Assembly (NCBI GenBank): GCA_965207445.1
Contig: CBDBLX010000002.1
Coordinates: 2,007,849 to 2,071,848, forward strand
Direction: 5' to 3'
DNA length: 64,000 nt
Origin: Nitrosopumilus sp.
GTDB taxonomy: Archaea; Thermoproteota; Nitrososphaeria; Nitrososphaerales; Nitrosopumilaceae
Shown here: positions 1 to 64,000 of the stretch, one piece after another
Numbering within the stretch: position 1 is the first letter of the stretch
How the letters are laid out: each line of letters opens with the position of its first letter
The notes under the pieces: generated by a model
Databases searched by the model: none
The model's input: only the letters and a program-made list of their open reading frames with translations
What the model was told of the DNA's origin: nothing
Made by a program: the position numbers and the translations under genes

Positions 1-467
1 GCACCTGTAAAATCAAATTTAGCAACATCACGACTTATGCCACCATAATATGCTACAACGTGATATGCGTCATCAACCTTCCATAAAGGACCACCTGCTT
101 TAAACGAAAAAGTAAAAGAGCCATCACTACTAGGCATTGCTTGTCCTAGTGCCAGTATAGTCAACACAGCATCAGCAGAATCAGTTGACTCGAGTAAATG
201 CATAACCTTGAATGTGACAGAATTTTTTAGATCCAAGTCAGCAAAGTTTGGCACAGTGCCAGTCACAGACACAGTCTGACCGTTTGCATACAATGGTCGA
301 TCAGTCACAAGATCAAAAGAGGCAGTCGGAAGCACTTGACGCTCTAACTTTAGATTTTTATCATCCTCATCATCACCATTTGATTGTGCCAAAGCCTCAG
401 GTACAACACCAGATGATATCACAATTACAGCAAGAAATGAAAAGGCAATTACATGATTAATTTCCAT
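1..467 (-). CDS. Secreted thaumarchaeal surface protein, probably PEFG-CTERM type; runs off the window edge
   Basis: Manual translation from ATG 467: MEINHVIAFSFLAVIVISSGVVPEALAQ (signal peptide), then VTDRPLYANGQTVSVTG and GSFTFSFKAGGPLWK; open to position 3. Not in the ORF track. Confidence 0.7.
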   Translation of the reverse strand, partial: MEINHVIAFSFLAVIVISSGVVPEALAQSNGDDEDDKNLKLERQVLPTASFDLVTDRPLYANGQTVSVTGTVPNFADLDLKNSVTFKVMHLLESTDSADAVLTILALGQAMPSSDGSFTFSFKAGGPLWKVDDAYHVVAYYGGISRDVAKFDFTG

Positions 468-616
468 AATTATATTTTACCCATATAACCTGTATTTATG
501 TATTCCATAATAAATACCCCAATACAAGTCGATGTAATTTTACTCAAAATTACACATCATCATACATTTCAGATTCGACGACGAGTAGAGATTCATACAA
601 AGAGATTCAAGATTTC

Positions 617-686
617 GTGTGAACCAAGATCTGTGCGTGGAAAATGGCGTTTGGTGGATTTTCTAGGCACGGAGCTTGGTTCACAC
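617..686. mobile_element. MITE family A, short 70-bp copy
   Basis: 29-bp imperfect inverted repeats GTGTGAACCAAG...CTTGGTTCACAC flanked by a perfect 8-bp direct repeat AAGATTTC (609-616, 687-694). Confidence 0.8.
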
Positions 687-727
687 AAGATTTCACATGT
701 TTTTAACATCATACAAGATAGATGTAA

Positions 728-790
728 TCATCAATCAAATCATAGTATACGTTCATCAATCAAATCATAGTATACGTTCATCAATCAAAT
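728..790. repeat. 25-bp tandem duplication (about 2.5 copies) covering the stop codon of the S-layer-like gene
   Basis: TCATCAATCAAATCATAGTATACGT repeated. Confidence 0.85.
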
Positions 791-3700
791 ATTGAATCAA
801 ATTGACAAGAGCATCATCTGATATGAGTTTGGTAGACCACCATTTTACAACATGGCTCAACCACACAGGCACATCTAATTTAGTATTAGATGCAACATCG
901 TATGATATGATATCAGACTTTGCCAAATCTCCCAATACGTTTGTAAACATCTCATCAAATGTATCATCAGACCACTCAAACACAGTATGTTTTGGAATTA
1001 CAAGTGGCACCGATTCTACATAAAGTGAAACATTACCTACATGCACATCCTTTTGTGTGACGTTAATGTGGTAGAGGCCCTGTATGTCGTCTCCACCTTG
1101 AAAAGTCAATTTAGAGCCAAACTTCCCATATCCATTTGTTCTCAAATCAAATGTTTGCACATCACCACTAGGCGGCACCAATGCAACAGATACCACATAC
1201 TCAGACACATTAGAGCCAGTATTTCCAGACAGTACTACACCTTGAGTATCACCCACATCTTTTAACAATACATGATTTAGACTCAATGACACATACGGAT
1301 CTTGTGTATGGGCATCATCAACATGTTTGTTTTGTGTATGATCATTGTACATATCACTCTCAATTACATCGGAATGTTGTGTCGTATCATCAATATAATC
1401 AGGCCCAGATATCTCACCAGTATTACCTGCAACAGAAGACTCACTATGCAAGGAGCGCAAAAGACTAAATCTAGTCGGCTCGCCAGTAGAGTCTCGCGCA
1501 TCATAATATATGACATCAATACTGCCACCTGCAGTCGATATCAACTCATAGCCAGACTTGTCACATATCAAAGTCGGCATCTTGAATATTCCCTTAAACA
1601 TACCCGTTGCAGGACCAGTCTCAGTTAAAGTGAACCCGGTTGATGCAAGGCCTCCATACGTGACACCATCTATAACACAACGTTTGTATCGTATGTCCTT
1701 GAATTTTACCTCTAGTAATATACTAGTTGCATCACCCACAGTATCTACACTTGATAGTCGAGGGTCATCTACAGTATGGTACACCTCAATAGTATCAGCA
1801 GATGTGTTCAAGTCTGGATCAAAAAGTGTGACTGTAATGGGTGTGCCAAATCTTAGCTGTCCAGATGGTGTTGATACAGACACAGTGCCACTATTAGTTG
1901 TAATATCAGTCTCAGGGGAAGAGATAGACTGCGGTATTATAGCACCGACTTTTGCAAGATCATTATATGTAATTGTGATACCGTTTGTATGTATCATTTT
2001 ATCAAGTGTTACAAATTTTACATTATCACTTGTGGCGCGTATCTCACGTATAAAGTCAGGATCATCAATGTTTAGTTGATTGGCAGCTGCGAACTCTAGT
2101 GTTCCCTCAAATATACCTGAGTTGCGTGTAATCTCTTCTAGTTCTAATCGATACATGGCGTTATTTATTATAATATTATTTTTGATGCCAAAAGAAAATA
2201 TATCAATTACAATTGGATTGTATAATTGTGAGTTAGAGTGAGTGAGTGTACGAGACGTATCACTAACAAGGCCATCAGAGCCAAAATCAAACACTGCATA
2301 AACATCCCCCTGCATGTTTGCAATACGATGCACATCATCAGAATTTATCATGATCAAATCTTGTGCAGAATTTAATCGATCAGTAATTTTGATGTGAGGC
2401 GCACCAGAGTGTAAATCTCCAAAATAAAGACTCAAAGAGGCACCAGCAACACCGCCAAACATATCAAGTGAGCGCAAGTCAATATTCATCCAATTCGTTC
2501 CAAATGCAGATTGTGTTTGAGTATCGATCAGTGCACTGTATAGCGTAGTGGCAGAGAACCCCATCTTGATGGCCACCATCTCAGAGGAATTATTAACAGA
2601 CAGTTGCTCACTGCGCGTAATATCTAAATGCAATCTAGATGAAATTGGATCAAATGAATTAACAGATATTGGTACACCATCATCAAATGAACCACTATTA
2701 GGATAAAATACGACATTAGATGAACCAGATAATGTGAGTGGTTCACCTATACGAATTGATGGAATTATAGCATTGCTGTTGTATACATCAAGTGTATCAC
2801 GAGCGTTTGGATTTGTATTTTGGTCATGATCCTGTAATGTGATAGGTATGCGAGTGCCAGAACGCCACCCTGTTGTATCAATCTCAAAGGTAGGCGTAAT
2901 GTTTGGATCAGATAGTGACAGTGATGCAGTATGTGAGCCGGTCAATACAGAAAGAGACCGGTCATTATACGTGATAACAGCAGACGTTCCTCTGGGCGCA
3001 TCAGGTGAAATATAAAGATTTGAGAGATTCGACGAGTCTAAGCTTGTAAACAGTCCAGAATTTGCCCTATTTTCAACTAGCGTCACTATATCAGCATATA
3101 TGGTATCACCACTCTCAAGTGAGTCAATAGGTTGATTTTTGTTCTGTCTAATGTAGAGTACATCACCAAAGTCAACTTGCAAATATCCATTGTCATCAAA
3201 ACCAAGTGAGTCAAGGTGGGGGTACAGATTTGGTATACGATTATCACCACCACTATTAGAGGAGAATGCCTCATAAAAGACCAATGGATTATCATTGGAC
3301 ACACCAAATGTCCAAGCATCTTCATCAGTTGGATCTTGGTTTAACTGTACGTCTTGAATACTCAGTATTACATCTGCATGTGCAGGATATGGCTCGTCCA
3401 TACGGTCAGTAACAAAAAATATCGAATCATTATCACCGTATTTTAAAATGACTTGTTGAGGACTGCCTCCACCGCTCTCATACTGTATCCGGACATTGCC
3501 AGAAAATGAATAGAGTTGCACAATGGGCCAAGCATTCTGATGCAATCCAATACCCCCCACAGTCATGTTTTGATCAGATATAAGAGAAGGTGGTGAGCGC
3601 ACAACATTGTTTATTTTTTTAGACGATACAGACATGTCTCCCTGACATGCAACAAGTGACTCTTTACCATTTGAGAATTCAGTCAATCCACTTTGTCTAG

Positions 3701-4262
3701 GAGTCGATATTGCATCAGAGTCAGAAAACGATGTACCAAATACAGATTCCATAGTTGCAGATGAGCAAAAAACGCCAAAGTCAAGACCTTGTCCAGACAT
3801 ATCACGGTATATATGATCAGCGTTTTGTGCAGCATCTAAGTTTGCAAAATAACCATACCAATACCCATTTTTTGCCAAAGCCATACGCAAGGTAGCACCA
3901 TTAACACTAACATGAGGCTCGCCGCCACCACCACCAGTGTCACTTTTATCAAAATCAGTTATTACAACTTCAATTACCATAGAGCCTGCAAAATAATTAT
4001 CAAATTCTGGATTGTCTGCAGATACCAATAGACGGTTATCTGATGTATCGGCAAAGGCAGGCTCAAATAACAATAATGTAAGAGGCCATACATTATCCAA
4101 AAATATATTCGTATTATTGATTATATGATTATTGTACGGCATGCCATAAATGGTAAAAACTATAACAAAAAGGACAAAAAAACTGATCATAGTATGTATA
4201 TTCATATTTGGTAATGGTATTTCAAGTGCAGATAATATAGTAAGTGCAGACAGTATAGGCAT
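765..4262 (-). CDS. S-layer-protein-like secreted protein with C-terminal thaumarchaeal P-x-W...WW...IQYL motif
   Basis: VSADNPEFDNYFAGSMVIEVVI, GEPHVSVNG, WYGYFA, GLDFGVFC and LNQDPTDEDAWTF resemble the Nitrosopumilus S-layer protein N-terminus as recalled; ends VPVWLSHVVKWWSTKLISDDALVNLIQYLI. Confidence 0.7.
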   Translation of the reverse strand: MPILSALTILSALEIPLPNMNIHTMISFFVLFVIVFTIYGMPYNNHIINNTNIFLDNVWPLTLLLFEPAFADTSDNRLLVSADNPEFDNYFAGSMVIEVVITDFDKSDTGGGGGEPHVSVNGATLRMALAKNGYWYGYFANLDAAQNADHIYRDMSGQGLDFGVFCSSATMESVFGTSFSDSDAISTPRQSGLTEFSNGKESLVACQGDMSVSSKKINNVVRSPPSLISDQNMTVGGIGLHQNAWPIVQLYSFSGNVRIQYESGGGSPQQVILKYGDNDSIFFVTDRMDEPYPAHADVILSIQDVQLNQDPTDEDAWTFGVSNDNPLVFYEAFSSNSGGDNRIPNLYPHLDSLGFDDNGYLQVDFGDVLYIRQNKNQPIDSLESGDTIYADIVTLVENRANSGLFTSLDSSNLSNLYISPDAPRGTSAVITYNDRSLSVLTGSHTASLSLSDPNITPTFEIDTTGWRSGTRIPITLQDHDQNTNPNARDTLDVYNSNAIIPSIRIGEPLTLSGSSNVVFYPNSGSFDDGVPISVNSFDPISSRLHLDITRSEQLSVNNSSEMVAIKMGFSATTLYSALIDTQTQSAFGTNWMNIDLRSLDMFGGVAGASLSLYFGDLHSGAPHIKITDRLNSAQDLIMINSDDVHRIANMQGDVYAVFDFGSDGLVSDTSRTLTHSNSQLYNPIVIDIFSFGIKNNIIINNAMYRLELEEITRNSGIFEGTLEFAAANQLNIDDPDFIREIRATSDNVKFVTLDKMIHTNGITITYNDLAKVGAIIPQSISSPETDITTNSGTVSVSTPSGQLRFGTPITVTLFDPDLNTSADTIEVYHTVDDPRLSSVDTVGDATSILLEVKFKDIRYKRCVIDGVTYGGLASTGFTLTETGPATGMFKGIFKMPTLICDKSGYELISTAGGSIDVIYYDARDSTGEPTRFSLLRSLHSESSVAGNTGEISGPDYIDDTTQHSDVIESDMYNDHTQNKHVDDAHTQDPYVSLSLNHVLLKDVGDTQGVVLSGNTGSNVSEYVVSVALVPPSGDVQTFDLRTNGYGKFGSKLTFQGGDDIQGLYHINVTQKDVHVGNVSLYVESVPLVIPKHTVFEWSDDTFDEMFTNVLGDLAKSDIISYDVASNTKLDVPVWLSHVVKWWSTKLISDDALVNLIQYLIDERIL

Positions 4263-4345
4263 GATTGATAATCATATGAAACATGATAGTAAATAGTCTT
4301 GTAGTTTTAGCAACATGGTTATATTAGATATATCTATCACATATA

Positions 4346-5797
4346 ATGAACAAAGACGGCAATCATGAAGATTCTACACAAAATATGAAAAAATATTCGC
4401 AAAGACACAAAACATTACGATCATCGGATATGGTAATCACCAGAATAAAGAGAACCAAGGTTCTCTACATGTCACTAGGTGCAATATTTTCAGCGTTTGT
4501 AGTAGAGATGACACTAGGTGTGATATCAAACAGTCTTGCTTTGATAACAGATAGTATACACGCCTTGCTTGATTGCCTAGTCACAGCAATACTCTTGATT
4601 GCAGCCAAAATGGCATTAAAGCCACCAGATGCAGAGCACACCTACGGACACGGTAAAATAGAATCATTAGGTGGAATGATTGGAGGCATTGCAATACTTG
4701 TAATTGCATGTTTTTTCATATACGAATCCCTACACAGACTACAAGAACCTCCACCCAGCATAATACCAGGTATGTTAGCTATGGCAGGAGGTGCATATAC
4801 AATATGTGTGGACATATTCAGAATAGTACTGCTCAAAAAAAGTCTCACTGGCGAAAACAAAACTAGTGTTACCATCAAAACCGACATGTATCATGCCATA
4901 ATGGACTTGGGAACTACAGGTATTGCAATAATAGGAATTATGTTTGCATACATGGGTACATATCAAGGTGACCATATAGCAGCTCTAGTTTTAGGAGGGC
5001 TGCTAGTGGCACTAAGTATAAAATTGATACATCGTACGGCACTTGACCTAACAGATGTCATATCACCTGATATGGTATCTGAGGTACATCATATAGTAAA
5101 CTCAACTAGAGGGGTCGTGAGTACAGGTGCGGTGTTGATGCGAAGATCAGGAGACACCATATTTGCAGACATTACCATACTATTGCGCGGGGATGTAAGT
5201 TTTGATAGAGCACATGAGATTAGTGCAGATGTTGAGAGAAATATACTGCAAAAAATCAAGAATGCATCTGTGACGGTTCACTTTGAGCCAGAGTGGCATA
5301 ATGTTCCAGTTGACTCTAAAATATCAGATATTGCAAAGAATATCAAAGGTGTCAAAGGAGTTCACAATGTCAACACGTACAAAAAGGACAGTGACATGTA
5401 CGCAGACTTGCATGTAATGGTGGATAGTGCAACAAACCTGACCACAGCACATAAAATATCAGAGATGGTAGAGACAAAGATCAAAGATGAGATTCCAGAA
5501 ATAATACACACTACAGTGCATTTAGAACCATTTACCACCATACCAAAGAATTTTGATGTAGAGGATGTGCAGGTCAATGAAAAGATAAGAACGATTATCA
5601 GCAAATACCCTCAGGTTTGTACAATAGGAAGGATAATTTCACTAAGTTTTGAGAATGTGTTTAAGATTGACGTTGACTGTTCTTTTGATGGGAACATGTC
5701 AATTGAAGAGGTACACAAACTAGTATCTACTGTTGAGCGAGCAATTGCAAGTGAGATCGATAATGCAATAATTACGATACACCCAGAGCCGATCTAA
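4346..5797 (+). CDS. Cation diffusion facilitator (FieF-like) transporter with repeated C-terminal dimerisation domains
   Basis: DSIHALLD, PPDAEHTYGHGKIE, TM helices, three HxEP-ended domains; start may be further downstream. Confidence 0.9.
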   Translation: MNKDGNHEDSTQNMKKYSQRHKTLRSSDMVITRIKRTKVLYMSLGAIFSAFVVEMTLGVISNSLALITDSIHALLDCLVTAILLIAAKMALKPPDAEHTYGHGKIESLGGMIGGIAILVIACFFIYESLHRLQEPPPSIIPGMLAMAGGAYTICVDIFRIVLLKKSLTGENKTSVTIKTDMYHAIMDLGTTGIAIIGIMFAYMGTYQGDHIAALVLGGLLVALSIKLIHRTALDLTDVISPDMVSEVHHIVNSTRGVVSTGAVLMRRSGDTIFADITILLRGDVSFDRAHEISADVERNILQKIKNASVTVHFEPEWHNVPVDSKISDIAKNIKGVKGVHNVNTYKKDSDMYADLHVMVDSATNLTTAHKISEMVETKIKDEIPEIIHTTVHLEPFTTIPKNFDVEDVQVNEKIRTIISKYPQVCTIGRIISLSFENVFKIDVDCSFDGNMSIEEVHKLVSTVERAIASEIDNAIITIHPEPI

Positions 5798-5834
5798 GGG
5801 ATGTCTTATGATTAATTTTTAGGTATGGGGATTT

Positions 5835-5915
5835 AGTGTAGTTATTCTAGTGTAGAGTTATTCAGTGTAGAGTTATTCAGTGTAGAGTTATTCAGTGTAG
5901 AGTTATTCAGTGTAG
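5835..5915. repeat. 15-bp tandem repeat AGTGTAGAGTTATTC (4 perfect copies plus partials)
   Basis: Direct reading; no spacers. Confidence 0.9.
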
Positions 5916-6093
5916 TTTAATACAGCTACTCTCTAATTGCAAAGGGCTTTGAGAAGACAGTAGTCAAGTTACTCTAGTGCAGTTATACCCTAATCATTGA
6001 TCCGAACACCATCAAATTGATTATAAAATTGTCAAAATGTTAATCATGCCAAACAAAACGCACTGTACAATACTTTTTTTGGATGTGCGTCAA

Positions 6094-7470
6094 TCACACA
6101 AGAATACTAGTGATATACATTATCAACATGCCAATTGCAATCCCAATGGCAAATGGTGCACCAAGTAATCCATTTTTATTATCATGTTTTACACGAGTAG
6201 TTGAATCGTTCAAAGTGTCATTGTCGCTTATACCATAGGTTCTAGACGTATCAGGTGTCGTGTCACCATTATCACCATTATCATTACTATGATCATTACG
6301 ATCATCATTACGATCATCATTACTATCACCATTACCATTACTACCATACGCCCTAACAGAATCCATTCCAATCCACCGAATCAAAACCACCATAACCTGA
6401 AATATCGCACCGGCGCCCACACCCAAAAATATTACAGATGCAAATGGTGAAAATGCAAATCCACCAACCCAACCACCAAATATTGCAGGCGCACCGGCCA
6501 CAACACCCAACACACCTAGTTGCCACACAGATACGCGTGCATGAGACAGTGGAGCTGCAATAGCTACACCTTCTGTCACATTATGTATTGCAAACCCTAT
6601 TATCAAAAATGCACCAAACGCAACAGAACCCAACCCCACCGCAGCACCAATTGCAAGACCTTCACCAAAGTTATGCAGTCCAATACCAATAGAGATCATC
6701 ATAGCAATAACAATAGGTCGTGTGAACTTAGATGATCGTACGCTAACGAGTCGCTCACCTGCATAGTACAGCCCCAAAAATGACAACACAACAGAGGTTG
6801 CAAGCAACATTAATCCATTAAAACTGCCTGCCAAATTTTCTTGAGATACATCCACTGCTTCTTCTATAGAATCAAGTGCCAGAAACAACAACAGTCCAAT
6901 AGTCACTGCCAAAAAGAACACATACACACTTTTGCCCATACGACGCATGAATGGCAACCACAACAACCCTATCAAAACAGGTATTACGCCCACATACGAT
7001 CCAATTACAGCAAAAAATCCAATCATATCCCATGACGGCTCCAACGATCGAGCAGCAGCCTCTACCTCGCGCTCAAATCTAGTCCCATCACCAACTGTAA
7101 TACCAATAACATATGGTTCTGCCACATTCCAATCAAATGGTATGCGTACAAGAGCAGTCTCGTATCGCTCAAGATAACCATCAGGCTCAACAGCGGCAGG
7201 ATGAATGCGATCATTTACATCTGCAATTACAACAGAAACAGGAATAGGTCCAGTATTCCGAACAATTGCATTAATCTCAGAGTCAACGAACATTACACGC
7301 TCAATTGTAATTTCGGGTAATGGTACACCCAAATCAAGCATGTCAGAACCAGGTCCAAACACATATGCCACCAATACAATTACAAGAACAAAAGGTATCA
7401 CACCACTTGCTATTGTACGCGCTCGACTCACATTACGTGTTTTATTGTAAATGTTAGATTCATGTGCCAT
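6094..7470 (-). CDS. ZIP-family divalent metal transporter
   Basis: GLHNFGEGLAIG and IHNVTEG motifs; D/N-rich low-complexity insert near the C-terminus. Confidence 0.9.
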   Translation of the reverse strand: MAHESNIYNKTRNVSRARTIASGVIPFVLVIVLVAYVFGPGSDMLDLGVPLPEITIERVMFVDSEINAIVRNTGPIPVSVVIADVNDRIHPAAVEPDGYLERYETALVRIPFDWNVAEPYVIGITVGDGTRFEREVEAAARSLEPSWDMIGFFAVIGSYVGVIPVLIGLLWLPFMRRMGKSVYVFFLAVTIGLLLFLALDSIEEAVDVSQENLAGSFNGLMLLATSVVLSFLGLYYAGERLVSVRSSKFTRPIVIAMMISIGIGLHNFGEGLAIGAAVGLGSVAFGAFLIIGFAIHNVTEGVAIAAPLSHARVSVWQLGVLGVVAGAPAIFGGWVGGFAFSPFASVIFLGVGAGAIFQVMVVLIRWIGMDSVRAYGSNGNGDSNDDRNDDRNDHSNDNGDNGDTTPDTSRTYGISDNDTLNDSTTRVKHDNKNGLLGAPFAIGIAIGMLIMYITSILV

Positions 7471-8572
7471 ACATATCAGACTCGCCTAGTTGTGGCAACA
7501 CAGTAGATGAATTGTCCGGTACATCAGAGTCACGTACCAAGAACATCCCAACCCAACCTTTTTCAGAGAACTCTACTTTGTGTGCATGAAACAGAAATTT
7601 ACCAGGGTGATCATATGTAAACTCCATGATACCACGTTCAGTCTGGGATAGTGTAATCATATCAGTATAAAATGAGGGTACTCGATCAGTTCCTGTTGGA
7701 TAATAATAATACAGATTGCCATGTAGATGAAAGTTGTTTATGGGATCAAACTCTACCATATTAACAACATAGATGCGCACCAATTCACCTGTATTGATCT
7801 CTATTGGGTGATGTTGATAATAAAATGGAATAGTATTTGCAGCATAAAAGTTGTTTTCACCATCAAAATCAGTATCAAGTCCATTTAATACCATCACCAT
7901 CTCATCAGCAGGTGCTCTGCCCTCTTTTGGATCCACAATAAACACACCATACAGACCATGTATGATATGCTCCTCAAGTGGCATGATATGACAGTGATAC
8001 GGATGCACACCCACAGGTCCTGCCTCAAATTCATAGACAAACTGGCCGCCGCTGCCACCAACAGGCTCAAACACACCATCCATTATAGCAGGATGTATGC
8101 CATGAAAGTGCATCGTATGAGGCTTTGTTCCATTGTTGATAAATGTAACACGAACAATATCACCCTCAGTCGCTCTAATTGTAGGACCGGGTACTGTCCC
8201 ATTATATGTCCACACATTATAAAACACACCAGGTGCGATCTCTTGTATTTGATCATCGTCTGCAACTATAGTATATTCTCTTATAGTTTGGCCAGTATCA
8301 GATATAGACACATCACCGTACTCAAAGTTTCTCAGATATACATCAGGATCAAATTCTACTTTGGATACTTTGTATACTGGATCAAGTACTTGTCCACTAG
8401 TAGTAATTACTGCGCCAGTATGCGTCAAAAACGTCTTTTGTTCTGACTGTGCATCAGTTGTGCCACCAAACAAATAAGAACCAAATAAGAATACAGTTGC
8501 AACTGAAGAGATCAGAGCCACCAACATTACCATAGATAAATTATTTGTATAATATGACATAATATGACCCAT
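7460..8572 (-). CDS. Two-domain multicopper oxidase
   Basis: HTMHFHG, YHCH...H, FHLHG and FHAH copper motifs; N-terminal TM; overlaps the ZIP start. Confidence 0.9.
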   Translation of the reverse strand: MGHIMSYYTNNLSMVMLVALISSVATVFLFGSYLFGGTTDAQSEQKTFLTHTGAVITTSGQVLDPVYKVSKVEFDPDVYLRNFEYGDVSISDTGQTIREYTIVADDDQIQEIAPGVFYNVWTYNGTVPGPTIRATEGDIVRVTFINNGTKPHTMHFHGIHPAIMDGVFEPVGGSGGQFVYEFEAGPVGVHPYHCHIMPLEEHIIHGLYGVFIVDPKEGRAPADEMVMVLNGLDTDFDGENNFYAANTIPFYYQHHPIEINTGELVRIYVVNMVEFDPINNFHLHGNLYYYYPTGTDRVPSFYTDMITLSQTERGIMEFTYDHPGKFLFHAHKVEFSEKGWVGMFLVRDSDVPDNSSTVLPQLGESDMYGT

Positions 8573-8590
8573 GTTAATTATAATTTAAAT

Positions 8591-8623
8591 TTAACCAAAG
8601 CTAACTTTTTTAGGTTAAACTAA
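8591..8623. promoter_or_regulatory. Putative DtxR/MntR-family operator upstream of MCO-ZIP
   Basis: Near-palindrome TTAGGTTAAACTAA (8610-8623) and degenerate TTAACCAAAGCTAA (8591-8604) next to an AT-rich TATA-like element. Confidence 0.55.
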
Positions 8624-8673
8624 CTTTTTTGAGTCATCATAGATTTAATACACAATGCATAGTCATACAATTA

Positions 8674-9189
8674 ATGCGCAAAGTAATGATCGCACTAGCA
8701 AGTTGCGGAGGCGCCATAGCACTAGGACTCGTACTGATGGTACTTGGAACACAAGCAGTGTTAGATGATGTGGTGCAAGCAAGTGACACGATAAGCACAA
8801 GTAAAGATTTGAAGATTGATGTTGTAATGGACCCTATTGGTGACAATGTACCGGTGGGTGTGTTTGCAGTACAGGTATTAGATACGGTAAATACAGATGT
8901 AACTGTACATGTGTTAGATCCGTTTGGCACCACTATTGCTTCTGCTGAAATTACAGAAGGGAATGTAGAAGGAAGATTTGATGTAGATGTTGAAGGAACA
9001 TACACATTGATTATACAAAATAACCAATATGATGTAGTAACTGTGTTTGGTGCAATAGGCCCATTGCCAGACATTGGCTCAAAGGCACTTGCATTTATCC
9101 CGTTTTACATGTTACTTGCCGGAATAATGGGCATGGCAGGACTAGGCATATACGGCATCGTGAGCATGAAAAAGATGAGACGTGATTAA
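8674..9189 (+). CDS. Membrane protein with two TM helices and an extracytoplasmic beta domain
   Basis: Hydrophobic N- and C-terminal segments; start moved to ATG 8674 (MRKVM). Confidence 0.7.
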   Translation: MRKVMIALASCGGAIALGLVLMVLGTQAVLDDVVQASDTISTSKDLKIDVVMDPIGDNVPVGVFAVQVLDTVNTDVTVHVLDPFGTTIASAEITEGNVEGRFDVDVEGTYTLIIQNNQYDVVTVFGAIGPLPDIGSKALAFIPFYMLLAGIMGMAGLGIYGIVSMKKMRRD

Positions 9190-9503
9190 TTCAAATAACT
9201 ATCCATTTTTTCAAGTCCACTTACAGCAGCATCAAAGTTGCCACTATTCTCTATTATCTCCGATAACTTTTCAGAGTTGGCCTCAAGAGTTATGGTTTTG
9301 GAGGATTCATCTATACTTTTGCGTATAAAGTCATGTTCTATGAGATATGAGAGTCTATCAATTACATCAGATTCTGATATTGATGCAGTATTTGCAAGGT
9401 GTGAGCATAGTTTACCACCATCTTCTAGTTCTGCTATGAGAAGTGATGTAGTAGGATCAAACATACATTCAACCACTTTATCTCGGTCATATTCAGCGCT
9501 CAT
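9186..9503 (-). CDS. Winged-helix-like hypothetical protein
   Basis: MFDPTTSLLIAEL...LSYLIEHDFI resembles an ArsR-like wHTH. Confidence 0.65.
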   Translation of the reverse strand: MSAEYDRDKVVECMFDPTTSLLIAELEDGGKLCSHLANTASISESDVIDRLSYLIEHDFIRKSIDESSKTITLEANSEKLSEIIENSGNFDAAVSGLEKMDSYLN

Positions 9504-9985
9504 AATAGACAAAACAAATGTTACATTATAATCGTGTCGTATCAAGACATATCATATTAGGCACATTATACAAGCATTTGCACAATATCAGAAAAATACT
9601 GAAAAATCAAATAATATGAAATAGCAAACAAAACATGCAGCAGATGTGCAGAGGCGATAAATCAGGTAAGGGTGAGCACTGTTATTGTATAAATATAGAC
9701 AAACAAAGTGGAGTTAAAAAATGCTGCAGGTGCGGCTTGTGGAATATACACAGAAAAGATTGGACGAGTATAGAAGATTATAAATGATTATATTTAGTAC
9801 AAGGCATGAGTATTGTATTTGGTGTTGTTAAAGAGAATATTATAAGATAAAAAATTGGCAATTACTTTGGTTTGGTTGAACCTCTACCAATTATATGAAT
9901 GTATAAAATCAAAAAGACATTAAATTTTTGATAAAATATTGTGCAATGTATGGTTTTTATCGGGGATCTGTCGCATTTTAAATAC

Positions 9986-10459
9986 TTGAGTGAAGACAAA
10001 CAAGAATACAGGCACATAGTCCGAATACTAGGAAACGACATACCGGGTGAGAAAAAGGTACTCATAGGATTGACGCAGATCAAAGGTATTGGGTACAACT
10101 TTGCCACTGCGATACTAGATGTGCTAAAGATAAATCATAATCTGAATGTCGGCGATATTACAGATAGTGATGTTCAAAAGATCGAAGAGATGATAACAGA
10201 CCCCATATCAGCAGGTGTGCCACGGTGGTTTCTTAATAGACAAAAAGATATAGAGACAGGACTAGACAAGCATTTACTTACATCAGATATTCCATTTACA
10301 CTACGAAATGACATAGAGCGGGAGAGAGTCACTGCAAGCTGGAGAGGGTACAGACATCTAAGTGGACTCAAAGTTAGAGGACAGAGAACACGAACATCTG
10401 GTAGGAGGGGTGGTGCAGTAGGCGTGGCAAAGGGTGGCGGCGCAGCACCGGCCAAATAG
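9986..10459 (+). CDS. rps13: 30S ribosomal protein S13
   Basis: [34 protein letters not shown] start at 9986. Confidence 0.97.
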
Positions 10460-10471
10460 GAGTCGATTATA

Positions 10472-11224
10472 GTGGGAGATCCAAAATATCCACGCAGAGT
10501 ATGGCGAAAGCCAAAGAGACCACTCAATTATGATCTGAAGATGGACGAATTAAAGACACTAGGAACATTTGGTCTGAGAACAAAACGAGAATTATGGAAA
10601 GCACATACAGAACTGTCACGTGTCAGACACCAAGCAAGATCACTGTTGGCGTTGAGGGCAGAGGACAGATCAAAAAAAGAACCAATACTCTTAAGATCAC
10701 TAGCTAGAATAGGACTAGTCAGTTCAGATGCGACACTAGATGATGTGTTAAACCTAAAGGTCAGTGACTTGCTTGCAAGAAGGTTTCAGACCATCGTGAC
10801 AGAAAAGTTTGGATTCAAGACGCCATACCAAGCAAGACAAGCAGTGATTCATGGGCACATGATGATCGGTAGTAGAAAGATAGATATCCCATCATACATG
10901 GTCACAGTCAAAGAAGAGAGCGAAATAAAATTCAAGCCAAACTCGACCATTGCAGACAATTTGGAGAAAAACAAAGCACAAAACTATCAAAGTGAGTTTG
11001 ATGACCATACACAGAATAGTGATGATGTACAAAGTAGCGATGTACAAAGTAGCGATGTACAAAGTAGCGATGTACAAAGTAGCGATGTACAAAGTAGCGA
11101 TAACACACAAAGCAACGACACTAGTACCACCAATCAAGACGTTGCCACAAATTCTAGTGATGAAAAAGACACAGATGTAATAGTCGATTCTGTAAAAGAT
11201 GACCAAGCAATAAAAAAAGAATAA
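10472..11224 (+). CDS. rps4: 30S ribosomal protein S4 with acidic repeat tail
   Basis: MGDPKYPRRVW, FGLRTKRELW, QARQAVIHGH. Confidence 0.97.
   Translation: MGDPKYPRRVWRKPKRPLNYDLKMDELKTLGTFGLRTKRELWKAHTELSRVRHQARSLLALRAEDRSKKEPILLRSLARIGLVSSDATLDDVLNLKVSDLLARRFQTIVTEKFGFKTPYQARQAVIHGHMMIGSRKIDIPSYMVTVKEESEIKFKPNSTIADNLEKNKAQNYQSEFDDHTQNSDDVQSSDVQSSDVQSSDVQSSDVQSSDNTQSNDTSTTNQDVATNSSDEKDTDVIVDSVKDDQAIKKE
11024..11098 (+). repeat. In-frame 15-bp repeat x5 (DVQSS) in rps4
   Basis: GATGTACAAAGTAGC, five perfect copies. Confidence 0.95.
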
Positions 11225-11451
11225 TCATTTAGTATAACAACAACTAATCTAAATATACTCATTGAGGATATGTTAATCTATTGTATGTTATAGTTAAAAA
11301 AATATTATATTTTAAATATTCCAAAAAATGTTCATTATATAAATAATAACAAATATTTTTTACACCGCAAATATCATAATTAATCATTATATTACACTAG
11401 AAAAACACATAGATTTTAATTATTCACATAGTATATTAAATTCTTAGATAA

Positions 11452-12663
11452 TCAATTACTAAAGAGTCGTGTATACTCTGCATCAACCATATCAACTATA
11501 TGTTCAGGCTTCATGCCTGATTTTATCATCGATGATATCATGCACCCACCTGCACCAACACCCTCCTTTGCATAACCGGTAGCAAAAGCCTTTAGTCCAT
11601 CATATTTGGAGTGCTCGAGTCCCAAATCAACTGCAAAGGCAGGTACATCTGCAACTTTTGATATCATGGATGGAAAGTCAGCATTCTGATCATCTGCAAC
11701 ATAAGTAGTAGTTCCAACTGCTACGTTATCATCATTGAATTCAATTCCAGAGGCAAAAGCAAGAACTGCGGCCATCTGTGTTCCACCTGCAAGTATGACC
11801 TTAGAAGACACAGAAGCAGAACTGAGCATTCCAGCAACAAATGGGATCATAGGATCACCTACTTGGGCCACAACTGCATACATATACTGTAGTCGTTCTG
11901 CAGAATTCACCGACTCCATATATGAAATAGTATCAGTGTGTAAAGTAGGATTGCCAGAAAAATCAGACTTAGATTTTGCTGTAAATGATTTAGAATTTAG
12001 AGTTGCAATGCGCAATAGTGCCTCGTGTACTATCTTTTCTTTAAGTTGTATAGGACTATCAGGCATGCTAGAGCTTACACGAACCTGAAATCCCAGTCCA
12101 TGCAAGACGGCCATGGCAGTGGTAGTACCACCAGGTATACTCTCACCAATCACGATACAGTCAGCAAGTGAAGACAGATTGCGCCCTACAATGCGCCCAT
12201 AGTCAACTGCATGTGTAACTTGTGAAACACTCATTGCGCTATTATGATATATGTTGTCGCCATACGATAGTCTAGTCTCTATAAATGGTAATTGTGGCGT
12301 TATGTGGCTACCTGCATTTATTATCATATGTGGTATACTAGAGTACTCCAAAGCAGCCTTTGTAAGTAGTGCAGGTGTGGGCTTTCCGTCAGGGGTTATT
12401 GGGATCCCATCTATGGTTTTACAATACCCATAATGTAGATATTCAGCATCAGCAGGTGGAGTAAACTTGAAAGAATCAGTATCAGCACCTGCGATCGATA
12501 TTCCAGGAATCTCACAAGTAGCAGTATATGACATTACCATTGAAAATAAGAACTTGGCAGATTGCAACGAATCTACAAAGTTATTTGCCTTGTGCATGTT
12601 TCCATATATTTTGAGATCGTCGATAGCATTCATGACATCACCATACATTTCAATCAAACACAA
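11452..12663 (-). CDS. cobT: Archaeal CobT-type nicotinate-mononucleotide-dependent phosphoribosyltransferase
   Basis: GESIPGGTTTA, LAGGTQMAAV, KEGVGAGG. Confidence 0.85.
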   Translation of the reverse strand: MCLIEMYGDVMNAIDDLKIYGNMHKANNFVDSLQSAKFLFSMVMSYTATCEIPGISIAGADTDSFKFTPPADAEYLHYGYCKTIDGIPITPDGKPTPALLTKAALEYSSIPHMIINAGSHITPQLPFIETRLSYGDNIYHNSAMSVSQVTHAVDYGRIVGRNLSSLADCIVIGESIPGGTTTAMAVLHGLGFQVRVSSSMPDSPIQLKEKIVHEALLRIATLNSKSFTAKSKSDFSGNPTLHTDTISYMESVNSAERLQYMYAVVAQVGDPMIPFVAGMLSSASVSSKVILAGGTQMAAVLAFASGIEFNDDNVAVGTTTYVADDQNADFPSMISKVADVPAFAVDLGLEHSKYDGLKAFATGYAKEGVGAGGCMISSMIKSGMKPEHIVDMVDAEYTRLFSN

Positions 12664-12791
12664 AGATGCATGGTTTTAGACTGCTGGGAGAATATACAGG
12701 TGATGGTACACAAAACGACAGTATGCCAGATGATAGCATGTTAGATGATAGCATGTTAGATGATAAAACGTTAAACACAATAATCATTCTG

Positions 12792-13406
12792 CTAGCCCAT
12801 CCTTGCAACAAATTCTTCTTTGCTTGTAGGGTACATAACAGGATTATACTGTTTTTGTTCACCAATAGTAGATGTTGGAGTAGGGCCATAATCATGCCCA
12901 GGATACATTTTAAGATGATCATCGAGTTTGGATAGTACATCAAATATACTATGATATAGGTCTTGAGAGCTACCACCAGGAAGGTCCACACGGCCACAAC
13001 TGCCAACAAACAGAGTATCTCCACTAAATATGAAGTCAGGGCCAATCAAACACATGCTGTCCTTTGAGTGTCCAGGCGTATATAGCACCTTGATTGAAGA
13101 TTCTCCAAAGTGTATGATATCACCGTCTTTGAGTGACATATCATGAGGTAGTTCCGAATACTCGTGTTGCACTATAGGAGCTCCAGTAGACTTTGCCATC
13201 TGCTCGTTTCCAGTAGTGTGATCAAGGTGATGATGAGTATTAATGATATATTTTACATGTAATGAATGATCTTCTATTAGAGATTCTAGTTTATGTAGAT
13301 CCCATGATGGATCAATTATAATGGACTCGCGCGTACTAGTGTCATATATGATATATGAGAAATTTTGCATATGGCCCACAGGCACCTGTATTATCTCAAT
13401 GCCCAT
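12792..13406 (-). CDS. Metallo-beta-lactamase-fold hydrolase (glyoxalase II family)
   Basis: THHHLDH, TPGHS, GDTLF, PGHDY. Confidence 0.9.
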   Translation of the reverse strand: MGIEIIQVPVGHMQNFSYIIYDTSTRESIIIDPSWDLHKLESLIEDHSLHVKYIINTHHHLDHTTGNEQMAKSTGAPIVQHEYSELPHDMSLKDGDIIHFGESSIKVLYTPGHSKDSMCLIGPDFIFSGDTLFVGSCGRVDLPGGSSQDLYHSIFDVLSKLDDHLKMYPGHDYGPTPTSTIGEQKQYNPVMYPTSKEEFVARMG

Positions 13407-14089
13407 TATATGATACCTTCCTCTGCTTCTGGCGGGATGCCGATCTTTTCTGCATGTAAAATGCCAGTCAAGTCAGGGCGTTTTGGGATGCCTTGTTTCA
13501 TACGATGAAACGTGACGGTCATATCACATGTAGTGTGAATATTTGCAGTCATGCCAGTTTGAGGATCAAGTCCAGATGGTACATCAACGCCAAATTTGAA
13601 TGTGTTTTTACATGAATTGATGTATTTGATTGCAGACATGTATGGCTCTTTGATATCACCTGTAATTCCAGTCCCAAATACAGCATCTATGATTATTTTT
13701 GGATTCATATCAAAAGGTGGTAAAAACTCATCCCCATAACAGGTCAATACAGATGTATGCATCTTTTCTAATAGTGACCAATTCCACTTTGACTCATCAG
13801 TCTTGATGTTATTTGGTGCTCCAAGTAATAATACAGTAGGTTTTGCGCCATAACCTGCAAGATGTCTGGCCATTACCATTCCGTCACCGCCATTATTCCC
13901 AAGCCCAGCGATGACAAGTATACTAGTATCACTAACATCACCCACGTGTTCTACTAATCTTCTAGTAGCAACAGCACCAGCATTTTCCATCATGAATTTT
14001 TTGAGAAAACCCATCTGATGCCCCTTGTTCTCAATCTTGTACATTTGGTCTACTGTAATTTCCACATATTCAGACAGATTAGCAGACAA
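13406..14089 (-). CDS. nnrE: NAD(P)H-hydrate epimerase (YjeF N-terminal family)
   Basis: MENAG, GNNGGDG, DAVFGTG, DVPSG. Confidence 0.9.
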   Translation of the reverse strand: MSANLSEYVEITVDQMYKIENKGHQMGFLKKFMMENAGAVATRRLVEHVGDVSDTSILVIAGLGNNGGDGMVMARHLAGYGAKPTVLLLGAPNNIKTDESKWNWSLLEKMHTSVLTCYGDEFLPPFDMNPKIIIDAVFGTGITGDIKEPYMSAIKYINSCKNTFKFGVDVPSGLDPQTGMTANIHTTCDMTVTFHRMKQGIPKRPDLTGILHAEKIGIPPEAEEGII

Positions 14090-14275
14090 ATTAAGCTTGT
14101 CAATTATACCAATAATACAAGATGATAGTAGTGTCAGTGTATTATAGTATACAAAAAGTGTCAGTGTATTAAGAGTAGTAAAATCATAAACAACGTAGGT
14201 GCCAACACATCTGCAAACATTGTATGTACAAGTGATTTGTTATCAAATCATACTAACCAGAAAATTAGCAACATT

Positions 14276-14359
14276 GTAACCATTCAGTCCCCTCCATCAC
14301 TGAGCCAGACGTTAAACGGTGAATTTGTGCCTAAATTTGGGAAGGGATTGAACGGTTAC
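14276..14359. mobile_element. MITE family B (GTAACCGTTCAACC ends), copy 1
   Basis: GTAACCATTCA...TTGAACGGTTAC; core GAATTTGTGCCTAAATTTGGGAAG shared with the other copies. Confidence 0.8.
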
Positions 14360-14456
14360 ATTGAACAAAAAATATGTATGCATTAGGTAAAACAGTTTGC
14401 AAATCTACAAAAAATACATACATCATAGCAACAACTATAACATCATATAAAAGAGA

Positions 14457-14855
14457 TCATGTAATAAATGACATACATAAAACATCAGGGCATCTACGAG
14501 TCTCAGACTTGCTCAGATGTATAGTCTTTGAGCAGCCACTACATTGATGTACCTCTTCTACAACATCAAACAACTTGAACCACATTGTGTTAAAGTTCTG
14601 CGCAATGTTTCGTATCATACCAGACTCACAAAGAGAATCAAAATCAGACTCTAAATCACACACATCAGAAATATCATCATTCAATGCACTCTTATAATTC
14701 TCTTTGAGTATCTCAAATATTTCATCATTTGTAAACCGCAAGTCAGGATCATTGAACTGCTCAAATATTATCTTTCGAATTAAGAGTTGCATTGCATTGC
14801 CTGATTTAGTCTCATTAGATTTAGTCTTATCAGAGTCATTTTGCACAGAATGCAA
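14457..14855 (-). CDS. Hypothetical protein (helical domain plus C-terminal Cys cluster)
   Basis: 132-aa ORF ending the suf cluster; CSGC...CPDVLC. Confidence 0.7.
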   Translation of the reverse strand: MHSVQNDSDKTKSNETKSGNAMQLLIRKIIFEQFNDPDLRFTNDEIFEILKENYKSALNDDISDVCDLESDFDSLCESGMIRNIAQNFNTMWFKLFDVVEEVHQCSGCSKTIHLSKSETRRCPDVLCMSFIT

Positions 14856-14868
14856 TTATAATCACTTT

Positions 14869-15336
14869 CTAGTATAATCCTGCTGCTTCTTCTTTTAGCT
14901 TGTCAATATTAAAAGTATCAGAAACATCAGAGTCTTTCATATTAATCATATATGTATACAAGGCAGACTTGAGCACCTTTAGTGGCAATAGTGCGCATTT
15001 TATACGAACCGCCTGTAAATGCTCCAACCCCAACTCACCTAACAAGTCGTCTTTTCCTATTGCTTTTACATCATCAAGGTTCTTACCTTTTGTAATCTCA
15101 GTTAACACAGAAGAGCATGCCATACAGATAGCACATCCTTTGCCATGAAACTTGATATCAGATACAGCATTGTTATCAATATTCATATCAATATCTATAC
15201 TATCCCCACATAACGGATTTGCATCATGAAAAGTCACATCAGGATTCTCAAGTTTCCCAAAGTTGACAGGATTCCTAGAGTAATCTATAATCATTTCATG
15301 ATAAATGCTAGTACCAGTACTACTCATACATCTCAC
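14869..15336 (-). CDS. sufU: SufU/IscU-type Fe-S scaffold
   Basis: NPLCGD, GCAICMA, RIKCALL. Confidence 0.9.
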   Translation of the reverse strand: MRCMSSTGTSIYHEMIIDYSRNPVNFGKLENPDVTFHDANPLCGDSIDIDMNIDNNAVSDIKFHGKGCAICMACSSVLTEITKGKNLDDVKAIGKDDLLGELGLEHLQAVRIKCALLPLKVLKSALYTYMINMKDSDVSDTFNIDKLKEEAAGLY

Positions 15337-16646
15337 CTCTTCAAGAGAAAAGTCTCAGCAACTTTGTCAAGTGATGCGACAAGTGCATCGATCTCAGATT
15401 TAGTATTGTAAATGTAAAAACTAGCCCTTGATGTAGCAGCAACATCCATCTTTTCCATCAATACTTGAGCACAATGATGTCCAGACCGTATAGATATTCC
15501 TGCCTGATCTATAATATATGCAACATCATGAGGATGCACAGATTGAAAGTTAAATGATATCACGCCACCTCTTTTTTGAGGGTCAAGAGGACCATATATC
15601 TTGATATCAGGTATGGCAGAAAATTTTTCCAATGCATATGTAGTAAGTTCAATCTCATGTTCACGTATACTTTCCATTCCAATTTTATCAATATAGTCTA
15701 TTGCAGCACCTAGTCCAATCACATCAGCCACATTGGGCGTACCGGCCTCGAACTTGTAAGGAAGATCATTCCATGTCGACTCGTGTTTGTGTACCTCGCG
15801 AATCATATCTCCACCACCATGAAAAGGGGACATTGTCTCCATCACCTCTTTACGTACCCACAAAACTCCAATACCAGTTGGCCCCATCATCTTGTGGCCA
15901 GAAAATGCAAAAAAGTCACACCCCAGACCAGACACATCAACACTCATGTGCGGCACTGCTTGGGCACCATCAACTAGTATGGGTATATTGTGCGCCTTGC
16001 ATTTTGATATTATGGTATTGTGATTAGTGATTGTACCTAATACATTTGACATCAGGGTAAACGTGACCAATTTTACTTTACCAGTTGCGATGTATTTGTC
16101 AAGGTCATCTAGTAATAGCTCACCATTGTCATCAACTTGGATATATTCGAGTCGGGCGCCCTTTTCTTGAGCTAGTAATTGCCAAGGTACTATATTACTA
16201 TGATGTTCATATTCAGTAGTCACTATAATGTCACCTTCATTAACATGTTTACGCCCCCACGCGTATGCCACCAAGTTTATCGCCTCTGTTGTGCCGCGAA
16301 CAAAGATTATCTCTTTTTGATCTTTAATGTTCAAAAACTTTGCAATCTTGCTTCTAACTGACTCGTATGCATCAGTTGCTTCTTCTGCAAGAGCATAGAC
16401 TGCCCTATGTATGTTAGCATTGTATGTTTTGTAATAGTCGCTTATTGCATCTATTACTTGTATTGGTTTTTGTGTAGTAGCAGCATTATCAAGATATACC
16501 AGTGGTTTGTTATCTCGCACAGTTCTTGAAAGTATGGGAAAATCATTACGTAGACTCTCAAAGTCAATTATATCAGAGGGGTTGTCGTCGTAGTTTTGTT
16601 GTTGTTGTTGTTGTTGTTTCTGCTGCTGCTCTTCTTGCATCGTCAA
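15333..16646 (-). CDS. sufS: SufS cysteine desulfurase with N-terminal poly-Q
   Basis: YLDNAATTQKP, SGHKM, RSGHHCA. Confidence 0.95.
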   Translation of the reverse strand: MTMQEEQQQKQQQQQQQNYDDNPSDIIDFESLRNDFPILSRTVRDNKPLVYLDNAATTQKPIQVIDAISDYYKTYNANIHRAVYALAEEATDAYESVRSKIAKFLNIKDQKEIIFVRGTTEAINLVAYAWGRKHVNEGDIIVTTEYEHHSNIVPWQLLAQEKGARLEYIQVDDNGELLLDDLDKYIATGKVKLVTFTLMSNVLGTITNHNTIISKCKAHNIPILVDGAQAVPHMSVDVSGLGCDFFAFSGHKMMGPTGIGVLWVRKEVMETMSPFHGGGDMIREVHKHESTWNDLPYKFEAGTPNVADVIGLGAAIDYIDKIGMESIREHEIELTTYALEKFSAIPDIKIYGPLDPQKRGGVISFNFQSVHPHDVAYIIDQAGISIRSGHHCAQVLMEKMDVAATSRASFYIYNTKSEIDALVASLDKVAETFLLKR

Positions 16647-16653
16647 TGGATCA

Positions 16654-17031
16654 TCATACTCCTACCTGTATCCAACCATCGGTTATTTTAACATTATACA
16701 CACGCAGAGGTTTTTCAGCAGGTGGGTTTTTTGGAACACCATCACAAAGATCAAAAACTGAGAGGTGAAGTGGACACCGTATACCATCAGGTCCTAAAAA
16801 CCCAGTCGACAAGTCAGCGTCTGCATGAGTGCACACAGAGTCAACTGCGCAAATAGTGCCATTCTGGTTTGTAATTAGTATAGATGCATCATGATGCTCA
16901 AACTTGTATAGTTGTCCATCATCAAGATCATCTAGTTTGCATGCGCGAATCCAACTTGTGCCAGAAGACGAGTCATCATCGGCATAATTTTTATCTGTAC
17001 TTGTAGTGCTGTTCAATCTCCGCATCCTCAT
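16654..17031 (-). CDS. Rieske-type ferredoxin
   Basis: CTH...CPLH motif; exact start uncertain. Confidence 0.88.
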   Translation of the reverse strand: MRMRRLNSTTSTDKNYADDDSSSGTSWIRACKLDDLDDGQLYKFEHHDASILITNQNGTICAVDSVCTHADADLSTGFLGPDGIRCPLHLSVFDLCDGVPKNPPAEKPLRVYNVKITDGWIQVGV

Positions 17032-18496
17032 TGTATCTAGTCTCTTCGACTTCTACGAACTTTGTGAGTTCTTCATCAGTGTTAATTCCAAGTTCACGGC
17101 CCTCCCACTTTGATTCTATCAGATATGCGATCCAAGCCCTTACCTGATAAGACATCTTGCGTGACAGCGGCTCTAAAAATCCCTCAACTATAGTTCTCTC
17201 TGCTTCTTGTTGACTGAGGCATCTTGATTTTAAATAAAATATCTGTTCTTCATCAATCTGTGCAACGGATGCAGAGTGAGTAGCCTTTACATCGTTTGTA
17301 AAAATCTCCAAACCAGGTATTGCATCTGATTTGGCATCCTTGTCAAGTAGTATGGATCTACCTGACAGAAAAGAGTTTGACTTTGTGGCATTTTCTTTTA
17401 TGCGGATCATTCCCTTGAATAATGAGCGAGACTTGTCACGCAGTATGGACTTTTCTACCACCCTGCCTTCAGTTGCTGGACTCTCATGATTCACATCTGT
17501 CTGTATGTCAAAGGATTGCTCGGCGTTTCCAAATACCACCTCAGAGTCGTTTGCCGAAGCACCACTACCTTGCAAAAAGTACTCTATACGATAACGAGAC
17601 AGTATAGAGCCAAATAGTCCCGAGTACCAGTTGACCTGAGAGTCTGCTGCAAGTGTGGTGCGCCTAGTTGAAAAGTTGATAGAAGATCTTTGATCAAGCA
17701 TCTGTAGTGTAGTAACATCAAGGTGAGAGTTTTCACGAGCAAATGTATTTAGTAACTCAAGGTATGCAGACTGGTTTGCACCTTTTGGTGCATTAGCATC
17801 ATCACTATCCGCAGTAGCGGCAACAGTAGTAGCAGTAGCAGCAGCACCATCATCAGAGTACATCTCTTGTACAACAGATGCCTTGGCATTCTCATCAATA
17901 GATATTACATTTCGTGATATTACAGATGTTCCATCAGATGGCAGACATACGAGCAAATGTATGGGTTGCTCCAATATCACATTACGTGGCACATGTAAAA
18001 ATAGACCAGAGTTAAATGCAGCATTATTTAGTGCAGTAAACTTGTCACCGGCCGAGTCAGATGACTCTATAGCAGAGCGAACAATACTCTCTGTTTTGGC
18101 GTTTTTGAGCGCACCATATATGGAATCAAGTATAACACCTTTTTCTTTTATCTCACTAGGCACGTGTATACGAGTTGTTATAGTACCAATCTGAATTATA
18201 GAGATCTCGTTTTGTAATTCTTCTAATCTGCGATTTAGAAACTGAGGTGTCAAGATATTATCATCGTTGTTGCTGCTGCTGCTGCTATTAGTATCACTCA
18301 ACAACACATACTCTGGATTCATTCGCTTTGCATCAGTATACTTTGTGTACAGCGGCGACGTCTCGATAGGAAGTTTATCATATATGGCAAGTGAGTCATG
18401 TCGTGACTGTAATAACCATTCAGGCTCACCATTTACAGAAGATATTGTATCAATATGTTCTGTTCCAATGTTTGATAATTTTTGTAATGATGACAT
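16991..18496 (-). CDS. sufD: SufD
   Basis: PGLEIFTNDVKATHSASVAQIDEEQIFYLKSR; directly follows sufB. Confidence 0.92.
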   Translation of the reverse strand: MSSLQKLSNIGTEHIDTISSVNGEPEWLLQSRHDSLAIYDKLPIETSPLYTKYTDAKRMNPEYVLLSDTNSSSSSNNDDNILTPQFLNRRLEELQNEISIIQIGTITTRIHVPSEIKEKGVILDSIYGALKNAKTESIVRSAIESSDSAGDKFTALNNAAFNSGLFLHVPRNVILEQPIHLLVCLPSDGTSVISRNVISIDENAKASVVQEMYSDDGAAATATTVAATADSDDANAPKGANQSAYLELLNTFARENSHLDVTTLQMLDQRSSINFSTRRTTLAADSQVNWYSGLFGSILSRYRIEYFLQGSGASANDSEVVFGNAEQSFDIQTDVNHESPATEGRVVEKSILRDKSRSLFKGMIRIKENATKSNSFLSGRSILLDKDAKSDAIPGLEIFTNDVKATHSASVAQIDEEQIFYLKSRCLSQQEAERTIVEGFLEPLSRKMSYQVRAWIAYLIESKWEGRELGINTDEELTKFVEVEETRYNEDAEIEQHYKYR

Positions 18497-18516
18497 ATAC
18501 CATCAAAATAACACAT

Positions 18517-19917
18517 TTATCCTACAGAGTCATCCATCTCTAATTTGATGAGTCGGTTGAGTTCAACTGCATACTCCATTGGAAGTTCTTTTGTAAACGG
18601 CTCCATGAATCCATTTACGATAAGTGACAGAGCTTCTTCTTCTGTAAAGCCACGACTCATCAGATAAAATATCTGTTCATCACCAATCTTGCCAACGGTA
18701 GCCTCGTGCGTTATCGTGGCATCTTCTTGGTTTATCTCCATATATGGATAAGTGTCAGTCTTTGAAGTGTCATCTAGCAATAGCGCATCACATCTTACAG
18801 TGGACTTTACATTAGTAGCGCCCTTTGCAACGTTTAGTAATCCTCTATACGTAGAACGGCCGTCAAGTCGACTTACAGATTTAGATGTTATTTTTGATGT
18901 TGTGTTTGGTGCTAAATGTACCATCTTGGCACCCGTATCTTGATGTTGTCCCTTGCCTGCAAATGCAATTGAGAGTGTCTCACCATATGCACGTTCCCCA
19001 AGTAGATATATTCCAGGATACTTCATAGTAAGACGGCTACCAATATTGCCATCAATCCACTCAACTGTAGCCCCCTCATATGCATATGCACGTTTTGTGA
19101 CCAAGTTGTATACATCATTGCTCCAGTTCTGTATTGTGGTATATCTGAGGTGTGCATCTTTGTGGGCAACCAGCTCTACAACAGCAGAGTGTAAAGATTC
19201 CGAAGAGTACACAGGTGCCGTACAACCTTCAATATAATGGACATCTGCGCCCTCATCTACTACAATCAGAGTTCTCTCAAACTGTCCAATATTCTCAGCA
19301 TTTATTCTAAAGTAAGCTTGCAGAGGCATGTCAACTTTGACACCAGGTGGCACATAGATAAAAGAGCCACCGCTCCATACGGCACTGTTCAAAGCAGCAA
19401 ATTTGTTGTCCTCTGGAGGTATCACCTTGCCAAAGTATTTCTTGAACATCTCTGGTTGTTCTTTTAGAGCAGAGTCAGTATCCAAAAATATTACACCTTG
19501 CTTTTGCAGGTCTTCACGCAAATTATGATATACTACCTCGGATTCGTACTGTGCTCCAACACCAGCCAAGAATTTTTTTTCTGCTTCTGGAATACCCAGT
19601 TTGTCAAAAGTGTTCTTGACGTCTTGGGGCACATCATCCCAGTCTTTCTCAGTCTTTTCAGAGGCTTTTGCATAATAGTAAATATTCTGAAAGTCAATCA
19701 TATTTAGATCACCGCCCCATGCAGGCATTGGCTTGCTCATAAACGTCTCAAATGAGCGCAATCTAAAGTCAAGCATCCATTGTGGCTCATTTTTCATCTG
19801 GCTAATACCAATTACAGTCTCTTTTGTGAGACCTTTTTTGCTCAAGTGGACGTACATTTCCGTAGAATCTTTAAAGTCGTATTTGGAATAATCCATCTCC
19901 AAATTTTCAGTTGCCAT
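18517..19917 (-). CDS. sufB: SufB
   Basis: [30 protein letters not shown]. Confidence 0.97.
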
Positions 19918-19958
19918 ACAATTCCAACGATATTATTGTTATAAATATATGTGGAAAA

Positions 19959-19986
19959 ATAGGTATAGCTAAATAGGCACAGCTAA
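19959..19986. promoter_or_regulatory. Tandem DtxR-like boxes upstream of sufB
   Basis: ATAGGTATAGCTAA followed directly by ATAGGCACAGCTAA, upstream of a minus-strand TATA-like element (about 19939-19950). Confidence 0.5.
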
Positions 19987-20012
19987 ACAGTACATAAATC
20001 ACATTTACATAA

Positions 20013-20813
20013 TCATAATAATCCAACAAATGACAGTAGGGCAACAAGTCCCATTATAATTGCAAACCACCAAAAACGCACCCTTGATGCTACCTGTACA
20101 AGAACATGTATTGATAGATAACCGGCTACAAATGAAGACAATAAACCAACTAGTAAATAATCAGTAGGCATATCAGGCAACCCATACACAAGCAATAGTC
20201 CCACTTGTGCTGCAAGTACAGCAGGAATGCCCATCAAAAATGAAAGTCGTAATGCCTCAGGTGCAGTGTACCCTCTCATTAAAAATGCAGAGACTGTAAT
20301 TCCAGAGCGCGACAGACCAGGTATTGCAGAGAATGCCTGCACTATACCAAGCAGGAGGGTATCTTTGATAGTTACCGAGTCTGCGGTTTTAGTTCCGGAT
20401 TGTTTTGATACATATAGTATGATACCAGTTACAACAAGTGCCACACCTACTAATCCCAACAAAAATTCACCCGATATGGCAACATCAGATGCATATGTGA
20501 ATATTATAAAACCCAGTCCACCACTAATTACAGTTGATACAAGCAAAAATGAGATCATAGAGTTGTTAGGCCCATCATATCTAAAATTATAATGTCTTGT
20601 ATTTTTTAGTATGTTAAAAATGTCACGGCGCAAATACAGCGCAGCAGACCCAACTGTTCCCAAGTGTAAAAAGAACGACAGATCCGATGCATCTTGTGAC
20701 ATGTACCCAAAGAGTTCAGTCATTATAATTACAAGCTCACCCGTACTCGATACAGGTAGCCATTCAAATACCCCCTGTAGTATACCAAGTATGACAGATT
20801 CAATATAATCCAC
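20013..20813 (-). CDS. uppP: UppP/BacA-family polyprenyl-diphosphate phosphatase
   Basis: GILQGVFEWLPVSSTG, PGLSRSGIT. Confidence 0.88.
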   Translation of the reverse strand: MDYIESVILGILQGVFEWLPVSSTGELVIIMTELFGYMSQDASDLSFFLHLGTVGSAALYLRRDIFNILKNTRHYNFRYDGPNNSMISFLLVSTVISGGLGFIIFTYASDVAISGEFLLGLVGVALVVTGIILYVSKQSGTKTADSVTIKDTLLLGIVQAFSAIPGLSRSGITVSAFLMRGYTAPEALRLSFLMGIPAVLAAQVGLLLVYGLPDMPTDYLLVGLLSSFVAGYLSIHVLVQVASRVRFWWFAIIMGLVALLSFVGLL

Positions 20814-20980
20814 ACATAAAGTATGTTTGAGATCTATTAATTTGAAACTAAAACATTATTTGATCAATTATATAGTTAGACAGAATCAGAATGAAATTAC
20901 AAATTAATTTGTCAAAAATAGGAATGAATCGTGATTGTTATCAATGAGATTTAAAACCATCAAATCAAATTACAACATAC

Positions 20981-21066
20981 GCAATACATATGCACACATA
21001 TGCAATACATATGCAACACATATGCAATACATATGTAACACATATGCACACATATGCAACACATAC
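20981..21066. repeat. Imperfect 10-11-bp tandem repeat (GCAATACATAT-like)
   Basis: About 8 units, intergenic. Confidence 0.85.
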
Positions 21067-21128
21067 GATAATCAAATAAAATATATGCACATATTATTAA
21101 TTAACTTTGAAAAATTCTTATACAATAA

Positions 21129-21878
21129 TCATACTTTTGAGAGATATCTTAGAATTTGTTTTTTAAGACGTGTATTGAGTTGTTCTACTGTACGATTACC
21201 ATTCACAATATTAAGATCATATTTTTGCTTTAAAGTTTTAAACTCACGAGCAAGACGTTGCTGATATATGATAAATGATGTATACATATCTTTTGAGAGT
21301 CCCATATCCGCACCAGACTCATAATAGTCAAGACTCTGTCGTTTTGCAAAGACGCGATGCACAAGCACATATGGATCCACATCAAGATAAAACGTCATAT
21401 CAGGAACTAGCGCAAAACTGTACAGGTTGGCAGACCAGTTTCGTTTTATCCCGCGTATTGTATTTCTAGCCATCAAAGTGTAGATGTATCTATCTGCCAA
21501 CACAATATATCCTGCTTGGAGTGCAGGGATAATTTTGTGTTCTAACTGATCAGCAAAGTCAGCAGCGTAAAACATTGCAAGTGTCCTAGTACCCAAAGAT
21601 ACGTTGCGCTTGGCATCGAGTATGCCTTTTCCCACCAACGCCGACCTTGTTAGTCCAGTGTTGAGAACTGCATAGCCTTCAGCCTCTAGCTGAGCAGTCA
21701 ACAGTTCGATCTGAGTACTTCGACCAGAAGCATCAGGCCCTTCTACTACAATCAGTCGTCCAGTAATATCGATATCACGCAAGTAATGCAGTCCACCAAA
21801 CTTTTTTGTCCCATACCATCGAGGTTCGTGCCTAGACAATCCATCTACAATACCAGTGTTGTTCTTGCCAGATACCAC
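21129..21878 (-). CDS. Thymidylate-kinase-like protein with variant P-loop
   Basis: VVEGPDASGRST (Arg replaces the P-loop Lys), YAADFADQ, LADRYIY. Confidence 0.8.
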   Translation of the reverse strand: MVSGKNNTGIVDGLSRHEPRWYGTKKFGGLHYLRDIDITGRLIVVEGPDASGRSTQIELLTAQLEAEGYAVLNTGLTRSALVGKGILDAKRNVSLGTRTLAMFYAADFADQLEHKIIPALQAGYIVLADRYIYTLMARNTIRGIKRNWSANLYSFALVPDMTFYLDVDPYVLVHRVFAKRQSLDYYESGADMGLSKDMYTSFIIYQQRLAREFKTLKQKYDLNIVNGNRTVEQLNTRLKKQILRYLSKV

Positions 21879-21984
21879 ACCAAGTTCTCTTTGATAAATA
21901 TCAGAGTCATATGAAGCATGACTATCGATTTGAATGTCATCATCTTCGTATGAGGATGTATTTGATGATATATCATGACTTGGA

Positions 21985-22800
21985 CTAGACAGATTCAGGC
22001 ATCTCCATCTGAGTCTTTTTCTTTAGTCGTTTTGGTAACAATTTTCGTACCATACTTCTCATAATTACTTGCTGTTGATGTATTGGTAGAGTTGCATCCA
22101 TTACAACAAATCCTTCACGTTTGTGCATCTTCTCATACTGTTCTATTATACGACTTTGAAATATACGAAAGCTCTCATAGATATCCTTTGAGAGGTTTAG
22201 ATCTGCGCCAGCTTCATAGAACTTTATCTTTGGTCTACCAGACAGAATCCTATCCATTGCAATATCAAGTGGTACTCGAAAGTAAAATGTAATGTCAGGC
22301 TTTATTGCAAAATCATACACTTTTCTTATCCACAGAGGATCGCATCTACGTGTAACATCTCTAGCATATGCAGTGTAGACATATCTGTCTGCTAGAACGA
22401 AATAACCTGCATGCAGTAATGGTAGTATGTGTCGCTCAAATCGATCTGCAAAGTCAGTTGCATGCAACAAACTAAATGTAGTCGGAGTCAGTATCTCTTT
22501 CTTTTTGCCCTTTGATGTTATAGAGCGAACTTTGTCTGATGAGTTCCACTCTGTACGAAATACCTCAAACTCGTTGTATTGAAGCCATTTCTCAAGCAGT
22601 TGTAGTTGTGTAGATTTGCCAGAGCCATCTATCCCTTCTACAACTATTAATTTGCCAGGGATATCTTCTTTTCTCCCCCTATTACTACCAATAGTAGACT
22701 TGCGGCGCAATACATTTTGCTTTGCAGATGCAGAGGCGCCTCCAATCTCCTTTGAGGATTGCAATGACGTATTATACATGAGTGATATTTTTGTTGGCAA
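21985..22800 (-). CDS. Thymidylate-kinase-like protein
   Basis: VVEGIDGSGKST, HATDFADR, LADRYVY. Confidence 0.85.
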   Translation of the reverse strand: MPTKISLMYNTSLQSSKEIGGASASAKQNVLRRKSTIGSNRGRKEDIPGKLIVVEGIDGSGKSTQLQLLEKWLQYNEFEVFRTEWNSSDKVRSITSKGKKKEILTPTTFSLLHATDFADRFERHILPLLHAGYFVLADRYVYTAYARDVTRRCDPLWIRKVYDFAIKPDITFYFRVPLDIAMDRILSGRPKIKFYEAGADLNLSKDIYESFRIFQSRIIEQYEKMHKREGFVVMDATLPIHQQQVIMRSMVRKLLPKRLKKKTQMEMPESV

Positions 22801-22834
22801 TCTATAAATTTTGTGAATATATTATATACAGATG

Positions 22835-24492
22835 TCAACAAGACACATCAAACTTTGCAGTAAATGGGACACCAAATGCATCCTGTAGTCGCTCACACAC
22901 TTCTTGCAGAATCAATTTTGGGAGTACCACATTATCTGCCCTCTGATCAATGTTTATTTTTAGTGTGATAGTACCACCTTTGTCCAATTCAGGCGTCATT
23001 GAAACATAAGAAGATTTGCTCAGTATTTGGTGCAAAAATATTATTGCAGATAGCCGTCGAATCCACTAACATTTTGTCATATGGTGCCAGTAATTGTCTC
23101 CAAATTGTTCATCACACTTATGTCAGTCTTGCGACGTTTACGCGTATTCATTATTGCGAGCGCAGCAAATAGTTGATCTATATGATTTAGATAAGAGTCA
23201 TCATCCATTATCGTATACAAAACATTTGAGACATCTCGAAATGAGATTAGTCGATCAGTCTGTTTTAGAGCGTAAAATATTATTGGTCGATCAGTGGTAC
23301 GCAACAAATTAGCAGCAAGTAAAATGTTTATCAGTGCATTAACACCGGATGTGATCAATGACACGGGTGGTGTTGCAGCATAAAGTATAGTCTCACGTAC
23401 ATGTTGTTTGTCAATACTCTGTGATTCAAATACAGTAGGGTGTTGCAGAGATAATGCAAGCGATCCTTCACGCAGACCGTGCGCACTTACGATAAATTTT
23501 TCAGAGTGCATTTTTTTTAGAAACTGCAAAACTAACAGTACTGCTGCACGTATAGTATCTGCACGACTGCTACTGATGGTAGAGATTTTGTCAATCTTGT
23601 CAGGAGTCAAATCATGTATATTATCCCATATATCCTCAAGATTTCCCACGGTTAAAACATAGTTGTGTGTTTTTGACAATGGATATTTTATCTTCTCTTG
23701 TACGTATTTAGTCATAGAGCGTAGCGCTCCACCCACACCGATCACGGCAAATGCACTCTGACCATGGTGAGCATCATCATCTTGCAAGAATTTGTCAGTG
23801 TTATGTACACCAATATCTTTAGGATCAGGGAGTACTGTTGAGATGTAATTGGCCATGGCATCAAAATCAATTTGCTTGTAATTGTCGTCTTTTGCAAATT
23901 TTTGTGTCAAACGCAGTGCACCAAGAGGGTACGAGTTGGCACTTTTTATCTTATAGTCCCTTGCAACTACCACCTCCAAACTTCCTCCACCAATATCAAA
24001 GAACAGTGCAGAGGGTATGCGCAACATACGAATGGCACCCGTATAAGAGTAGTATGCCTCATCAGCATCAGAGAGTATCTTAAAAGCTATTCCAGTTTCA
24101 CTATGTATACGCTTTATTATATCGCTACTATTTTTTGCATCTCGAATTGCACTAGTTGCAACTGCAACGATACGAGAGATGCCTTCAAATTCAATCTTTT
24201 CTTTGAAGAGACGGAGTGCATCAATAGTACGATCAATGTATTCTTGACGTATATTGCCATCATTATCAAATCCTTGCGATAATTTTAATCGTACAGAGTT
24301 GTGAGAGTATAGCTTAAATGTATTATGTGTATCCATTGCATAGTGTGTGAGTTTGAGAGAGTTAGAGCCGAGATCGATTACAGATGCAGCAGGTACACTA
24401 GAAGGGTTAATGACGGCATTAAATGGTAAAAGTTGATGCTCAGAGTGTTGTAATGAATCTTCATCCATGTTTGTCTCAGAGGTCATTATCAT
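22835..24492 (-). pseudogene. ppx: Ppx/GppA exopolyphosphatase with frameshifted C-terminus (main ORF 23077-24492)
   Basis: IDLGSNS, ATSAIRDA, DIGGGSLE, GLREG; C-terminus continues in other frames (RQLLAPYDKML, then IRRLSAIIFLHQIL) to the stop at 22835. Confidence 0.65.
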
Positions 24493-24524
24493 AAAATCAT
24501 TAAGTGGTAGTATACAAATTTTTT

Positions 24525-25091
24525 TTATTTGAGACGACTCAGTAGTTTTAGATGTTTTGGATGCAGCATATATCGTACAGTACCTCGCACCATAGAATTT
24601 GTAGCGTTTGCACGAATCATTACAAGTCCGCCTTTTTTGAGATTAAATGGGTTATGATAAAGCCTGTTGTGCAGAGTATCATTGTTGTTGTATCTCATGG
24701 GTGGTTCTGGGAAACTGATCATAGAGTATGCTAATGATGAGAGGTGAGGTTCGTGTCCTACAAGCATTATACATGCATCAGGCGCCATACGCATCAGATT
24801 TTTGTGAGTCTGATGTATATCAGATTCAGGTTTTAGATCTTTCCATATACGAATCTTAGGCAATGTCTTGCGATGAGATATATGCTTTGAGACGATCTCA
24901 GCAGTCTCCTTTGAGCGTACAAGTGGACTTGAGATTATAATATCAGGTTTAATTCCAATTGTAACAATTCCAGACGCTATCTCTTCTAGTTCTGCTCTGC
25001 CAGATTCGGTCAGTTTACGCTTCGAGTCGCTTGAGCCAATATAGTATTCTTCTGCTTTGCCATGTCTTAAAAGAAAAATATCCATTATCAA
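24525..25091 (-). CDS. sixA: SixA-family phosphohistidine phosphatase
   Basis: LLRHGKAE, SSPLVRSKETA, LVGHEP. Confidence 0.9.
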   Translation of the reverse strand: MIMDIFLLRHGKAEEYYIGSSDSKRKLTESGRAELEEIASGIVTIGIKPDIIISSPLVRSKETAEIVSKHISHRKTLPKIRIWKDLKPESDIHQTHKNLMRMAPDACIMLVGHEPHLSSLAYSMISFPEPPMRYNNNDTLHNRLYHNPFNLKKGGLVMIRANATNSMVRGTVRYMLHPKHLKLLSRLK

Positions 25092-25157
25092 TACTAAGAA
25101 ATATCATATAAAAAGTGCGCTACGTATTTTATATTGTACACAGATTAGACATTTTGT

Positions 25158-26432
25158 ATGGTTATATCTCTAGTAAAAGTGCAACCATCTGCAAGTCACA
25201 ATGTTGTTAAAGAGGTGGTAAATGACAGTTATCAAGATATGAGTGTAAATAGTGATTCAAGTAAAGACAGTAAAGAAGATTCAGCAAGAGACAAAGAGAT
25301 AGTAGATGATGGTGAGCAGACAAAAAAAGAATCTGTAGATGATGGTAGTGGTAATTCGGATAGTGAAATAGTAGATGATGGTGGACAAGGGGATGGTGAT
25401 GATGGTAGTGGTAGTTCGGATAGTGAAATAGTAGATGATGGTAGTGGACAAGGGGATGGTGATGATGGTAGTGGTAGTTCGGATAGTGAAATAGTAGATG
25501 ATGGTGGACAAGGTGATGGTGATGATGGTAGTGGTAGTTCGGATAGTGAAATAGTAGATGATGGTGGACAAGGTGATGGTGATGATGGTAGTGGAGACAA
25601 GTCTGTAAATACAATGAAAGACAATAACTATGATGTTACTTCAAGTTCAATGAACAACATATATGCAAAAAAATCAACAGTGTATGCACTAGTGGTAGGA
25701 CTAGTTATAGCAGTAGGTATAGCAGGATTTATGGCAGGAGCATACATGATGAATATGGATCAAAAAGAACAGATAACACAAGAGAACATTGATGATGCAA
25801 TTGCAAAATTAGAATTAAAGATGCTACAGCAGCAACTAGCAAATAGACAACAGCAGCAGCAACCACCAGTAGTAAGAATATCAGCAGATGATGATCCAGT
25901 AATTGGAGATTCGAATGCACCAATTACAATCATAGAGTTTTCAGACTTTCAATGTCCATTCTGTGCAAGATTCAATGCTCAGACACTACCACTGATCGAA
26001 GAAGAATACATAGACAAAGGGTTGGTAAAACTTGTCTTTAGAGACTTTCCAATACAAAACATACACCCCAATGCAGTGATAACGGCACTAGCAGCAGAGT
26101 GTGCAGATGACCAAGATGATTTCAAAGGTATGCATGATATACTGTTTGAAAAACAACGAGAGTGGAGTAGTGTTGGTGCAGAAAGTATTTTGGCCGTACT
26201 AGTAGGATATGCAACTGAGATCGGTATCAATGCAGATGAGTTTGAGACATGTGTAGCCATGGGAACACATGTTGATGATATTAGAGGAGATTTGGAGGAT
26301 GGTAGAGCATATGGTGTGTCTGGAACACCAGGTTTTTACATAGGAAATGATAATATTGGATATGTAGAGATACAAGGTGCACAGCCATTTGAGAGTTTTA
26401 AGAGAGTAATAGACACTCAACTTGGATTATAA
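25158..26432 (+). CDS. Membrane-anchored DsbA-like oxidoreductase with acidic N-terminal repeats
   Basis: EFSDFQCPFC, FRDFP, GTPGF; TM segment before the domain; start uncertain. Confidence 0.88.
   Translation: MVISLVKVQPSASHNVVKEVVNDSYQDMSVNSDSSKDSKEDSARDKEIVDDGEQTKKESVDDGSGNSDSEIVDDGGQGDGDDGSGSSDSEIVDDGSGQGDGDDGSGSSDSEIVDDGGQGDGDDGSGSSDSEIVDDGGQGDGDDGSGDKSVNTMKDNNYDVTSSSMNNIYAKKSTVYALVVGLVIAVGIAGFMAGAYMMNMDQKEQITQENIDDAIAKLELKMLQQQLANRQQQQQPPVVRISADDDPVIGDSNAPITIIEFSDFQCPFCARFNAQTLPLIEEEYIDKGLVKLVFRDFPIQNIHPNAVITALAAECADDQDDFKGMHDILFEKQREWSSVGAESILAVLVGYATEIGINADEFETCVAMGTHVDDIRGDLEDGRAYGVSGTPGFYIGNDNIGYVEIQGAQPFESFKRVIDTQLGL
25338..25595 (+). repeat. In-frame 60/63-bp repeat x4 (DDGSGSSDSEIVDDGGQGDG)
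   Basis: Direct reading. Confidence 0.93.
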
Positions 26433-26657
26433 TTTGTGTGAATTGTGAATTTAGATCAAGAGACATTCATACAGTACAACATATCAATTGATGTCATTCC
26501 GATTCAGTTATAATTATGATCCCTTTTTGTACAAGAAATTGTATAGATTGTAAAAATGTGACATCATTAATTGTTCCTTTAACCCACCATCCGGCGCTGA
26601 CTCTCACCCATGAAGGTATCTTGTTCATGTCATCAACATCAACATCATCATCATCAA

Positions 26658-26738
26658 GTAACCGTTCAACCCCCGTACCTGCACCAGATGTTAGGCGGTG
26701 AATCTGTGCCTAAATTTGAGAAGAAGTTGAACTGCTAG
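26658..26738. mobile_element. MITE family B, copy 2
   Basis: GTAACCGTTCAACCCCCG...GTTGAACTGCTAG; right end degenerate. Confidence 0.8.
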
Positions 26739-26848
26739 CATAATGGTATAGCGAGCGTTTATTAGACGTTTTAAATGCCGCAATGTCAGAATAATGACGA
26801 TAGGTGATGAGCTTTTCGGTCATTGCCAACAAAAAGTGAAAAAAGAAA

Positions 26849-28261
26849 ATGACAAAATTTACAGATCTAGGACTTGATGAGAAGATACTCAAGAGTATTG
26901 AGGAGTTGGGCTTTGAGGAACCATTTCCAATACAGTCAGCAGTCATTCCAGTTCTATTAACTGGGAGAGATGTAGTAGGGCAAGCCCACACAGGATCAGG
27001 CAAGACAGCAGCGTTTGTACTCTCAATGCTACAAGAGATACGTCCAGATAGAACGATTCAAGGATTGATCATGACACCAACAAGGGAGCTTGCAATACAG
27101 ATCACAGCAGAGATTAAAAAATTTGCCAAATATACAAAGATTAGAACAGCTAGCATCTATGGAGGTCAATCAATGGGTGCGCAATTAGATTCGTTAAGAT
27201 CAGGTGTGGAGATAGTTGTCGCCACTCCAGGAAGATTGATTGATCATATAAAACGTGGTACAATTAATCTCGAAAAAGTGACACACATAGTACTTGATGA
27301 AGCAGACACTATGCTAGATATGGGATTCATAGATGACATACAATTCATACTAGATGTATCTCCAGAGGAGAGGGTCATGTCACTGTTTTCTGCCACAATG
27401 CCAACTGAAATATTACGTCTCTCAGAAGACTATCTGAATAATCCAAAACAGTTTTTGCTTGATGCCGATGATTTAAGTGGCGAGGGGATAAACCAAGCAT
27501 TTTTGGTAATTAGAGACAAGGAAAAATTCAAGTATGTTATGCAGTTTCTCAAAGAAACACGCGGGCAGTGCATCATATTCTGCTCGACTAAATACAGAAC
27601 CAGAGATGTTAGCAGATATCTACACAAAGAGAGGGTTGATGCAGTGACGATTGAAGGTGACATGTCACAAGTCAGAAGAGAACAGTCGATGGCAAAGTTT
27701 CGTAGTGGTAAAGCAAGGATACTAGTTGCAACAGATGTTGCATCAAGGGGAATAGATGTCCCAATGGTAGCACTTGTAATCAACTATGATGTCCCAAACC
27801 AAGAGATGACATACTTTCATAGAATAGGAAGAACTGCAAGAGCAGGTGCAGAGGGTAAAGCAATTACACTTGTGTCATATTCATCCATAGGTGATTGGAA
27901 TATAATAAAACGACAGATCAAAGTACCACTACAAGATCTCAATGAATCTATGGGGATTACAATATCAATACCAGACCCACTAAAAAGAGTAATACCGAAG
28001 AGGAGGTATGGCGGTGGCCAAGGCGGCCAAGGCGGTAATAAAAGAAATATGGGTTATCGTAGAGATGGTGGCAATAGAAGAAGAAGAAGAAGTGGTGGCA
28101 GTGGTGGCAATAATAGAAGATATGGTGGCAGTGGTGGCAATAATAGAAGATATGGTGGTGAGGCATACGATCCAAGAGATGGCAAGAGAAAAAGCTCGAG
28201 ACGATGGAATAATAATCGTAATGACAAAGGTGGCGGCAATAAAAATAGACGGGACAAATAG
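26849..28261 (+). CDS. DEAD-box RNA helicase with Gly/Arg-rich tail
   Basis: AHTGSGKT, PTRELA, DEAD, SAT, HRIGRTAR. Confidence 0.96.
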   Translation: MTKFTDLGLDEKILKSIEELGFEEPFPIQSAVIPVLLTGRDVVGQAHTGSGKTAAFVLSMLQEIRPDRTIQGLIMTPTRELAIQITAEIKKFAKYTKIRTASIYGGQSMGAQLDSLRSGVEIVVATPGRLIDHIKRGTINLEKVTHIVLDEADTMLDMGFIDDIQFILDVSPEERVMSLFSATMPTEILRLSEDYLNNPKQFLLDADDLSGEGINQAFLVIRDKEKFKYVMQFLKETRGQCIIFCSTKYRTRDVSRYLHKERVDAVTIEGDMSQVRREQSMAKFRSGKARILVATDVASRGIDVPMVALVINYDVPNQEMTYFHRIGRTARAGAEGKAITLVSYSSIGDWNIIKRQIKVPLQDLNESMGITISIPDPLKRVIPKRRYGGGQGGQGGNKRNMGYRRDGGNRRRRRSGGSGGNNRRYGGSGGNNRRYGGEAYDPRDGKRKSSRRWNNNRNDKGGGNKNRRDK

Positions 28262-28790
28262 TAAATCATAAAGTCAATTACAATGGATTTGGCCATAGAT
28301 TTGAGTAATACGAGTAAAGTATCTGCAACCACACACCAATATTGTTTATAAAAAGCATGACTGTAAATGCAGATGTAAAACATGCCTCATAAATATAGGC
28401 ATATTTTGAATATAAATAATGACAGTCAAGTAACATCCAAATTTATCAAGGTAGAATATAATAAATGGACACTTGTATTATTTACTGTAAATTATCTCAT
28501 CAAACTTACAAGTGACGTAAATGATATTCTATTTAGTTACAAGTCACCTGTGATTGTTTGTGCTTGTATGATTATTAACTATCCTCAAATATTGCATTGT
28601 TAAAGGCAAGATATCCACAACTAGAATACACTTTGATAGTTATACCAAACATTGTAGTAAAAATTGTTACTAGAAATATTTTGAATAAACATCTAGCATT
28701 TACAAAATACACAATAAACTACAAAACCAATGCCAATTATGGTTTTATACCGAAGATTTAAAGACTTCAAAGCACAACACATAGCATACA

Positions 28791-29021
28791 ATGCAAAAAG
28801 GATTTGTTTTGTTGAATTGTGATCTAGGTGCAGAAGAGCAGATTGTACAAAAGATGTTACAAATGGATAAAGTTAAAAGTGCATATTTAACGTTTGGAGC
28901 ATACGATGTAATTGCAGAGATAAATGCACCAGACCAAGAATCATTTGAAAAAAATGTTGCAGATATTAGATCGCTTGCAAGTGTTGTAAGTACAATGACA
29001 CTCAATATAGTAGAGTCATAA
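28791..29021 (+). CDS. Lrp/AsnC ligand-binding-domain protein
   Basis: FVLLNC...TFGAYDVIAEI...VVSTMTL. Confidence 0.88.
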   Translation: MQKGFVLLNCDLGAEEQIVQKMLQMDKVKSAYLTFGAYDVIAEINAPDQESFEKNVADIRSLASVVSTMTLNIVES

Positions 29022-29164
29022 TCATAAAACAAACACTACATGTGGAATATAGCAGGCATTCATCCAAGTTATAAAATCAACATAAAATGTACATTGTTCC
29101 AACACAAGTCACATTGAATTGACACAAGTCACATAACATATAGCAAGGAATGAAATAATATCAT

Positions 29165-29458
29165 ATGTTGAAGACCATAAAATATGATCCACCAGTATGG
29201 GTACTTGATTACAACAATCCAAAACCATTACTTGATCATGCAGTACATATGCTTGAGAGACATGGGATAAAAAAAGATGATATGGAGATTACCGAAACAC
29301 CAACTGCAAAGATTGGATCAATTGTAGTTGACATTTGGCCATATGAATTGATAATCAATAGAGTTCGGACAATTAGAAATCAGTCATTTATCAGTGGCAC
29401 AGAGCACACAATAGAACTCAAACTAGACGAAAACGGGAATTATGTGGATTATCTTTGA
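29165..29458 (+). CDS. Hypothetical protein
   Basis: Clean 97-aa ORF overlapping the next gene. Confidence 0.7.
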   Translation: MLKTIKYDPPVWVLDYNNPKPLLDHAVHMLERHGIKKDDMEITETPTAKIGSIVVDIWPYELIINRVRTIRNQSFISGTEHTIELKLDENGNYVDYL

Positions 29459-30207
29459 GAACAAAAAAGAAGAGAGAGAGACGCGAGGCAAAAAAGTCTA
29501 AAAACGACAAGATTCGCAACATGGTCATAATTACAGTTGCAGCGGCAATTGTGGGCGGGATTATCGCATACAACTATTCAGTAGAACAGACAAAACAGAA
29601 AGGACTAGTATTTGGCACGGAGCTTGAATCAATACAAGATGAAATCAAAACTATACAAACAACATTTTATTCCGAAAAAACAAAATGGGAGGAAGGGGAT
29701 CAGAGTCGTGATCAACTCTTAGAATTTTATGATAGACATGTAAACGAATTTGAAAAGATCATAGACAAATACGACAAACTAGAACCGCCAGAGGTATTCA
29801 AAGGATCAGTAGAGATGCTAAAACTCTCATCAAAATCTCAACTTGAAAGCGACATTGAATACATAAAGTGGGTCAAAGCAGATGATAATGCAGCAAAAAT
29901 AAGATCAGATGTGTTATTACAAGACGCATTAAAGTATGAATTGATGGGGTTAGTAGAATTTTACTCTGCAAAGACAGGAGTAACATCATACGATGACACT
30001 GGCGAGAAATTCTCAAGACCAAAAGTAGATAACACAGAAAAGATAAATCAAGTTGTGAATCACATGATTGTCGAATGTGACAAAAAGTTTGGTTCAGACA
30101 ATATAACACAAAACAATACTAGCATAATAGATACACCAAATCCAGAATGGGTCACATGTATAACAAATGCAGAAGAGTGGAAACAGACACACACCCGTCA
30201 CAAATAA
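29455..30207 (+). CDS. Membrane-anchored hypothetical protein
   Basis: Basic N-terminus, one TM helix, helical domain. Confidence 0.7.
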   Translation: MRTKKKRERREAKKSKNDKIRNMVIITVAAAIVGGIIAYNYSVEQTKQKGLVFGTELESIQDEIKTIQTTFYSEKTKWEEGDQSRDQLLEFYDRHVNEFEKIIDKYDKLEPPEVFKGSVEMLKLSSKSQLESDIEYIKWVKADDNAAKIRSDVLLQDALKYELMGLVEFYSAKTGVTSYDDTGEKFSRPKVDNTEKINQVVNHMIVECDKKFGSDNITQNNTSIIDTPNPEWVTCITNAEEWKQTHTRHK

Positions 30208-30419
30208 TCAAAGATACATTAATTCTCAAAATAACAACAAATGTAAATATTGTAAATTAATGTGAACAATTTAAGAAATATAATTTTCATGTAATTTGTA
30301 ATGCCGATCATCAACACTTAATTTTTGTACAGTAGATGAACAACAATATAATACCATAGCACCGTCGTAAGCATAAGCATTATTTAGTTGAATCATTTTT
30401 TATTTTTCCAATTGCAATA

Positions 30420-31319
30420 GTGACATTAATGTACAAGCACCATTATGTAGTATCAATGCAGGCAAGAAATATTAAATCAAATCTAACTATAATATGCTCA
30501 ATTACAATAGCAGTATTTACAATAGCATGTATAGCACATCCTACACACATCCCATCATTATCATCACCATTATCATCATCATCACAATCACATACAGCAT
30601 TTGCTCAGATCATAGAAAATGATCAATATTATATTGGTGATGATGGTTCCCTACACGTTGTAGGCGAGATCATAAATGACTTGGATGTTCCGTTGAGTAG
30701 AGCAGTTGTGCATGTTAGCATATATGATGAGAATGAAAATACCATATTTGAGAAAGAGACAAGCTCACTCGTAAATACGATAATGCCAGGTATGAGAGGG
30801 CCATTTGATCTGATAATAACGAATATAGACATTACAGAATACACAATGCAAAATAATGAGATCAAATACATATTTGATCTTGACTATGACTTTGCAACCC
30901 CAAAGAGACAAGTCATTGACATTTTAGAATCAGAAATGTCAAGGGATAGGCATGGAAACTGGATTATAACAGGTATGGTTGTAAACAAGGGGGAGATAAC
31001 AGCAAATACAATATCAGTGGTGGCAACCATATATGATGATACAAGAAACGTTGCAGCAGTGACACGCGTACATACAGAACCAGACTATTTAGGTGCAGGT
31101 GAGAGTACATTTTTTGCAATAGCAATACCTGATAAAACGCACACAATAGATGCCGCCACATACGACTTGGTCGCAGAGTCAGAAGAATATGCAGCAGTTC
31201 CAGAATTTCCTATTGGTACTGTAATACTTTTAGTGGCTACATTTTCTGCATATGTACTAGTAACTAGACTAGTGAAACTACCTATGACAAACCTGATCTC
31301 TGCAACAAATGTAAAGTAG
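30420..31319 (+). CDS. Secreted FxLYD-like domain protein with PEF-CTERM sorting signal
   Basis: HVVGEIIN and ITGMVVN repeated domains; C-terminal VPEFP, TM helix and basic residues. Confidence 0.75.
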   Translation: MTLMYKHHYVVSMQARNIKSNLTIICSITIAVFTIACIAHPTHIPSLSSPLSSSSQSHTAFAQIIENDQYYIGDDGSLHVVGEIINDLDVPLSRAVVHVSIYDENENTIFEKETSSLVNTIMPGMRGPFDLIITNIDITEYTMQNNEIKYIFDLDYDFATPKRQVIDILESEMSRDRHGNWIITGMVVNKGEITANTISVVATIYDDTRNVAAVTRVHTEPDYLGAGESTFFAIAIPDKTHTIDAATYDLVAESEEYAAVPEFPIGTVILLVATFSAYVLVTRLVKLPMTNLISATNVK

Positions 31320-31773
31320 GTTCAATGCTTGCCACCAATGCATTCTTTTCAAGTGGTATTGGTTTGGAAAATCTCACAGGAAATGTTATTGTTAGCATAT
31401 CCTGATCAGTGTGAGATATACGAACCACATGTCGTTGAAGACACCCCAACTCAGACAAGAACTCTTTCCATTTTTTAATATGAGAGTTTACACGCAATAC
31501 GTTGTCCTGAACAGTGCTAATTCCAGTTGCAAGATCAGTATCAAACATACCAAATTTTACCATTGGGACCATTATAGCACCACCTGAAACACTATCATGG
31601 TTTTTGAGCATGGACGCTATAATCTCATCACGCTTATCAGAAGGATATACGTCACCGTAATCAGGATCAAAGTATCCCATTACCATCTTTTTAGAATCAT
31701 ATATACGAAAAAAATCTTCATCAAGATCAAGCTTCCACTGTGACTTTGACAACAATATGACAAATACGAACAA
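31282..31773 (-). CDS. Hypothetical protein
   Basis: WKLDLDEDFFRIYD...GYFDPDYG; start uncertain. Confidence 0.65.
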   Translation of the reverse strand: MFVFVILLSKSQWKLDLDEDFFRIYDSKKMVMGYFDPDYGDVYPSDKRDEIIASMLKNHDSVSGGAIMVPMVKFGMFDTDLATGISTVQDNVLRVNSHIKKWKEFLSELGCLQRHVVRISHTDQDMLTITFPVRFSKPIPLEKNALVASIEPTLHLLQRSGLS

Positions 31774-31974
31774 GCAAATAAACTATAAGCAACAAGCCAA
31801 ACTAGTACACAAGGTAAACTTCACATCACAATATTTAACGCAACGCATTACAAATAGTTCAGTTTAATTTGATGTATAATGTGACTAGTTTGAAGTTTAA
31901 AATAACATAAACAAAATCCAAGTTTGGTATGTAAATGTAATATGGTTCAGTTTAATAATACAAACACATTATTT

Positions 31975-32123
31975 GTGTGAACCAAGTTCCATGACGGGTA
32001 GGATTATTCAAAAATAACTTCTAGCTAAATGCATCGCATTCATGACATTCAATATGCAGACAGTGATGTGACCAAATATATGTATATGATTGCATTATTG
32101 CATCTAAAGAGCTTGGTTTACAC
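31975..32123. mobile_element. MITE family A, about 150-bp copy
   Basis: GTGTGAACCAAG...CTTGGTTTACAC; flanks ACATTATTT/ACATCATTT; reverse-complement homologue of 38400-38547. Confidence 0.8.
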
Positions 32124-32210
32124 ACATCATTTTGATCTTTGTAGTATTTGGGTCATAAAGGTCAAAATGTACTAGTGTAGAGAATTGATGATGTAAGAGA
32201 GGATCAAATG

Positions 32211-32286
32211 GTAACCGTTGAACTCCGTGCCAGCGCCAGACGTTAGGCGTCAAATGTTCCCAATTGGGAAGGAATTAAACGGTTAC
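32211..32286. mobile_element. MITE family B, copy 3 (diverged)
   Basis: GTAACCGTTGAAC...AAACGGTTAC; CCAGACGTTAGGCG core. Confidence 0.75.
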
Positions 32287-32450
32287 AATTAAGTGACGTG
32301 TATAGTATATTGTCAGTAGTAGTGATTACAATTTCTACTGCCACAGAAAAACAACCCATATTACTTGATGGCGTTGTTTTTAGTGAAAATTATAAACACG
32401 CAAATTAGCCAATAGAAACAGCTAAATATCAACAATCCAAATATTGTAAT

Positions 32451-33089
32451 ATGACGATCTCAAATACAAATAGAGAATTTATTGACAATCTAATTAATTA
32501 TTACATAAGTGAGTCTAGTTCATACAAACAGATTGCAGAACATTATGTACCTGAGATAGAATCAGTTGCAGATGCAGCATTTGGTATAATCACAGGGTGT
32601 ATTTACGCAAGTTTTCTTGAAACGTATAGAAATCAACAGATACAGCCCGGACTAGAAGACATGACAGAGTTTAACAATATGATAAAAAGTAGAGCGGCAG
32701 AAATTAAAAAAGCAATAATTGATCCCGCATCAGTAGGGACAAATTATACGGCACATGTAGATACTAAAAAGAATTCAAAAAAAGACCAGTACAATGAACA
32801 AACACATAATGCTACAAACCAACATACAGTAGATAAAAAATTAAACAAAACAACAGACAAAGGTACAGATGAGACAACGATAATGGGTAAGGAGGACGAT
32901 GTACCAAATGAGCAAAAGACCAGTAAAGATACAAATGTAAAAGATCATAATGTATCTACAAAGGTATCAAAAGTAAAAACAACACATGAGTCAGGATTTG
33001 AGCCAAATGAGCAAAAGACCAGTAAAGATACAAATGTAAAAGATCATAATGCATCTACAAAGGTATCAAAAGTAAAAAATATCTCATAA
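32451..33089 (+). CDS. Hypothetical protein with low-complexity duplicated tail
   Basis: Globular N-terminal region; about 76-bp direct repeat at 32904-32979 and 33003-33078. Confidence 0.7.
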   Translation: MTISNTNREFIDNLINYYISESSSYKQIAEHYVPEIESVADAAFGIITGCIYASFLETYRNQQIQPGLEDMTEFNNMIKSRAAEIKKAIIDPASVGTNYTAHVDTKKNSKKDQYNEQTHNATNQHTVDKKLNKTTDKGTDETTIMGKEDDVPNEQKTSKDTNVKDHNVSTKVSKVKTTHESGFEPNEQKTSKDTNVKDHNASTKVSKVKNIS

Positions 33090-33202
33090 CAGTCACCATC
33101 ATTAGCACCACATCATTAACACCCATTAGCACTACCACTAACACGCCTGAAAAATTACCACCACAAGCAACAGTTTAATTTTCAAACATACACAACACAC
33201 AC

Positions 33203-33298
33203 ATGGGTCTTGAAGGTGGTAAGATAATATTTGTATTTGGTGTAGCAGGGGCAGTAGCAACTGCAGTTATAGCACTATACTTTTCCCTAATTCGTTAA
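33203..33298 (+). CDS. Small 31-aa membrane protein
   Basis: MGLEGGKIIFVFGVAGAVATAVIALYFSLIR; below the ORF-track cutoff. Confidence 0.5.
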   Translation: MGLEGGKIIFVFGVAGAVATAVIALYFSLIR

Positions 33299-33329
33299 AG
33301 ATAAATCACTAGCAAATACGAGTCATCAT

Positions 33330-33653
33330 ATGACAACAAAAGATGAATTTAGAATTGCGCAGATTGTAGATAATGGTAAGACAATCCAGCTCACTCTAGT
33401 AGAGGATGTCTCAACTGAGCCAATCACGCAAAAACAAATGATAATGGAAAATGTCTCAAAGACTCTAGATAACGATACCAAAGAACACGTCATGCCAATA
33501 CTGACTGCAATATTGCAGGCGCAACCCACAGTAAAGATAAAGTCATATCAACAGACTCAAATCGTAATGACTATGCCAGTATCAAGATTCGAATCCATGG
33601 GAAGGCCAAGTGTAGGCCAAGTGATTGAACTAGACTTTAAAAAACAAACTTGA
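33330..33653 (+). CDS. Hypothetical protein, possibly arcadin-1-like
   Basis: C-terminus [22 protein letters not shown]. Confidence 0.55.
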
Positions 33654-35750
33654 TTGAAGTTTATTACAAATCTCATCAATATTAGACATGGGTAATGAGC
33701 ACACAGAGTCTTTACACACATACACACTAGTTTTTTTCTGATCAAAGATTTTTCCTTTGAAAAACAGATATGTGTTAGATAACATCTCAAGTGATGCAGC
33801 ATCATCAATTGAAACTACAAACGAGTCAGGCATGTACATCTGATATATAGTATTACGTATATCAGGACTAGGATTGAGTACAGTAACCTCACGTGGTCCA
33901 GTAAACATCATCAACATTACATTGAGCATGTATCCAAATGCAAATGGATTCTCTGCACTAGCACGAAAAACAGAGTGAATAGACGCACTACACACATCAA
34001 GATATGTGTTATTTCCTGTAAGATGATACAGTCGAAGCATAATATATGTTGCAACAGAATTTCCCGATGGTACAGAGAGGTCATAGATATTTTGAGGTCG
34101 CGTAATTAATTGTTCATGGGAATTTCCAGTCATGTAAAAGCAGTTTTTTGTAGCATCCCAAAATTCATCGCATAGTATATGACCAAACTTCATAGCAGAT
34201 TGTAGATATTGAACATTAGATTCAACCTCAAATAGATCTAAAAGTGCACATGTAAAATACGCATAATCTTCAAGATACGCATCTATTTTGGCATGTCCGT
34301 CTTTGTATGTACGCAAAAGTTTACCATCTATAATCATTTTAGACTCAATAAATGACACACATTTTTTAGCAGCATTCAGATATGCAATATTCCCAGAAAC
34401 GCGATAACCCTTTACAAGTGCAGAGACAAACAGAGCATTCCATGACACCAATATTTTGGTATCAAGTCCAGGTGTCAATCTTTTGTTGCGCTCATTTAAT
34501 AACTTTGTACAAGATACATGGAGTGAACTCTTTGCATCTTCTTCTGATACTCCAAGCTTAAATGCGACAGTAGATAAGGCCAAATTATTACACAAGATTG
34601 TCTCGCCTTCCCAATTGCCACCATCCGTAACATCATAATATAGACAAAAAAGATCGGCATCAGCATTATTGCCTAAAATACTCAAGATCTCTTGTTTTTT
34701 CCACGTATAATATTTTCCTTCAACACCTTCAGAGTCAGCATCATATGCAGAATAAAAACCACCATCAGGGGACGTCATGTCACGCAAAACAAAGTCAAGA
34801 GTTTTTTGCATAACATCCAAAAAGAACATATTCTTTGTTATTTGATATGCTTCTGCATAATTGATTGGGATCAAAGCATTATCATATAACATTTTCTCAA
34901 AATGTGGCACAAGCCACCTAGCATCAGTAGAGTATCTATGAAATCCGCCACCGATTTGATCAAATATACCACCCCTAGCCATCTTCTCAAGTGTCTTTAA
35001 TGCAAATGCCTCAAACGTTGCATGTCCAGAGATTTTTGCGTAATATAACAAAAATGACACACATGCAGTATTGGGAAATTTCGGAGCAGAACCAAATCCA
35101 CCGTATGTAGAGTCCCCATTGTCATACAAATTCATAGCCGCCTCATCAAATGTAATCTTGTCAAACCCTAACTCTTTACGAGGTTGTTGTGAAGAGAGTA
35201 ACGTTTGTGATTCAATATCAGTAGTTTTAGGTGTGTCGTGGATACGCTCTGCCTTTTTCATTGTGTTAACAAAATCATCGGCTCGAGACTTTACATCATC
35301 TTGTTTTTCACGCCATGCTTGAGCAAGTTGCCTACAAAGACTACCAAATCCAGGTCGGCCATATGAATCCAGAGGAGGATAATATGTGCCAACATGAAAT
35401 GGCTTTTGGTCAGGTGTCAAAAATACGCTTAATGGCCATCCTCCTTGACCAGTAGCCATTTGACACGCTTTTTGATATATGTCATCTATGTCAGGCCTCT
35501 CTTCTCTATCTACCTTTATGTTGATAAAATTCTCATTCATAAACTCAGCAATATCATCATTCTCAAATGACTCATGTGCCATAACATGACACCAATGACA
35601 AGAACTATACCCGACACTCAGAAAGATAGGTTTGCACTCAGCGATAGCTCTTTGAAGGGCTTCACTGCCCCATGCATACCAATCAACAGGATTGTCGGCG
35701 TGCTGTAAGAGATACGGACTAGTTTCTTGAGCAAGTCTGTTTTTAGCCAC
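33630..35750 (-). CDS. Thioredoxin-domain protein, YyaL/SSP411 (DUF255) family
   Basis: [39 protein letters not shown] start at 35750 because the longer ORF reads through a MITE. Confidence 0.93.
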
Positions 35751-35798
35751 AATAAAAGACGAAAAGACGCCTATTTGTATGAATCCGAGGTCAGATAC

Positions 35799-35879
35799 GT
35801 AACCGTTCAACCCCTTCCCAAATTTAGGCACAAATTCACCACCTAACGTCTGGCGCAGGTACGGGGGTTGAACGGTTAC
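35799..35879. mobile_element. MITE family B, copy 4 (inverted orientation)
   Basis: Perfect 16-bp TIR GTAACCGTTCAACCCC/GGGGTTGAACGGTTAC. Confidence 0.88.
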
Positions 35880-35926
35880 AGTAAAAATACTGTAAACTTT
35901 AAAATACACAAGTCTGTATAATACAC

Positions 35927-35987
35927 GTACGGTTCCCGCTAGTGGAAGTTGCTGGCTACGGGTTCATACCGAGGCTCAGGGACCGAC
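35927..35987 (+). ncRNA. Candidate structured RNA abutting a DUF3800-like gene end
   Basis: Closing stem CGGTTCC/GGGACCG around two hairpins; G-U pairs favour the + strand; TATAATA just upstream. Confidence 0.4.
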
Positions 35988-35988
35988 A

Positions 35989-36171
35989 TCATCTATAAAC
36001 GCAACCCGACTCAAAGTAACTGCCGTCAATGTTGTGATACTTTTCCCTGATGGACTCCCACCTGCGCTTCTTGACATGGTCGGTCTTGTACATGATCTGA
36101 ACCGCGTATGCAAAAAAGTCAGCCAGTTGGAGGACTGGTTCTTGCAGCGGGTCTCCATTACGTATCCTTTG
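35989..36171 (-). pseudogene. C-terminal fragment of a DUF3800-like protein
   Basis: Frame missing from the ORF track: RNGDPLQEPVLQLADFFAYAVQIMYK...GCVYR*; QLADxxAYA resembles the DUF3800 motif. Confidence 0.55.
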
Positions 36172-37129
36172 TTATCGTAACTACATCGATTTCGGCATCA
36201 CAATTCTTATTCGTACACGTAGTGGTGGTCAAATCACACACGTCTGTTACTGGCATCTCCTCAAGCGTGTATGCCTCCTTTGGATTTTGTTTACGACGTC
36301 TTGTGTTCTTTTTGGATTGGTTGCTCTTTGTACTGAATGCTCTTTCAATATGTTGTGGTTTGATCTGTGTGCACTCTTACCGTTCTCTCCATCACTCTTG
36401 CTTTTCTTGCTCTTGCCTGCGTCTATCCATTCCTCATCCTGGTAGTTTTCTGCATTCTTTTTGCGGTATTTGGCAATCTTTGACTGGGCATCACTATCCA
36501 TGGACGGAGGTGTTTGAATTACTTGTGAGCTTGCCTCGCTTTTTTTCATCATCAAGTTCCTTTTCGGCCTTTTCTGCCCGCTTCTCATCGCGAGTGTGAA
36601 TAGACTCTTCTAGTTTAGTCTCATCAAACTCTATGTTGTTTTCAGACAGTAGACTTGTCAAAGCCTTTGTCAGTCTGATCTGTCTATCCAATAGTTCGTG
36701 CATCTCATCTCTCTGCTGGATGGCCGATTCTGCCCTAACTTTTTGACTAAATACGTCCATCTTCAGACTCTCCATTGTGCCTATCAGGCACTCTACCACA
36801 CCCACAAGACCATCTATCCGCGTGGCCATTTCGTGTAATTCCCTGCGCAACACTACCGTCTCAGATACTGCAACAGCCATCTCAAGACACTCCCGTACCC
36901 ATATTGGTTAAATTCAATCCACGTGATGAATTATCATTGATATTTGCACTCATTATTTTTCACGGTAATAATGAGTGTCGATATCTGCTTATAACCTCAG
37001 TATTGACCTTGCGATCTGATCTAGAGTACAAGTACACGTAGTGTGTGGGTAGATAATCAAGTCAAAGCCGCATCTGTGCTACTCTGGGCTTGGTGGTGGA
37101 GGGGGGTGATTGAGAGGTTGAACGGTTAC
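36160..37129 (-). mobile_element. Truncated, frameshifted IS66-like element (one end plus transposase N-terminus)
   Basis: End GTAACCGTTCAACC at 37129; coiled-coil ORF from 36880 leading to NSNT/PPS, a Lys-rich stretch and a Cys cluster across frameshifts; no DDE domain. Confidence 0.55.
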
Positions 37130-37201
37130 GTCGGATACATTTGGTGTAAGTGTTGTTTTTTCTCACTATGAGTGCAGGTATTATGATTATTGTGCCATTA
37201 A

Positions 37202-37249
37202 GAGTGAGTGAGTGAGTGAGTGAGTGAGTGAGTGAGTGAGTGAGTGAGT
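37202..37249. repeat. (GAGT)12 microsatellite
   Basis: Direct reading. Confidence 0.95.
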
Positions 37250-37325
37250 GTTTTACAATCATCAAACCATACAAATCAGATATTTCAAGTGAAACATTCA
37301 AAATGTACAACATACGAGATATAGC

Positions 37326-37667
37326 ATGCCAGCAGATGGATATGTTAATGTGACAAAACAGTGCATATGTGCAGCCATTCCTATTTTAGACATGTATTCT
37401 GCATACCACATTAAGAAACTGAGAAGATATCTACTGTATGTGATTCTGCTAATTGCCATACCACAAAGTGTAATAGAATTTGTTGTGTTTGGAGGTCCTG
37501 GGGATATACAATATGCATATACTGCATTTTTGAATCCAGAGTCAGTCATGTTTTTTCAGAGTTTGTATATTGTGTTGTGGACTATAGGTGGGATTGTATT
37601 TTCTGTTATGATTATAAGATACTGGTCAATTGAGTGGAATTACAAGAGAGATATTTTAAATCTATAA
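37326..37667 (+). CDS. Hypothetical membrane protein
   Basis: Two or three hydrophobic segments. Confidence 0.6.
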   Translation: MPADGYVNVTKQCICAAIPILDMYSAYHIKKLRRYLLYVILLIAIPQSVIEFVVFGGPGDIQYAYTAFLNPESVMFFQSLYIVLWTIGGIVFSVMIIRYWSIEWNYKRDILNL

Positions 37668-37985
37668 TGTTGTTATAAAATATAATTATGTAAAAATTGC
37701 ACTTTAAAGAGCACACTAGCGTCGCGCCCAATAGACAGTATGATCTCCATACATATACTATCCACTAGGAGGCATTGTTTCTTGCAAATCATACGCAGGT
37801 CTTAAGATATTACATATAAAACAAGTTTTCAATATCATTTTATGTTCTTCCTTGGGATATAATAAAAAATGAAGATTTAAAAATGTCGCGGTGTGATTAT
37901 ATTTGCTATCTTAACTTGTGTAATCGACTAAAAAATCCACTGCCAAACGACCGTATGGCATCAAAAAAAAAAGATAATCAGTTAT

Positions 37986-38270
37986 CTATCTGTCCCAGAT
38001 ACCTTTGCCTTCAGTCAATTCATATATTCGGACATTTATCTTTTTGAGTAAAGCTGCTTTGGATTTAGCAGTCTTTTTTGTCTGAGAGTAATCTTTGCGT
38101 TCTACCATACCCTGCAAAACTACAAGTTCATCAAGTGTCAGTTGGTTTATGCCATTTCTTGATTGGGCAACAATATTCAACAGTCTAACACGTTCTCTGT
38201 CTTCATTTGTAGTGTGCACAGTATTACAACTCTTAATTTCAGTGATGTATTGTACTATATATGATTTCAA
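37986..38270 (-). CDS. Hypothetical protein
   Basis: Plausible helical protein; true start probably downstream. Confidence 0.6.
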   Translation of the reverse strand: MKSYIVQYITEIKSCNTVHTTNEDRERVRLLNIVAQSRNGINQLTLDELVVLQGMVERKDYSQTKKTAKSKAALLKKINVRIYELTEGKGIWDR

Positions 38271-38399
38271 ACATAACGCTATTCAAAATTATAATTATTT
38301 GGATATGTGTGACGTGTTGCTATAGTGTGTCAAACGTGTATGTTGTAATTGTATTGCTTGTTTTCATTGCTCTCATTTTTTGGTTATAATGTTTTGATC

Positions 38400-38547
38400 G
38401 TGTGAATCAAGCTCTGTGGATGCAATAATAAAATTATATACCGTATTTGCTCATACTCCTATCGGCATATTGAATATCATGTATGCGCTATATTTGGCTA
38501 GGAGTTATTTTTGAATGATCATATTAATTATGGAGTTTGGTTCGCAC
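38400..38547. mobile_element. MITE family A, about 150-bp copy
   Basis: GTGTGAATCAAG...TTTGGTTCGCAC with perfect 8-bp flanking repeat TTTTGATC. Confidence 0.85.
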
Positions 38548-38709
38548 TTTTGATCTAATGTGATGATGTATAATTACAATAGTATGACATCAGTAACTGA
38601 AATTTAGATTTGGTCAACTAGACAACTAATCACTAAACAACTAATCAATTAAACTACAAACACAAACATAACGAAAAATATTAAAATTCAACATAAAGTA
38701 CAAAATCAC

Positions 38710-39747
38710 ATGAAAGATACTATGCGCGTCATGATGCTAAATGAATGTGCCCCAATAGAGACCAATCCACTTAAGCTCACCACAATAAAAAGACACAAGA
38801 TCAATAGACCCGATGAGATCTTGATCAAAATAGAAGCATGTGGAGTATGCCACTCTCAGCTTCATGGAATAGAAGGTGACTGGAAAGACATTGGAATACC
38901 GCCCACTCTGCCTACTGTTCCAGGACATGAAGTGGTAGGTACCATAGTAGAAGTAGGTAGTTCGGTTACAAAGTTCAAAGTAGGGCAAAGAGCAGGCGTA
39001 ACACCATTACTAGAGGCATGTGGTAAGTGTCAATACTGCACAATAGAGGAAAAAGAGTATCTCTGTGAATCATCCACAATAACAGGTGAGTCTATACGAG
39101 GCGGATATGCCGAATATATCACCGCTCCAGAAAACTTTGCAACACTAATACCAAATGACATGAAACCAGAATACGCAGCACCACTGTTTTGCGCAGGCAT
39201 TACAGCATACAAAGCAGTTAAAGCAGCAGAACCACAAAAGGGAAAAAAGATAGGCATATTTGGAATAGGTGGAGTAGGGCATATGGCAATTCAATTTGCC
39301 AAGGTCGAAGAGTGCAACGTAACAGCAATATCAAGGGCACAAAAACACCTTGATGTTGCAAAGAGACTAGGGGCAGATAATATAGTAGTGTTTACAGATA
39401 ATACAGAATTCATAGGTGATATAAAAGACAAAGTAGGATTACTTGATGCTGCAATAGTATTTGCACCTGCAGATGCTGTGATGGATATGGCAGTTGCATC
39501 GGTTAAAAAAGGAGGTATCATAGTGATCGCAACTATTGGAAAGAATCCAGAGTTTCTTGCATTTGAGGAAAAGACAATACGTGGAACACTGATCGGATCT
39601 ACAAAAGACATGGAGCAAGTAATCAAGATATGCAAAGAGAATAATCTAACGGTAGTTTCACAGACATATCCACTTGAAGATGCAAATCATGTATTACACA
39701 TGTTAAAAGACTCCAAGATAGATGCGCGTGCAGTACTAATTCCATGA
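38710..39747 (+). CDS. Zn-dependent alcohol dehydrogenase (MDR family)
   Basis: CGVCHS, GHEVVG, CGKCQYC...C, GIGGVG. Confidence 0.92.
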   Translation: MKDTMRVMMLNECAPIETNPLKLTTIKRHKINRPDEILIKIEACGVCHSQLHGIEGDWKDIGIPPTLPTVPGHEVVGTIVEVGSSVTKFKVGQRAGVTPLLEACGKCQYCTIEEKEYLCESSTITGESIRGGYAEYITAPENFATLIPNDMKPEYAAPLFCAGITAYKAVKAAEPQKGKKIGIFGIGGVGHMAIQFAKVEECNVTAISRAQKHLDVAKRLGADNIVVFTDNTEFIGDIKDKVGLLDAAIVFAPADAVMDMAVASVKKGGIIVIATIGKNPEFLAFEEKTIRGTLIGSTKDMEQVIKICKENNLTVVSQTYPLEDANHVLHMLKDSKIDARAVLIP

Positions 39748-39818
39748 ATAATCAAAAAAATATTACACAAATATGATTATAGATACAAGTTATAACCCAT
39801 ACTAAAAACAATACAATA

Positions 39819-39989
39819 ATGATTTGTAGTAGATGTCACCACACACACGAAGCACACACATACAAGAATCAAGATGCACAAAATAATAAAAATAGTTCAC
39901 TTATGAGAACAGGTGAGTGTATTGTACCAGAGTGTAATTGTAAGCAATACATAGATCCCATAATCGAGATAGATGAAGAATTATTGTAA
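39819..39989 (+). CDS. Small 56-aa Cys/His-rich (zinc-binding-like) protein
   Basis: MICSRCHHTHEAH...GECIVPECNCKQYIDPIIEIDEELL; below the ORF-track cutoff. Confidence 0.7.
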   Translation: MICSRCHHTHEAHTYKNQDAQNNKNSSLMRTGECIVPECNCKQYIDPIIEIDEELL

Positions 39990-40020
39990 ATTCATATAAC
40001 AGGTACAATTATAAAATTTG

Positions 40021-40275
40021 ATGAAAACACACAAGGATCATAAATCTTCTGAGCAAACTCTGAAAGAGTTAGACAATGTGCTATCGCGGTTAAATGCAAT
40101 GGAGGTTGTGGCTGATAGTGACTTTCAAAAAGACACCATAAAGATAATGAGAATGCTAGTAGATGGCCAGATGCATTCAATTAAAGAATTTGATCATCTA
40201 AAAAAAGCAATGGATGTGATGTTGCAACAAATATTCAAGATTCAGAACCAAAGCAACATGGCACAGTCACAATAG
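40021..40275 (+). CDS. Hypothetical protein
   Basis: Helical ORF co-oriented with neighbours. Confidence 0.7.
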   Translation: MKTHKDHKSSEQTLKELDNVLSRLNAMEVVADSDFQKDTIKIMRMLVDGQMHSIKEFDHLKKAMDVMLQQIFKIQNQSNMAQSQ

Positions 40276-41064
40276 ACGAGTCTCACTCATACCACAATCA
40301 GTGCATCGGTACAGTACAGAATTTTCTCCAACCTTGTTTGCCAAGTTCATATAAGAGCCACAACATGGGCACGCGATGACATTTGGTGCAGAGGATGCGA
40401 GATCGTCTTTTGTAACGGTTTTTGATGCTGTAGATGAGGTAGTTTTGTTATTGTTGTCTGCATTATGATGAACATCATCATCATTATCATTATCATTATT
40501 ATCATTATTATTATCATGATCATTATTATTACTACTATCATCATTCTCAAAGTGATCATGATTATTATTTTTATCAGAAACATCATCAATAGAGTCATCA
40601 GTATCAGATAAAGAGTCAATCTTATCAGTTGTAGAATCAGTATACTCATCATCAGAATCTAGTATCTTTCGAACACGATAACTTGGTTTTTTCTCAAGTG
40701 CGTCAATTGCAGGATTACATAATGGTCGATAAGTTGAAAGTATACGTCTTTGAATTAGTTGCCTCTGCTTGGGATTATCTTTGAGTGGTAGAACTGCAAG
40801 GTGTAAAGCAGAGTCAGTACCGGCTTTTTCCACCCAGCACTTGAATTGTTTGTGTTGAATGAAAAAGGCCTTGTCATTAGTATAAGAACAATCACCCACA
40901 TACAAGATATTGAATCTGTCCTTGTCTCTAGACATTACAAGATAGACAAGATCACCCATAGGAGGACCCCATTCAGATAGTGGGATTGGTCCTAGAAACT
41001 CATATTGTAATATTTGTATACTCACAATTGATATCATCATGTATTGTTTTTCACTGTTTCGCAT
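40267..41064 (-). CDS. Hypothetical protein with D/N-rich linker and C-terminal zinc ribbon
   Basis: ILQYEFLGPIPL...LYVG; CPCC...CTDC. Confidence 0.7.
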   Translation of the reverse strand: MRNSEKQYMMISIVSIQILQYEFLGPIPLSEWGPPMGDLVYLVMSRDKDRFNILYVGDCSYTNDKAFFIQHKQFKCWVEKAGTDSALHLAVLPLKDNPKQRQLIQRRILSTYRPLCNPAIDALEKKPSYRVRKILDSDDEYTDSTTDKIDSLSDTDDSIDDVSDKNNNHDHFENDDSSNNNDHDNNNDNNDNDNDDDVHHNADNNNKTTSSTASKTVTKDDLASSAPNVIACPCCGSYMNLANKVGENSVLYRCTDCGMSETRLL

Positions 41065-41213
41065 TATCCATCAAATACTAACAAACTAGTCATCGATGAA
41101 TGATGTCATCAGTTGTACATCAAAATAAAATTCATCATTAAAATCACGTAATGCCCCAACAAAAATCATACACTTGAAAGGATTAAATTTATGAATTGTA
41201 GATTCATATCTAA

Positions 41214-41462
41214 ATGAGCGACCCACATAACCATGCAAAAGTAGGCCATGCAATGATCGTAGTATCAGCAAGCCTTGCAGCAATAGGTCTCTTGGCGCTT
41301 GCAATTGGTTCTGATGTATTATTTGCAGATAACATACAAAGAGATAACACAATGCACTTTAACGAATGCAAAGCAAGCGACTTTCAGCTAGACGGTTGTG
41401 AAAAATATCATGACAGAATCAATAATGCAATATCTGGAATTTATGTAGACTTGGACAAGTAA
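41214..41462 (+). CDS. Small membrane-anchored protein
   Basis: TM helix followed by a two-Cys segment. Confidence 0.65.
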   Translation: MSDPHNHAKVGHAMIVVSASLAAIGLLALAIGSDVLFADNIQRDNTMHFNECKASDFQLDGCEKYHDRINNAISGIYVDLDK

Positions 41463-41555
41463 TGACATAAATGAAAAGTTATTATTATCATATAAAGACA
41501 ACATTGAATTATTAATGTAAGCGTACATGATTTCAATTTATCAATTACACCAATG

Positions 41556-41612
41556 ATCATACGTCAATCATACGTCAATCATACGTCAATCATACGTCAA
41601 TCATACGTCAAT
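41556..41612. repeat. 11-bp tandem repeat ATCATACGTCA x5
   Basis: Direct reading. Confidence 0.92.
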
Positions 41613-41723
41613 AATTAGACGCGAACTTACCATACACTGCCTCAACCACATGAATTAAATAATTTCTCTAAGAAATAGCACACAAGGGTTTACTTTAATT
41701 TCTCTCAAGATATACAAAGTTCA

Positions 41724-41966
41724 ATGACACCTATTTCACATATCAAAAAGCTCACAATACTTGCAGGTGGTATAATGATTGTATTTGGTTTTGTATTTTT
41801 ACTACAAAGTCAAGGCACACTAGGACCAGAATCATCATTTATGTACGCAAATCCTCAATGGGACACAAACGGTAAGGTGATAATAATTATGGGTGTGTGT
41901 TTATGTATCGTTGGCATAATAGTTCAAATTGTTACAAAAACACATAGAAAAGATACTTTGCGTTGA
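41724..41966 (+). CDS. Small two-TM membrane protein
   Basis: QSQGTLGPESSFMY between two TM helices. Confidence 0.7.
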   Translation: MTPISHIKKLTILAGGIMIVFGFVFLLQSQGTLGPESSFMYANPQWDTNGKVIIIMGVCLCIVGIIVQIVTKTHRKDTLR

Positions 41967-42158
41967 CGCAATGTTAAAAATCATCTAAAAAACCATGTAT
42001 AGAAATTATTGGGATTATATACAAAGGCAGACTAAGCATTCTATAGTGAGTGGATCTGCAGTGCCAACCCACAAAGATCATACTGTTGCCTATGATGGAG
42101 TGTATTCGAACATGAACATTAAGGACTGTTTTATTTTAAATAAATTAAGACCCTGTGC

Positions 42159-42239
42159 GTAACCGTTCAACCCACGTGCCTGCACCAGATGTTAGGCGGC
42201 GAGTCTGTGCCTAAATTTGGGAAGAGGTTGAACAGTTAC
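42159..42239. mobile_element. MITE family B, copy 5
   Basis: GTAACCGTTCAACCC...GGTTGAACAGTTAC. Confidence 0.85.
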
Positions 42240-42631
42240 AATGGCAAGGTACGAAAATTACGGCGGACTTGTAGGTGGAAAATTATTCACAATGGATGTG
42301 TTTGTAGATTCAATTGCCGGAGCGATCAGAAAAATGCTTCGGTGGGAATTAGAGCACGGTGGTTCCCTGCCATTGTAAATTTGTCGCACTGCATAATTAG
42401 AAATAAGATCATTAAAAATTGAGCACATTGCGAACTACTATCTTGCATATCTGCAATCCCAAAACACGCGAATCTGACGGCCCTGCTTGGAGATTTGGAT
42501 CATCACTATGGAGTATGTTCTAATGCTTGCGATGTTCCAAGCACGTTACTATAGAAAACCGACACATTGCGGTGATAGGAGATGTCGCAACGACAGTAGA
42601 TCTTTAACAGAGCTACTAATTTTGTTATACA

Positions 42632-42741
42632 TACTGATATGATTAAAGATCCGATATTTTGATTGATATTCATCTCGAAGTTGAGCACATATTATGAATA
42701 CAAAATATTAGAAAACTAACGGATCTTTAATGAAACTATTA
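42632..42741. mobile_element. MITE family C (IS630-derived, 110 bp), copy 1
   Basis: ATTAAAGATCCGATA ends shared with the IS630 at 53663; two differences from copy 2. Confidence 0.85.
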
Positions 42742-42916
42742 TAGACTAGTTCGAATCTCGGTCTTTATTTGTCGAGTTCTTTAGAGTGTAATATCGTATT
42801 GTACCACTGAGTGATGGCAACGAATTCTTCTTGGACTTGTCTTCAGACGCCATTGGTATTCTTAAGGTAGATTTATTTAAAAGATTATCGAGTACTTTAT
42901 GTGCATATCGATAACC

Positions 42917-43476
42917 GGTTCCCTTGCAAACGCGATTGTGACAATTAATACAGATTTGAACCGTTGCGGTCAATCCGGACACGTAACTAGTATTTTGTCG
43001 CCACGTATGATAAACTTCAAACCCTCCGGATTACCAAGTTTGGCAAGGACTGGTTTTGGAATGTACGAGTAACTGGTACCCCTTTTCACATTGTGGGTTA
43101 TGGATACTTGGAATTCAGTGGCATTGGCAGGCCATTTAGTCATGTTTGTTGTTGTCAATCCAACGTTATAACGTCACTGACACCAGATTGCACAGATTCG
43201 GCACATTACACATCACATATACAAACACGCTATACATTTGTTTGTGTTTTGATGTCAAATCAAACTATCATTTTTGGCATACAACTCAATTTCTTCAAGG
43301 TGAACCACCACACCCATGTTTGTCTTTTTGATACCAACTCTAACTATATCCCTATTCCAAACTATCGTCACAGTCACGCAATAAAGTACTAAAAATTTAC
43401 ACTTTTTCAGCATCAAATACCAAATTCAGATAAAAAGTTCATATAAAAACCGATCAACCGCGTTTGCAAGAGAACC
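42917..43476. mobile_element. Non-autonomous cassette with IS6-like ends, copy 1
   Basis: 22-bp TIR GGTTCCCTTGCAAACGCGATTG / CAACCGCGTTTGCAAGAGAACC; near-duplicate at 57642-58193. Confidence 0.75.
42970..43158 (-). CDS. AbrB/MazE-like small DNA-binding protein (cassette passenger)
   Basis: YSYIPKPVLAKLGNPEGLKFII pattern. Confidence 0.6.
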   Translation of the reverse strand: MTTTNMTKWPANATEFQVSITHNVKRGTSYSYIPKPVLAKLGNPEGLKFIIRGDKILVTCPD

Positions 43477-43519
43477 CATTTCTATATAATCCATGAAATT
43501 ATATATTAAAAACCAGATA

Positions 43520-44935
43520 TTAAAAACCAGATGCAATAGGGTCAGGTGACTTGATTATCTCTCGAAGTAGCATAGTAGCAAATGATCCTCTAGCAAGAGA
43601 AAACACAACAGTTTTGCTATTGTGCCGCCACTCATATTGTGAGCATTGCATAATAGAATCTCTAAACCCACCCTCGCCACTGACTTCTTGCATCTCTTTT
43701 ACAAAAAAATCCTTTGGGGATACACACTCATCTGCAAGTACAGATGACACAAAAGGAGCAAATCTAGTCTTCGCATAGTAAGAGTACCCTACAATTGGAA
43801 TCGTGACACTGTATGGACTAATTCGTATTAAATTATGTTCATTATTGGTGTTATGGTTTGAATCGTTGATACTACTATTATTAGTAGTAGTAGTAGTCAA
43901 ACCCTTTTGATTTTTATCATATTTGCCAAGTTGCCCAGCACGATCAAAACAAACATCACCACGAATTGGTACTAATACATCTTCATTCTTGGAAATAGCA
44001 ATACTCAAGACACGATTGAATATATACGACTGGTATGCACTAATGTATAATCTACGCAGTTGTAAAGGAATTGCCCTAAATGCCTTGAACGAATCACCAT
44101 GTGCATCAAGCTCACCTAGTATTAATCGTTCAGTATCCATGCCAGCGGGCAGCCGTCTCATGGACTGTCCATATTTAGCAGGATCTGCGAGGTTTTCGCG
44201 CATATTACGGCGATCATCAGTATCATACTTTGAGTCAAACTCTAGTATCAATCGCACAGCCTCATCAAAATCGCATTTTATAACAGCACGCCCCACAAGA
44301 TGCGTCACAGGGCGCCTAGATCCAAATCTCTGATAACCATAAAAGTTTGGGATGCGCGTATATTCTGTGAATCTGGCCGGATCACATATTGAACTATCAT
44401 CTATCTTGCTCCAGTCACCGGTTATTCGTATATGAAACCTATTTCCTAGCATCTGTTTTTTAGTAAGAGGTTTTTTGAGATAACCTACAAACGTTATGCT
44501 AAACTTTGGAGTGGCAATATCCTGAAGACGTTTATTCATACCAGTTGAACAAACATATTGACTAGTACTAGCAGATGCGTCTTTGAGTCCCAATGATTTT
44601 AGACGTGCACCAGTCATTTTGTATATTGTAGATAATACATGTGCAGTATCGATTCCACGTTTTTTGAGCATGTATACTGCATAACCGCCTTTGCTACTAT
44701 AGGTATCAACAGATGCAACATCAGAAACACCTCTACGTGCTATATCATACTTGCCAGCATTATTAAAATAATCATTAGAATTGGCAAGTGAATCAAGTGT
44801 CTTTTGAGACAAAATCTCATGTACTGCAAAATCATCTACTGTTGCACGGATGCCGTATCCGCTACCAAGGCCTTGAAATGCAGTTGCATATAGGCCAATG
44901 CCAACATCAATATCAATATCAGGAACTGTACTCAC
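43520..44935 (-). CDS. truD: tRNA pseudouridine(13) synthase
   Basis: GLKDASA, GNRF, PNFYGYQRFG, SAYQSYIFN, GSFATMLLRE. Confidence 0.93.
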   Translation of the reverse strand: MSTVPDIDIDVGIGLYATAFQGLGSGYGIRATVDDFAVHEILSQKTLDSLANSNDYFNNAGKYDIARRGVSDVASVDTYSSKGGYAVYMLKKRGIDTAHVLSTIYKMTGARLKSLGLKDASASTSQYVCSTGMNKRLQDIATPKFSITFVGYLKKPLTKKQMLGNRFHIRITGDWSKIDDSSICDPARFTEYTRIPNFYGYQRFGSRRPVTHLVGRAVIKCDFDEAVRLILEFDSKYDTDDRRNMRENLADPAKYGQSMRRLPAGMDTERLILGELDAHGDSFKAFRAIPLQLRRLYISAYQSYIFNRVLSIAISKNEDVLVPIRGDVCFDRAGQLGKYDKNQKGLTTTTTNNSSINDSNHNTNNEHNLIRISPYSVTIPIVGYSYYAKTRFAPFVSSVLADECVSPKDFFVKEMQEVSGEGGFRDSIMQCSQYEWRHNSKTVVFSLARGSFATMLLREIIKSPDPIASGF

Positions 44936-46602
44936 TGTACCGTCACGGTGAAAAATTTGCCTACTGCTACATCAGGTGCCTGAGCACCAAGTAAGATTTT
45001 GTAAAGTCCGTTAGGCGCATTAGCAGTCACTGATATTATAACATCATAACTTGTAACTCTATGGTCAAATACTTCTTGATTATTTAACATAATATCATTT
45101 GCCTCGGGAATCATTGTGACTGTAATGTGTTCGCTTGCAGATATCACATATGGCTCAAACTGTATATGAGGAGTGTTTGCATTTAATGTGTTGTTGCTCA
45201 TAATTACATTGAATGTGAGAGATTCAAGTGTAGATCTCTGTAACGACAAAAATTCAGAGGATAGTTCAATGTCAAATGGTAGAGGATGCGCAGTATCAAC
45301 TACACCAATCTTATTCTCGGCCCATTCTGTGAACCAGATCTGATCTTCGTATATGTCAAAGTCAAATATCTGTGCAACACCACACCGTTCAGCAGACAAT
45401 AGAGCAGCAGTATCATTAAGAGTAGGTGCATTGCAATCAGACCAATAAGGGTTTTTAGATGGTACATGATACTCTACTAATTTTTGAGATGCAGTATCAA
45501 GAACAGATATGTTGTTTGATGTCTGTGCATTAAATACAATGCGACCTGCATCATCTGTTGCCAACCAGTATGGTCTTGAGATTGGTTGTTTTATGACCCC
45601 CGTGTAATTCCCATATGTAGAGGGCATTGGGTCTGCTGTCGTATATTTTGTAAAGTATCCAAATGAAGGTATAAATTCAAAGAGTGACGAGGATGATGTA
45701 TCTGCAAGCCAGACATTACCATTTGGAGATATTGCAATACCATTTGGTGTCTGAAGTTCAGTAGGTAGATTGTAAATATCTACAAAGTCAATTGGAGGTA
45801 AAAATTGTTGACCAGATGCAGCTGCAATATCAACATATCTCTTATGCTCAAACTTTACAAGGTACCCATCACCATCAGGGTACTGCCAGCTTGTATACCA
45901 TATGTTCCCATTACCATCAGGTACAAAACTAGCCGTCACAGAACCATCAAATGGAGATGGTGCAACCAAATAAAAGTCAGGTTGACTAACATCCAAAAAT
46001 GTAATCATATTTCCATAAAAATCATTCACTATAATTTGTGAGCCATCAATTAACAGTCGTTGAGGAAGTGGATCATCTACTGCTCGTGGATATGGAATAT
46101 TCCCATACTGTCCGATTGTAGGATTAAATGCCCATATTGAATCAGACCAATCATCAGTATACCATATCAAGTCATCAGGAGCATAATCCATACCCCACAT
46201 CATCGAAGTAGCACCAGTAGGCCAATTAGGATTAGGAAATTCGGTAAATGTCTCAGTGTCAGGATCAAATGTTGCAACCATGCCAGTGTTTGATTCTGCA
46301 AACCATGGATGTCCATCATAATCTACTGTAATAGCAAGTGGATTTGTACATGCAGTAGGGATCTCAAACTCACGAATGTAATCAGTTGATGTAGGAGGTT
46401 GCCCAGTACCACAGAACATTATGCGGTCAGCTTCTGGGTGGTTTTGAGAGTAGTCATAATTTACATCATGTGTGTTAGACATCATTGAATCAGAGGACAT
46501 GTTATCTGGAACTATACCAGGTATTGCAATCACTATAGTAGATGTAAGCATTATTCCACCAAGAAACGCAAATGCAAGTAGTCCTTTAGTACGCTTCTTC
46601 AT
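44932..46602 (-). CDS. Secreted Vgb-lyase-like beta-propeller protein
   Basis: Repeated P..I..D.DG..WF.E blades; N-terminal signal. Confidence 0.8.
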   Translation of the reverse strand: MKKRTKGLLAFAFLGGIMLTSTIVIAIPGIVPDNMSSDSMMSNTHDVNYDYSQNHPEADRIMFCGTGQPPTSTDYIREFEIPTACTNPLAITVDYDGHPWFAESNTGMVATFDPDTETFTEFPNPNWPTGATSMMWGMDYAPDDLIWYTDDWSDSIWAFNPTIGQYGNIPYPRAVDDPLPQRLLIDGSQIIVNDFYGNMITFLDVSQPDFYLVAPSPFDGSVTASFVPDGNGNIWYTSWQYPDGDGYLVKFEHKRYVDIAAASGQQFLPPIDFVDIYNLPTELQTPNGIAISPNGNVWLADTSSSSLFEFIPSFGYFTKYTTADPMPSTYGNYTGVIKQPISRPYWLATDDAGRIVFNAQTSNNISVLDTASQKLVEYHVPSKNPYWSDCNAPTLNDTAALLSAERCGVAQIFDFDIYEDQIWFTEWAENKIGVVDTAHPLPFDIELSSEFLSLQRSTLESLTFNVIMSNNTLNANTPHIQFEPYVISASEHITVTMIPEANDIMLNNQEVFDHRVTSYDVIISVTANAPNGLYKILLGAQAPDVAVGKFFTVTVQ

Positions 46603-46723
46603 AAATGAGATGTTTCATGCACCGTTAATATCTCTATAATGTCGACGATTATTCATCTTTTGTAAAACTACTCTTCTAGTAAGTCTGCATCACATGATGC
46701 ACATGAGCATGTTAATTCACAAG

Positions 46724-47080
46724 TCACAATAATTTGAGGTGTCCCGTTATACGATCTATTGCATTTTCAGGTGCAGGTCCTATTGACATACAAGTGACAG
46801 TTCCAGGCTCAAGCTGAGTATGTCCCGCATCAGATACAACTGCATAGGGTAAGTTATCATGGGCAGAGGCAATCTTTAGTTGGTTTAAATCAGCAATATT
46901 TGAAACCTTGAGTGCAATCTTCTTTTGGCCCTCATTCCACCATATGTCATACCATTCGGGATGAGTTTTTCTCACACGATCAACTCCCAGTACACAAGCG
47001 TGTCCAGCTTGGGCGGCCATCTTTCCACGACCCATACCAAGGTCAGTTCGCATTACAATCACCTGTTTTATTGAATCCAT
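46724..47080 (-). CDS. pth2: Peptidyl-tRNA hydrolase Pth2
   Basis: KQVIVMRTDLGMGRGKMAAQAGHA, DAGHTQ, TGHLKLL. Confidence 0.95.
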   Translation of the reverse strand: MDSIKQVIVMRTDLGMGRGKMAAQAGHACVLGVDRVRKTHPEWYDIWWNEGQKKIALKVSNIADLNQLKIASAHDNLPYAVVSDAGHTQLEPGTVTCMSIGPAPENAIDRITGHLKLL

Positions 47081-47163
47081 GATATAACATAACACAAGTG
47101 CATCAAAAACATTTGCAATAGTTAAAACAACAACAAAAATACAGAAATAATTATCAAATTCAT

Positions 47164-47229
47164 ATACGTGGCACAATACGTGGCACAATACGTGGTACAA
47201 TACGTGGTACAATACATGGCACAATACAT
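47164..47229. repeat. 12-bp tandem repeat ATACGTGG(C/T)ACA, about 5.5 copies
   Basis: Lies between the divergent pth2 and oxidoreductase genes. Confidence 0.9.
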
Positions 47230-47287
47230 ACTAGAAAAACCAAACGATGATTTCATCAATTAAATAATTCAAATACAGAGTCAATTC

Positions 47288-48475
47288 ATGAGTACTTTGT
47301 ATGATGTGGTAATTGCAGGAGGTAGTATTGCAGGACTCTTGTGTGCAAGGGAAATAGCATCAGCAGGACATACAGTACTAGTAGTTGAGAAAGATTATGA
47401 GATTGGAACACCAGAGCACTGCGGAGGACTTGTTAGTAGTAAAGGGTTAAGTGAGCTTGGAATAGTACCATTTGGAAATACAATATTACATCATATAAAA
47501 AAAGCCCAAATAACGACGCCAGATGGCTCACACAGCATAACAATAGATGCAAAAAATCAAAACGTAATTGGAATTGACAGACGTGCACTTGACAAACAGA
47601 TTGCTCATCAAGCTCAAAAAAGCGGAGCCAAGATAATCACCAAAACCACCGTGCAGGAGATGACAGATGATGGCGTAAGAGTGACTACATATGGCAACAA
47701 TAGCACAATCATAAAATGTGATATTGTTGTAGATGCAAGAGGAGTATCATCTCTGATTCAAAAGGACAGAACAGGTGCAATACCATCAGCACAATATGAA
47801 GTATATGCAGATTGGATAAAAGATGGAACGGTAGAGATCGTACTAGATCAGCAAAAGTATCCAGGGTTCTTTGCATGGGTTATACCATCAGGTCGCGGCC
47901 GCGGTCGTGTCGGTGTGGCAGGTAGAAAGGTGAATGTGGGAGATGCATTAGAGTTGTTTCTTGCAAAAAGAGATCACAGCTCAAATACTTGTTCGATCAT
48001 CAGAAAGATATTTGCACCAATCTGGATTAATGGACATATAAAAAAGTTTCATGACGGAAAAATGATAATAGTTGGGGATGCAGCAGGACAGGCAAAACCC
48101 ACCACAGCAGGTGGAATATTTTCAAGTGGTATGGGGGGCATACTTGCAGGACGTGCAATATCACAATACCTCAAAGGAACAATAGAGAGCATAGATGAGA
48201 TGGGTAAGATGTATCAGAAAAGATGGCTTGATAAATTCGGACACGAATTTAATAAACAGATACTTGCAAGAAAGACATTGGAGAGAGTAGACAATATTGC
48301 AATAACAAAGATGATAAAATCAGTACCAAGTAATACACTGCAAGAGATATCCAAAAGTGATGACTTTGATTTTCATGTATCAGCAATTTTGAGATTGTTG
48401 GGAGTGACGGGAACAGCAAAGGTAGCACAAAGTATGGTTGCATCAGAGTTGAGAAGAATTATCAACAAAAAATAA
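47288..48475 (+). CDS. Geranylgeranyl-reductase-family FAD oxidoreductase
   Basis: IAGGSIAG, PEHCGG, WVIP, GDAAGQAKPTTAGGI. Confidence 0.88.
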   Translation: MSTLYDVVIAGGSIAGLLCAREIASAGHTVLVVEKDYEIGTPEHCGGLVSSKGLSELGIVPFGNTILHHIKKAQITTPDGSHSITIDAKNQNVIGIDRRALDKQIAHQAQKSGAKIITKTTVQEMTDDGVRVTTYGNNSTIIKCDIVVDARGVSSLIQKDRTGAIPSAQYEVYADWIKDGTVEIVLDQQKYPGFFAWVIPSGRGRGRVGVAGRKVNVGDALELFLAKRDHSSNTCSIIRKIFAPIWINGHIKKFHDGKMIIVGDAAGQAKPTTAGGIFSSGMGGILAGRAISQYLKGTIESIDEMGKMYQKRWLDKFGHEFNKQILARKTLERVDNIAITKMIKSVPSNTLQEISKSDDFDFHVSAILRLLGVTGTAKVAQSMVASELRRIINKK

Positions 48476-48986
48476 AACTTTAATCTGCAAAAAAAATAAA
48501 ATCACTCATTTGCTGCCTATGGAGCAAAAGTAAAATTCAAGTTTGTGTTTATACACATGGACAAAAAGTTGACAGCAAAACCTTAGATCAAATGATCCAC
48601 ATCTCAATGATAGTCATAAATCATATCTGATTATAATATTGTACGTGTGTGTAAAAAAAAAGTCAGTCATATGCATCTATAAACAGATGTTACATGTAAT
48701 GGTTCTAATTCTCCTGTCATTGTTGTAATCAGTTAGTTTTGGAGAACAAGCAGTGCATCTGTAACGTCGAGTATGTGTAGTATTTGTTTTAAGATGTAGA
48801 TGGTTTTGATTTGATGGTTTTGTGAAATGTGGTAATCTCTTGTATTTTTGTCACAACATTACTATTGTTTACAAATACAATGATAGACAAAGTAATAAGC
48901 AAAATACTATCCATCAATATACATCATATGATCAAACATAACAAAGTGAATAAAGGTATAAATGATGCCTGAAAAGAAAATGCGTC

Positions 48987-49169
48987 ATGTCATCATCGAC
49001 AATAGTATTGCCAAAATGTAGTTCTTGCTTTAGATATATAATGCCAAATGACAAGTGTGTAAAGTTTTACTGTCCGAGTTGTGGAACAGAGTTGATATGG
49101 AGATGTCAAAGTTGTCGAGAAGCGGCAATAGAATACAAATGTATAACATGTGGGTTTGAGGGTCCTTGA
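48987..49169 (+). CDS. Zinc-finger protein (HVO_2753/DUF1610-like)
   Basis: Four CxxC motifs, GFEGP end, upstream of EF-1beta. Confidence 0.9.
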   Translation: MSSSTIVLPKCSSCFRYIMPNDKCVKFYCPSCGTELIWRCQSCREAAIEYKCITCGFEGP

Positions 49170-49189
49170 TTAGTAGCGGTGATATGTAA

Positions 49190-49471
49190 ATGGCGCAACT
49201 TTTGTTAATTACAAAGATACTTCCAAGTGAGATAGAGGTAGACTTGGATGTCATGGCAGAGTCCATAAAATCAGCATTGACAGATGATATCACACTAAAA
49301 AGATACGAGAAAGAGCCACTGGCATTTGGTTTGCACTTTTTAAAAGCAGAGTTTGTCTTGGAGGACAAAGAAGGGCAGATGGACTCACTAGAAAAAGCCG
49401 TGCGTAGCACTAAAGGAGTAAGTGAGTTTGAAGTTCTCAACATGAGTAGAATGTCAGTAGATGTAAAATGA
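49190..49471 (+). CDS. ef1b: Elongation factor 1-beta
   Basis: KILP, EPLAFGL. Confidence 0.92.
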
Positions 49472-49475
49472 TGAT

Positions 49476-51752
49476 GTGAGCTTCTTGGCACGCCAAGATA
49501 TAGACAACTCCCAGATGAGAGTAGGCGAAGCAATACAGCGAGATATCGGTAAAAAGAGAGCCCGTATAAGTCAAAGTGTATTAGATCATATAAGAATAAA
49601 GGCAGGTGACATAATCACAATATCAAACACAAAGAGCAATGGGAATAGTTGCGTGACGGTATGGCCCATGGATGAAAGTGATGACAAGTCACCAAACATC
49701 ATAAGAATAGATGGCCAAACAAGGAATAACATAGGCGTGTCAATCAATGAGACAGTTCAGATAAAAGAAGCAAATGTTCAACAAGCACAATCAATATCAT
49801 TAGCATCTATGGGTGAGCGAAACACCAAAGGAGTAAATGACGGAAATGATTCGACTCATAATAGTAAAATTGACAAGGACTTTGTCGAGTTTATCAAAAG
49901 TAAATTAATTGGAACGCCAATCATGAAAGATGAGGAGATATCAGTCATGATACTCGGTAGTCCCAAAGTCTTCAAAGTATCAATGACTCAACCAAGAAGT
50001 GGTGTGCTCAAAGTAAATTCAAATACACTAGTCACGATACAAGCAGCAGATCACACTGATAAAAATATAGAACTTGAAAAGAGGCGTATAACGTATGAGG
50101 AAGTCGGCGGTCTCTTAAAAGAAGTCAGAGCGATGAGGGAGATAGTAGAGCTCCCACTCAGGCATCCAGAGATGTTCTCAATGTTAGGTGTAGAGCCACA
50201 CAGTGGCATACTATTGTATGGCCCACCAGGATGTGGCAAGACACTACTTGCAAGAGTTCTTGCAAACGAGTCAGAGGCAAAGATGTTTTTGATAAACGGT
50301 CCCGAAATAGTGACCAAATATTATGGGGCAACGGAGGCAAATCTCAGAGACATATTCAAAGAAGCAAAAGATGCATCTCCGAGTATAATATTCATAGATG
50401 AGATAGATGCCATTGCTCCAAAAAGAGACAATGTACGTGGTGATGTAGAGAAACGTGTCGTGGCACAACTGCTTGCGCTAATGGATGGTCTCAATGATAG
50501 AGGAAATGTCATGGTGCTTGGTGCAACCAATATGCCAGACAGTGTAGATTCTGCATTACGACGGCCAGGTAGATTTGATAGAGAATTTGAGATATCTGTT
50601 CCAAATGAAGAAGGGCGACACGAAATATTGCTCATACATACACGAGGAATGCCAATGGCAGCAGATGTAAATACAAAAAATTTAGCATCAGAATTGTATG
50701 GATATACGGGGGCCGACATCAAATCACTGTGCAGAGAAGCTGCAATGAAATCCATTAGAAGATATGTACCAGAGATCGACTTGGCATCAGAGAGTATCCC
50801 CTCAGAGGTTTTACGTTCAATGCAAGTCACGCTTGCAGATTTTTATGATGCAATGCAAGAGATCGTACCCACTGCAATGAGGGAATTTTACGTAGAGAGT
50901 CCCACCATAAAGTGGCAAAATGTAGGAGGTTTGGATGATCTCAAAGAGGCATTGACAGACAATATAGTATCTGCCATAAAGGATCCGACAAAGTTCACAA
51001 AGATGGGAATAAAACCGCCAAGGGGTGCGCTAATATATGGACCGCCAGGATGTGGCAAGACAATACTAGGGAGGGCACTAGCAACTGAAACAGGTGCAAA
51101 TATGATACTTGTTAGAGGTCCAGAGATACTCTCAAAGTGGGTAGGAGAATCAGAAAAAGCTATTCGCGAGATATTTCGCAAGGCAAAGGCATCATCACCA
51201 TGTATTATAATATTCGATGAGATCGACTCACTTGCGCACCACAGACAATCATACGGGACAAGTGACACAAATAATGCATCAGTAAATGAGACTATACTGA
51301 GTCAGTTGTTAACAGAGATTGAGAGTGCATCATCTAGAGTGGCAATAATTGGCACTACGAGTAGGCCAGACGTTCTTGATAGATCACTTTTGAGGACAGG
51401 TCGACTTGACCTTGCATTATATGCATCAGCACCCAACAAACAAGATAGACTTGATATAATAAAGATACTCGTATCAAAGATGCCACTTGCAAATGACGTT
51501 GATCTAGACAAAATTGCATCAATGACACAAAACTATACAGGAGCAGATATTGCAGCAATTTGTAGAGAAGCAGCAGTTGCAGCAATAAAAGACAATTTAG
51601 ACACCATAAGTGACATACACTTTACACATGCACTAAAACAGGTCGGACCGTCCATCACAGATGAGATAAATCAGTGGTATGATACCATCAGGGAAGGTAT
51701 ATCTAATGTTGTTTTACCATCAAAAAATAGTAAAACTACATTTTATGGATAA
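49476..51752 (+). CDS. CDC48-family AAA ATPase
   Basis: Two GPPGCGKT and DEID modules after an N-domain. Confidence 0.95.
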   Translation: MSFLARQDIDNSQMRVGEAIQRDIGKKRARISQSVLDHIRIKAGDIITISNTKSNGNSCVTVWPMDESDDKSPNIIRIDGQTRNNIGVSINETVQIKEANVQQAQSISLASMGERNTKGVNDGNDSTHNSKIDKDFVEFIKSKLIGTPIMKDEEISVMILGSPKVFKVSMTQPRSGVLKVNSNTLVTIQAADHTDKNIELEKRRITYEEVGGLLKEVRAMREIVELPLRHPEMFSMLGVEPHSGILLYGPPGCGKTLLARVLANESEAKMFLINGPEIVTKYYGATEANLRDIFKEAKDASPSIIFIDEIDAIAPKRDNVRGDVEKRVVAQLLALMDGLNDRGNVMVLGATNMPDSVDSALRRPGRFDREFEISVPNEEGRHEILLIHTRGMPMAADVNTKNLASELYGYTGADIKSLCREAAMKSIRRYVPEIDLASESIPSEVLRSMQVTLADFYDAMQEIVPTAMREFYVESPTIKWQNVGGLDDLKEALTDNIVSAIKDPTKFTKMGIKPPRGALIYGPPGCGKTILGRALATETGANMILVRGPEILSKWVGESEKAIREIFRKAKASSPCIIIFDEIDSLAHHRQSYGTSDTNNASVNETILSQLLTEIESASSRVAIIGTTSRPDVLDRSLLRTGRLDLALYASAPNKQDRLDIIKILVSKMPLANDVDLDKIASMTQNYTGADIAAICREAAVAAIKDNLDTISDIHFTHALKQVGPSITDEINQWYDTIREGISNVVLPSKNSKTTFYG

Positions 51753-52150
51753 TGATTGAAATGGTATCTCTAATTAAAAATACATTATATGAAAAGGTAA
51801 AGAATGTAGGCGCACTGACAGATACAGAACTGTACAAGAATATGACAAAAGATGGAAATGTGATATCAGAAGACCAGTTCAACAAACTATTACTTGATTT
51901 GGAGATACAAGGCTTGATCAAAGTATCATGGTCTACAAAAGACAACCGCCGTATAGAAATATCAAATGAAGAACCCATACAAGATAACTATGCAAATAAT
52001 AATGACGGAAATGATAGTGATAATAATAGTAGTAGGGGTGGTAGTGGTGGTGGCAATGCCAATTCATACACATCGGGCAACAGCAATGCATCAAGATCAA
52101 ATGACGAAGATGTGTCATACGAGGCCAGTTTTCCTGGCTTTGAAAAATAG
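51752..52150 (+). CDS. Small wHTH-like protein with N/G/S-rich insert
   Basis: FNKLLLDLEIQGLIKVSW; YEASFPG end. Confidence 0.7.
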   Translation: MIEMVSLIKNTLYEKVKNVGALTDTELYKNMTKDGNVISEDQFNKLLLDLEIQGLIKVSWSTKDNRRIEISNEEPIQDNYANNNDGNDSDNNSSRGGSGGGNANSYTSGNSNASRSNDEDVSYEASFPGFEK

Positions 52151-52372
52151 TATGAAAATATTAAATCATATATTATTTACAATTATAAACACAATTACAT
52201 ACCAACACACTCATACATACACAACAATCAGTTATCAAAACACTAAAGCACGCACTAAATATTAAAGTTCAATATGGCAATCGATATTTTGCACATCATA
52301 TGTACAATCAATGTGTGTGAAGATTGACGAATTCACAAAAATTATACATCACACAATAGTGATGGCATACGC

Positions 52373-53260
52373 TCAAAACAATGGCATGTGAAACGCAGCA
52401 TCCAACACTACTGCTGCAAATATTATAGTGAGATAAGGTGCAGTCACCTTGTATGCTTTCCATGCAAACTCAGATGTAGGAGTCTTTGTGAGTTTGTAGT
52501 GATAAATGAGCATTAGTCCACCAGATATAGCAGCAATTACAAAATATACCAATCCCATACCTGCGGGGATAAATGATAGTGTGAATGAAAACGGTACGAG
52601 TATGATGGTGTTTGCAAGTATGTAGCGAGATGTCTTTTGCATTCCTATTACAACAGGGAGCATTGGAACATTTGCTTGTGCATATTCGTCTTTTATCTTC
52701 ATTGCAAGACACCAAAAGTGAGAAGGCGTCCATACAAACACCAAAAATCCGACCAAAAATCCAAGTAAATCCATGCTACCAGTAGCCCCTGCCCATCCTG
52801 CCCATGCAGCAGCACTACCTGCAATTCCACCAATTACTATATTTGATGTGTTGAGTCTTTTTAGCCACACTGTGTATATTATTACATACGAAAAAATCCC
52901 AAGCGATATGAATGCAGCAGATACAGGATTTAATGCAAAATATCCATATATAACAGAAACACAACTGACTGCCATACCATATACCAGCACTGTAGACGGT
53001 GACATGCGTCCTGCTGGAATGGGTCGTTTACGCGTACGGTCCATCATAGAGTCAATGTCGCGATCATAATAGTGATTCAATGCACTAGAACCAGCAGAAG
53101 CAAGAGAGCCTGCAATAATAATATGAATATAGTGTATATAATCTAGATCTGGTGCGCCATCGACGAGTTTGCTAGCACCATACATGGATGCAACAGCAGT
53201 TATAACTAGTAAAATTACTATTCGAGGCTTTGAGACTTCTACTATATCACGTAATGTCAT
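52373..53260 (-). CDS. cyoE: Heme o synthase (protoheme IX farnesyltransferase)
   Basis: KPRI, DRDIDSMMDRTRKRPIP, WTPSHFW. Confidence 0.93.
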   Translation of the reverse strand: MTLRDIVEVSKPRIVILLVITAVASMYGASKLVDGAPDLDYIHYIHIIIAGSLASAGSSALNHYYDRDIDSMMDRTRKRPIPAGRMSPSTVLVYGMAVSCVSVIYGYFALNPVSAAFISLGIFSYVIIYTVWLKRLNTSNIVIGGIAGSAAAWAGWAGATGSMDLLGFLVGFLVFVWTPSHFWCLAMKIKDEYAQANVPMLPVVIGMQKTSRYILANTIILVPFSFTLSFIPAGMGLVYFVIAAISGGLMLIYHYKLTKTPTSEFAWKAYKVTAPYLTIIFAAVVLDAAFHMPLF

Positions 53261-53361
53261 TATGCATATCACAGTATAATACAATTTATTTTCTTGTAAA
53301 TTAGTCAATACAGTCAATGATGAGGACTTATCTAGAGTGAGACCGATCAAAACCGAATGCT

Positions 53362-53471
53362 TACTGATATGATTAAAGATCCGATATTTTGATTGATATT
53401 TATCTCGAAGTTGAGCACATATTATGAATACAAAATATTAGAAAACTATCGGATCTTTAATGAAACTATTA
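53362..53471. mobile_element. MITE family C, copy 2
   Basis: TA...TA ends matching the IS630 TIR; TGCT on both flanks. Confidence 0.87.
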
Positions 53472-53503
53472 TGCTCAAGGACAAAGAAGGCATCAACATA
53501 CGC

Positions 53504-53662
53504 ATGAGTAAGAGACGTAACCCACAGGACAAAGTCGATGTTGTTAAAGTGATGCAGAAAAATGAACTAAACATACGAACAATAAGAGACGTAATCCACA
53601 GGACAAAGTCGATGTTGTTGTAGTATTTTTTATCACCCACATATCTGCAGTTGAGATATGCT
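53504..53662 (+). pseudogene. 5' part of an IS3-like OrfA helix-turn-helix transposase remnant, continued at about 56752-56866
   Basis: Removing IS630 and IS110 joins KRRNPQDKVDVVVVFFITHISAVEIC to CKHNVSPATFQDWR in frame. Confidence 0.6.
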
Positions 53663-55331
53663 TAGTAATTTCATTAAAGATCCGATAGTTTTTACAGGCG
53701 ATTTCGGCTAGGCAGGCGGGTACGGAGTGGAAAAATAGACGTAATTGGCACTATGTGTAGCAGATACCGTGTGGTAGCCGGAAGAGAGACGAGGAATTGA
53801 GGTGTATATCCAGTGGCATGTATTAAGTAATTTTTGATCAATTGGTTGAATTAATTTGACCTCGAGTGTCAAAAGGCGATGTGGCCATTAGTGTTTGATG
53901 AAAAACGAAAAAATGGTACATCGACTAGTACTCGTCGATGCCATATTTAACGACTCTGCAGGTAGATCGTCTTGCGGCATCGACGAGGTGCGTATTTTTT
54001 GAAGACAGTCTATGTAGAAAGAGGGGACGGGTTCATGCCCGACGTGTCCCTGGAGGATCTAAAAGCCGCCTACCGCAAAGAGCCTCCGGGCAAGTCCCGG
54101 GACAGACTGCAGGCGGCAGTTGGACGAAAAAAGGGCAAGAGTGAGTCTGTAATAGCCGCCCAGCTCGGACGCAGCCAGAGCGTCATATCCGAGTGGCTCA
54201 ACAGGCTACAATCAGAGGGCTTGGAGGGCAGATATGACCGCAAGAGCCCCGGCAGGCCGTGCAGACTCACAAAAGAACAACAAGAACAGGCAAAGGCCGA
54301 TCTGAGTAAAGAGCCGATGCAGTGCGGCTTTGAGCGTGGGACATGGACTGCCGCCTTGTTTGCATTGCATCTGGCAAACATTTTTGACGTCCAGTACACG
54401 TGGACCGGGGCCCTGGCGCTAGCTCACAGGATGGGCTTTTCAATAAGAATGCCCAGGCCAATTCACCACAAGTCTGCCAGTCCATTAGAAGAAATGTATT
54501 ATGTACACGACACAATACGCGCCATCATGGCGCACGCCCGTGCCGGCTACGAGGTGTTCTGTATGGATGCCGCTGCAATCACAAACTCGCCGTATGTCGC
54601 GCGCGGACTACATCTCCGAGGAGGCTCTGAGACTGTAAATGTCAACTTTTCAAAAACAAGCATGAAAATGCTGGGTGCACTCGGGGCCGGTACATGCCAC
54701 CTGCACTTTTGCGACAGTGCGAATACTGTAAACGTCATAAAACTGTTGGAGATGCTCCGAGAAAAGTACGGCAAGGTATTTGTCATATGTGACAATGCAT
54801 CTGCGCACAAGTCCAAAGACATCAAGCAGTATCTGGAACAGGCAAGAGGACAAGTCGCACTATGGTACTTGCCGCCATACACTCCTCAACACAATCCCAT
54901 AGAGATCCAATGGCGTGAGATAAAGCGCGCATTGGCAGGCAGATACTACAAGGGTGGTTTTCCAGAGATTCAAAAGTCCATATTACACATGATGGAAAAA
55001 GGCGAGGTAGGTACAGTCAGACTGCTAGAGTACATGCGCAATGCCATACAAGACGCAAAGAACAACGTGTTAATACCAGAACTCCGGGCTGCATGAACTG
55101 CATATTACGCGAACTAGGTAGGTCCGGGCGAGGCTGTGCGACACACAGATCACACTATGATCAGGACGGCTGCGCACATACCCTTTACCACGTCGAAATA
55201 CATGGCTAGCATGCCCCATGTCCATGGGAAAATCATGGAGCATGTATGGATTACAACATGGGGCCTGGCTGATTTCCCAATATATGATTATAAGAATGTC
55301 TAAAAACTATCGGAACTTTAATGAAATCACT
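53663..55331 (+). mobile_element. IS630-family insertion sequence
   Basis: About 31-bp TIRs AGTAATTTCATTAAAGATCCGATAGTTTTTA / TAAAAACTATCGGAACTTTAATGAAATCACT; the terminal A is displaced to 56747 by the IS110. Confidence 0.9.
53972..55096 (+). CDS. IS630-family transposase
   Basis: HTH, SPGRP, WT, CMD, CDNASAHK, LPPYTPQHNPIEIQW; alternative start 54035. Confidence 0.93.
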   Translation: MRHRRGAYFLKTVYVERGDGFMPDVSLEDLKAAYRKEPPGKSRDRLQAAVGRKKGKSESVIAAQLGRSQSVISEWLNRLQSEGLEGRYDRKSPGRPCRLTKEQQEQAKADLSKEPMQCGFERGTWTAALFALHLANIFDVQYTWTGALALAHRMGFSIRMPRPIHHKSASPLEEMYYVHDTIRAIMAHARAGYEVFCMDAAAITNSPYVARGLHLRGGSETVNVNFSKTSMKMLGALGAGTCHLHFCDSANTVNVIKLLEMLREKYGKVFVICDNASAHKSKDIKQYLEQARGQVALWYLPPYTPQHNPIEIQWREIKRALAGRYYKGGFPEIQKSILHMMEKGEVGTVRLLEYMRNAIQDAKNNVLIPELRAA

Positions 55332-55464
55332 CCTATGATAACTCCCGAGCGTACGAGTCGTACCTTTCCGATATTTCATCCGTCTCATGACTACCAAGTA
55401 CAGAGTGTAGTTTATAGCTAACGCTAAGGGTTAATCTGTACATATGCATACGCGGCAGATGTGC

Positions 55465-56559
55465 TTATGCCTTGTTCTGTCGTCGTCTCTCCAGCTTGGC
55501 CAATTTGCGCTTGTACAGATCTTCGTTGCGTGACTCGTAGCTAGTATTGTTTTGGAGCATGTGCCACATGATGTTCATCATTTTATTCGCGACTACGACA
55601 ACTGCAAGCGCATGCTTGTCTGCATGTCGTTTGCGTGCTGCTTCGTATGCGGCTTTCATTCTCAGATCATGTCTGGCCGCCACACTGGCAGCCTCACACA
55701 TTATCCAATTTACAAGCCGGTCTGTGCCTGCCTTTTTTATCTTTCCAAGACGCATCTCATTACCTGATTGTCTTATTGTAGGACAGAGCCCCGCCCATGA
55801 GATCATTTGTTTGGGAGTCTCAAACCTCGATATATCCGATATCTCAACTGCCAATAGTATGGCCGCATACGTGCCAATACCTGTCATACTGACAAGCAGT
55901 TTTGCATACTCATTTTGAGCTGCTTCGGCATCCAACTGTTTGTCAGTTTCTACAAGCTCGCTTGTGTAGTGTTTGATTTGTCTTACACACTGCTTTAGTA
56001 CAAAGTTATCCTGTGCATCACCGAGATTGAGAGTGTCCAGATAGAATAGTGCCTTGTGAGAGTACATGTTGGCCGCATGTGCGGCCTTGCCATGGGCATC
56101 AAGCAGGTTGTGTATTTGGTTTATCACCTTGGTTCTTGCCTGTACCAGACGTACATGCTGCCTCACAAGATTCCTAATTGCACGTATGTGCTTTGATGGA
56201 ATGTAACACTCTGGAATGGAATTCATCCTGAGTATCTGTGCTATCTTTTCTGCATCTATCTTGTCAGTCTTTTTTCCAGTCTTGTTAATCAGTGCCATCT
56301 TGTACGAATTGGCAAGCTTGATCGGAATGCCAACATCTTCAAACGCATTAATTGTCGTAATCCACAGGTTAGCTGTGGTCTCGCATGCTGCAGTGCATTT
56401 TCCCATCTTACCATACTTGTCAAGTATGGCGCGTGCACATTGTCTTGCATCCTCTTGCGTGTTAAAGTATTGCCCACGGTCGAGTACCTTGCCCCTATTG
56501 TTAACTACACAATAGTCACACTTTTTCTTGCTAATGTCTATACCTATGCTTATCTTCAT
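55465..56559 (-). CDS. IS110-family DEDD recombinase
   Basis: GIDISK, CETT, KTDKIDA, TGIG, AGLCPTIRQSG (catalytic Ser). Confidence 0.95.
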   Translation of the reverse strand: MKISIGIDISKKKCDYCVVNNRGKVLDRGQYFNTQEDARQCARAILDKYGKMGKCTAACETTANLWITTINAFEDVGIPIKLANSYKMALINKTGKKTDKIDAEKIAQILRMNSIPECYIPSKHIRAIRNLVRQHVRLVQARTKVINQIHNLLDAHGKAAHAANMYSHKALFYLDTLNLGDAQDNFVLKQCVRQIKHYTSELVETDKQLDAEAAQNEYAKLLVSMTGIGTYAAILLAVEISDISRFETPKQMISWAGLCPTIRQSGNEMRLGKIKKAGTDRLVNWIMCEAASVAARHDLRMKAAYEAARKRHADKHALAVVVVANKMMNIMWHMLQNNTSYESRNEDLYKRKLAKLERRRQNKA

Positions 56560-56591
56560 CCTTTGCTATCACCTCCTGGTCGGATGTCTTT

Positions 56592-56712
56592 TGATGAAAC
56601 GGAAGCTGCATACTCCTATCAGGGCTCGCAGCCCAATCATACAGCAGCTCGGATTGCCCCAATCTATGCAAAGGGAGCATTGTCCCATAGTGATTCAGGG
56701 GTCGATTCATCA
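56592..56712 (-). ncRNA. Bridge RNA (target- and donor-binding loops) of the IS110; transcript ends approximate
   Basis: Two stem/internal-loop/stem modules within a 7-bp basal stem; loop sequences match the reconstructed target and the circle junction. Confidence 0.8.
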
Positions 56713-56901
56713 CTACTAGTACGTAGAGGGGGTTATCATGTATTCTATGCTGTAAACACAACGTTTCACCTGCGACATTTCAGGACTGGAGGATAAATTC
56801 CGGCAGGGTTGTAGGCGGTCGCTGCCAGCCACAGAAACGCTGACAAGAACCATGTCGGCCTTGTAATCTTTCACTAACTTCTCTAAGACACGCATTATTA
56901 A

Positions 56902-57564
56902 TTACTCACACTTCTTTCGAACAATAATTTCCCACTGACTCCATGTGCCGGTTTTTGGTAAAGTTCTTGAATGAACTCTTTCATTTATGGAAATAAGGTC
57001 AAACTCTTTTAACATTTTAATGAGACCGTTACGAGTGAAAAATGACAGCACAAGCCCACATTTTGGACCGGATTCGTACCGTATAGTAATCCCAAATTCT
57101 GTAGTAGATAAAATCGTATGTTCGTGATAAATGGTGGTATTTGATGAATTTATGCGCAAGAAGAATAACCCACCTTTGACAAGTAACTCCTTGACTTTGG
57201 TAAAATTTGCTCGTATTGAATCAAATGTGCCATGTTGAAACACTTGAATTGCAATAAGATAATCAAATGGCTTTTGAGCATTGTAGTGTTCAAATGCAGT
57301 ACATACTAAACGTCCTTCAAGACCAGGTTTCTTTACTAAAAGTTGATTTATGGCTACCATAGAGACATCTATTCCCGTTAAATTCAATCCGTCTTCATAA
57401 AGAGGTATAAAATTACGCCCGTTGCCACACCCCACATACAACCCACATCCACGAAGGGGGGCATATTTTTTGATGTCATAAATAAAATCCACAGATTTGT
57501 CCGACTCATACCTACCAAGTGTATACTCAGTATTCCACCGTTTGGTTAACAGTGGCGGCATCAT
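56902..57564 (-). CDS. Class I SAM-dependent methyltransferase
   Basis: YVGCGNGRN, GIDVS, LVKGGLF. Confidence 0.85.
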   Translation of the reverse strand: MMPPLLTKRWNTEYTLGRYESDKSVDFIYDIKKYAPLRGCGLYVGCGNGRNFIPLYEDGLNLTGIDVSMVAINQLLVKKPGLEGRLVCTAFEHYNAQKPFDYLIAIQVFQHGTFDSIRANFTKVKELLVKGGLFFLRINSSNTTIYHEHTILSTTEFGITIRYESGPKCGLVLSFFTRNGLIKMLKEFDLISINERVHSRTLPKTGTWSQWEIIVRKKCE

Positions 57565-57641
57565 ATAAATAAAATATCAAGTGAGGTATAAATAAATAAC
57601 TTTTTCTATGCAATATTTACCAATCTACTAGGAGTTAATAG

Positions 57642-58193
57642 GTTTCTCCTGCAAACGCGGTTGGTGGCAATTAATACAGATTTGAACCGTTGCGGTCAAT
57701 CCGGACACGTAACTAGTATTTTGTCGCCACGTATGATAAACTTCAAACCCTCTGGGTTACCAAGTTTGGCAAGAACCGGTTTTGGAATGTACGAGTAACT
57801 GGTACCCCTTTTCACATTGTGGGTTATGGATACTTGGAATTCAGTGGCATTGGCAGGCCATTTAGTCATGTTTGTTGTTGTCAATCCAACGTTATAACGT
57901 CACTGACACCAGATTGCACAGATTCTGCACATTACACATCATATATACAAACACTCTACATCTGTTTGTGTTTTGATGCCAAATCAAACTATCATTTTTG
58001 GCGTACAACTCAATTTCTTCAAGGTGAACCACCCTGTTTGTCTTTTTGATACCAACTCTAACTAATTCCTATTCCAAACTATCGTCACAGTCACGCAATA
58101 AAGTACTAAAAACTTACACTTTTTCAGCCTCAAATACCAAATTCAGATAAAAAGTTCATATAAACACCGATCAACCGCGTTTGCAAGATAATA
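57642..58193. mobile_element. Non-autonomous cassette with IS6-like ends, copy 2
   Basis: Near-duplicate of 42917-43476; TIR tips eroded. Confidence 0.75.
57696..57884 (-). CDS. AbrB/MazE-like small DNA-binding protein (cassette passenger)
   Basis: Protein identical to 42970-43158. Confidence 0.6.
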   Translation of the reverse strand: MTTTNMTKWPANATEFQVSITHNVKRGTSYSYIPKPVLAKLGNPEGLKFIIRGDKILVTCPD

Positions 58194-58554
58194 CACGATA
58201 ATATCCCTCGATATCGTATAATGATGAATCAACCCCTACTGGTTTTTGGGACACGATCCCTTGCAAGAGAAATCATTCGTATTTTGGAGCAAGAAATGGT
58301 ACCAAAGCATGAGATCTACTCCATCAAATTACAAGTGCATTACCTATGATATCTGTATTTTTGCACACACGTACCAAAGCATGTGATCCACTCCACCAAA
58401 TTACAAGAGTAAATCTAACAAATATCAAACACAACAAAAGATTAGTTACGTCACGGATCGTGTGATTTTTACTAAATATATTTTGAGTGTCACATAACAG
58501 AGATTATACCATGTGTGAAAACGGTTATTTAACTAGAAACTCTAGCACAGACAT

Positions 58555-59346
58555 ATGAGTAACTGGGACCTTATGATGCCCGGCATGGGATTGACATCCA
58601 TAGGCCTTGCAGGCCTTGTGATATCATATGCAGATATTGCACATACATTCATAGACGGCATGCATGCATTAACAGGACTCACCATGTTTGTAGGATTGAT
58701 ATTTCTTGCAACGGGCATACTTGATGGTGGAGTATCAACTAGTAACAGAGCAAAGGCTACGACACTAGTCATACTCTCAATTGCACTAGGGTTTGGAATG
58801 TATGCCATGGGTATGAATACATCAAACTACACAGTAACCATTGCCGGCATACTGATGGCAATTGCATTTCCCGCAATTATCATATCATACTTGGCAATGA
58901 AACATCCAGTATACTTGAAACCAGTCGGATCGATTGTGGCAATAGCTGGTGCTACTGGAATTATCATGTGGGTATCATTTGGATTTGTAAGTCCAGATGC
59001 ATATATCATACCACAAGAAGTTGTTGTAGAAGAGGTAGTAGAAGAAATCGGCCCTCAAGGACCAGTATATGACATTGCAATACTGTTAGGTTCTGACACA
59101 CCAGATAATCCCGATTATGACCCAGATATTGCAAATGTACCACTTGGGAATAGTATAGTATGGACTAATCAGGATGAAGTAGCACATACTGTCACGACCA
59201 TAGATGATCAAGGTGAGACCTTTGATTCAGGTCTGATGGCAAAAGGTGAGATCTTTATCGTAGAGACATCAGAGTTGGTCGTAGGTCAATATGATTATTA
59301 TTGTATAGTTCATCCATGGATGCAATCTAGCATAATAATAGAATAG
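58555..59346 (+). CDS. Multi-TM protein with C-terminal plastocyanin-like cupredoxin
   Basis: HTVT and YYCIVHPWM type-1 copper ligands. Confidence 0.9.
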   Translation: MSNWDLMMPGMGLTSIGLAGLVISYADIAHTFIDGMHALTGLTMFVGLIFLATGILDGGVSTSNRAKATTLVILSIALGFGMYAMGMNTSNYTVTIAGILMAIAFPAIIISYLAMKHPVYLKPVGSIVAIAGATGIIMWVSFGFVSPDAYIIPQEVVVEEVVEEIGPQGPVYDIAILLGSDTPDNPDYDPDIANVPLGNSIVWTNQDEVAHTVTTIDDQGETFDSGLMAKGEIFIVETSELVVGQYDYYCIVHPWMQSSIIIE

Positions 59347-59442
59347 ACGTGTAATTGATAAAAAAATAGATGTGGATTTTCGGGTTAAATAGTACAACAC
59401 ACATACGAATAATAAAAATAATCAAACATACAACTATACACA

Positions 59443-59871
59443 ATGCAGCAAAGCCACACAATCTCAATATCAAAAGAGAATCTCAGTATTTTAAGACAGC
59501 ATGCAATATCGGTAAAAAAATACGAATCTTGTGCGCTACTACTTGGAGAAAAAAATCACATCAAAAAAGTACTTTTAACAGAAAATTCAGATAGTATTCC
59601 TGAAAAATTTTTCACAATTCCATCTGATCAGTTAATACGAGGATATAAAATGGCAGAGACGCAGGGTTACGAGGTCATTGGCATATTCCACTCTCATCCA
59701 TCATCAAAAGCAATACCATCTAATACAGACATAAAATACATGTCCATAAATCCTGTTGTATGGATGATATACTCAGGTACTGATAATGAGTTTCGTGCAT
59801 ATGTAATCAAAGAAAACAGCACAAACGAATTAGAAAATGTCCACATTATAAGAGAAAAGTCAATAGAATAA
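59443..59871 (+). CDS. JAMM/MPN+ (M67) metalloprotease
   Basis: ESCALL, HSHPSSKAIPSNTD. Confidence 0.9.
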   Translation: MQQSHTISISKENLSILRQHAISVKKYESCALLLGEKNHIKKVLLTENSDSIPEKFFTIPSDQLIRGYKMAETQGYEVIGIFHSHPSSKAIPSNTDIKYMSINPVVWMIYSGTDNEFRAYVIKENSTNELENVHIIREKSIE

Positions 59872-60108
59872 ATTCTGTAACAGCAGCAACCTAACAAAAC
59901 TGTAATAGATTTATCAAAGGTTTAACAAACTTTTAACATTTTAAAATCATTATATTCATATAATTATATAATATTATAATTAAATAGATTAATCATCAAA
60001 CAAACAAGCAAGCAAGCAAGCAAGTAAATAAACAAACAGCAACACATCTTTAAACTAACATTGAATAACTATATTTTGAATTAAATAGGACATAATTACG
60101 ATAAAATT

Positions 60109-60366
60109 ATGGAAATCCACGTATATGACACATATGTCAAAGCATCAAACGGAAATACCATGCACTTTGATGTGATTACAGGAGAAAAGAACCACGACAA
60201 AGCTATCGAGTACGGTAAAGAGTGGCTCAAATCCATAGGAGAAGAAGGAGCTACAATGACTTCAAACGAATGTAGATTCTGTCACTCACAAAATGCCCCA
60301 GAACCAGTTGAGCAATCAATTAAAGAAAAGGGCTACTTTATACAAAAGATGGAAGGTTGTCCATAA
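60109..60366 (+). CDS. DUF2024-family protein
   Basis: VYDTYV, MHFDV, ECRFCHS. Confidence 0.8.
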   Translation: MEIHVYDTYVKASNGNTMHFDVITGEKNHDKAIEYGKEWLKSIGEEGATMTSNECRFCHSQNAPEPVEQSIKEKGYFIQKMEGCP

Positions 60367-61201
60367 ACGGATACCTTGCTATTTTTTCTCTAAATTATTT
60401 TTAAATCTAGTCAATGACAATACATCATATAATCTAGTATACATTAGCAAACTTGCTCAAATCATGCCCAGTGCATCTATCCAAAGTACATGCTACAGTT
60501 ATCTTGTAAATTTAGTTGTCATGTATTTATATAACCATATTATTAAATTTTGACAAGTAATATACCAAACAAACACACAATCTTTTCTAAAAACTAGACA
60601 AAAATCACAAGTCATTTTTTAATTCATTTATTCATGAATTTACCAGAGATGTAATTTTACAAAATGGGATTCTTGTAGTGATGAATGTCACGATACGATA
60701 TAGTGGGTAGCGTGTCTTTGCCCACCATGCAATAGTAGATATGACTGTATTTTGAACAAATGTGACAAACTTCTGTCTATCTCAAGGTGAGTCGGGTGAA
60801 TGTATGATATCAATTTTCACATATTTTACAGAATGTAATTGTTTTTTAGTAATCTAGGAGAAAAGTTATGATGTATGACGTGGTACTGTGAGCATTTAAT
60901 TGTCTGATTTGTGTCCCCCGCATAATTTTCAATTTGTACTTGAGCTCATCATTGAGTATTTTTTGTATGTTGTTTTAATTAAAGACATTTCAAAGACGCA
61001 CCTCTTGGCATGTGAGTGGAATCTGTGAGTCAAATTCATTTGTTGCAGGGACTGACTGCACATATAGTCAGGACGTCTTTTTATCCATAATTGACGCAAA
61101 GATACCTCACAAAGATAAAGGTAAAATCCATCTTTATTAGGGAGTATATAATTACGTACAAAAGCATTACATTTACTAGTTGACTGACACTATATGCAAT
61201 A

Positions 61202-62080
61202 ATGAGTAGATCTCACAAATACAAAGCTTATCCAGAATTTACAAACTTGGAAAAAATAGTTTGGAATGCTCTAAACACAATTGGTAAAACTATACCACAG
61301 ATCGAAAATGAAAGAAATCAGACGATAAAAACAAATCTTGATCATGGAGAAACAAAAAAGATGGCGATTTGGCACACAAAGTCAGAGATTGATAGATATG
61401 TGGAAAATACAATGAATTTGAGACTAAAAGACTATGGTACGAAAATGTCAGAGAATCCACTCTACAAGGCAATTGCAAATGAGATAGGAGTACTACGACG
61501 GAAAGGAATTCTAGTTGACTGGAGACACATAGAATCAAGAAATACAGGAATGGGTGTATGGCGGTTGAATAGAACCAAACTTACTAACCATGTGAACAAG
61601 AAAGCCATATTAGAAATGAGAATGAGAAACTATCGTGCAGAAGACTCAGAGTGTACAATATTTGTGCGACAAAAACAGAGTGCATTTAGAAAAGTGCTGC
61701 TAGAAAATTACGTAAAATGTGCATTATGTATGTTTAAAATTAAAGAGTATCTAATTGGGGCACACATAGTTCCATATTCTGTAATGCGCGTAGAAGATCC
61801 AAACAATGCCATGAATCCAACAAATGGATTGTTGCTGTGTAAATTTTGCGATGTGGCGTTTGAGCACGGATCAATCAAAGTATCAAAAAATTATGAGATC
61901 GATATAGTAGACTCATTACGTGACAATGAAACAAATATGATCAAAACATGGTTAGCATCTATCCCATCAGAATTATGTGCTAAAAATATAATCAATGATC
62001 CACCAGACCCAAAGTATCTTGAATGGAAGTCAAGATTACTAGAATCTGACAATTGTGTAAATAAGAATATTGCACAGTAG
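61202..62080 (+). CDS. HNH endonuclease with N-terminal winged-helix-like domain
   Basis: RQKQSAFRK, CALC, GAHIVPY, NGLLLCKFCDVAF. Confidence 0.82.
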   Translation: MSRSHKYKAYPEFTNLEKIVWNALNTIGKTIPQIENERNQTIKTNLDHGETKKMAIWHTKSEIDRYVENTMNLRLKDYGTKMSENPLYKAIANEIGVLRRKGILVDWRHIESRNTGMGVWRLNRTKLTNHVNKKAILEMRMRNYRAEDSECTIFVRQKQSAFRKVLLENYVKCALCMFKIKEYLIGAHIVPYSVMRVEDPNNAMNPTNGLLLCKFCDVAFEHGSIKVSKNYEIDIVDSLRDNETNMIKTWLASIPSELCAKNIINDPPDPKYLEWKSRLLESDNCVNKNIAQ

Positions 62081-62263
62081 ACACACAATCAATATGACTT
62101 TATCTTTTGCAGTTTCCCAAACAATAATTATATATTCATATTAACATCAACAATATAATTTTCATATTAGTATTAACTGTGATGTTCGTTATGCAACATC
62201 AAGTCTTTAGAATCGACATCGCTAAACAATCCATATGCATGTTAGTAAAAGATGTTACAATAA

Positions 62264-64000
62264 TTACAATACCAACACTGCTACAAATGCAGATACAAAC
62301 ACAATTGCAATTGTATTGAGTAGTTTGATTACAGTATTCAATGCAGGGCCAGCCGTGTCCTTGTAAGGATCACCAATAATATCTCCAACGACTGCCACCT
62401 TGTGCTCTTCTGTACCCTTCTGCCCCTTCATCTCTACTAGTTTTTTGGCATTGTCCCATGCACCACCAGTATTTGCTAGATGGTACGCCAAGAATATTCC
62501 CGTCACTACAGATCCCATCAATAATCCTGCAACAGCAGTTGGTCCAAGTAATACGCCAAGTATTATCGGGGCAATAATAGCAATGATAGCAGACTTCCAT
62601 AACTCTTTGATTGATGCGACAGTTGCAATATCCACACATTTGGCATAATCGGGTTTTGATTTGCCTGTCAGTATCTCAGGATCTGCTTTGAACTGTCTGC
62701 GAACCTCATCTACCATCTTCGATGCAGCTCTAGATACACCACTTATCAATTGACCTGTGATGATAAATGGAACCAGTCCACCCACAAGCAACCCCACAAT
62801 AACAGCAGGGTTTGTAAGACTATAGTCAAGTGCCAATACACCCTCAAAGATGTGAGCGGCTTCGAATTGAAATGCCTGAATCATGGCAAGCGCAGCCAAT
62901 GCGGCACTTGCAATTGCAAATCCTTTTGTGACTGCTTTAGTTGTGTTTCCAACAGCATCAATCTCATCAGTCACCTTACGATTTTCCTCACCCATTCCAG
63001 TCATCTCTACTATACCACCTGCATTATCAGCTATTGGACCAAACGCATCAATACTAAGCACTATGCCTGCTAGACTCAACATTGCCATTGCAGTAAGGGC
63101 AGTACCAAATATTCCATAAAGGACAGGATCTTCTCCTGCAGGTGCAGCGCTAGATGCCACACTAAATGATATTATTATTGCAGCCACTAGTGCGATCATA
63201 AACGGTCCTGTTGATTGTAATCCCTTTATGATACCCATCAATGTTAAAGATGCATAACCCCAACGTGCAGAATCGGCAATCTCAATTACAGGTTTGTATT
63301 TGTAATTAGTATAATGATCAGTTATCTTCTGTATAACAGGCACCAAAATAACACCAATTATTGTAGTTCCAAACAACGCATACGAAGTTATAGTATCACC
63401 AATGAACCACATTGTAAAGACAAAGTTCAGAGCAATTGCTATACCTGCAGAGACATAAAATGATCTATTGAGGGGTTTCATAACATCAGTAATATTCTTT
63501 GAGCCAACAATTGCCACACCTATAATAGATGCAATCATGCCAGATGTACCAATCAGTATTGGGTACAAGAACAATTCTGGCGCTCCGATGAGGGCAGCAA
63601 TCAAGATGGCAGCCAAGATAGTCACTATATATGACTCGTATACATCAGAGCCCATACCAGCAGCATCACCTACATTGTCACCTACATTGTCAGCTATAGT
63701 AGCAGGATTACGAGGATCATCTTCAGGTATATTGGCCTCTACTTTGCCAACCAAGTCAGCACCCATATCGGCTGCTTTTGTGAATATTCCACCACCGATT
63801 CTTATGAATAGTGCAATTAAACTAGCTCCAATCCCAACGCCTGCAATTGTAATCGGATCCTGATATATTAGATACAATCCAGTAATTGCCAAGAGTGCCA
63901 TTGCAGGAACTGCCAGACCCACAGTTGCACCGCCACGAAATGCCATCGCAAATGTCTTTCCCAATCCACTACCACTCAGATTTGCAGCACGAACAGCTGC
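62264..64000 (-). CDS. hppA: Membrane-integral pyrophosphatase, 5' end outside the window; likely K+-independent H+-pumping type
   Basis: DMGADLVGKVE, DNVGDNVGD, GNTTKA (Lys variant), GDPYKDT. Confidence 0.95.
   Translation of the reverse strand, partial: AAVRAANLSGSGLGKTFAMAFRGGATVGLAVPAMALLAITGLYLIYQDPITIAGVGIGASLIALFIRIGGGIFTKAADMGADLVGKVEANIPEDDPRNPATIADNVGDNVGDAAGMGSDVYESYIVTILAAILIAALIGAPELFLYPILIGTSGMIASIIGVAIVGSKNITDVMKPLNRSFYVSAGIAIALNFVFTMWFIGDTITSYALFGTTIIGVILVPVIQKITDHYTNYKYKPVIEIADSARWGYASLTLMGIIKGLQSTGPFMIALVAAIIISFSVASSAAPAGEDPVLYGIFGTALTAMAMLSLAGIVLSIDAFGPIADNAGGIVEMTGMGEENRKVTDEIDAVGNTTKAVTKGFAIASAALAALAMIQAFQFEAAHIFEGVLALDYSLTNPAVIVGLLVGGLVPFIITGQLISGVSRAASKMVDEVRRQFKADPEILTGKSKPDYAKCVDIATVASIKELWKSAIIAIIAPIILGVLLGPTAVAGLLMGSVVTGIFLAYHLANTGGAWDNAKKLVEMKGQKGTEEHKVAVVGDIIGDPYKDTAGPALNTVIKLLNTIAIVFVSAFVAVLVL

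Follow-up and report, generated by a model that had tools for sequence, protein, structure and literature searches.

The window, the whole 64,000-nt stretch of DNA analysed here, very probably contains at positions 55332-56746 an intact insertion sequence that is RNA-guided and probably still able to move; it belongs to the IS110 family, has IS1111-type ends, and is hosted by an archaeon of the Nitrosopumilaceae. Its extent, ends, and gene are as follows:

55332..56746, minus strand: the whole IS110-family insertion sequence, with a length of 1,415 bp that includes a single CT core; the minus strand is the sense strand
55330-55331 (left junction) and 56745-56746 (second copy), no strand assigned: core dinucleotide CT, read directly from the sequence
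56728..56739, minus strand: left subterminal inverted repeat ATGATAACCCCC, with a 7-nt extension AGAATAC before it, kept across relatives
55335..55346, plus strand: right subterminal inverted repeat ATGATAACTCCC (plus-strand letters), with a 3-nt extension AGG outward of it
55412..55426, minus strand: TATA-like AGCGYNAGCTATAAA box within the right end, unchanged in all 10 of the right ends aligned
55465..56559, minus strand: intact gene for a transposase/recombinase of 364 aa, with Pfam and NCBIfam matches

Removal of 55332-56746 leaves the empty site GAAATCA-CT-ATGCTG, again by direct reading, and joining the right end to the left end gives the circle junction TGTATT-CT-CCTAT. The two 12-nt subterminal repeats are alike at 11 of 12 positions, and the AGCGYNAGCTATAAA box is a candidate promoter. 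Three full copies (A, the one described here, B, and C; identities of 100, 99, and 97%) are present in the genome, with identical ends, the CT core at both junctions, and no target duplication.

The 364-aa protein matched PF01548 with 97 bits (cut-off 29), PF02371 with 74 bits (cut-off 21.3), and NF033542, named "IS110 family RNA-guided transposase", with 232 bits (cut-off 140); both the DEDD RuvC-like N-terminal domain and the Transposase_20 C-terminal domain are present. It could be aligned to the transposases of IS621 and ISCro4, two solved bridge recombinases (PDB 8wt6 and 9t56), at low sequence similarity (E = 2e-8 and 4e-11, respectively). In this alignment, D8, E60, D99, D102, and S265-G266 fall in conserved motifs, and they are invariant or nearly so across 27 homologues. 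A tblastn search of plasmids with the transposase returned matches of 22-31% identity, mostly labelled only "IS110 family transposase", and did not assign the protein to a subgroup. We take D8, E60, D99, and D102, together with the C-terminal serine, to be the putative catalytic residues, on the model of IS621.

The intact gene with its conserved catalytic motifs also bears on the possibility that the element is a fossil, its leader kept by recent common descent and its guide-flank matches relics of past events with no present activity. In keeping with decay, the gene of copy C is split by an 8-bp deletion, and the genome holds truncated remnants, namely L004 (a 74% relative), L006 (a 26-nt stub), and C2:1088787-1088995. 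Moreover, neither the circle junction nor the empty site was seen in Logan contigs of four runs (three from one sample), a type of data in which rare circles are invisible. Against this, copies A and B retain full 364-aa frames at 99% identity, the catalytic motifs are kept across the 27 homologues, relatives reach up to 23 copies per genome, and the stems of the predicted RNA show compensatory changes across relatives whose transposases are 46-78% identical, a pattern that requires selection on structure. We consider a fossil improbable and the element probably still mobile. The same Logan contigs displayed only alternative flanks, breaks where the loops vary, and a single short-sided joint from 56449 to 56707, read as a graph artefact. 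A scan of metagenomes with the right-end sequence gave 0 matches.

The region between the left end and the start codon is predicted to encode the guide RNA:

56591..56715, minus strand: predicted bridge/seek RNA core, closed by a helix of 56711-56703 with 56601-56593 and holding two internal-loop arms

Our covariance model, R1, scored 130 bits on 56591-56715, and both loops lie within the 187-nt left end, upstream of the transposase gene. Across 26 aligned relatives, 95% of cells were paired in the two-loop structure and 11 of its 28 pairs showed compensatory changes; none of 500 shuffles performed as well, and slid controls reached 30-49%. Folded on its own, the sequence gained no stability over its shuffled versions (z = -0.02), and the fold of minimum energy departs in part from the consensus; the support for the putative leader structure is covariation, not energy. 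A search against Rfam at E values up to 1 over 53000-58000 left the leader without a match, the only hit being a weak sR5 (E = 0.4, below gathering) at 53314-53368.

Each internal loop carries two guide arms:

56687..56697, minus strand: target loop 5' arm, with the guide AAUCACU (56695-56689), the same as the plus-strand left flank AATCA-CT
56661..56672, minus strand: target loop 3' arm, with the guide GCAUAG (56669-56664), the reverse complement of CT-ATGC
56635..56643, minus strand: donor loop 5' arm (UGUAUGAUU), in which UGUAU (56643-56639) pairs with ATACA of the left end
56610..56621, minus strand: donor loop 3' arm, in which AUAGGAG (56619-56613) is the same as the right-end extension AT-AGG together with the core

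Read on the minus strand, loop 1 is CCCC (56701-56698) UGAAUCACUAU GGGA .. UCCC UUUGCAUAGAUU GGGG, and its guides match the flanks AATCA-CT-ATGC at 11 of 11 target positions; the base after the GCAUAG guide, an A, agrees with the element's first base. Loop 2 is GAGCUGC UGUAUGAUU GGGCU GCG AGCCC UGAUAGGAGUAU GCAGCUU. Its AUAGGAG is the reverse complement of CT-CCTAT (7/7), and its UGUAU agrees with TGTAT of TGTATT-CT but the following three bases do not, leaving the left donor guide partial. An earlier note on this DNA had given the same empty site, circle junction, and core, the same 11 of 11 match in loop 1, and the same full right and partial left donor guides, all of which direct reading confirmed; in relatives, too, the loop-1 arms track the flanks. 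It had also proposed an IS110-family element whose bridge or seek RNA addresses the target and its own joined ends, which agrees with the Pfam and NCBIfam matches and with the covariation of stems, guides with flanks, and loop 2 with donor ends. Its archaeal host is supported by the location of the relatives in Nitrosopumilaceae records. The family assignment stands, but the IS110 type does not, since the ends and the guide order are those of the IS1111 type as described in the portion of PMC11187229 used here.

Differences among the three copies fall in 53 of 1,415 columns, with only three in the 187-nt leader, two of them in the loop-1 guides. In copy C, a C>U change turns the guide into GUAUAG and restores the match to its own flank, ATAC; in copy B, a C>U change in the 5' arm gives AAUUACU and improves the match to its own flank. 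The truncated 74%-identical relative L004 shows the guide CAACAG adjoining the flank CAAC-AG.

The RNA model matched 27 of 151 Nitrosopumilaceae genomes, in 11 of 27 genera, a tally that counts the element's own genome and one weak match in G077. Over 27 distinct guides, the 3' arm was identical to the left flank at 3.96 of 5 positions, compared with 1.51 after permutation (0 of 10,000 permutations as high), and the core matched in 26 of the 27. For the 5' arm and the right flank, 10 distinct guides gave 3.1 of 5 Watson-Crick pairs versus 1.55 permuted (1 of 10,000), a statistic that uses a one-base register shift for TG-core elements chosen after the data were seen; with a single uniform register, it was not significant (1,649 of 10,000). 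On this side, L053 and L057 fail, and L059 and L132 fit only at another offset. These counts left out 14 of the 61 model hits, which had no recognisable left repeat; L062, L141, and L126, with bad boundaries; and right ends that lacked AGG/AGA or lay outside 1,250-1,500 bp. In the donor loop, 15 of 21 distinct combinations showed covariation of the 5' arm with the left-end extension, and 7 of 8 showed it for the 3' arm with the right-end extension and core (AGG/AGA, AG/TG). The covariance model and guide-flank comparison suggested in the earlier note reveal covarying stems and guides that follow their flanks, on the 5' arm only with the post hoc register.

These data leave practically no room for a reading in which no RNA guide exists and the loops match the flanks through coincidence or through copying of adjacent DNA into the leader. 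The unremarkable fold energy of the single sequence and the absence of an Rfam family on the leader would fit such a reading, and neither is specific to it. The 11 of 11 match lies at positions homologous to known guide loops, and the reading is already contradicted by the compensatory guide-flank differences between copies inside one genome, the stem covariation, and the permutation test of the 3' arm, with both family-wide permutation results (0 and 1 of 10,000) pointing the same way.

The mechanism of the guided element can be modelled on IS621, ISEc11, and ISEc21. The element would exit as a circle in which the right end (..CATAGG) is joined to the left end (AG-AATACATG..). An RNA of ~120 nt, transcribed from the stretch that separates the left end from the start codon, would bind the DEDD/Ser recombinase. 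RNA loop 2 would pair with both strands of the circle junction and loop 1 with both strands of the target, AAUCACU with AGTGATT and GCAUAG with CTATGC, and the recombinase would catalyse strand exchange at the CT core without duplication.

The target occupied by copy A is the end of another transposable element:

53663..55331, plus strand: IS630-family element, its last base now at 56747; transposase at 53972-55096
53659-53662 and 56748-56751, no strand assigned: 4-bp duplications TGCT of the IS630-family element, intact around the IS630 element plus insert

Members of the IS630 family encode a DDE_3 transposase with N-terminal helix-turn-helix domains, have terminal inverted repeats, and duplicate TA. 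The transposase in the window matched NF033545 with 179 bits and also DDE_3, and it has the N-terminal helix-turn-helix domains; the genome holds at least 11 near-full copies of the element with terminal repeats of roughly 31 bp, and the flanking direct repeats are 4 bp, not TA, in 6 of the 10 copies with both ends. As the earlier note had claimed, and as the ends and duplications read here bear out, the target consists of the repeat tip AATCACTA (the 8 nt at the outer edge of the right-hand repeat) followed by TGC of the duplicated TGCT. Because the target joins the repeat tip to the first 3 nt of its duplication, the IS630 element was inserted first.

That the lineage is programmed against IS630 ends, as the earlier note also held, is only partly borne out. 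Copy A lies at such an end, its loop-1 guide is the majority version among the three copies, and the perfect 11-mer occurs unoccupied seven times in the genome against 1.84 expected, with five of the seven being IS630-type ends. Yet those five ends are empty, and copies B and C lie elsewhere, so that one of three full copies, or one of five junction sets once the truncated L004 and L006 are added, is at an IS630 end. The other copies are to this extent in unrelated sites, an outcome that the earlier note had counted against its proposal. Copy B lies at a rearrangement joint, with one flank in an IS630 gene and the other in an unrelated repeat whose uninterrupted form has TA at the expected core position. 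An origin of this arrangement by entry of copy B into the left tip of a neighbouring IS630 element, followed by a loss of ~390 bp, was rejected, since the duplication expected from it is at odds with the sequence and another repeat supplies the right flank. The site of copy C, in unique DNA, mismatches the guide of that copy at 2 of 11 positions.

In a rival reading, the element is RNA-guided and its IS630 end incidental. It would then recognise a short motif, roughly A-T-N-N-A-CT-AT-R-C, with mismatches tolerated, and IS630 ends would be enriched only through their repetition, with no evolved relationship to IS630; we hold this to be plausible though somewhat doubtful. It accommodates the location of copies B and C (2-3 mismatches to the 5' arm), the five empty perfect ends, the origin of 3 of the 11 target bases in the duplicated site flanking the IS630 element instead of in the element itself, and the unrelated guides of the closest relatives, L057 and L084 (75-78% identity). 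It sits less easily with the majority guide being that of copy A, with 6 of the 8 perfect sites being IS630-type ends when the occupied one is included, and with the 3' arm fitting TGC, which opens 6 of 15 IS630 right flanks. In addition, the variant guide of copy B, AAUUACU, equals the other tip variant, AATTACT, found in the left repeat of 5 of 10 IS630 copies. Two other lineages also lie inside transposon terminal repeats. The G041 relatives are inserted in TAGTCTGT-TG-CACAAC, a site inside an IS5-like element's terminal repeat; of 9 full copies of that element, 3 are interrupted. In G080, 7 of 11 loci examined are in TAGYCTGT-TG-CATAAC, a repeat of an IS5-like element or its 80-bp derivative. 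The G065 lineages, whose right ends escaped detection, are not among the loci scored. On balance, we lean slightly toward IS630-type ends as the main natural target of this lineage and toward a recurrent switch of guides, in the archaeal clade, to the terminal repeats of transposons that share the genome.

Targeting of other mobile elements by the IS110 family is already known from bacteria, with IS4321/IS5075 and ISEc21 as examples. Partridge and Hall reportedly described, in 2003, the insertion of IS4321/IS5075 in one orientation into the terminal repeat of another transposon. These elements share a DEDD transposase and subterminal inverted repeats with the archaeal one, and the G041 and G080 relatives likewise lie inside repeats. 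They differ in being bacterial with the guide RNA region downstream, whereas here the host is archaeal and the RNA upstream; here, too, an IS630-family element is the one invaded, at a site that combines a repeat tip with 3 nt of flank.

The portion of Siddiquee et al. 2024 (PMC11187229) used here gives as IS1111 hallmarks subterminal repeats of 11-13 bp with extensions of 7 bp on the left and 3 bp on the right, and an RNA in which the complement of the top strand lies 5' of the match to the bottom strand. The archaeal element shares its subterminal repeats and 7/3-nt extensions with the IS1111-type ISEc11, ISKpn4, and ISPa11 in that account, and it shares the guide order, its 5' arm complementing the sense strand and its 3' arm being identical to it. 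The long non-coding region is described there as normally downstream of the transposase in IS1111 elements, with few exceptions, e.g., ISMtsp17; the archaeal RNA region is upstream, as in ISEc21 and ISMtsp17. ISEc21, of the IS110 type, likewise hits other insertion sequences according to the same source, in its case IS3-family transposase genes, a target unlike the archaeal one. As far as the part of Durrant et al. 2024 (PMC11208160) drawn upon goes, the predicted archaeal RNA resembles those of IS621 and ISCro4 in having a pair of internal loops (loop 1 serving the target, loop 2 the donor), a CT core within the pairings, a coding region in the element's left end, and a further base past the core that fits the post-exchange partner. 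Compared with the same description, the archaeal arms are reversed in order relative to the sense strand of the gene, the subterminal repeats are long, and most relatives have a TG core, often with a G-U wobble in the 5' arm. A limited literature search, the element lists in the supplements of Durrant 2024 and Siddiquee 2024 being outside its scope, turned up no account of bridge or seek RNAs from Nitrosopumilaceae.

More tentatively, a bridge-RNA clade spanning the Nitrosopumilaceae might time and again adapt its target loop to terminal repeats of DDE transposons in the same genomes, IS630-like ones here and, in two other genera, IS5-like elements along with miniature forms derived from them. 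Its members would be RNA-guided hyperparasites that split or cap transposon ends, and their activation may depend on a complete archaeal promoter within the right end, placed ahead of the RNA and gene only when the circle junction has formed. No new mechanism is revealed. As an archaeal case of RNA-guided recombination the element is well defined: it comes with a covariance model and dozens of natural guide-target pairs, and its copies in a single genome display natural retargeting. This is raw material for tests of archaeal bridge recombinases and of G-U wobble use at the core. With it, predation by one insertion sequence on another's ends reaches beyond bacterial plasmids to marine ammonia oxidisers, which bears on how transposon load is shaped in their transposon-crowded genomes.

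Deletion of window positions 55332-56746 (minus strand, 1,415 bp; hereafter the element, or copy A) in silico left the empty site GAAATCA-CT-ATGCTG, with the CT core present at both junctions. Our profile search placed the 364-aa frame inside it above cut-off for both IS110-family Pfam domains and for the NCBIfam equivalog 'IS110 family RNA-guided transposase', and the protein aligned weakly, over most of its length, with ISCro4 and IS621, bridge recombinases of solved structure. Its motifs IGIDISK, ACETT, KTDKIDA, and RQSG were kept among 27 homologues; about 78 transposase relatives were found (46-100% identity), the named ones carrying Thaumarchaeota or Nitrososphaerota labels, and Nitrosopumilaceae records were the source of the relatives' genomic loci. 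Judged from its sequence, the element is a genuine and intact archaeal member of the RNA-guided IS110 family, its guides are assigned correctly, and the element, empty site, and loop arms described in the earlier note were borne out by direct reading. The predicted bridge/seek RNA has a target loop (loop 1) and a donor loop (loop 2), each with two guide arms.

Features of the element and its target
55465-56559, minus strand: transposase open frame, 364 aa, within 55332-56746
56695-56689, minus strand: loop 1 guide, 5' arm, AAUCACU, read directly
56669-56664, minus strand: loop 1 guide, 3' arm, GCAUAG, read directly
leader 5' of the gene, minus strand: loop 2 guides UGUAU.. and AUAGGAG, read directly
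55412-55426, minus strand: invariant TATA-like box AGCGTTAGCTATAAA, 10 of 10 aligned relatives
53663-55331, last base now at 56747: IS630-family element directly upstream of the insert, from profile match and copies
53659-53662 and 56748-56751: TGCT repeat of this IS630 copy, intact after insert removal

The leader forms a closing helix that encloses two arms, each running from a stem through an internal loop to an inner stem. Upstream regions of the relatives aligned along their whole length, the stems being conserved and the loop-1 arms hypervariable, and a 28-pair structure fitted to 26 sequences had 95% of its cells paired, a level reached by none of 500 shuffles (slid controls, 30-49%), with compensatory changes in 11 pairs; RNAalifold independently recovered most of its helices. 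The single-sequence fold of the leader was no more stable than shuffles, and the Rfam search returned no family matching it. A weak C/D-box sR5-like match lay elsewhere in the window (53314-53368; E = 0.4, and 19 bits where the gathering score is 40). The covariance model built from the alignment of leaders matched six places in the own genome and, across the wider family, 27 of 151 genomes in 11 of 27 genera (at most 23 per genome), a tally that counts the own genome and one weak match in an unpublished genome, G077. Ahead of the start codon, a conserved GGAGGTG (56570-56576) shows complementarity to a stretch of the left subterminal repeat (56728-56733), and RNAalifold paired the two, which may reflect translational control. 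Three runs of a single sample yielded contigs in which 56449 is followed directly by 56707, with the RNA and gene start left out; this joint is probably an assembly-graph artefact because its shorter side is only 28 nt.

Across relatives, the guides followed the flanks. For 27 distinct guides, the five core-adjacent bases of the 3' arm were identical to the left flank at a mean of 3.96 of 5 positions, versus 1.51 when permuted (0/10,000 permutations), and the core matched in 26 of 27. The 5' arm, scored on the 10 distinct guides with a trustworthy right end, showed Watson-Crick pairing at 3.1 of 5 positions versus 1.55 (1/10,000), a signal that requires TG-core elements to be read one base further 3', in a register picked after the data were seen; with a single register for all elements the pairing was not significant. 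At two loci (L053 and L057) the 5' arm side failed to match the right flank, at two others (L059 and L132) it fitted only with another offset, and in several relatives the core was paired by G-U wobble. The donor-loop arms covaried with the ends of the element itself, the 3' arm (AGG/AGA, AG/TG) in 7 of 8 combinations and the 5' arm (AATAC/AACAC/AAGAC/AAAGC) in 15 of 21. The RNA proposed in the earlier note thus belongs to a conserved family whose guides track their flanks.

Subgroup criteria were taken from Durrant 2024 (PMC11208160) and Siddiquee 2024 (PMC11187229), the latter giving subterminal repeats, 7/3 extensions, and a sense-strand complement as first guide as IS1111 hallmarks. The element has all three: 12-nt subterminal repeats alike at 11 positions, terminal extensions of 7 nt (left) and 3 nt (right), and the sense-strand complement as the first guide of its predicted RNA. 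In contrast to most IS1111 relatives, its RNA sits upstream of the gene, the IS110-type position, found only exceptionally among IS1111 relatives, where PMC11187229 names ISMtsp17 as such a rare case. Therefore, while the earlier reading of an RNA-guided IS110-family element stands, its type does not, and by ends and guide order 'IS110 bridge RNA' is better replaced by 'IS1111-type element with a left-end RNA'. At a distance of 80-93 nt from the end, a AGCGYNAGCTATAAA box was invariant in 10/10 aligned right ends; it resembles the TATA element of archaea and is a candidate promoter. In the circle, it could drive reading over the junction into the RNA and gene, and it may reach the RNA in the circular form only.

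The interrupted IS630-family element is present in the own genome in at least 11 near-full copies, with ends TAGTRATTTCATT...AATGAAATCACTA. Identical 4-bp direct repeats (TGCT, TGCC, CCCA, CGCG, TGCT, CCCA) flank 6 of the 10 copies having both ends, and 6 of 15 right flanks start with TGC. IS630 elements classically duplicate TA; here a TGCN/NGCA preference is suggested by the flanks. Since TGCT is intact around the window copy once the insert is removed, IS630 inserted earlier than the element, and the 11-nt target therefore combines 8 nt from the tip of the repeat with the TGC of the duplication, as first proposed. The genome also has dozens of copies of a miniature element, about 117 bp long and bounded by IS630-like terminal repeats (e.g., C2:353234-353350).

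Whether this targeting is dedicated was weighed on the other copies. The own genome holds three full copies (100, 99, and 97% identity) plus fragments.

Empty sites, window orientation
copy A: AATCA-CT-ATGC
copy B: ATCTT-CT-ATGC
copy C: ATTTA-CT-ATAC

The three differ at 53 of 1,415 columns; the 187-nt leader contains just three of these differences, two of which are in loop-1 guides: the copy C guide GUAUAG is again a perfect match to ATAC, its own right half, and the copy B guide AAUUACU gains one position against its own flank. An 8-bp deletion splits the copy C gene, the genes of A and B being intact. A truncated relative (74% identical) carries guide CAACAG beside flank CAAC-AG and retains all stems and the donor loop. 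Elsewhere on contig C2 lie the decayed left end and RNA remnant of a further family member, with an IS630 copy 440 bp away (1088787-1088995), and a 31%-identical paralogue whose RNA-like leader has an internal duplication and a CTA-repeat run (1500842-1502330). Neither B nor C sits at an IS630 end. Copy C is in unique DNA. Copy B (C2:1275112-1276526) is bordered by antisense IS630 transposase sequence at one end and at the other by internal sequence of an unrelated repeat (~150 bp, 11 copies) whose uninterrupted copies have TA at the core position, and therefore B lies at a rearrangement joint. Three of the miniature elements lie within a degenerate IS630 beside it (C2:1274368-1275000). A 26-nt left-end stub followed by ATGC (C2:529926-530251) abuts a different repeat (~300 bp, >60 copies), and the guides of the element's nearest relatives are unrelated to its own. 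The perfect 11-mer is unoccupied seven times against 1.84 expected from base composition; five of these seven are IS630-type ends, and the left-tip variant AATTACT (5 of 10 IS630 copies) is the copy B guide variant. However, only copy A occupies an IS630 end, the five perfect ends being empty. Programming against IS630 ends is thus plausible, not established, and we lean only slightly towards it.

Other lineages bear on the wider proposal of a hyperparasite. In genome G041, three relatives are inserted in TAGTCTGT-TG-CACAAC, which spans positions 1-16 of the terminal repeat belonging to an IS5-like element (DDE_Tnp_1). That element has 8-bp duplications and 9 full copies, and in 3 of the 9 the relative interrupts one end. 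In genome G080, TAGYCTGT-TG-CATAAC holds relatives at 7 of 11 loci examined, with guides CCUGUUG and GUUAUGCA; the flanks show either an IS5-like element's repeat or that of an 80-bp element (L162, L165, and L166), a repeated target bounded by the same 17-bp IS5-like terminal repeats, TAGCCTGTTGCAYAACC. Another G080 copy (L170) has different guides, matching an unrelated site. Thus, at least two further lineages also insert into the terminal repeats of other transposons. Bacteria already show both this mechanism and the targeting of other mobile elements, and neither is new here. The recurrence across lineages lends hyperparasitism, as a clade habit, more plausibility than copy A does by itself.
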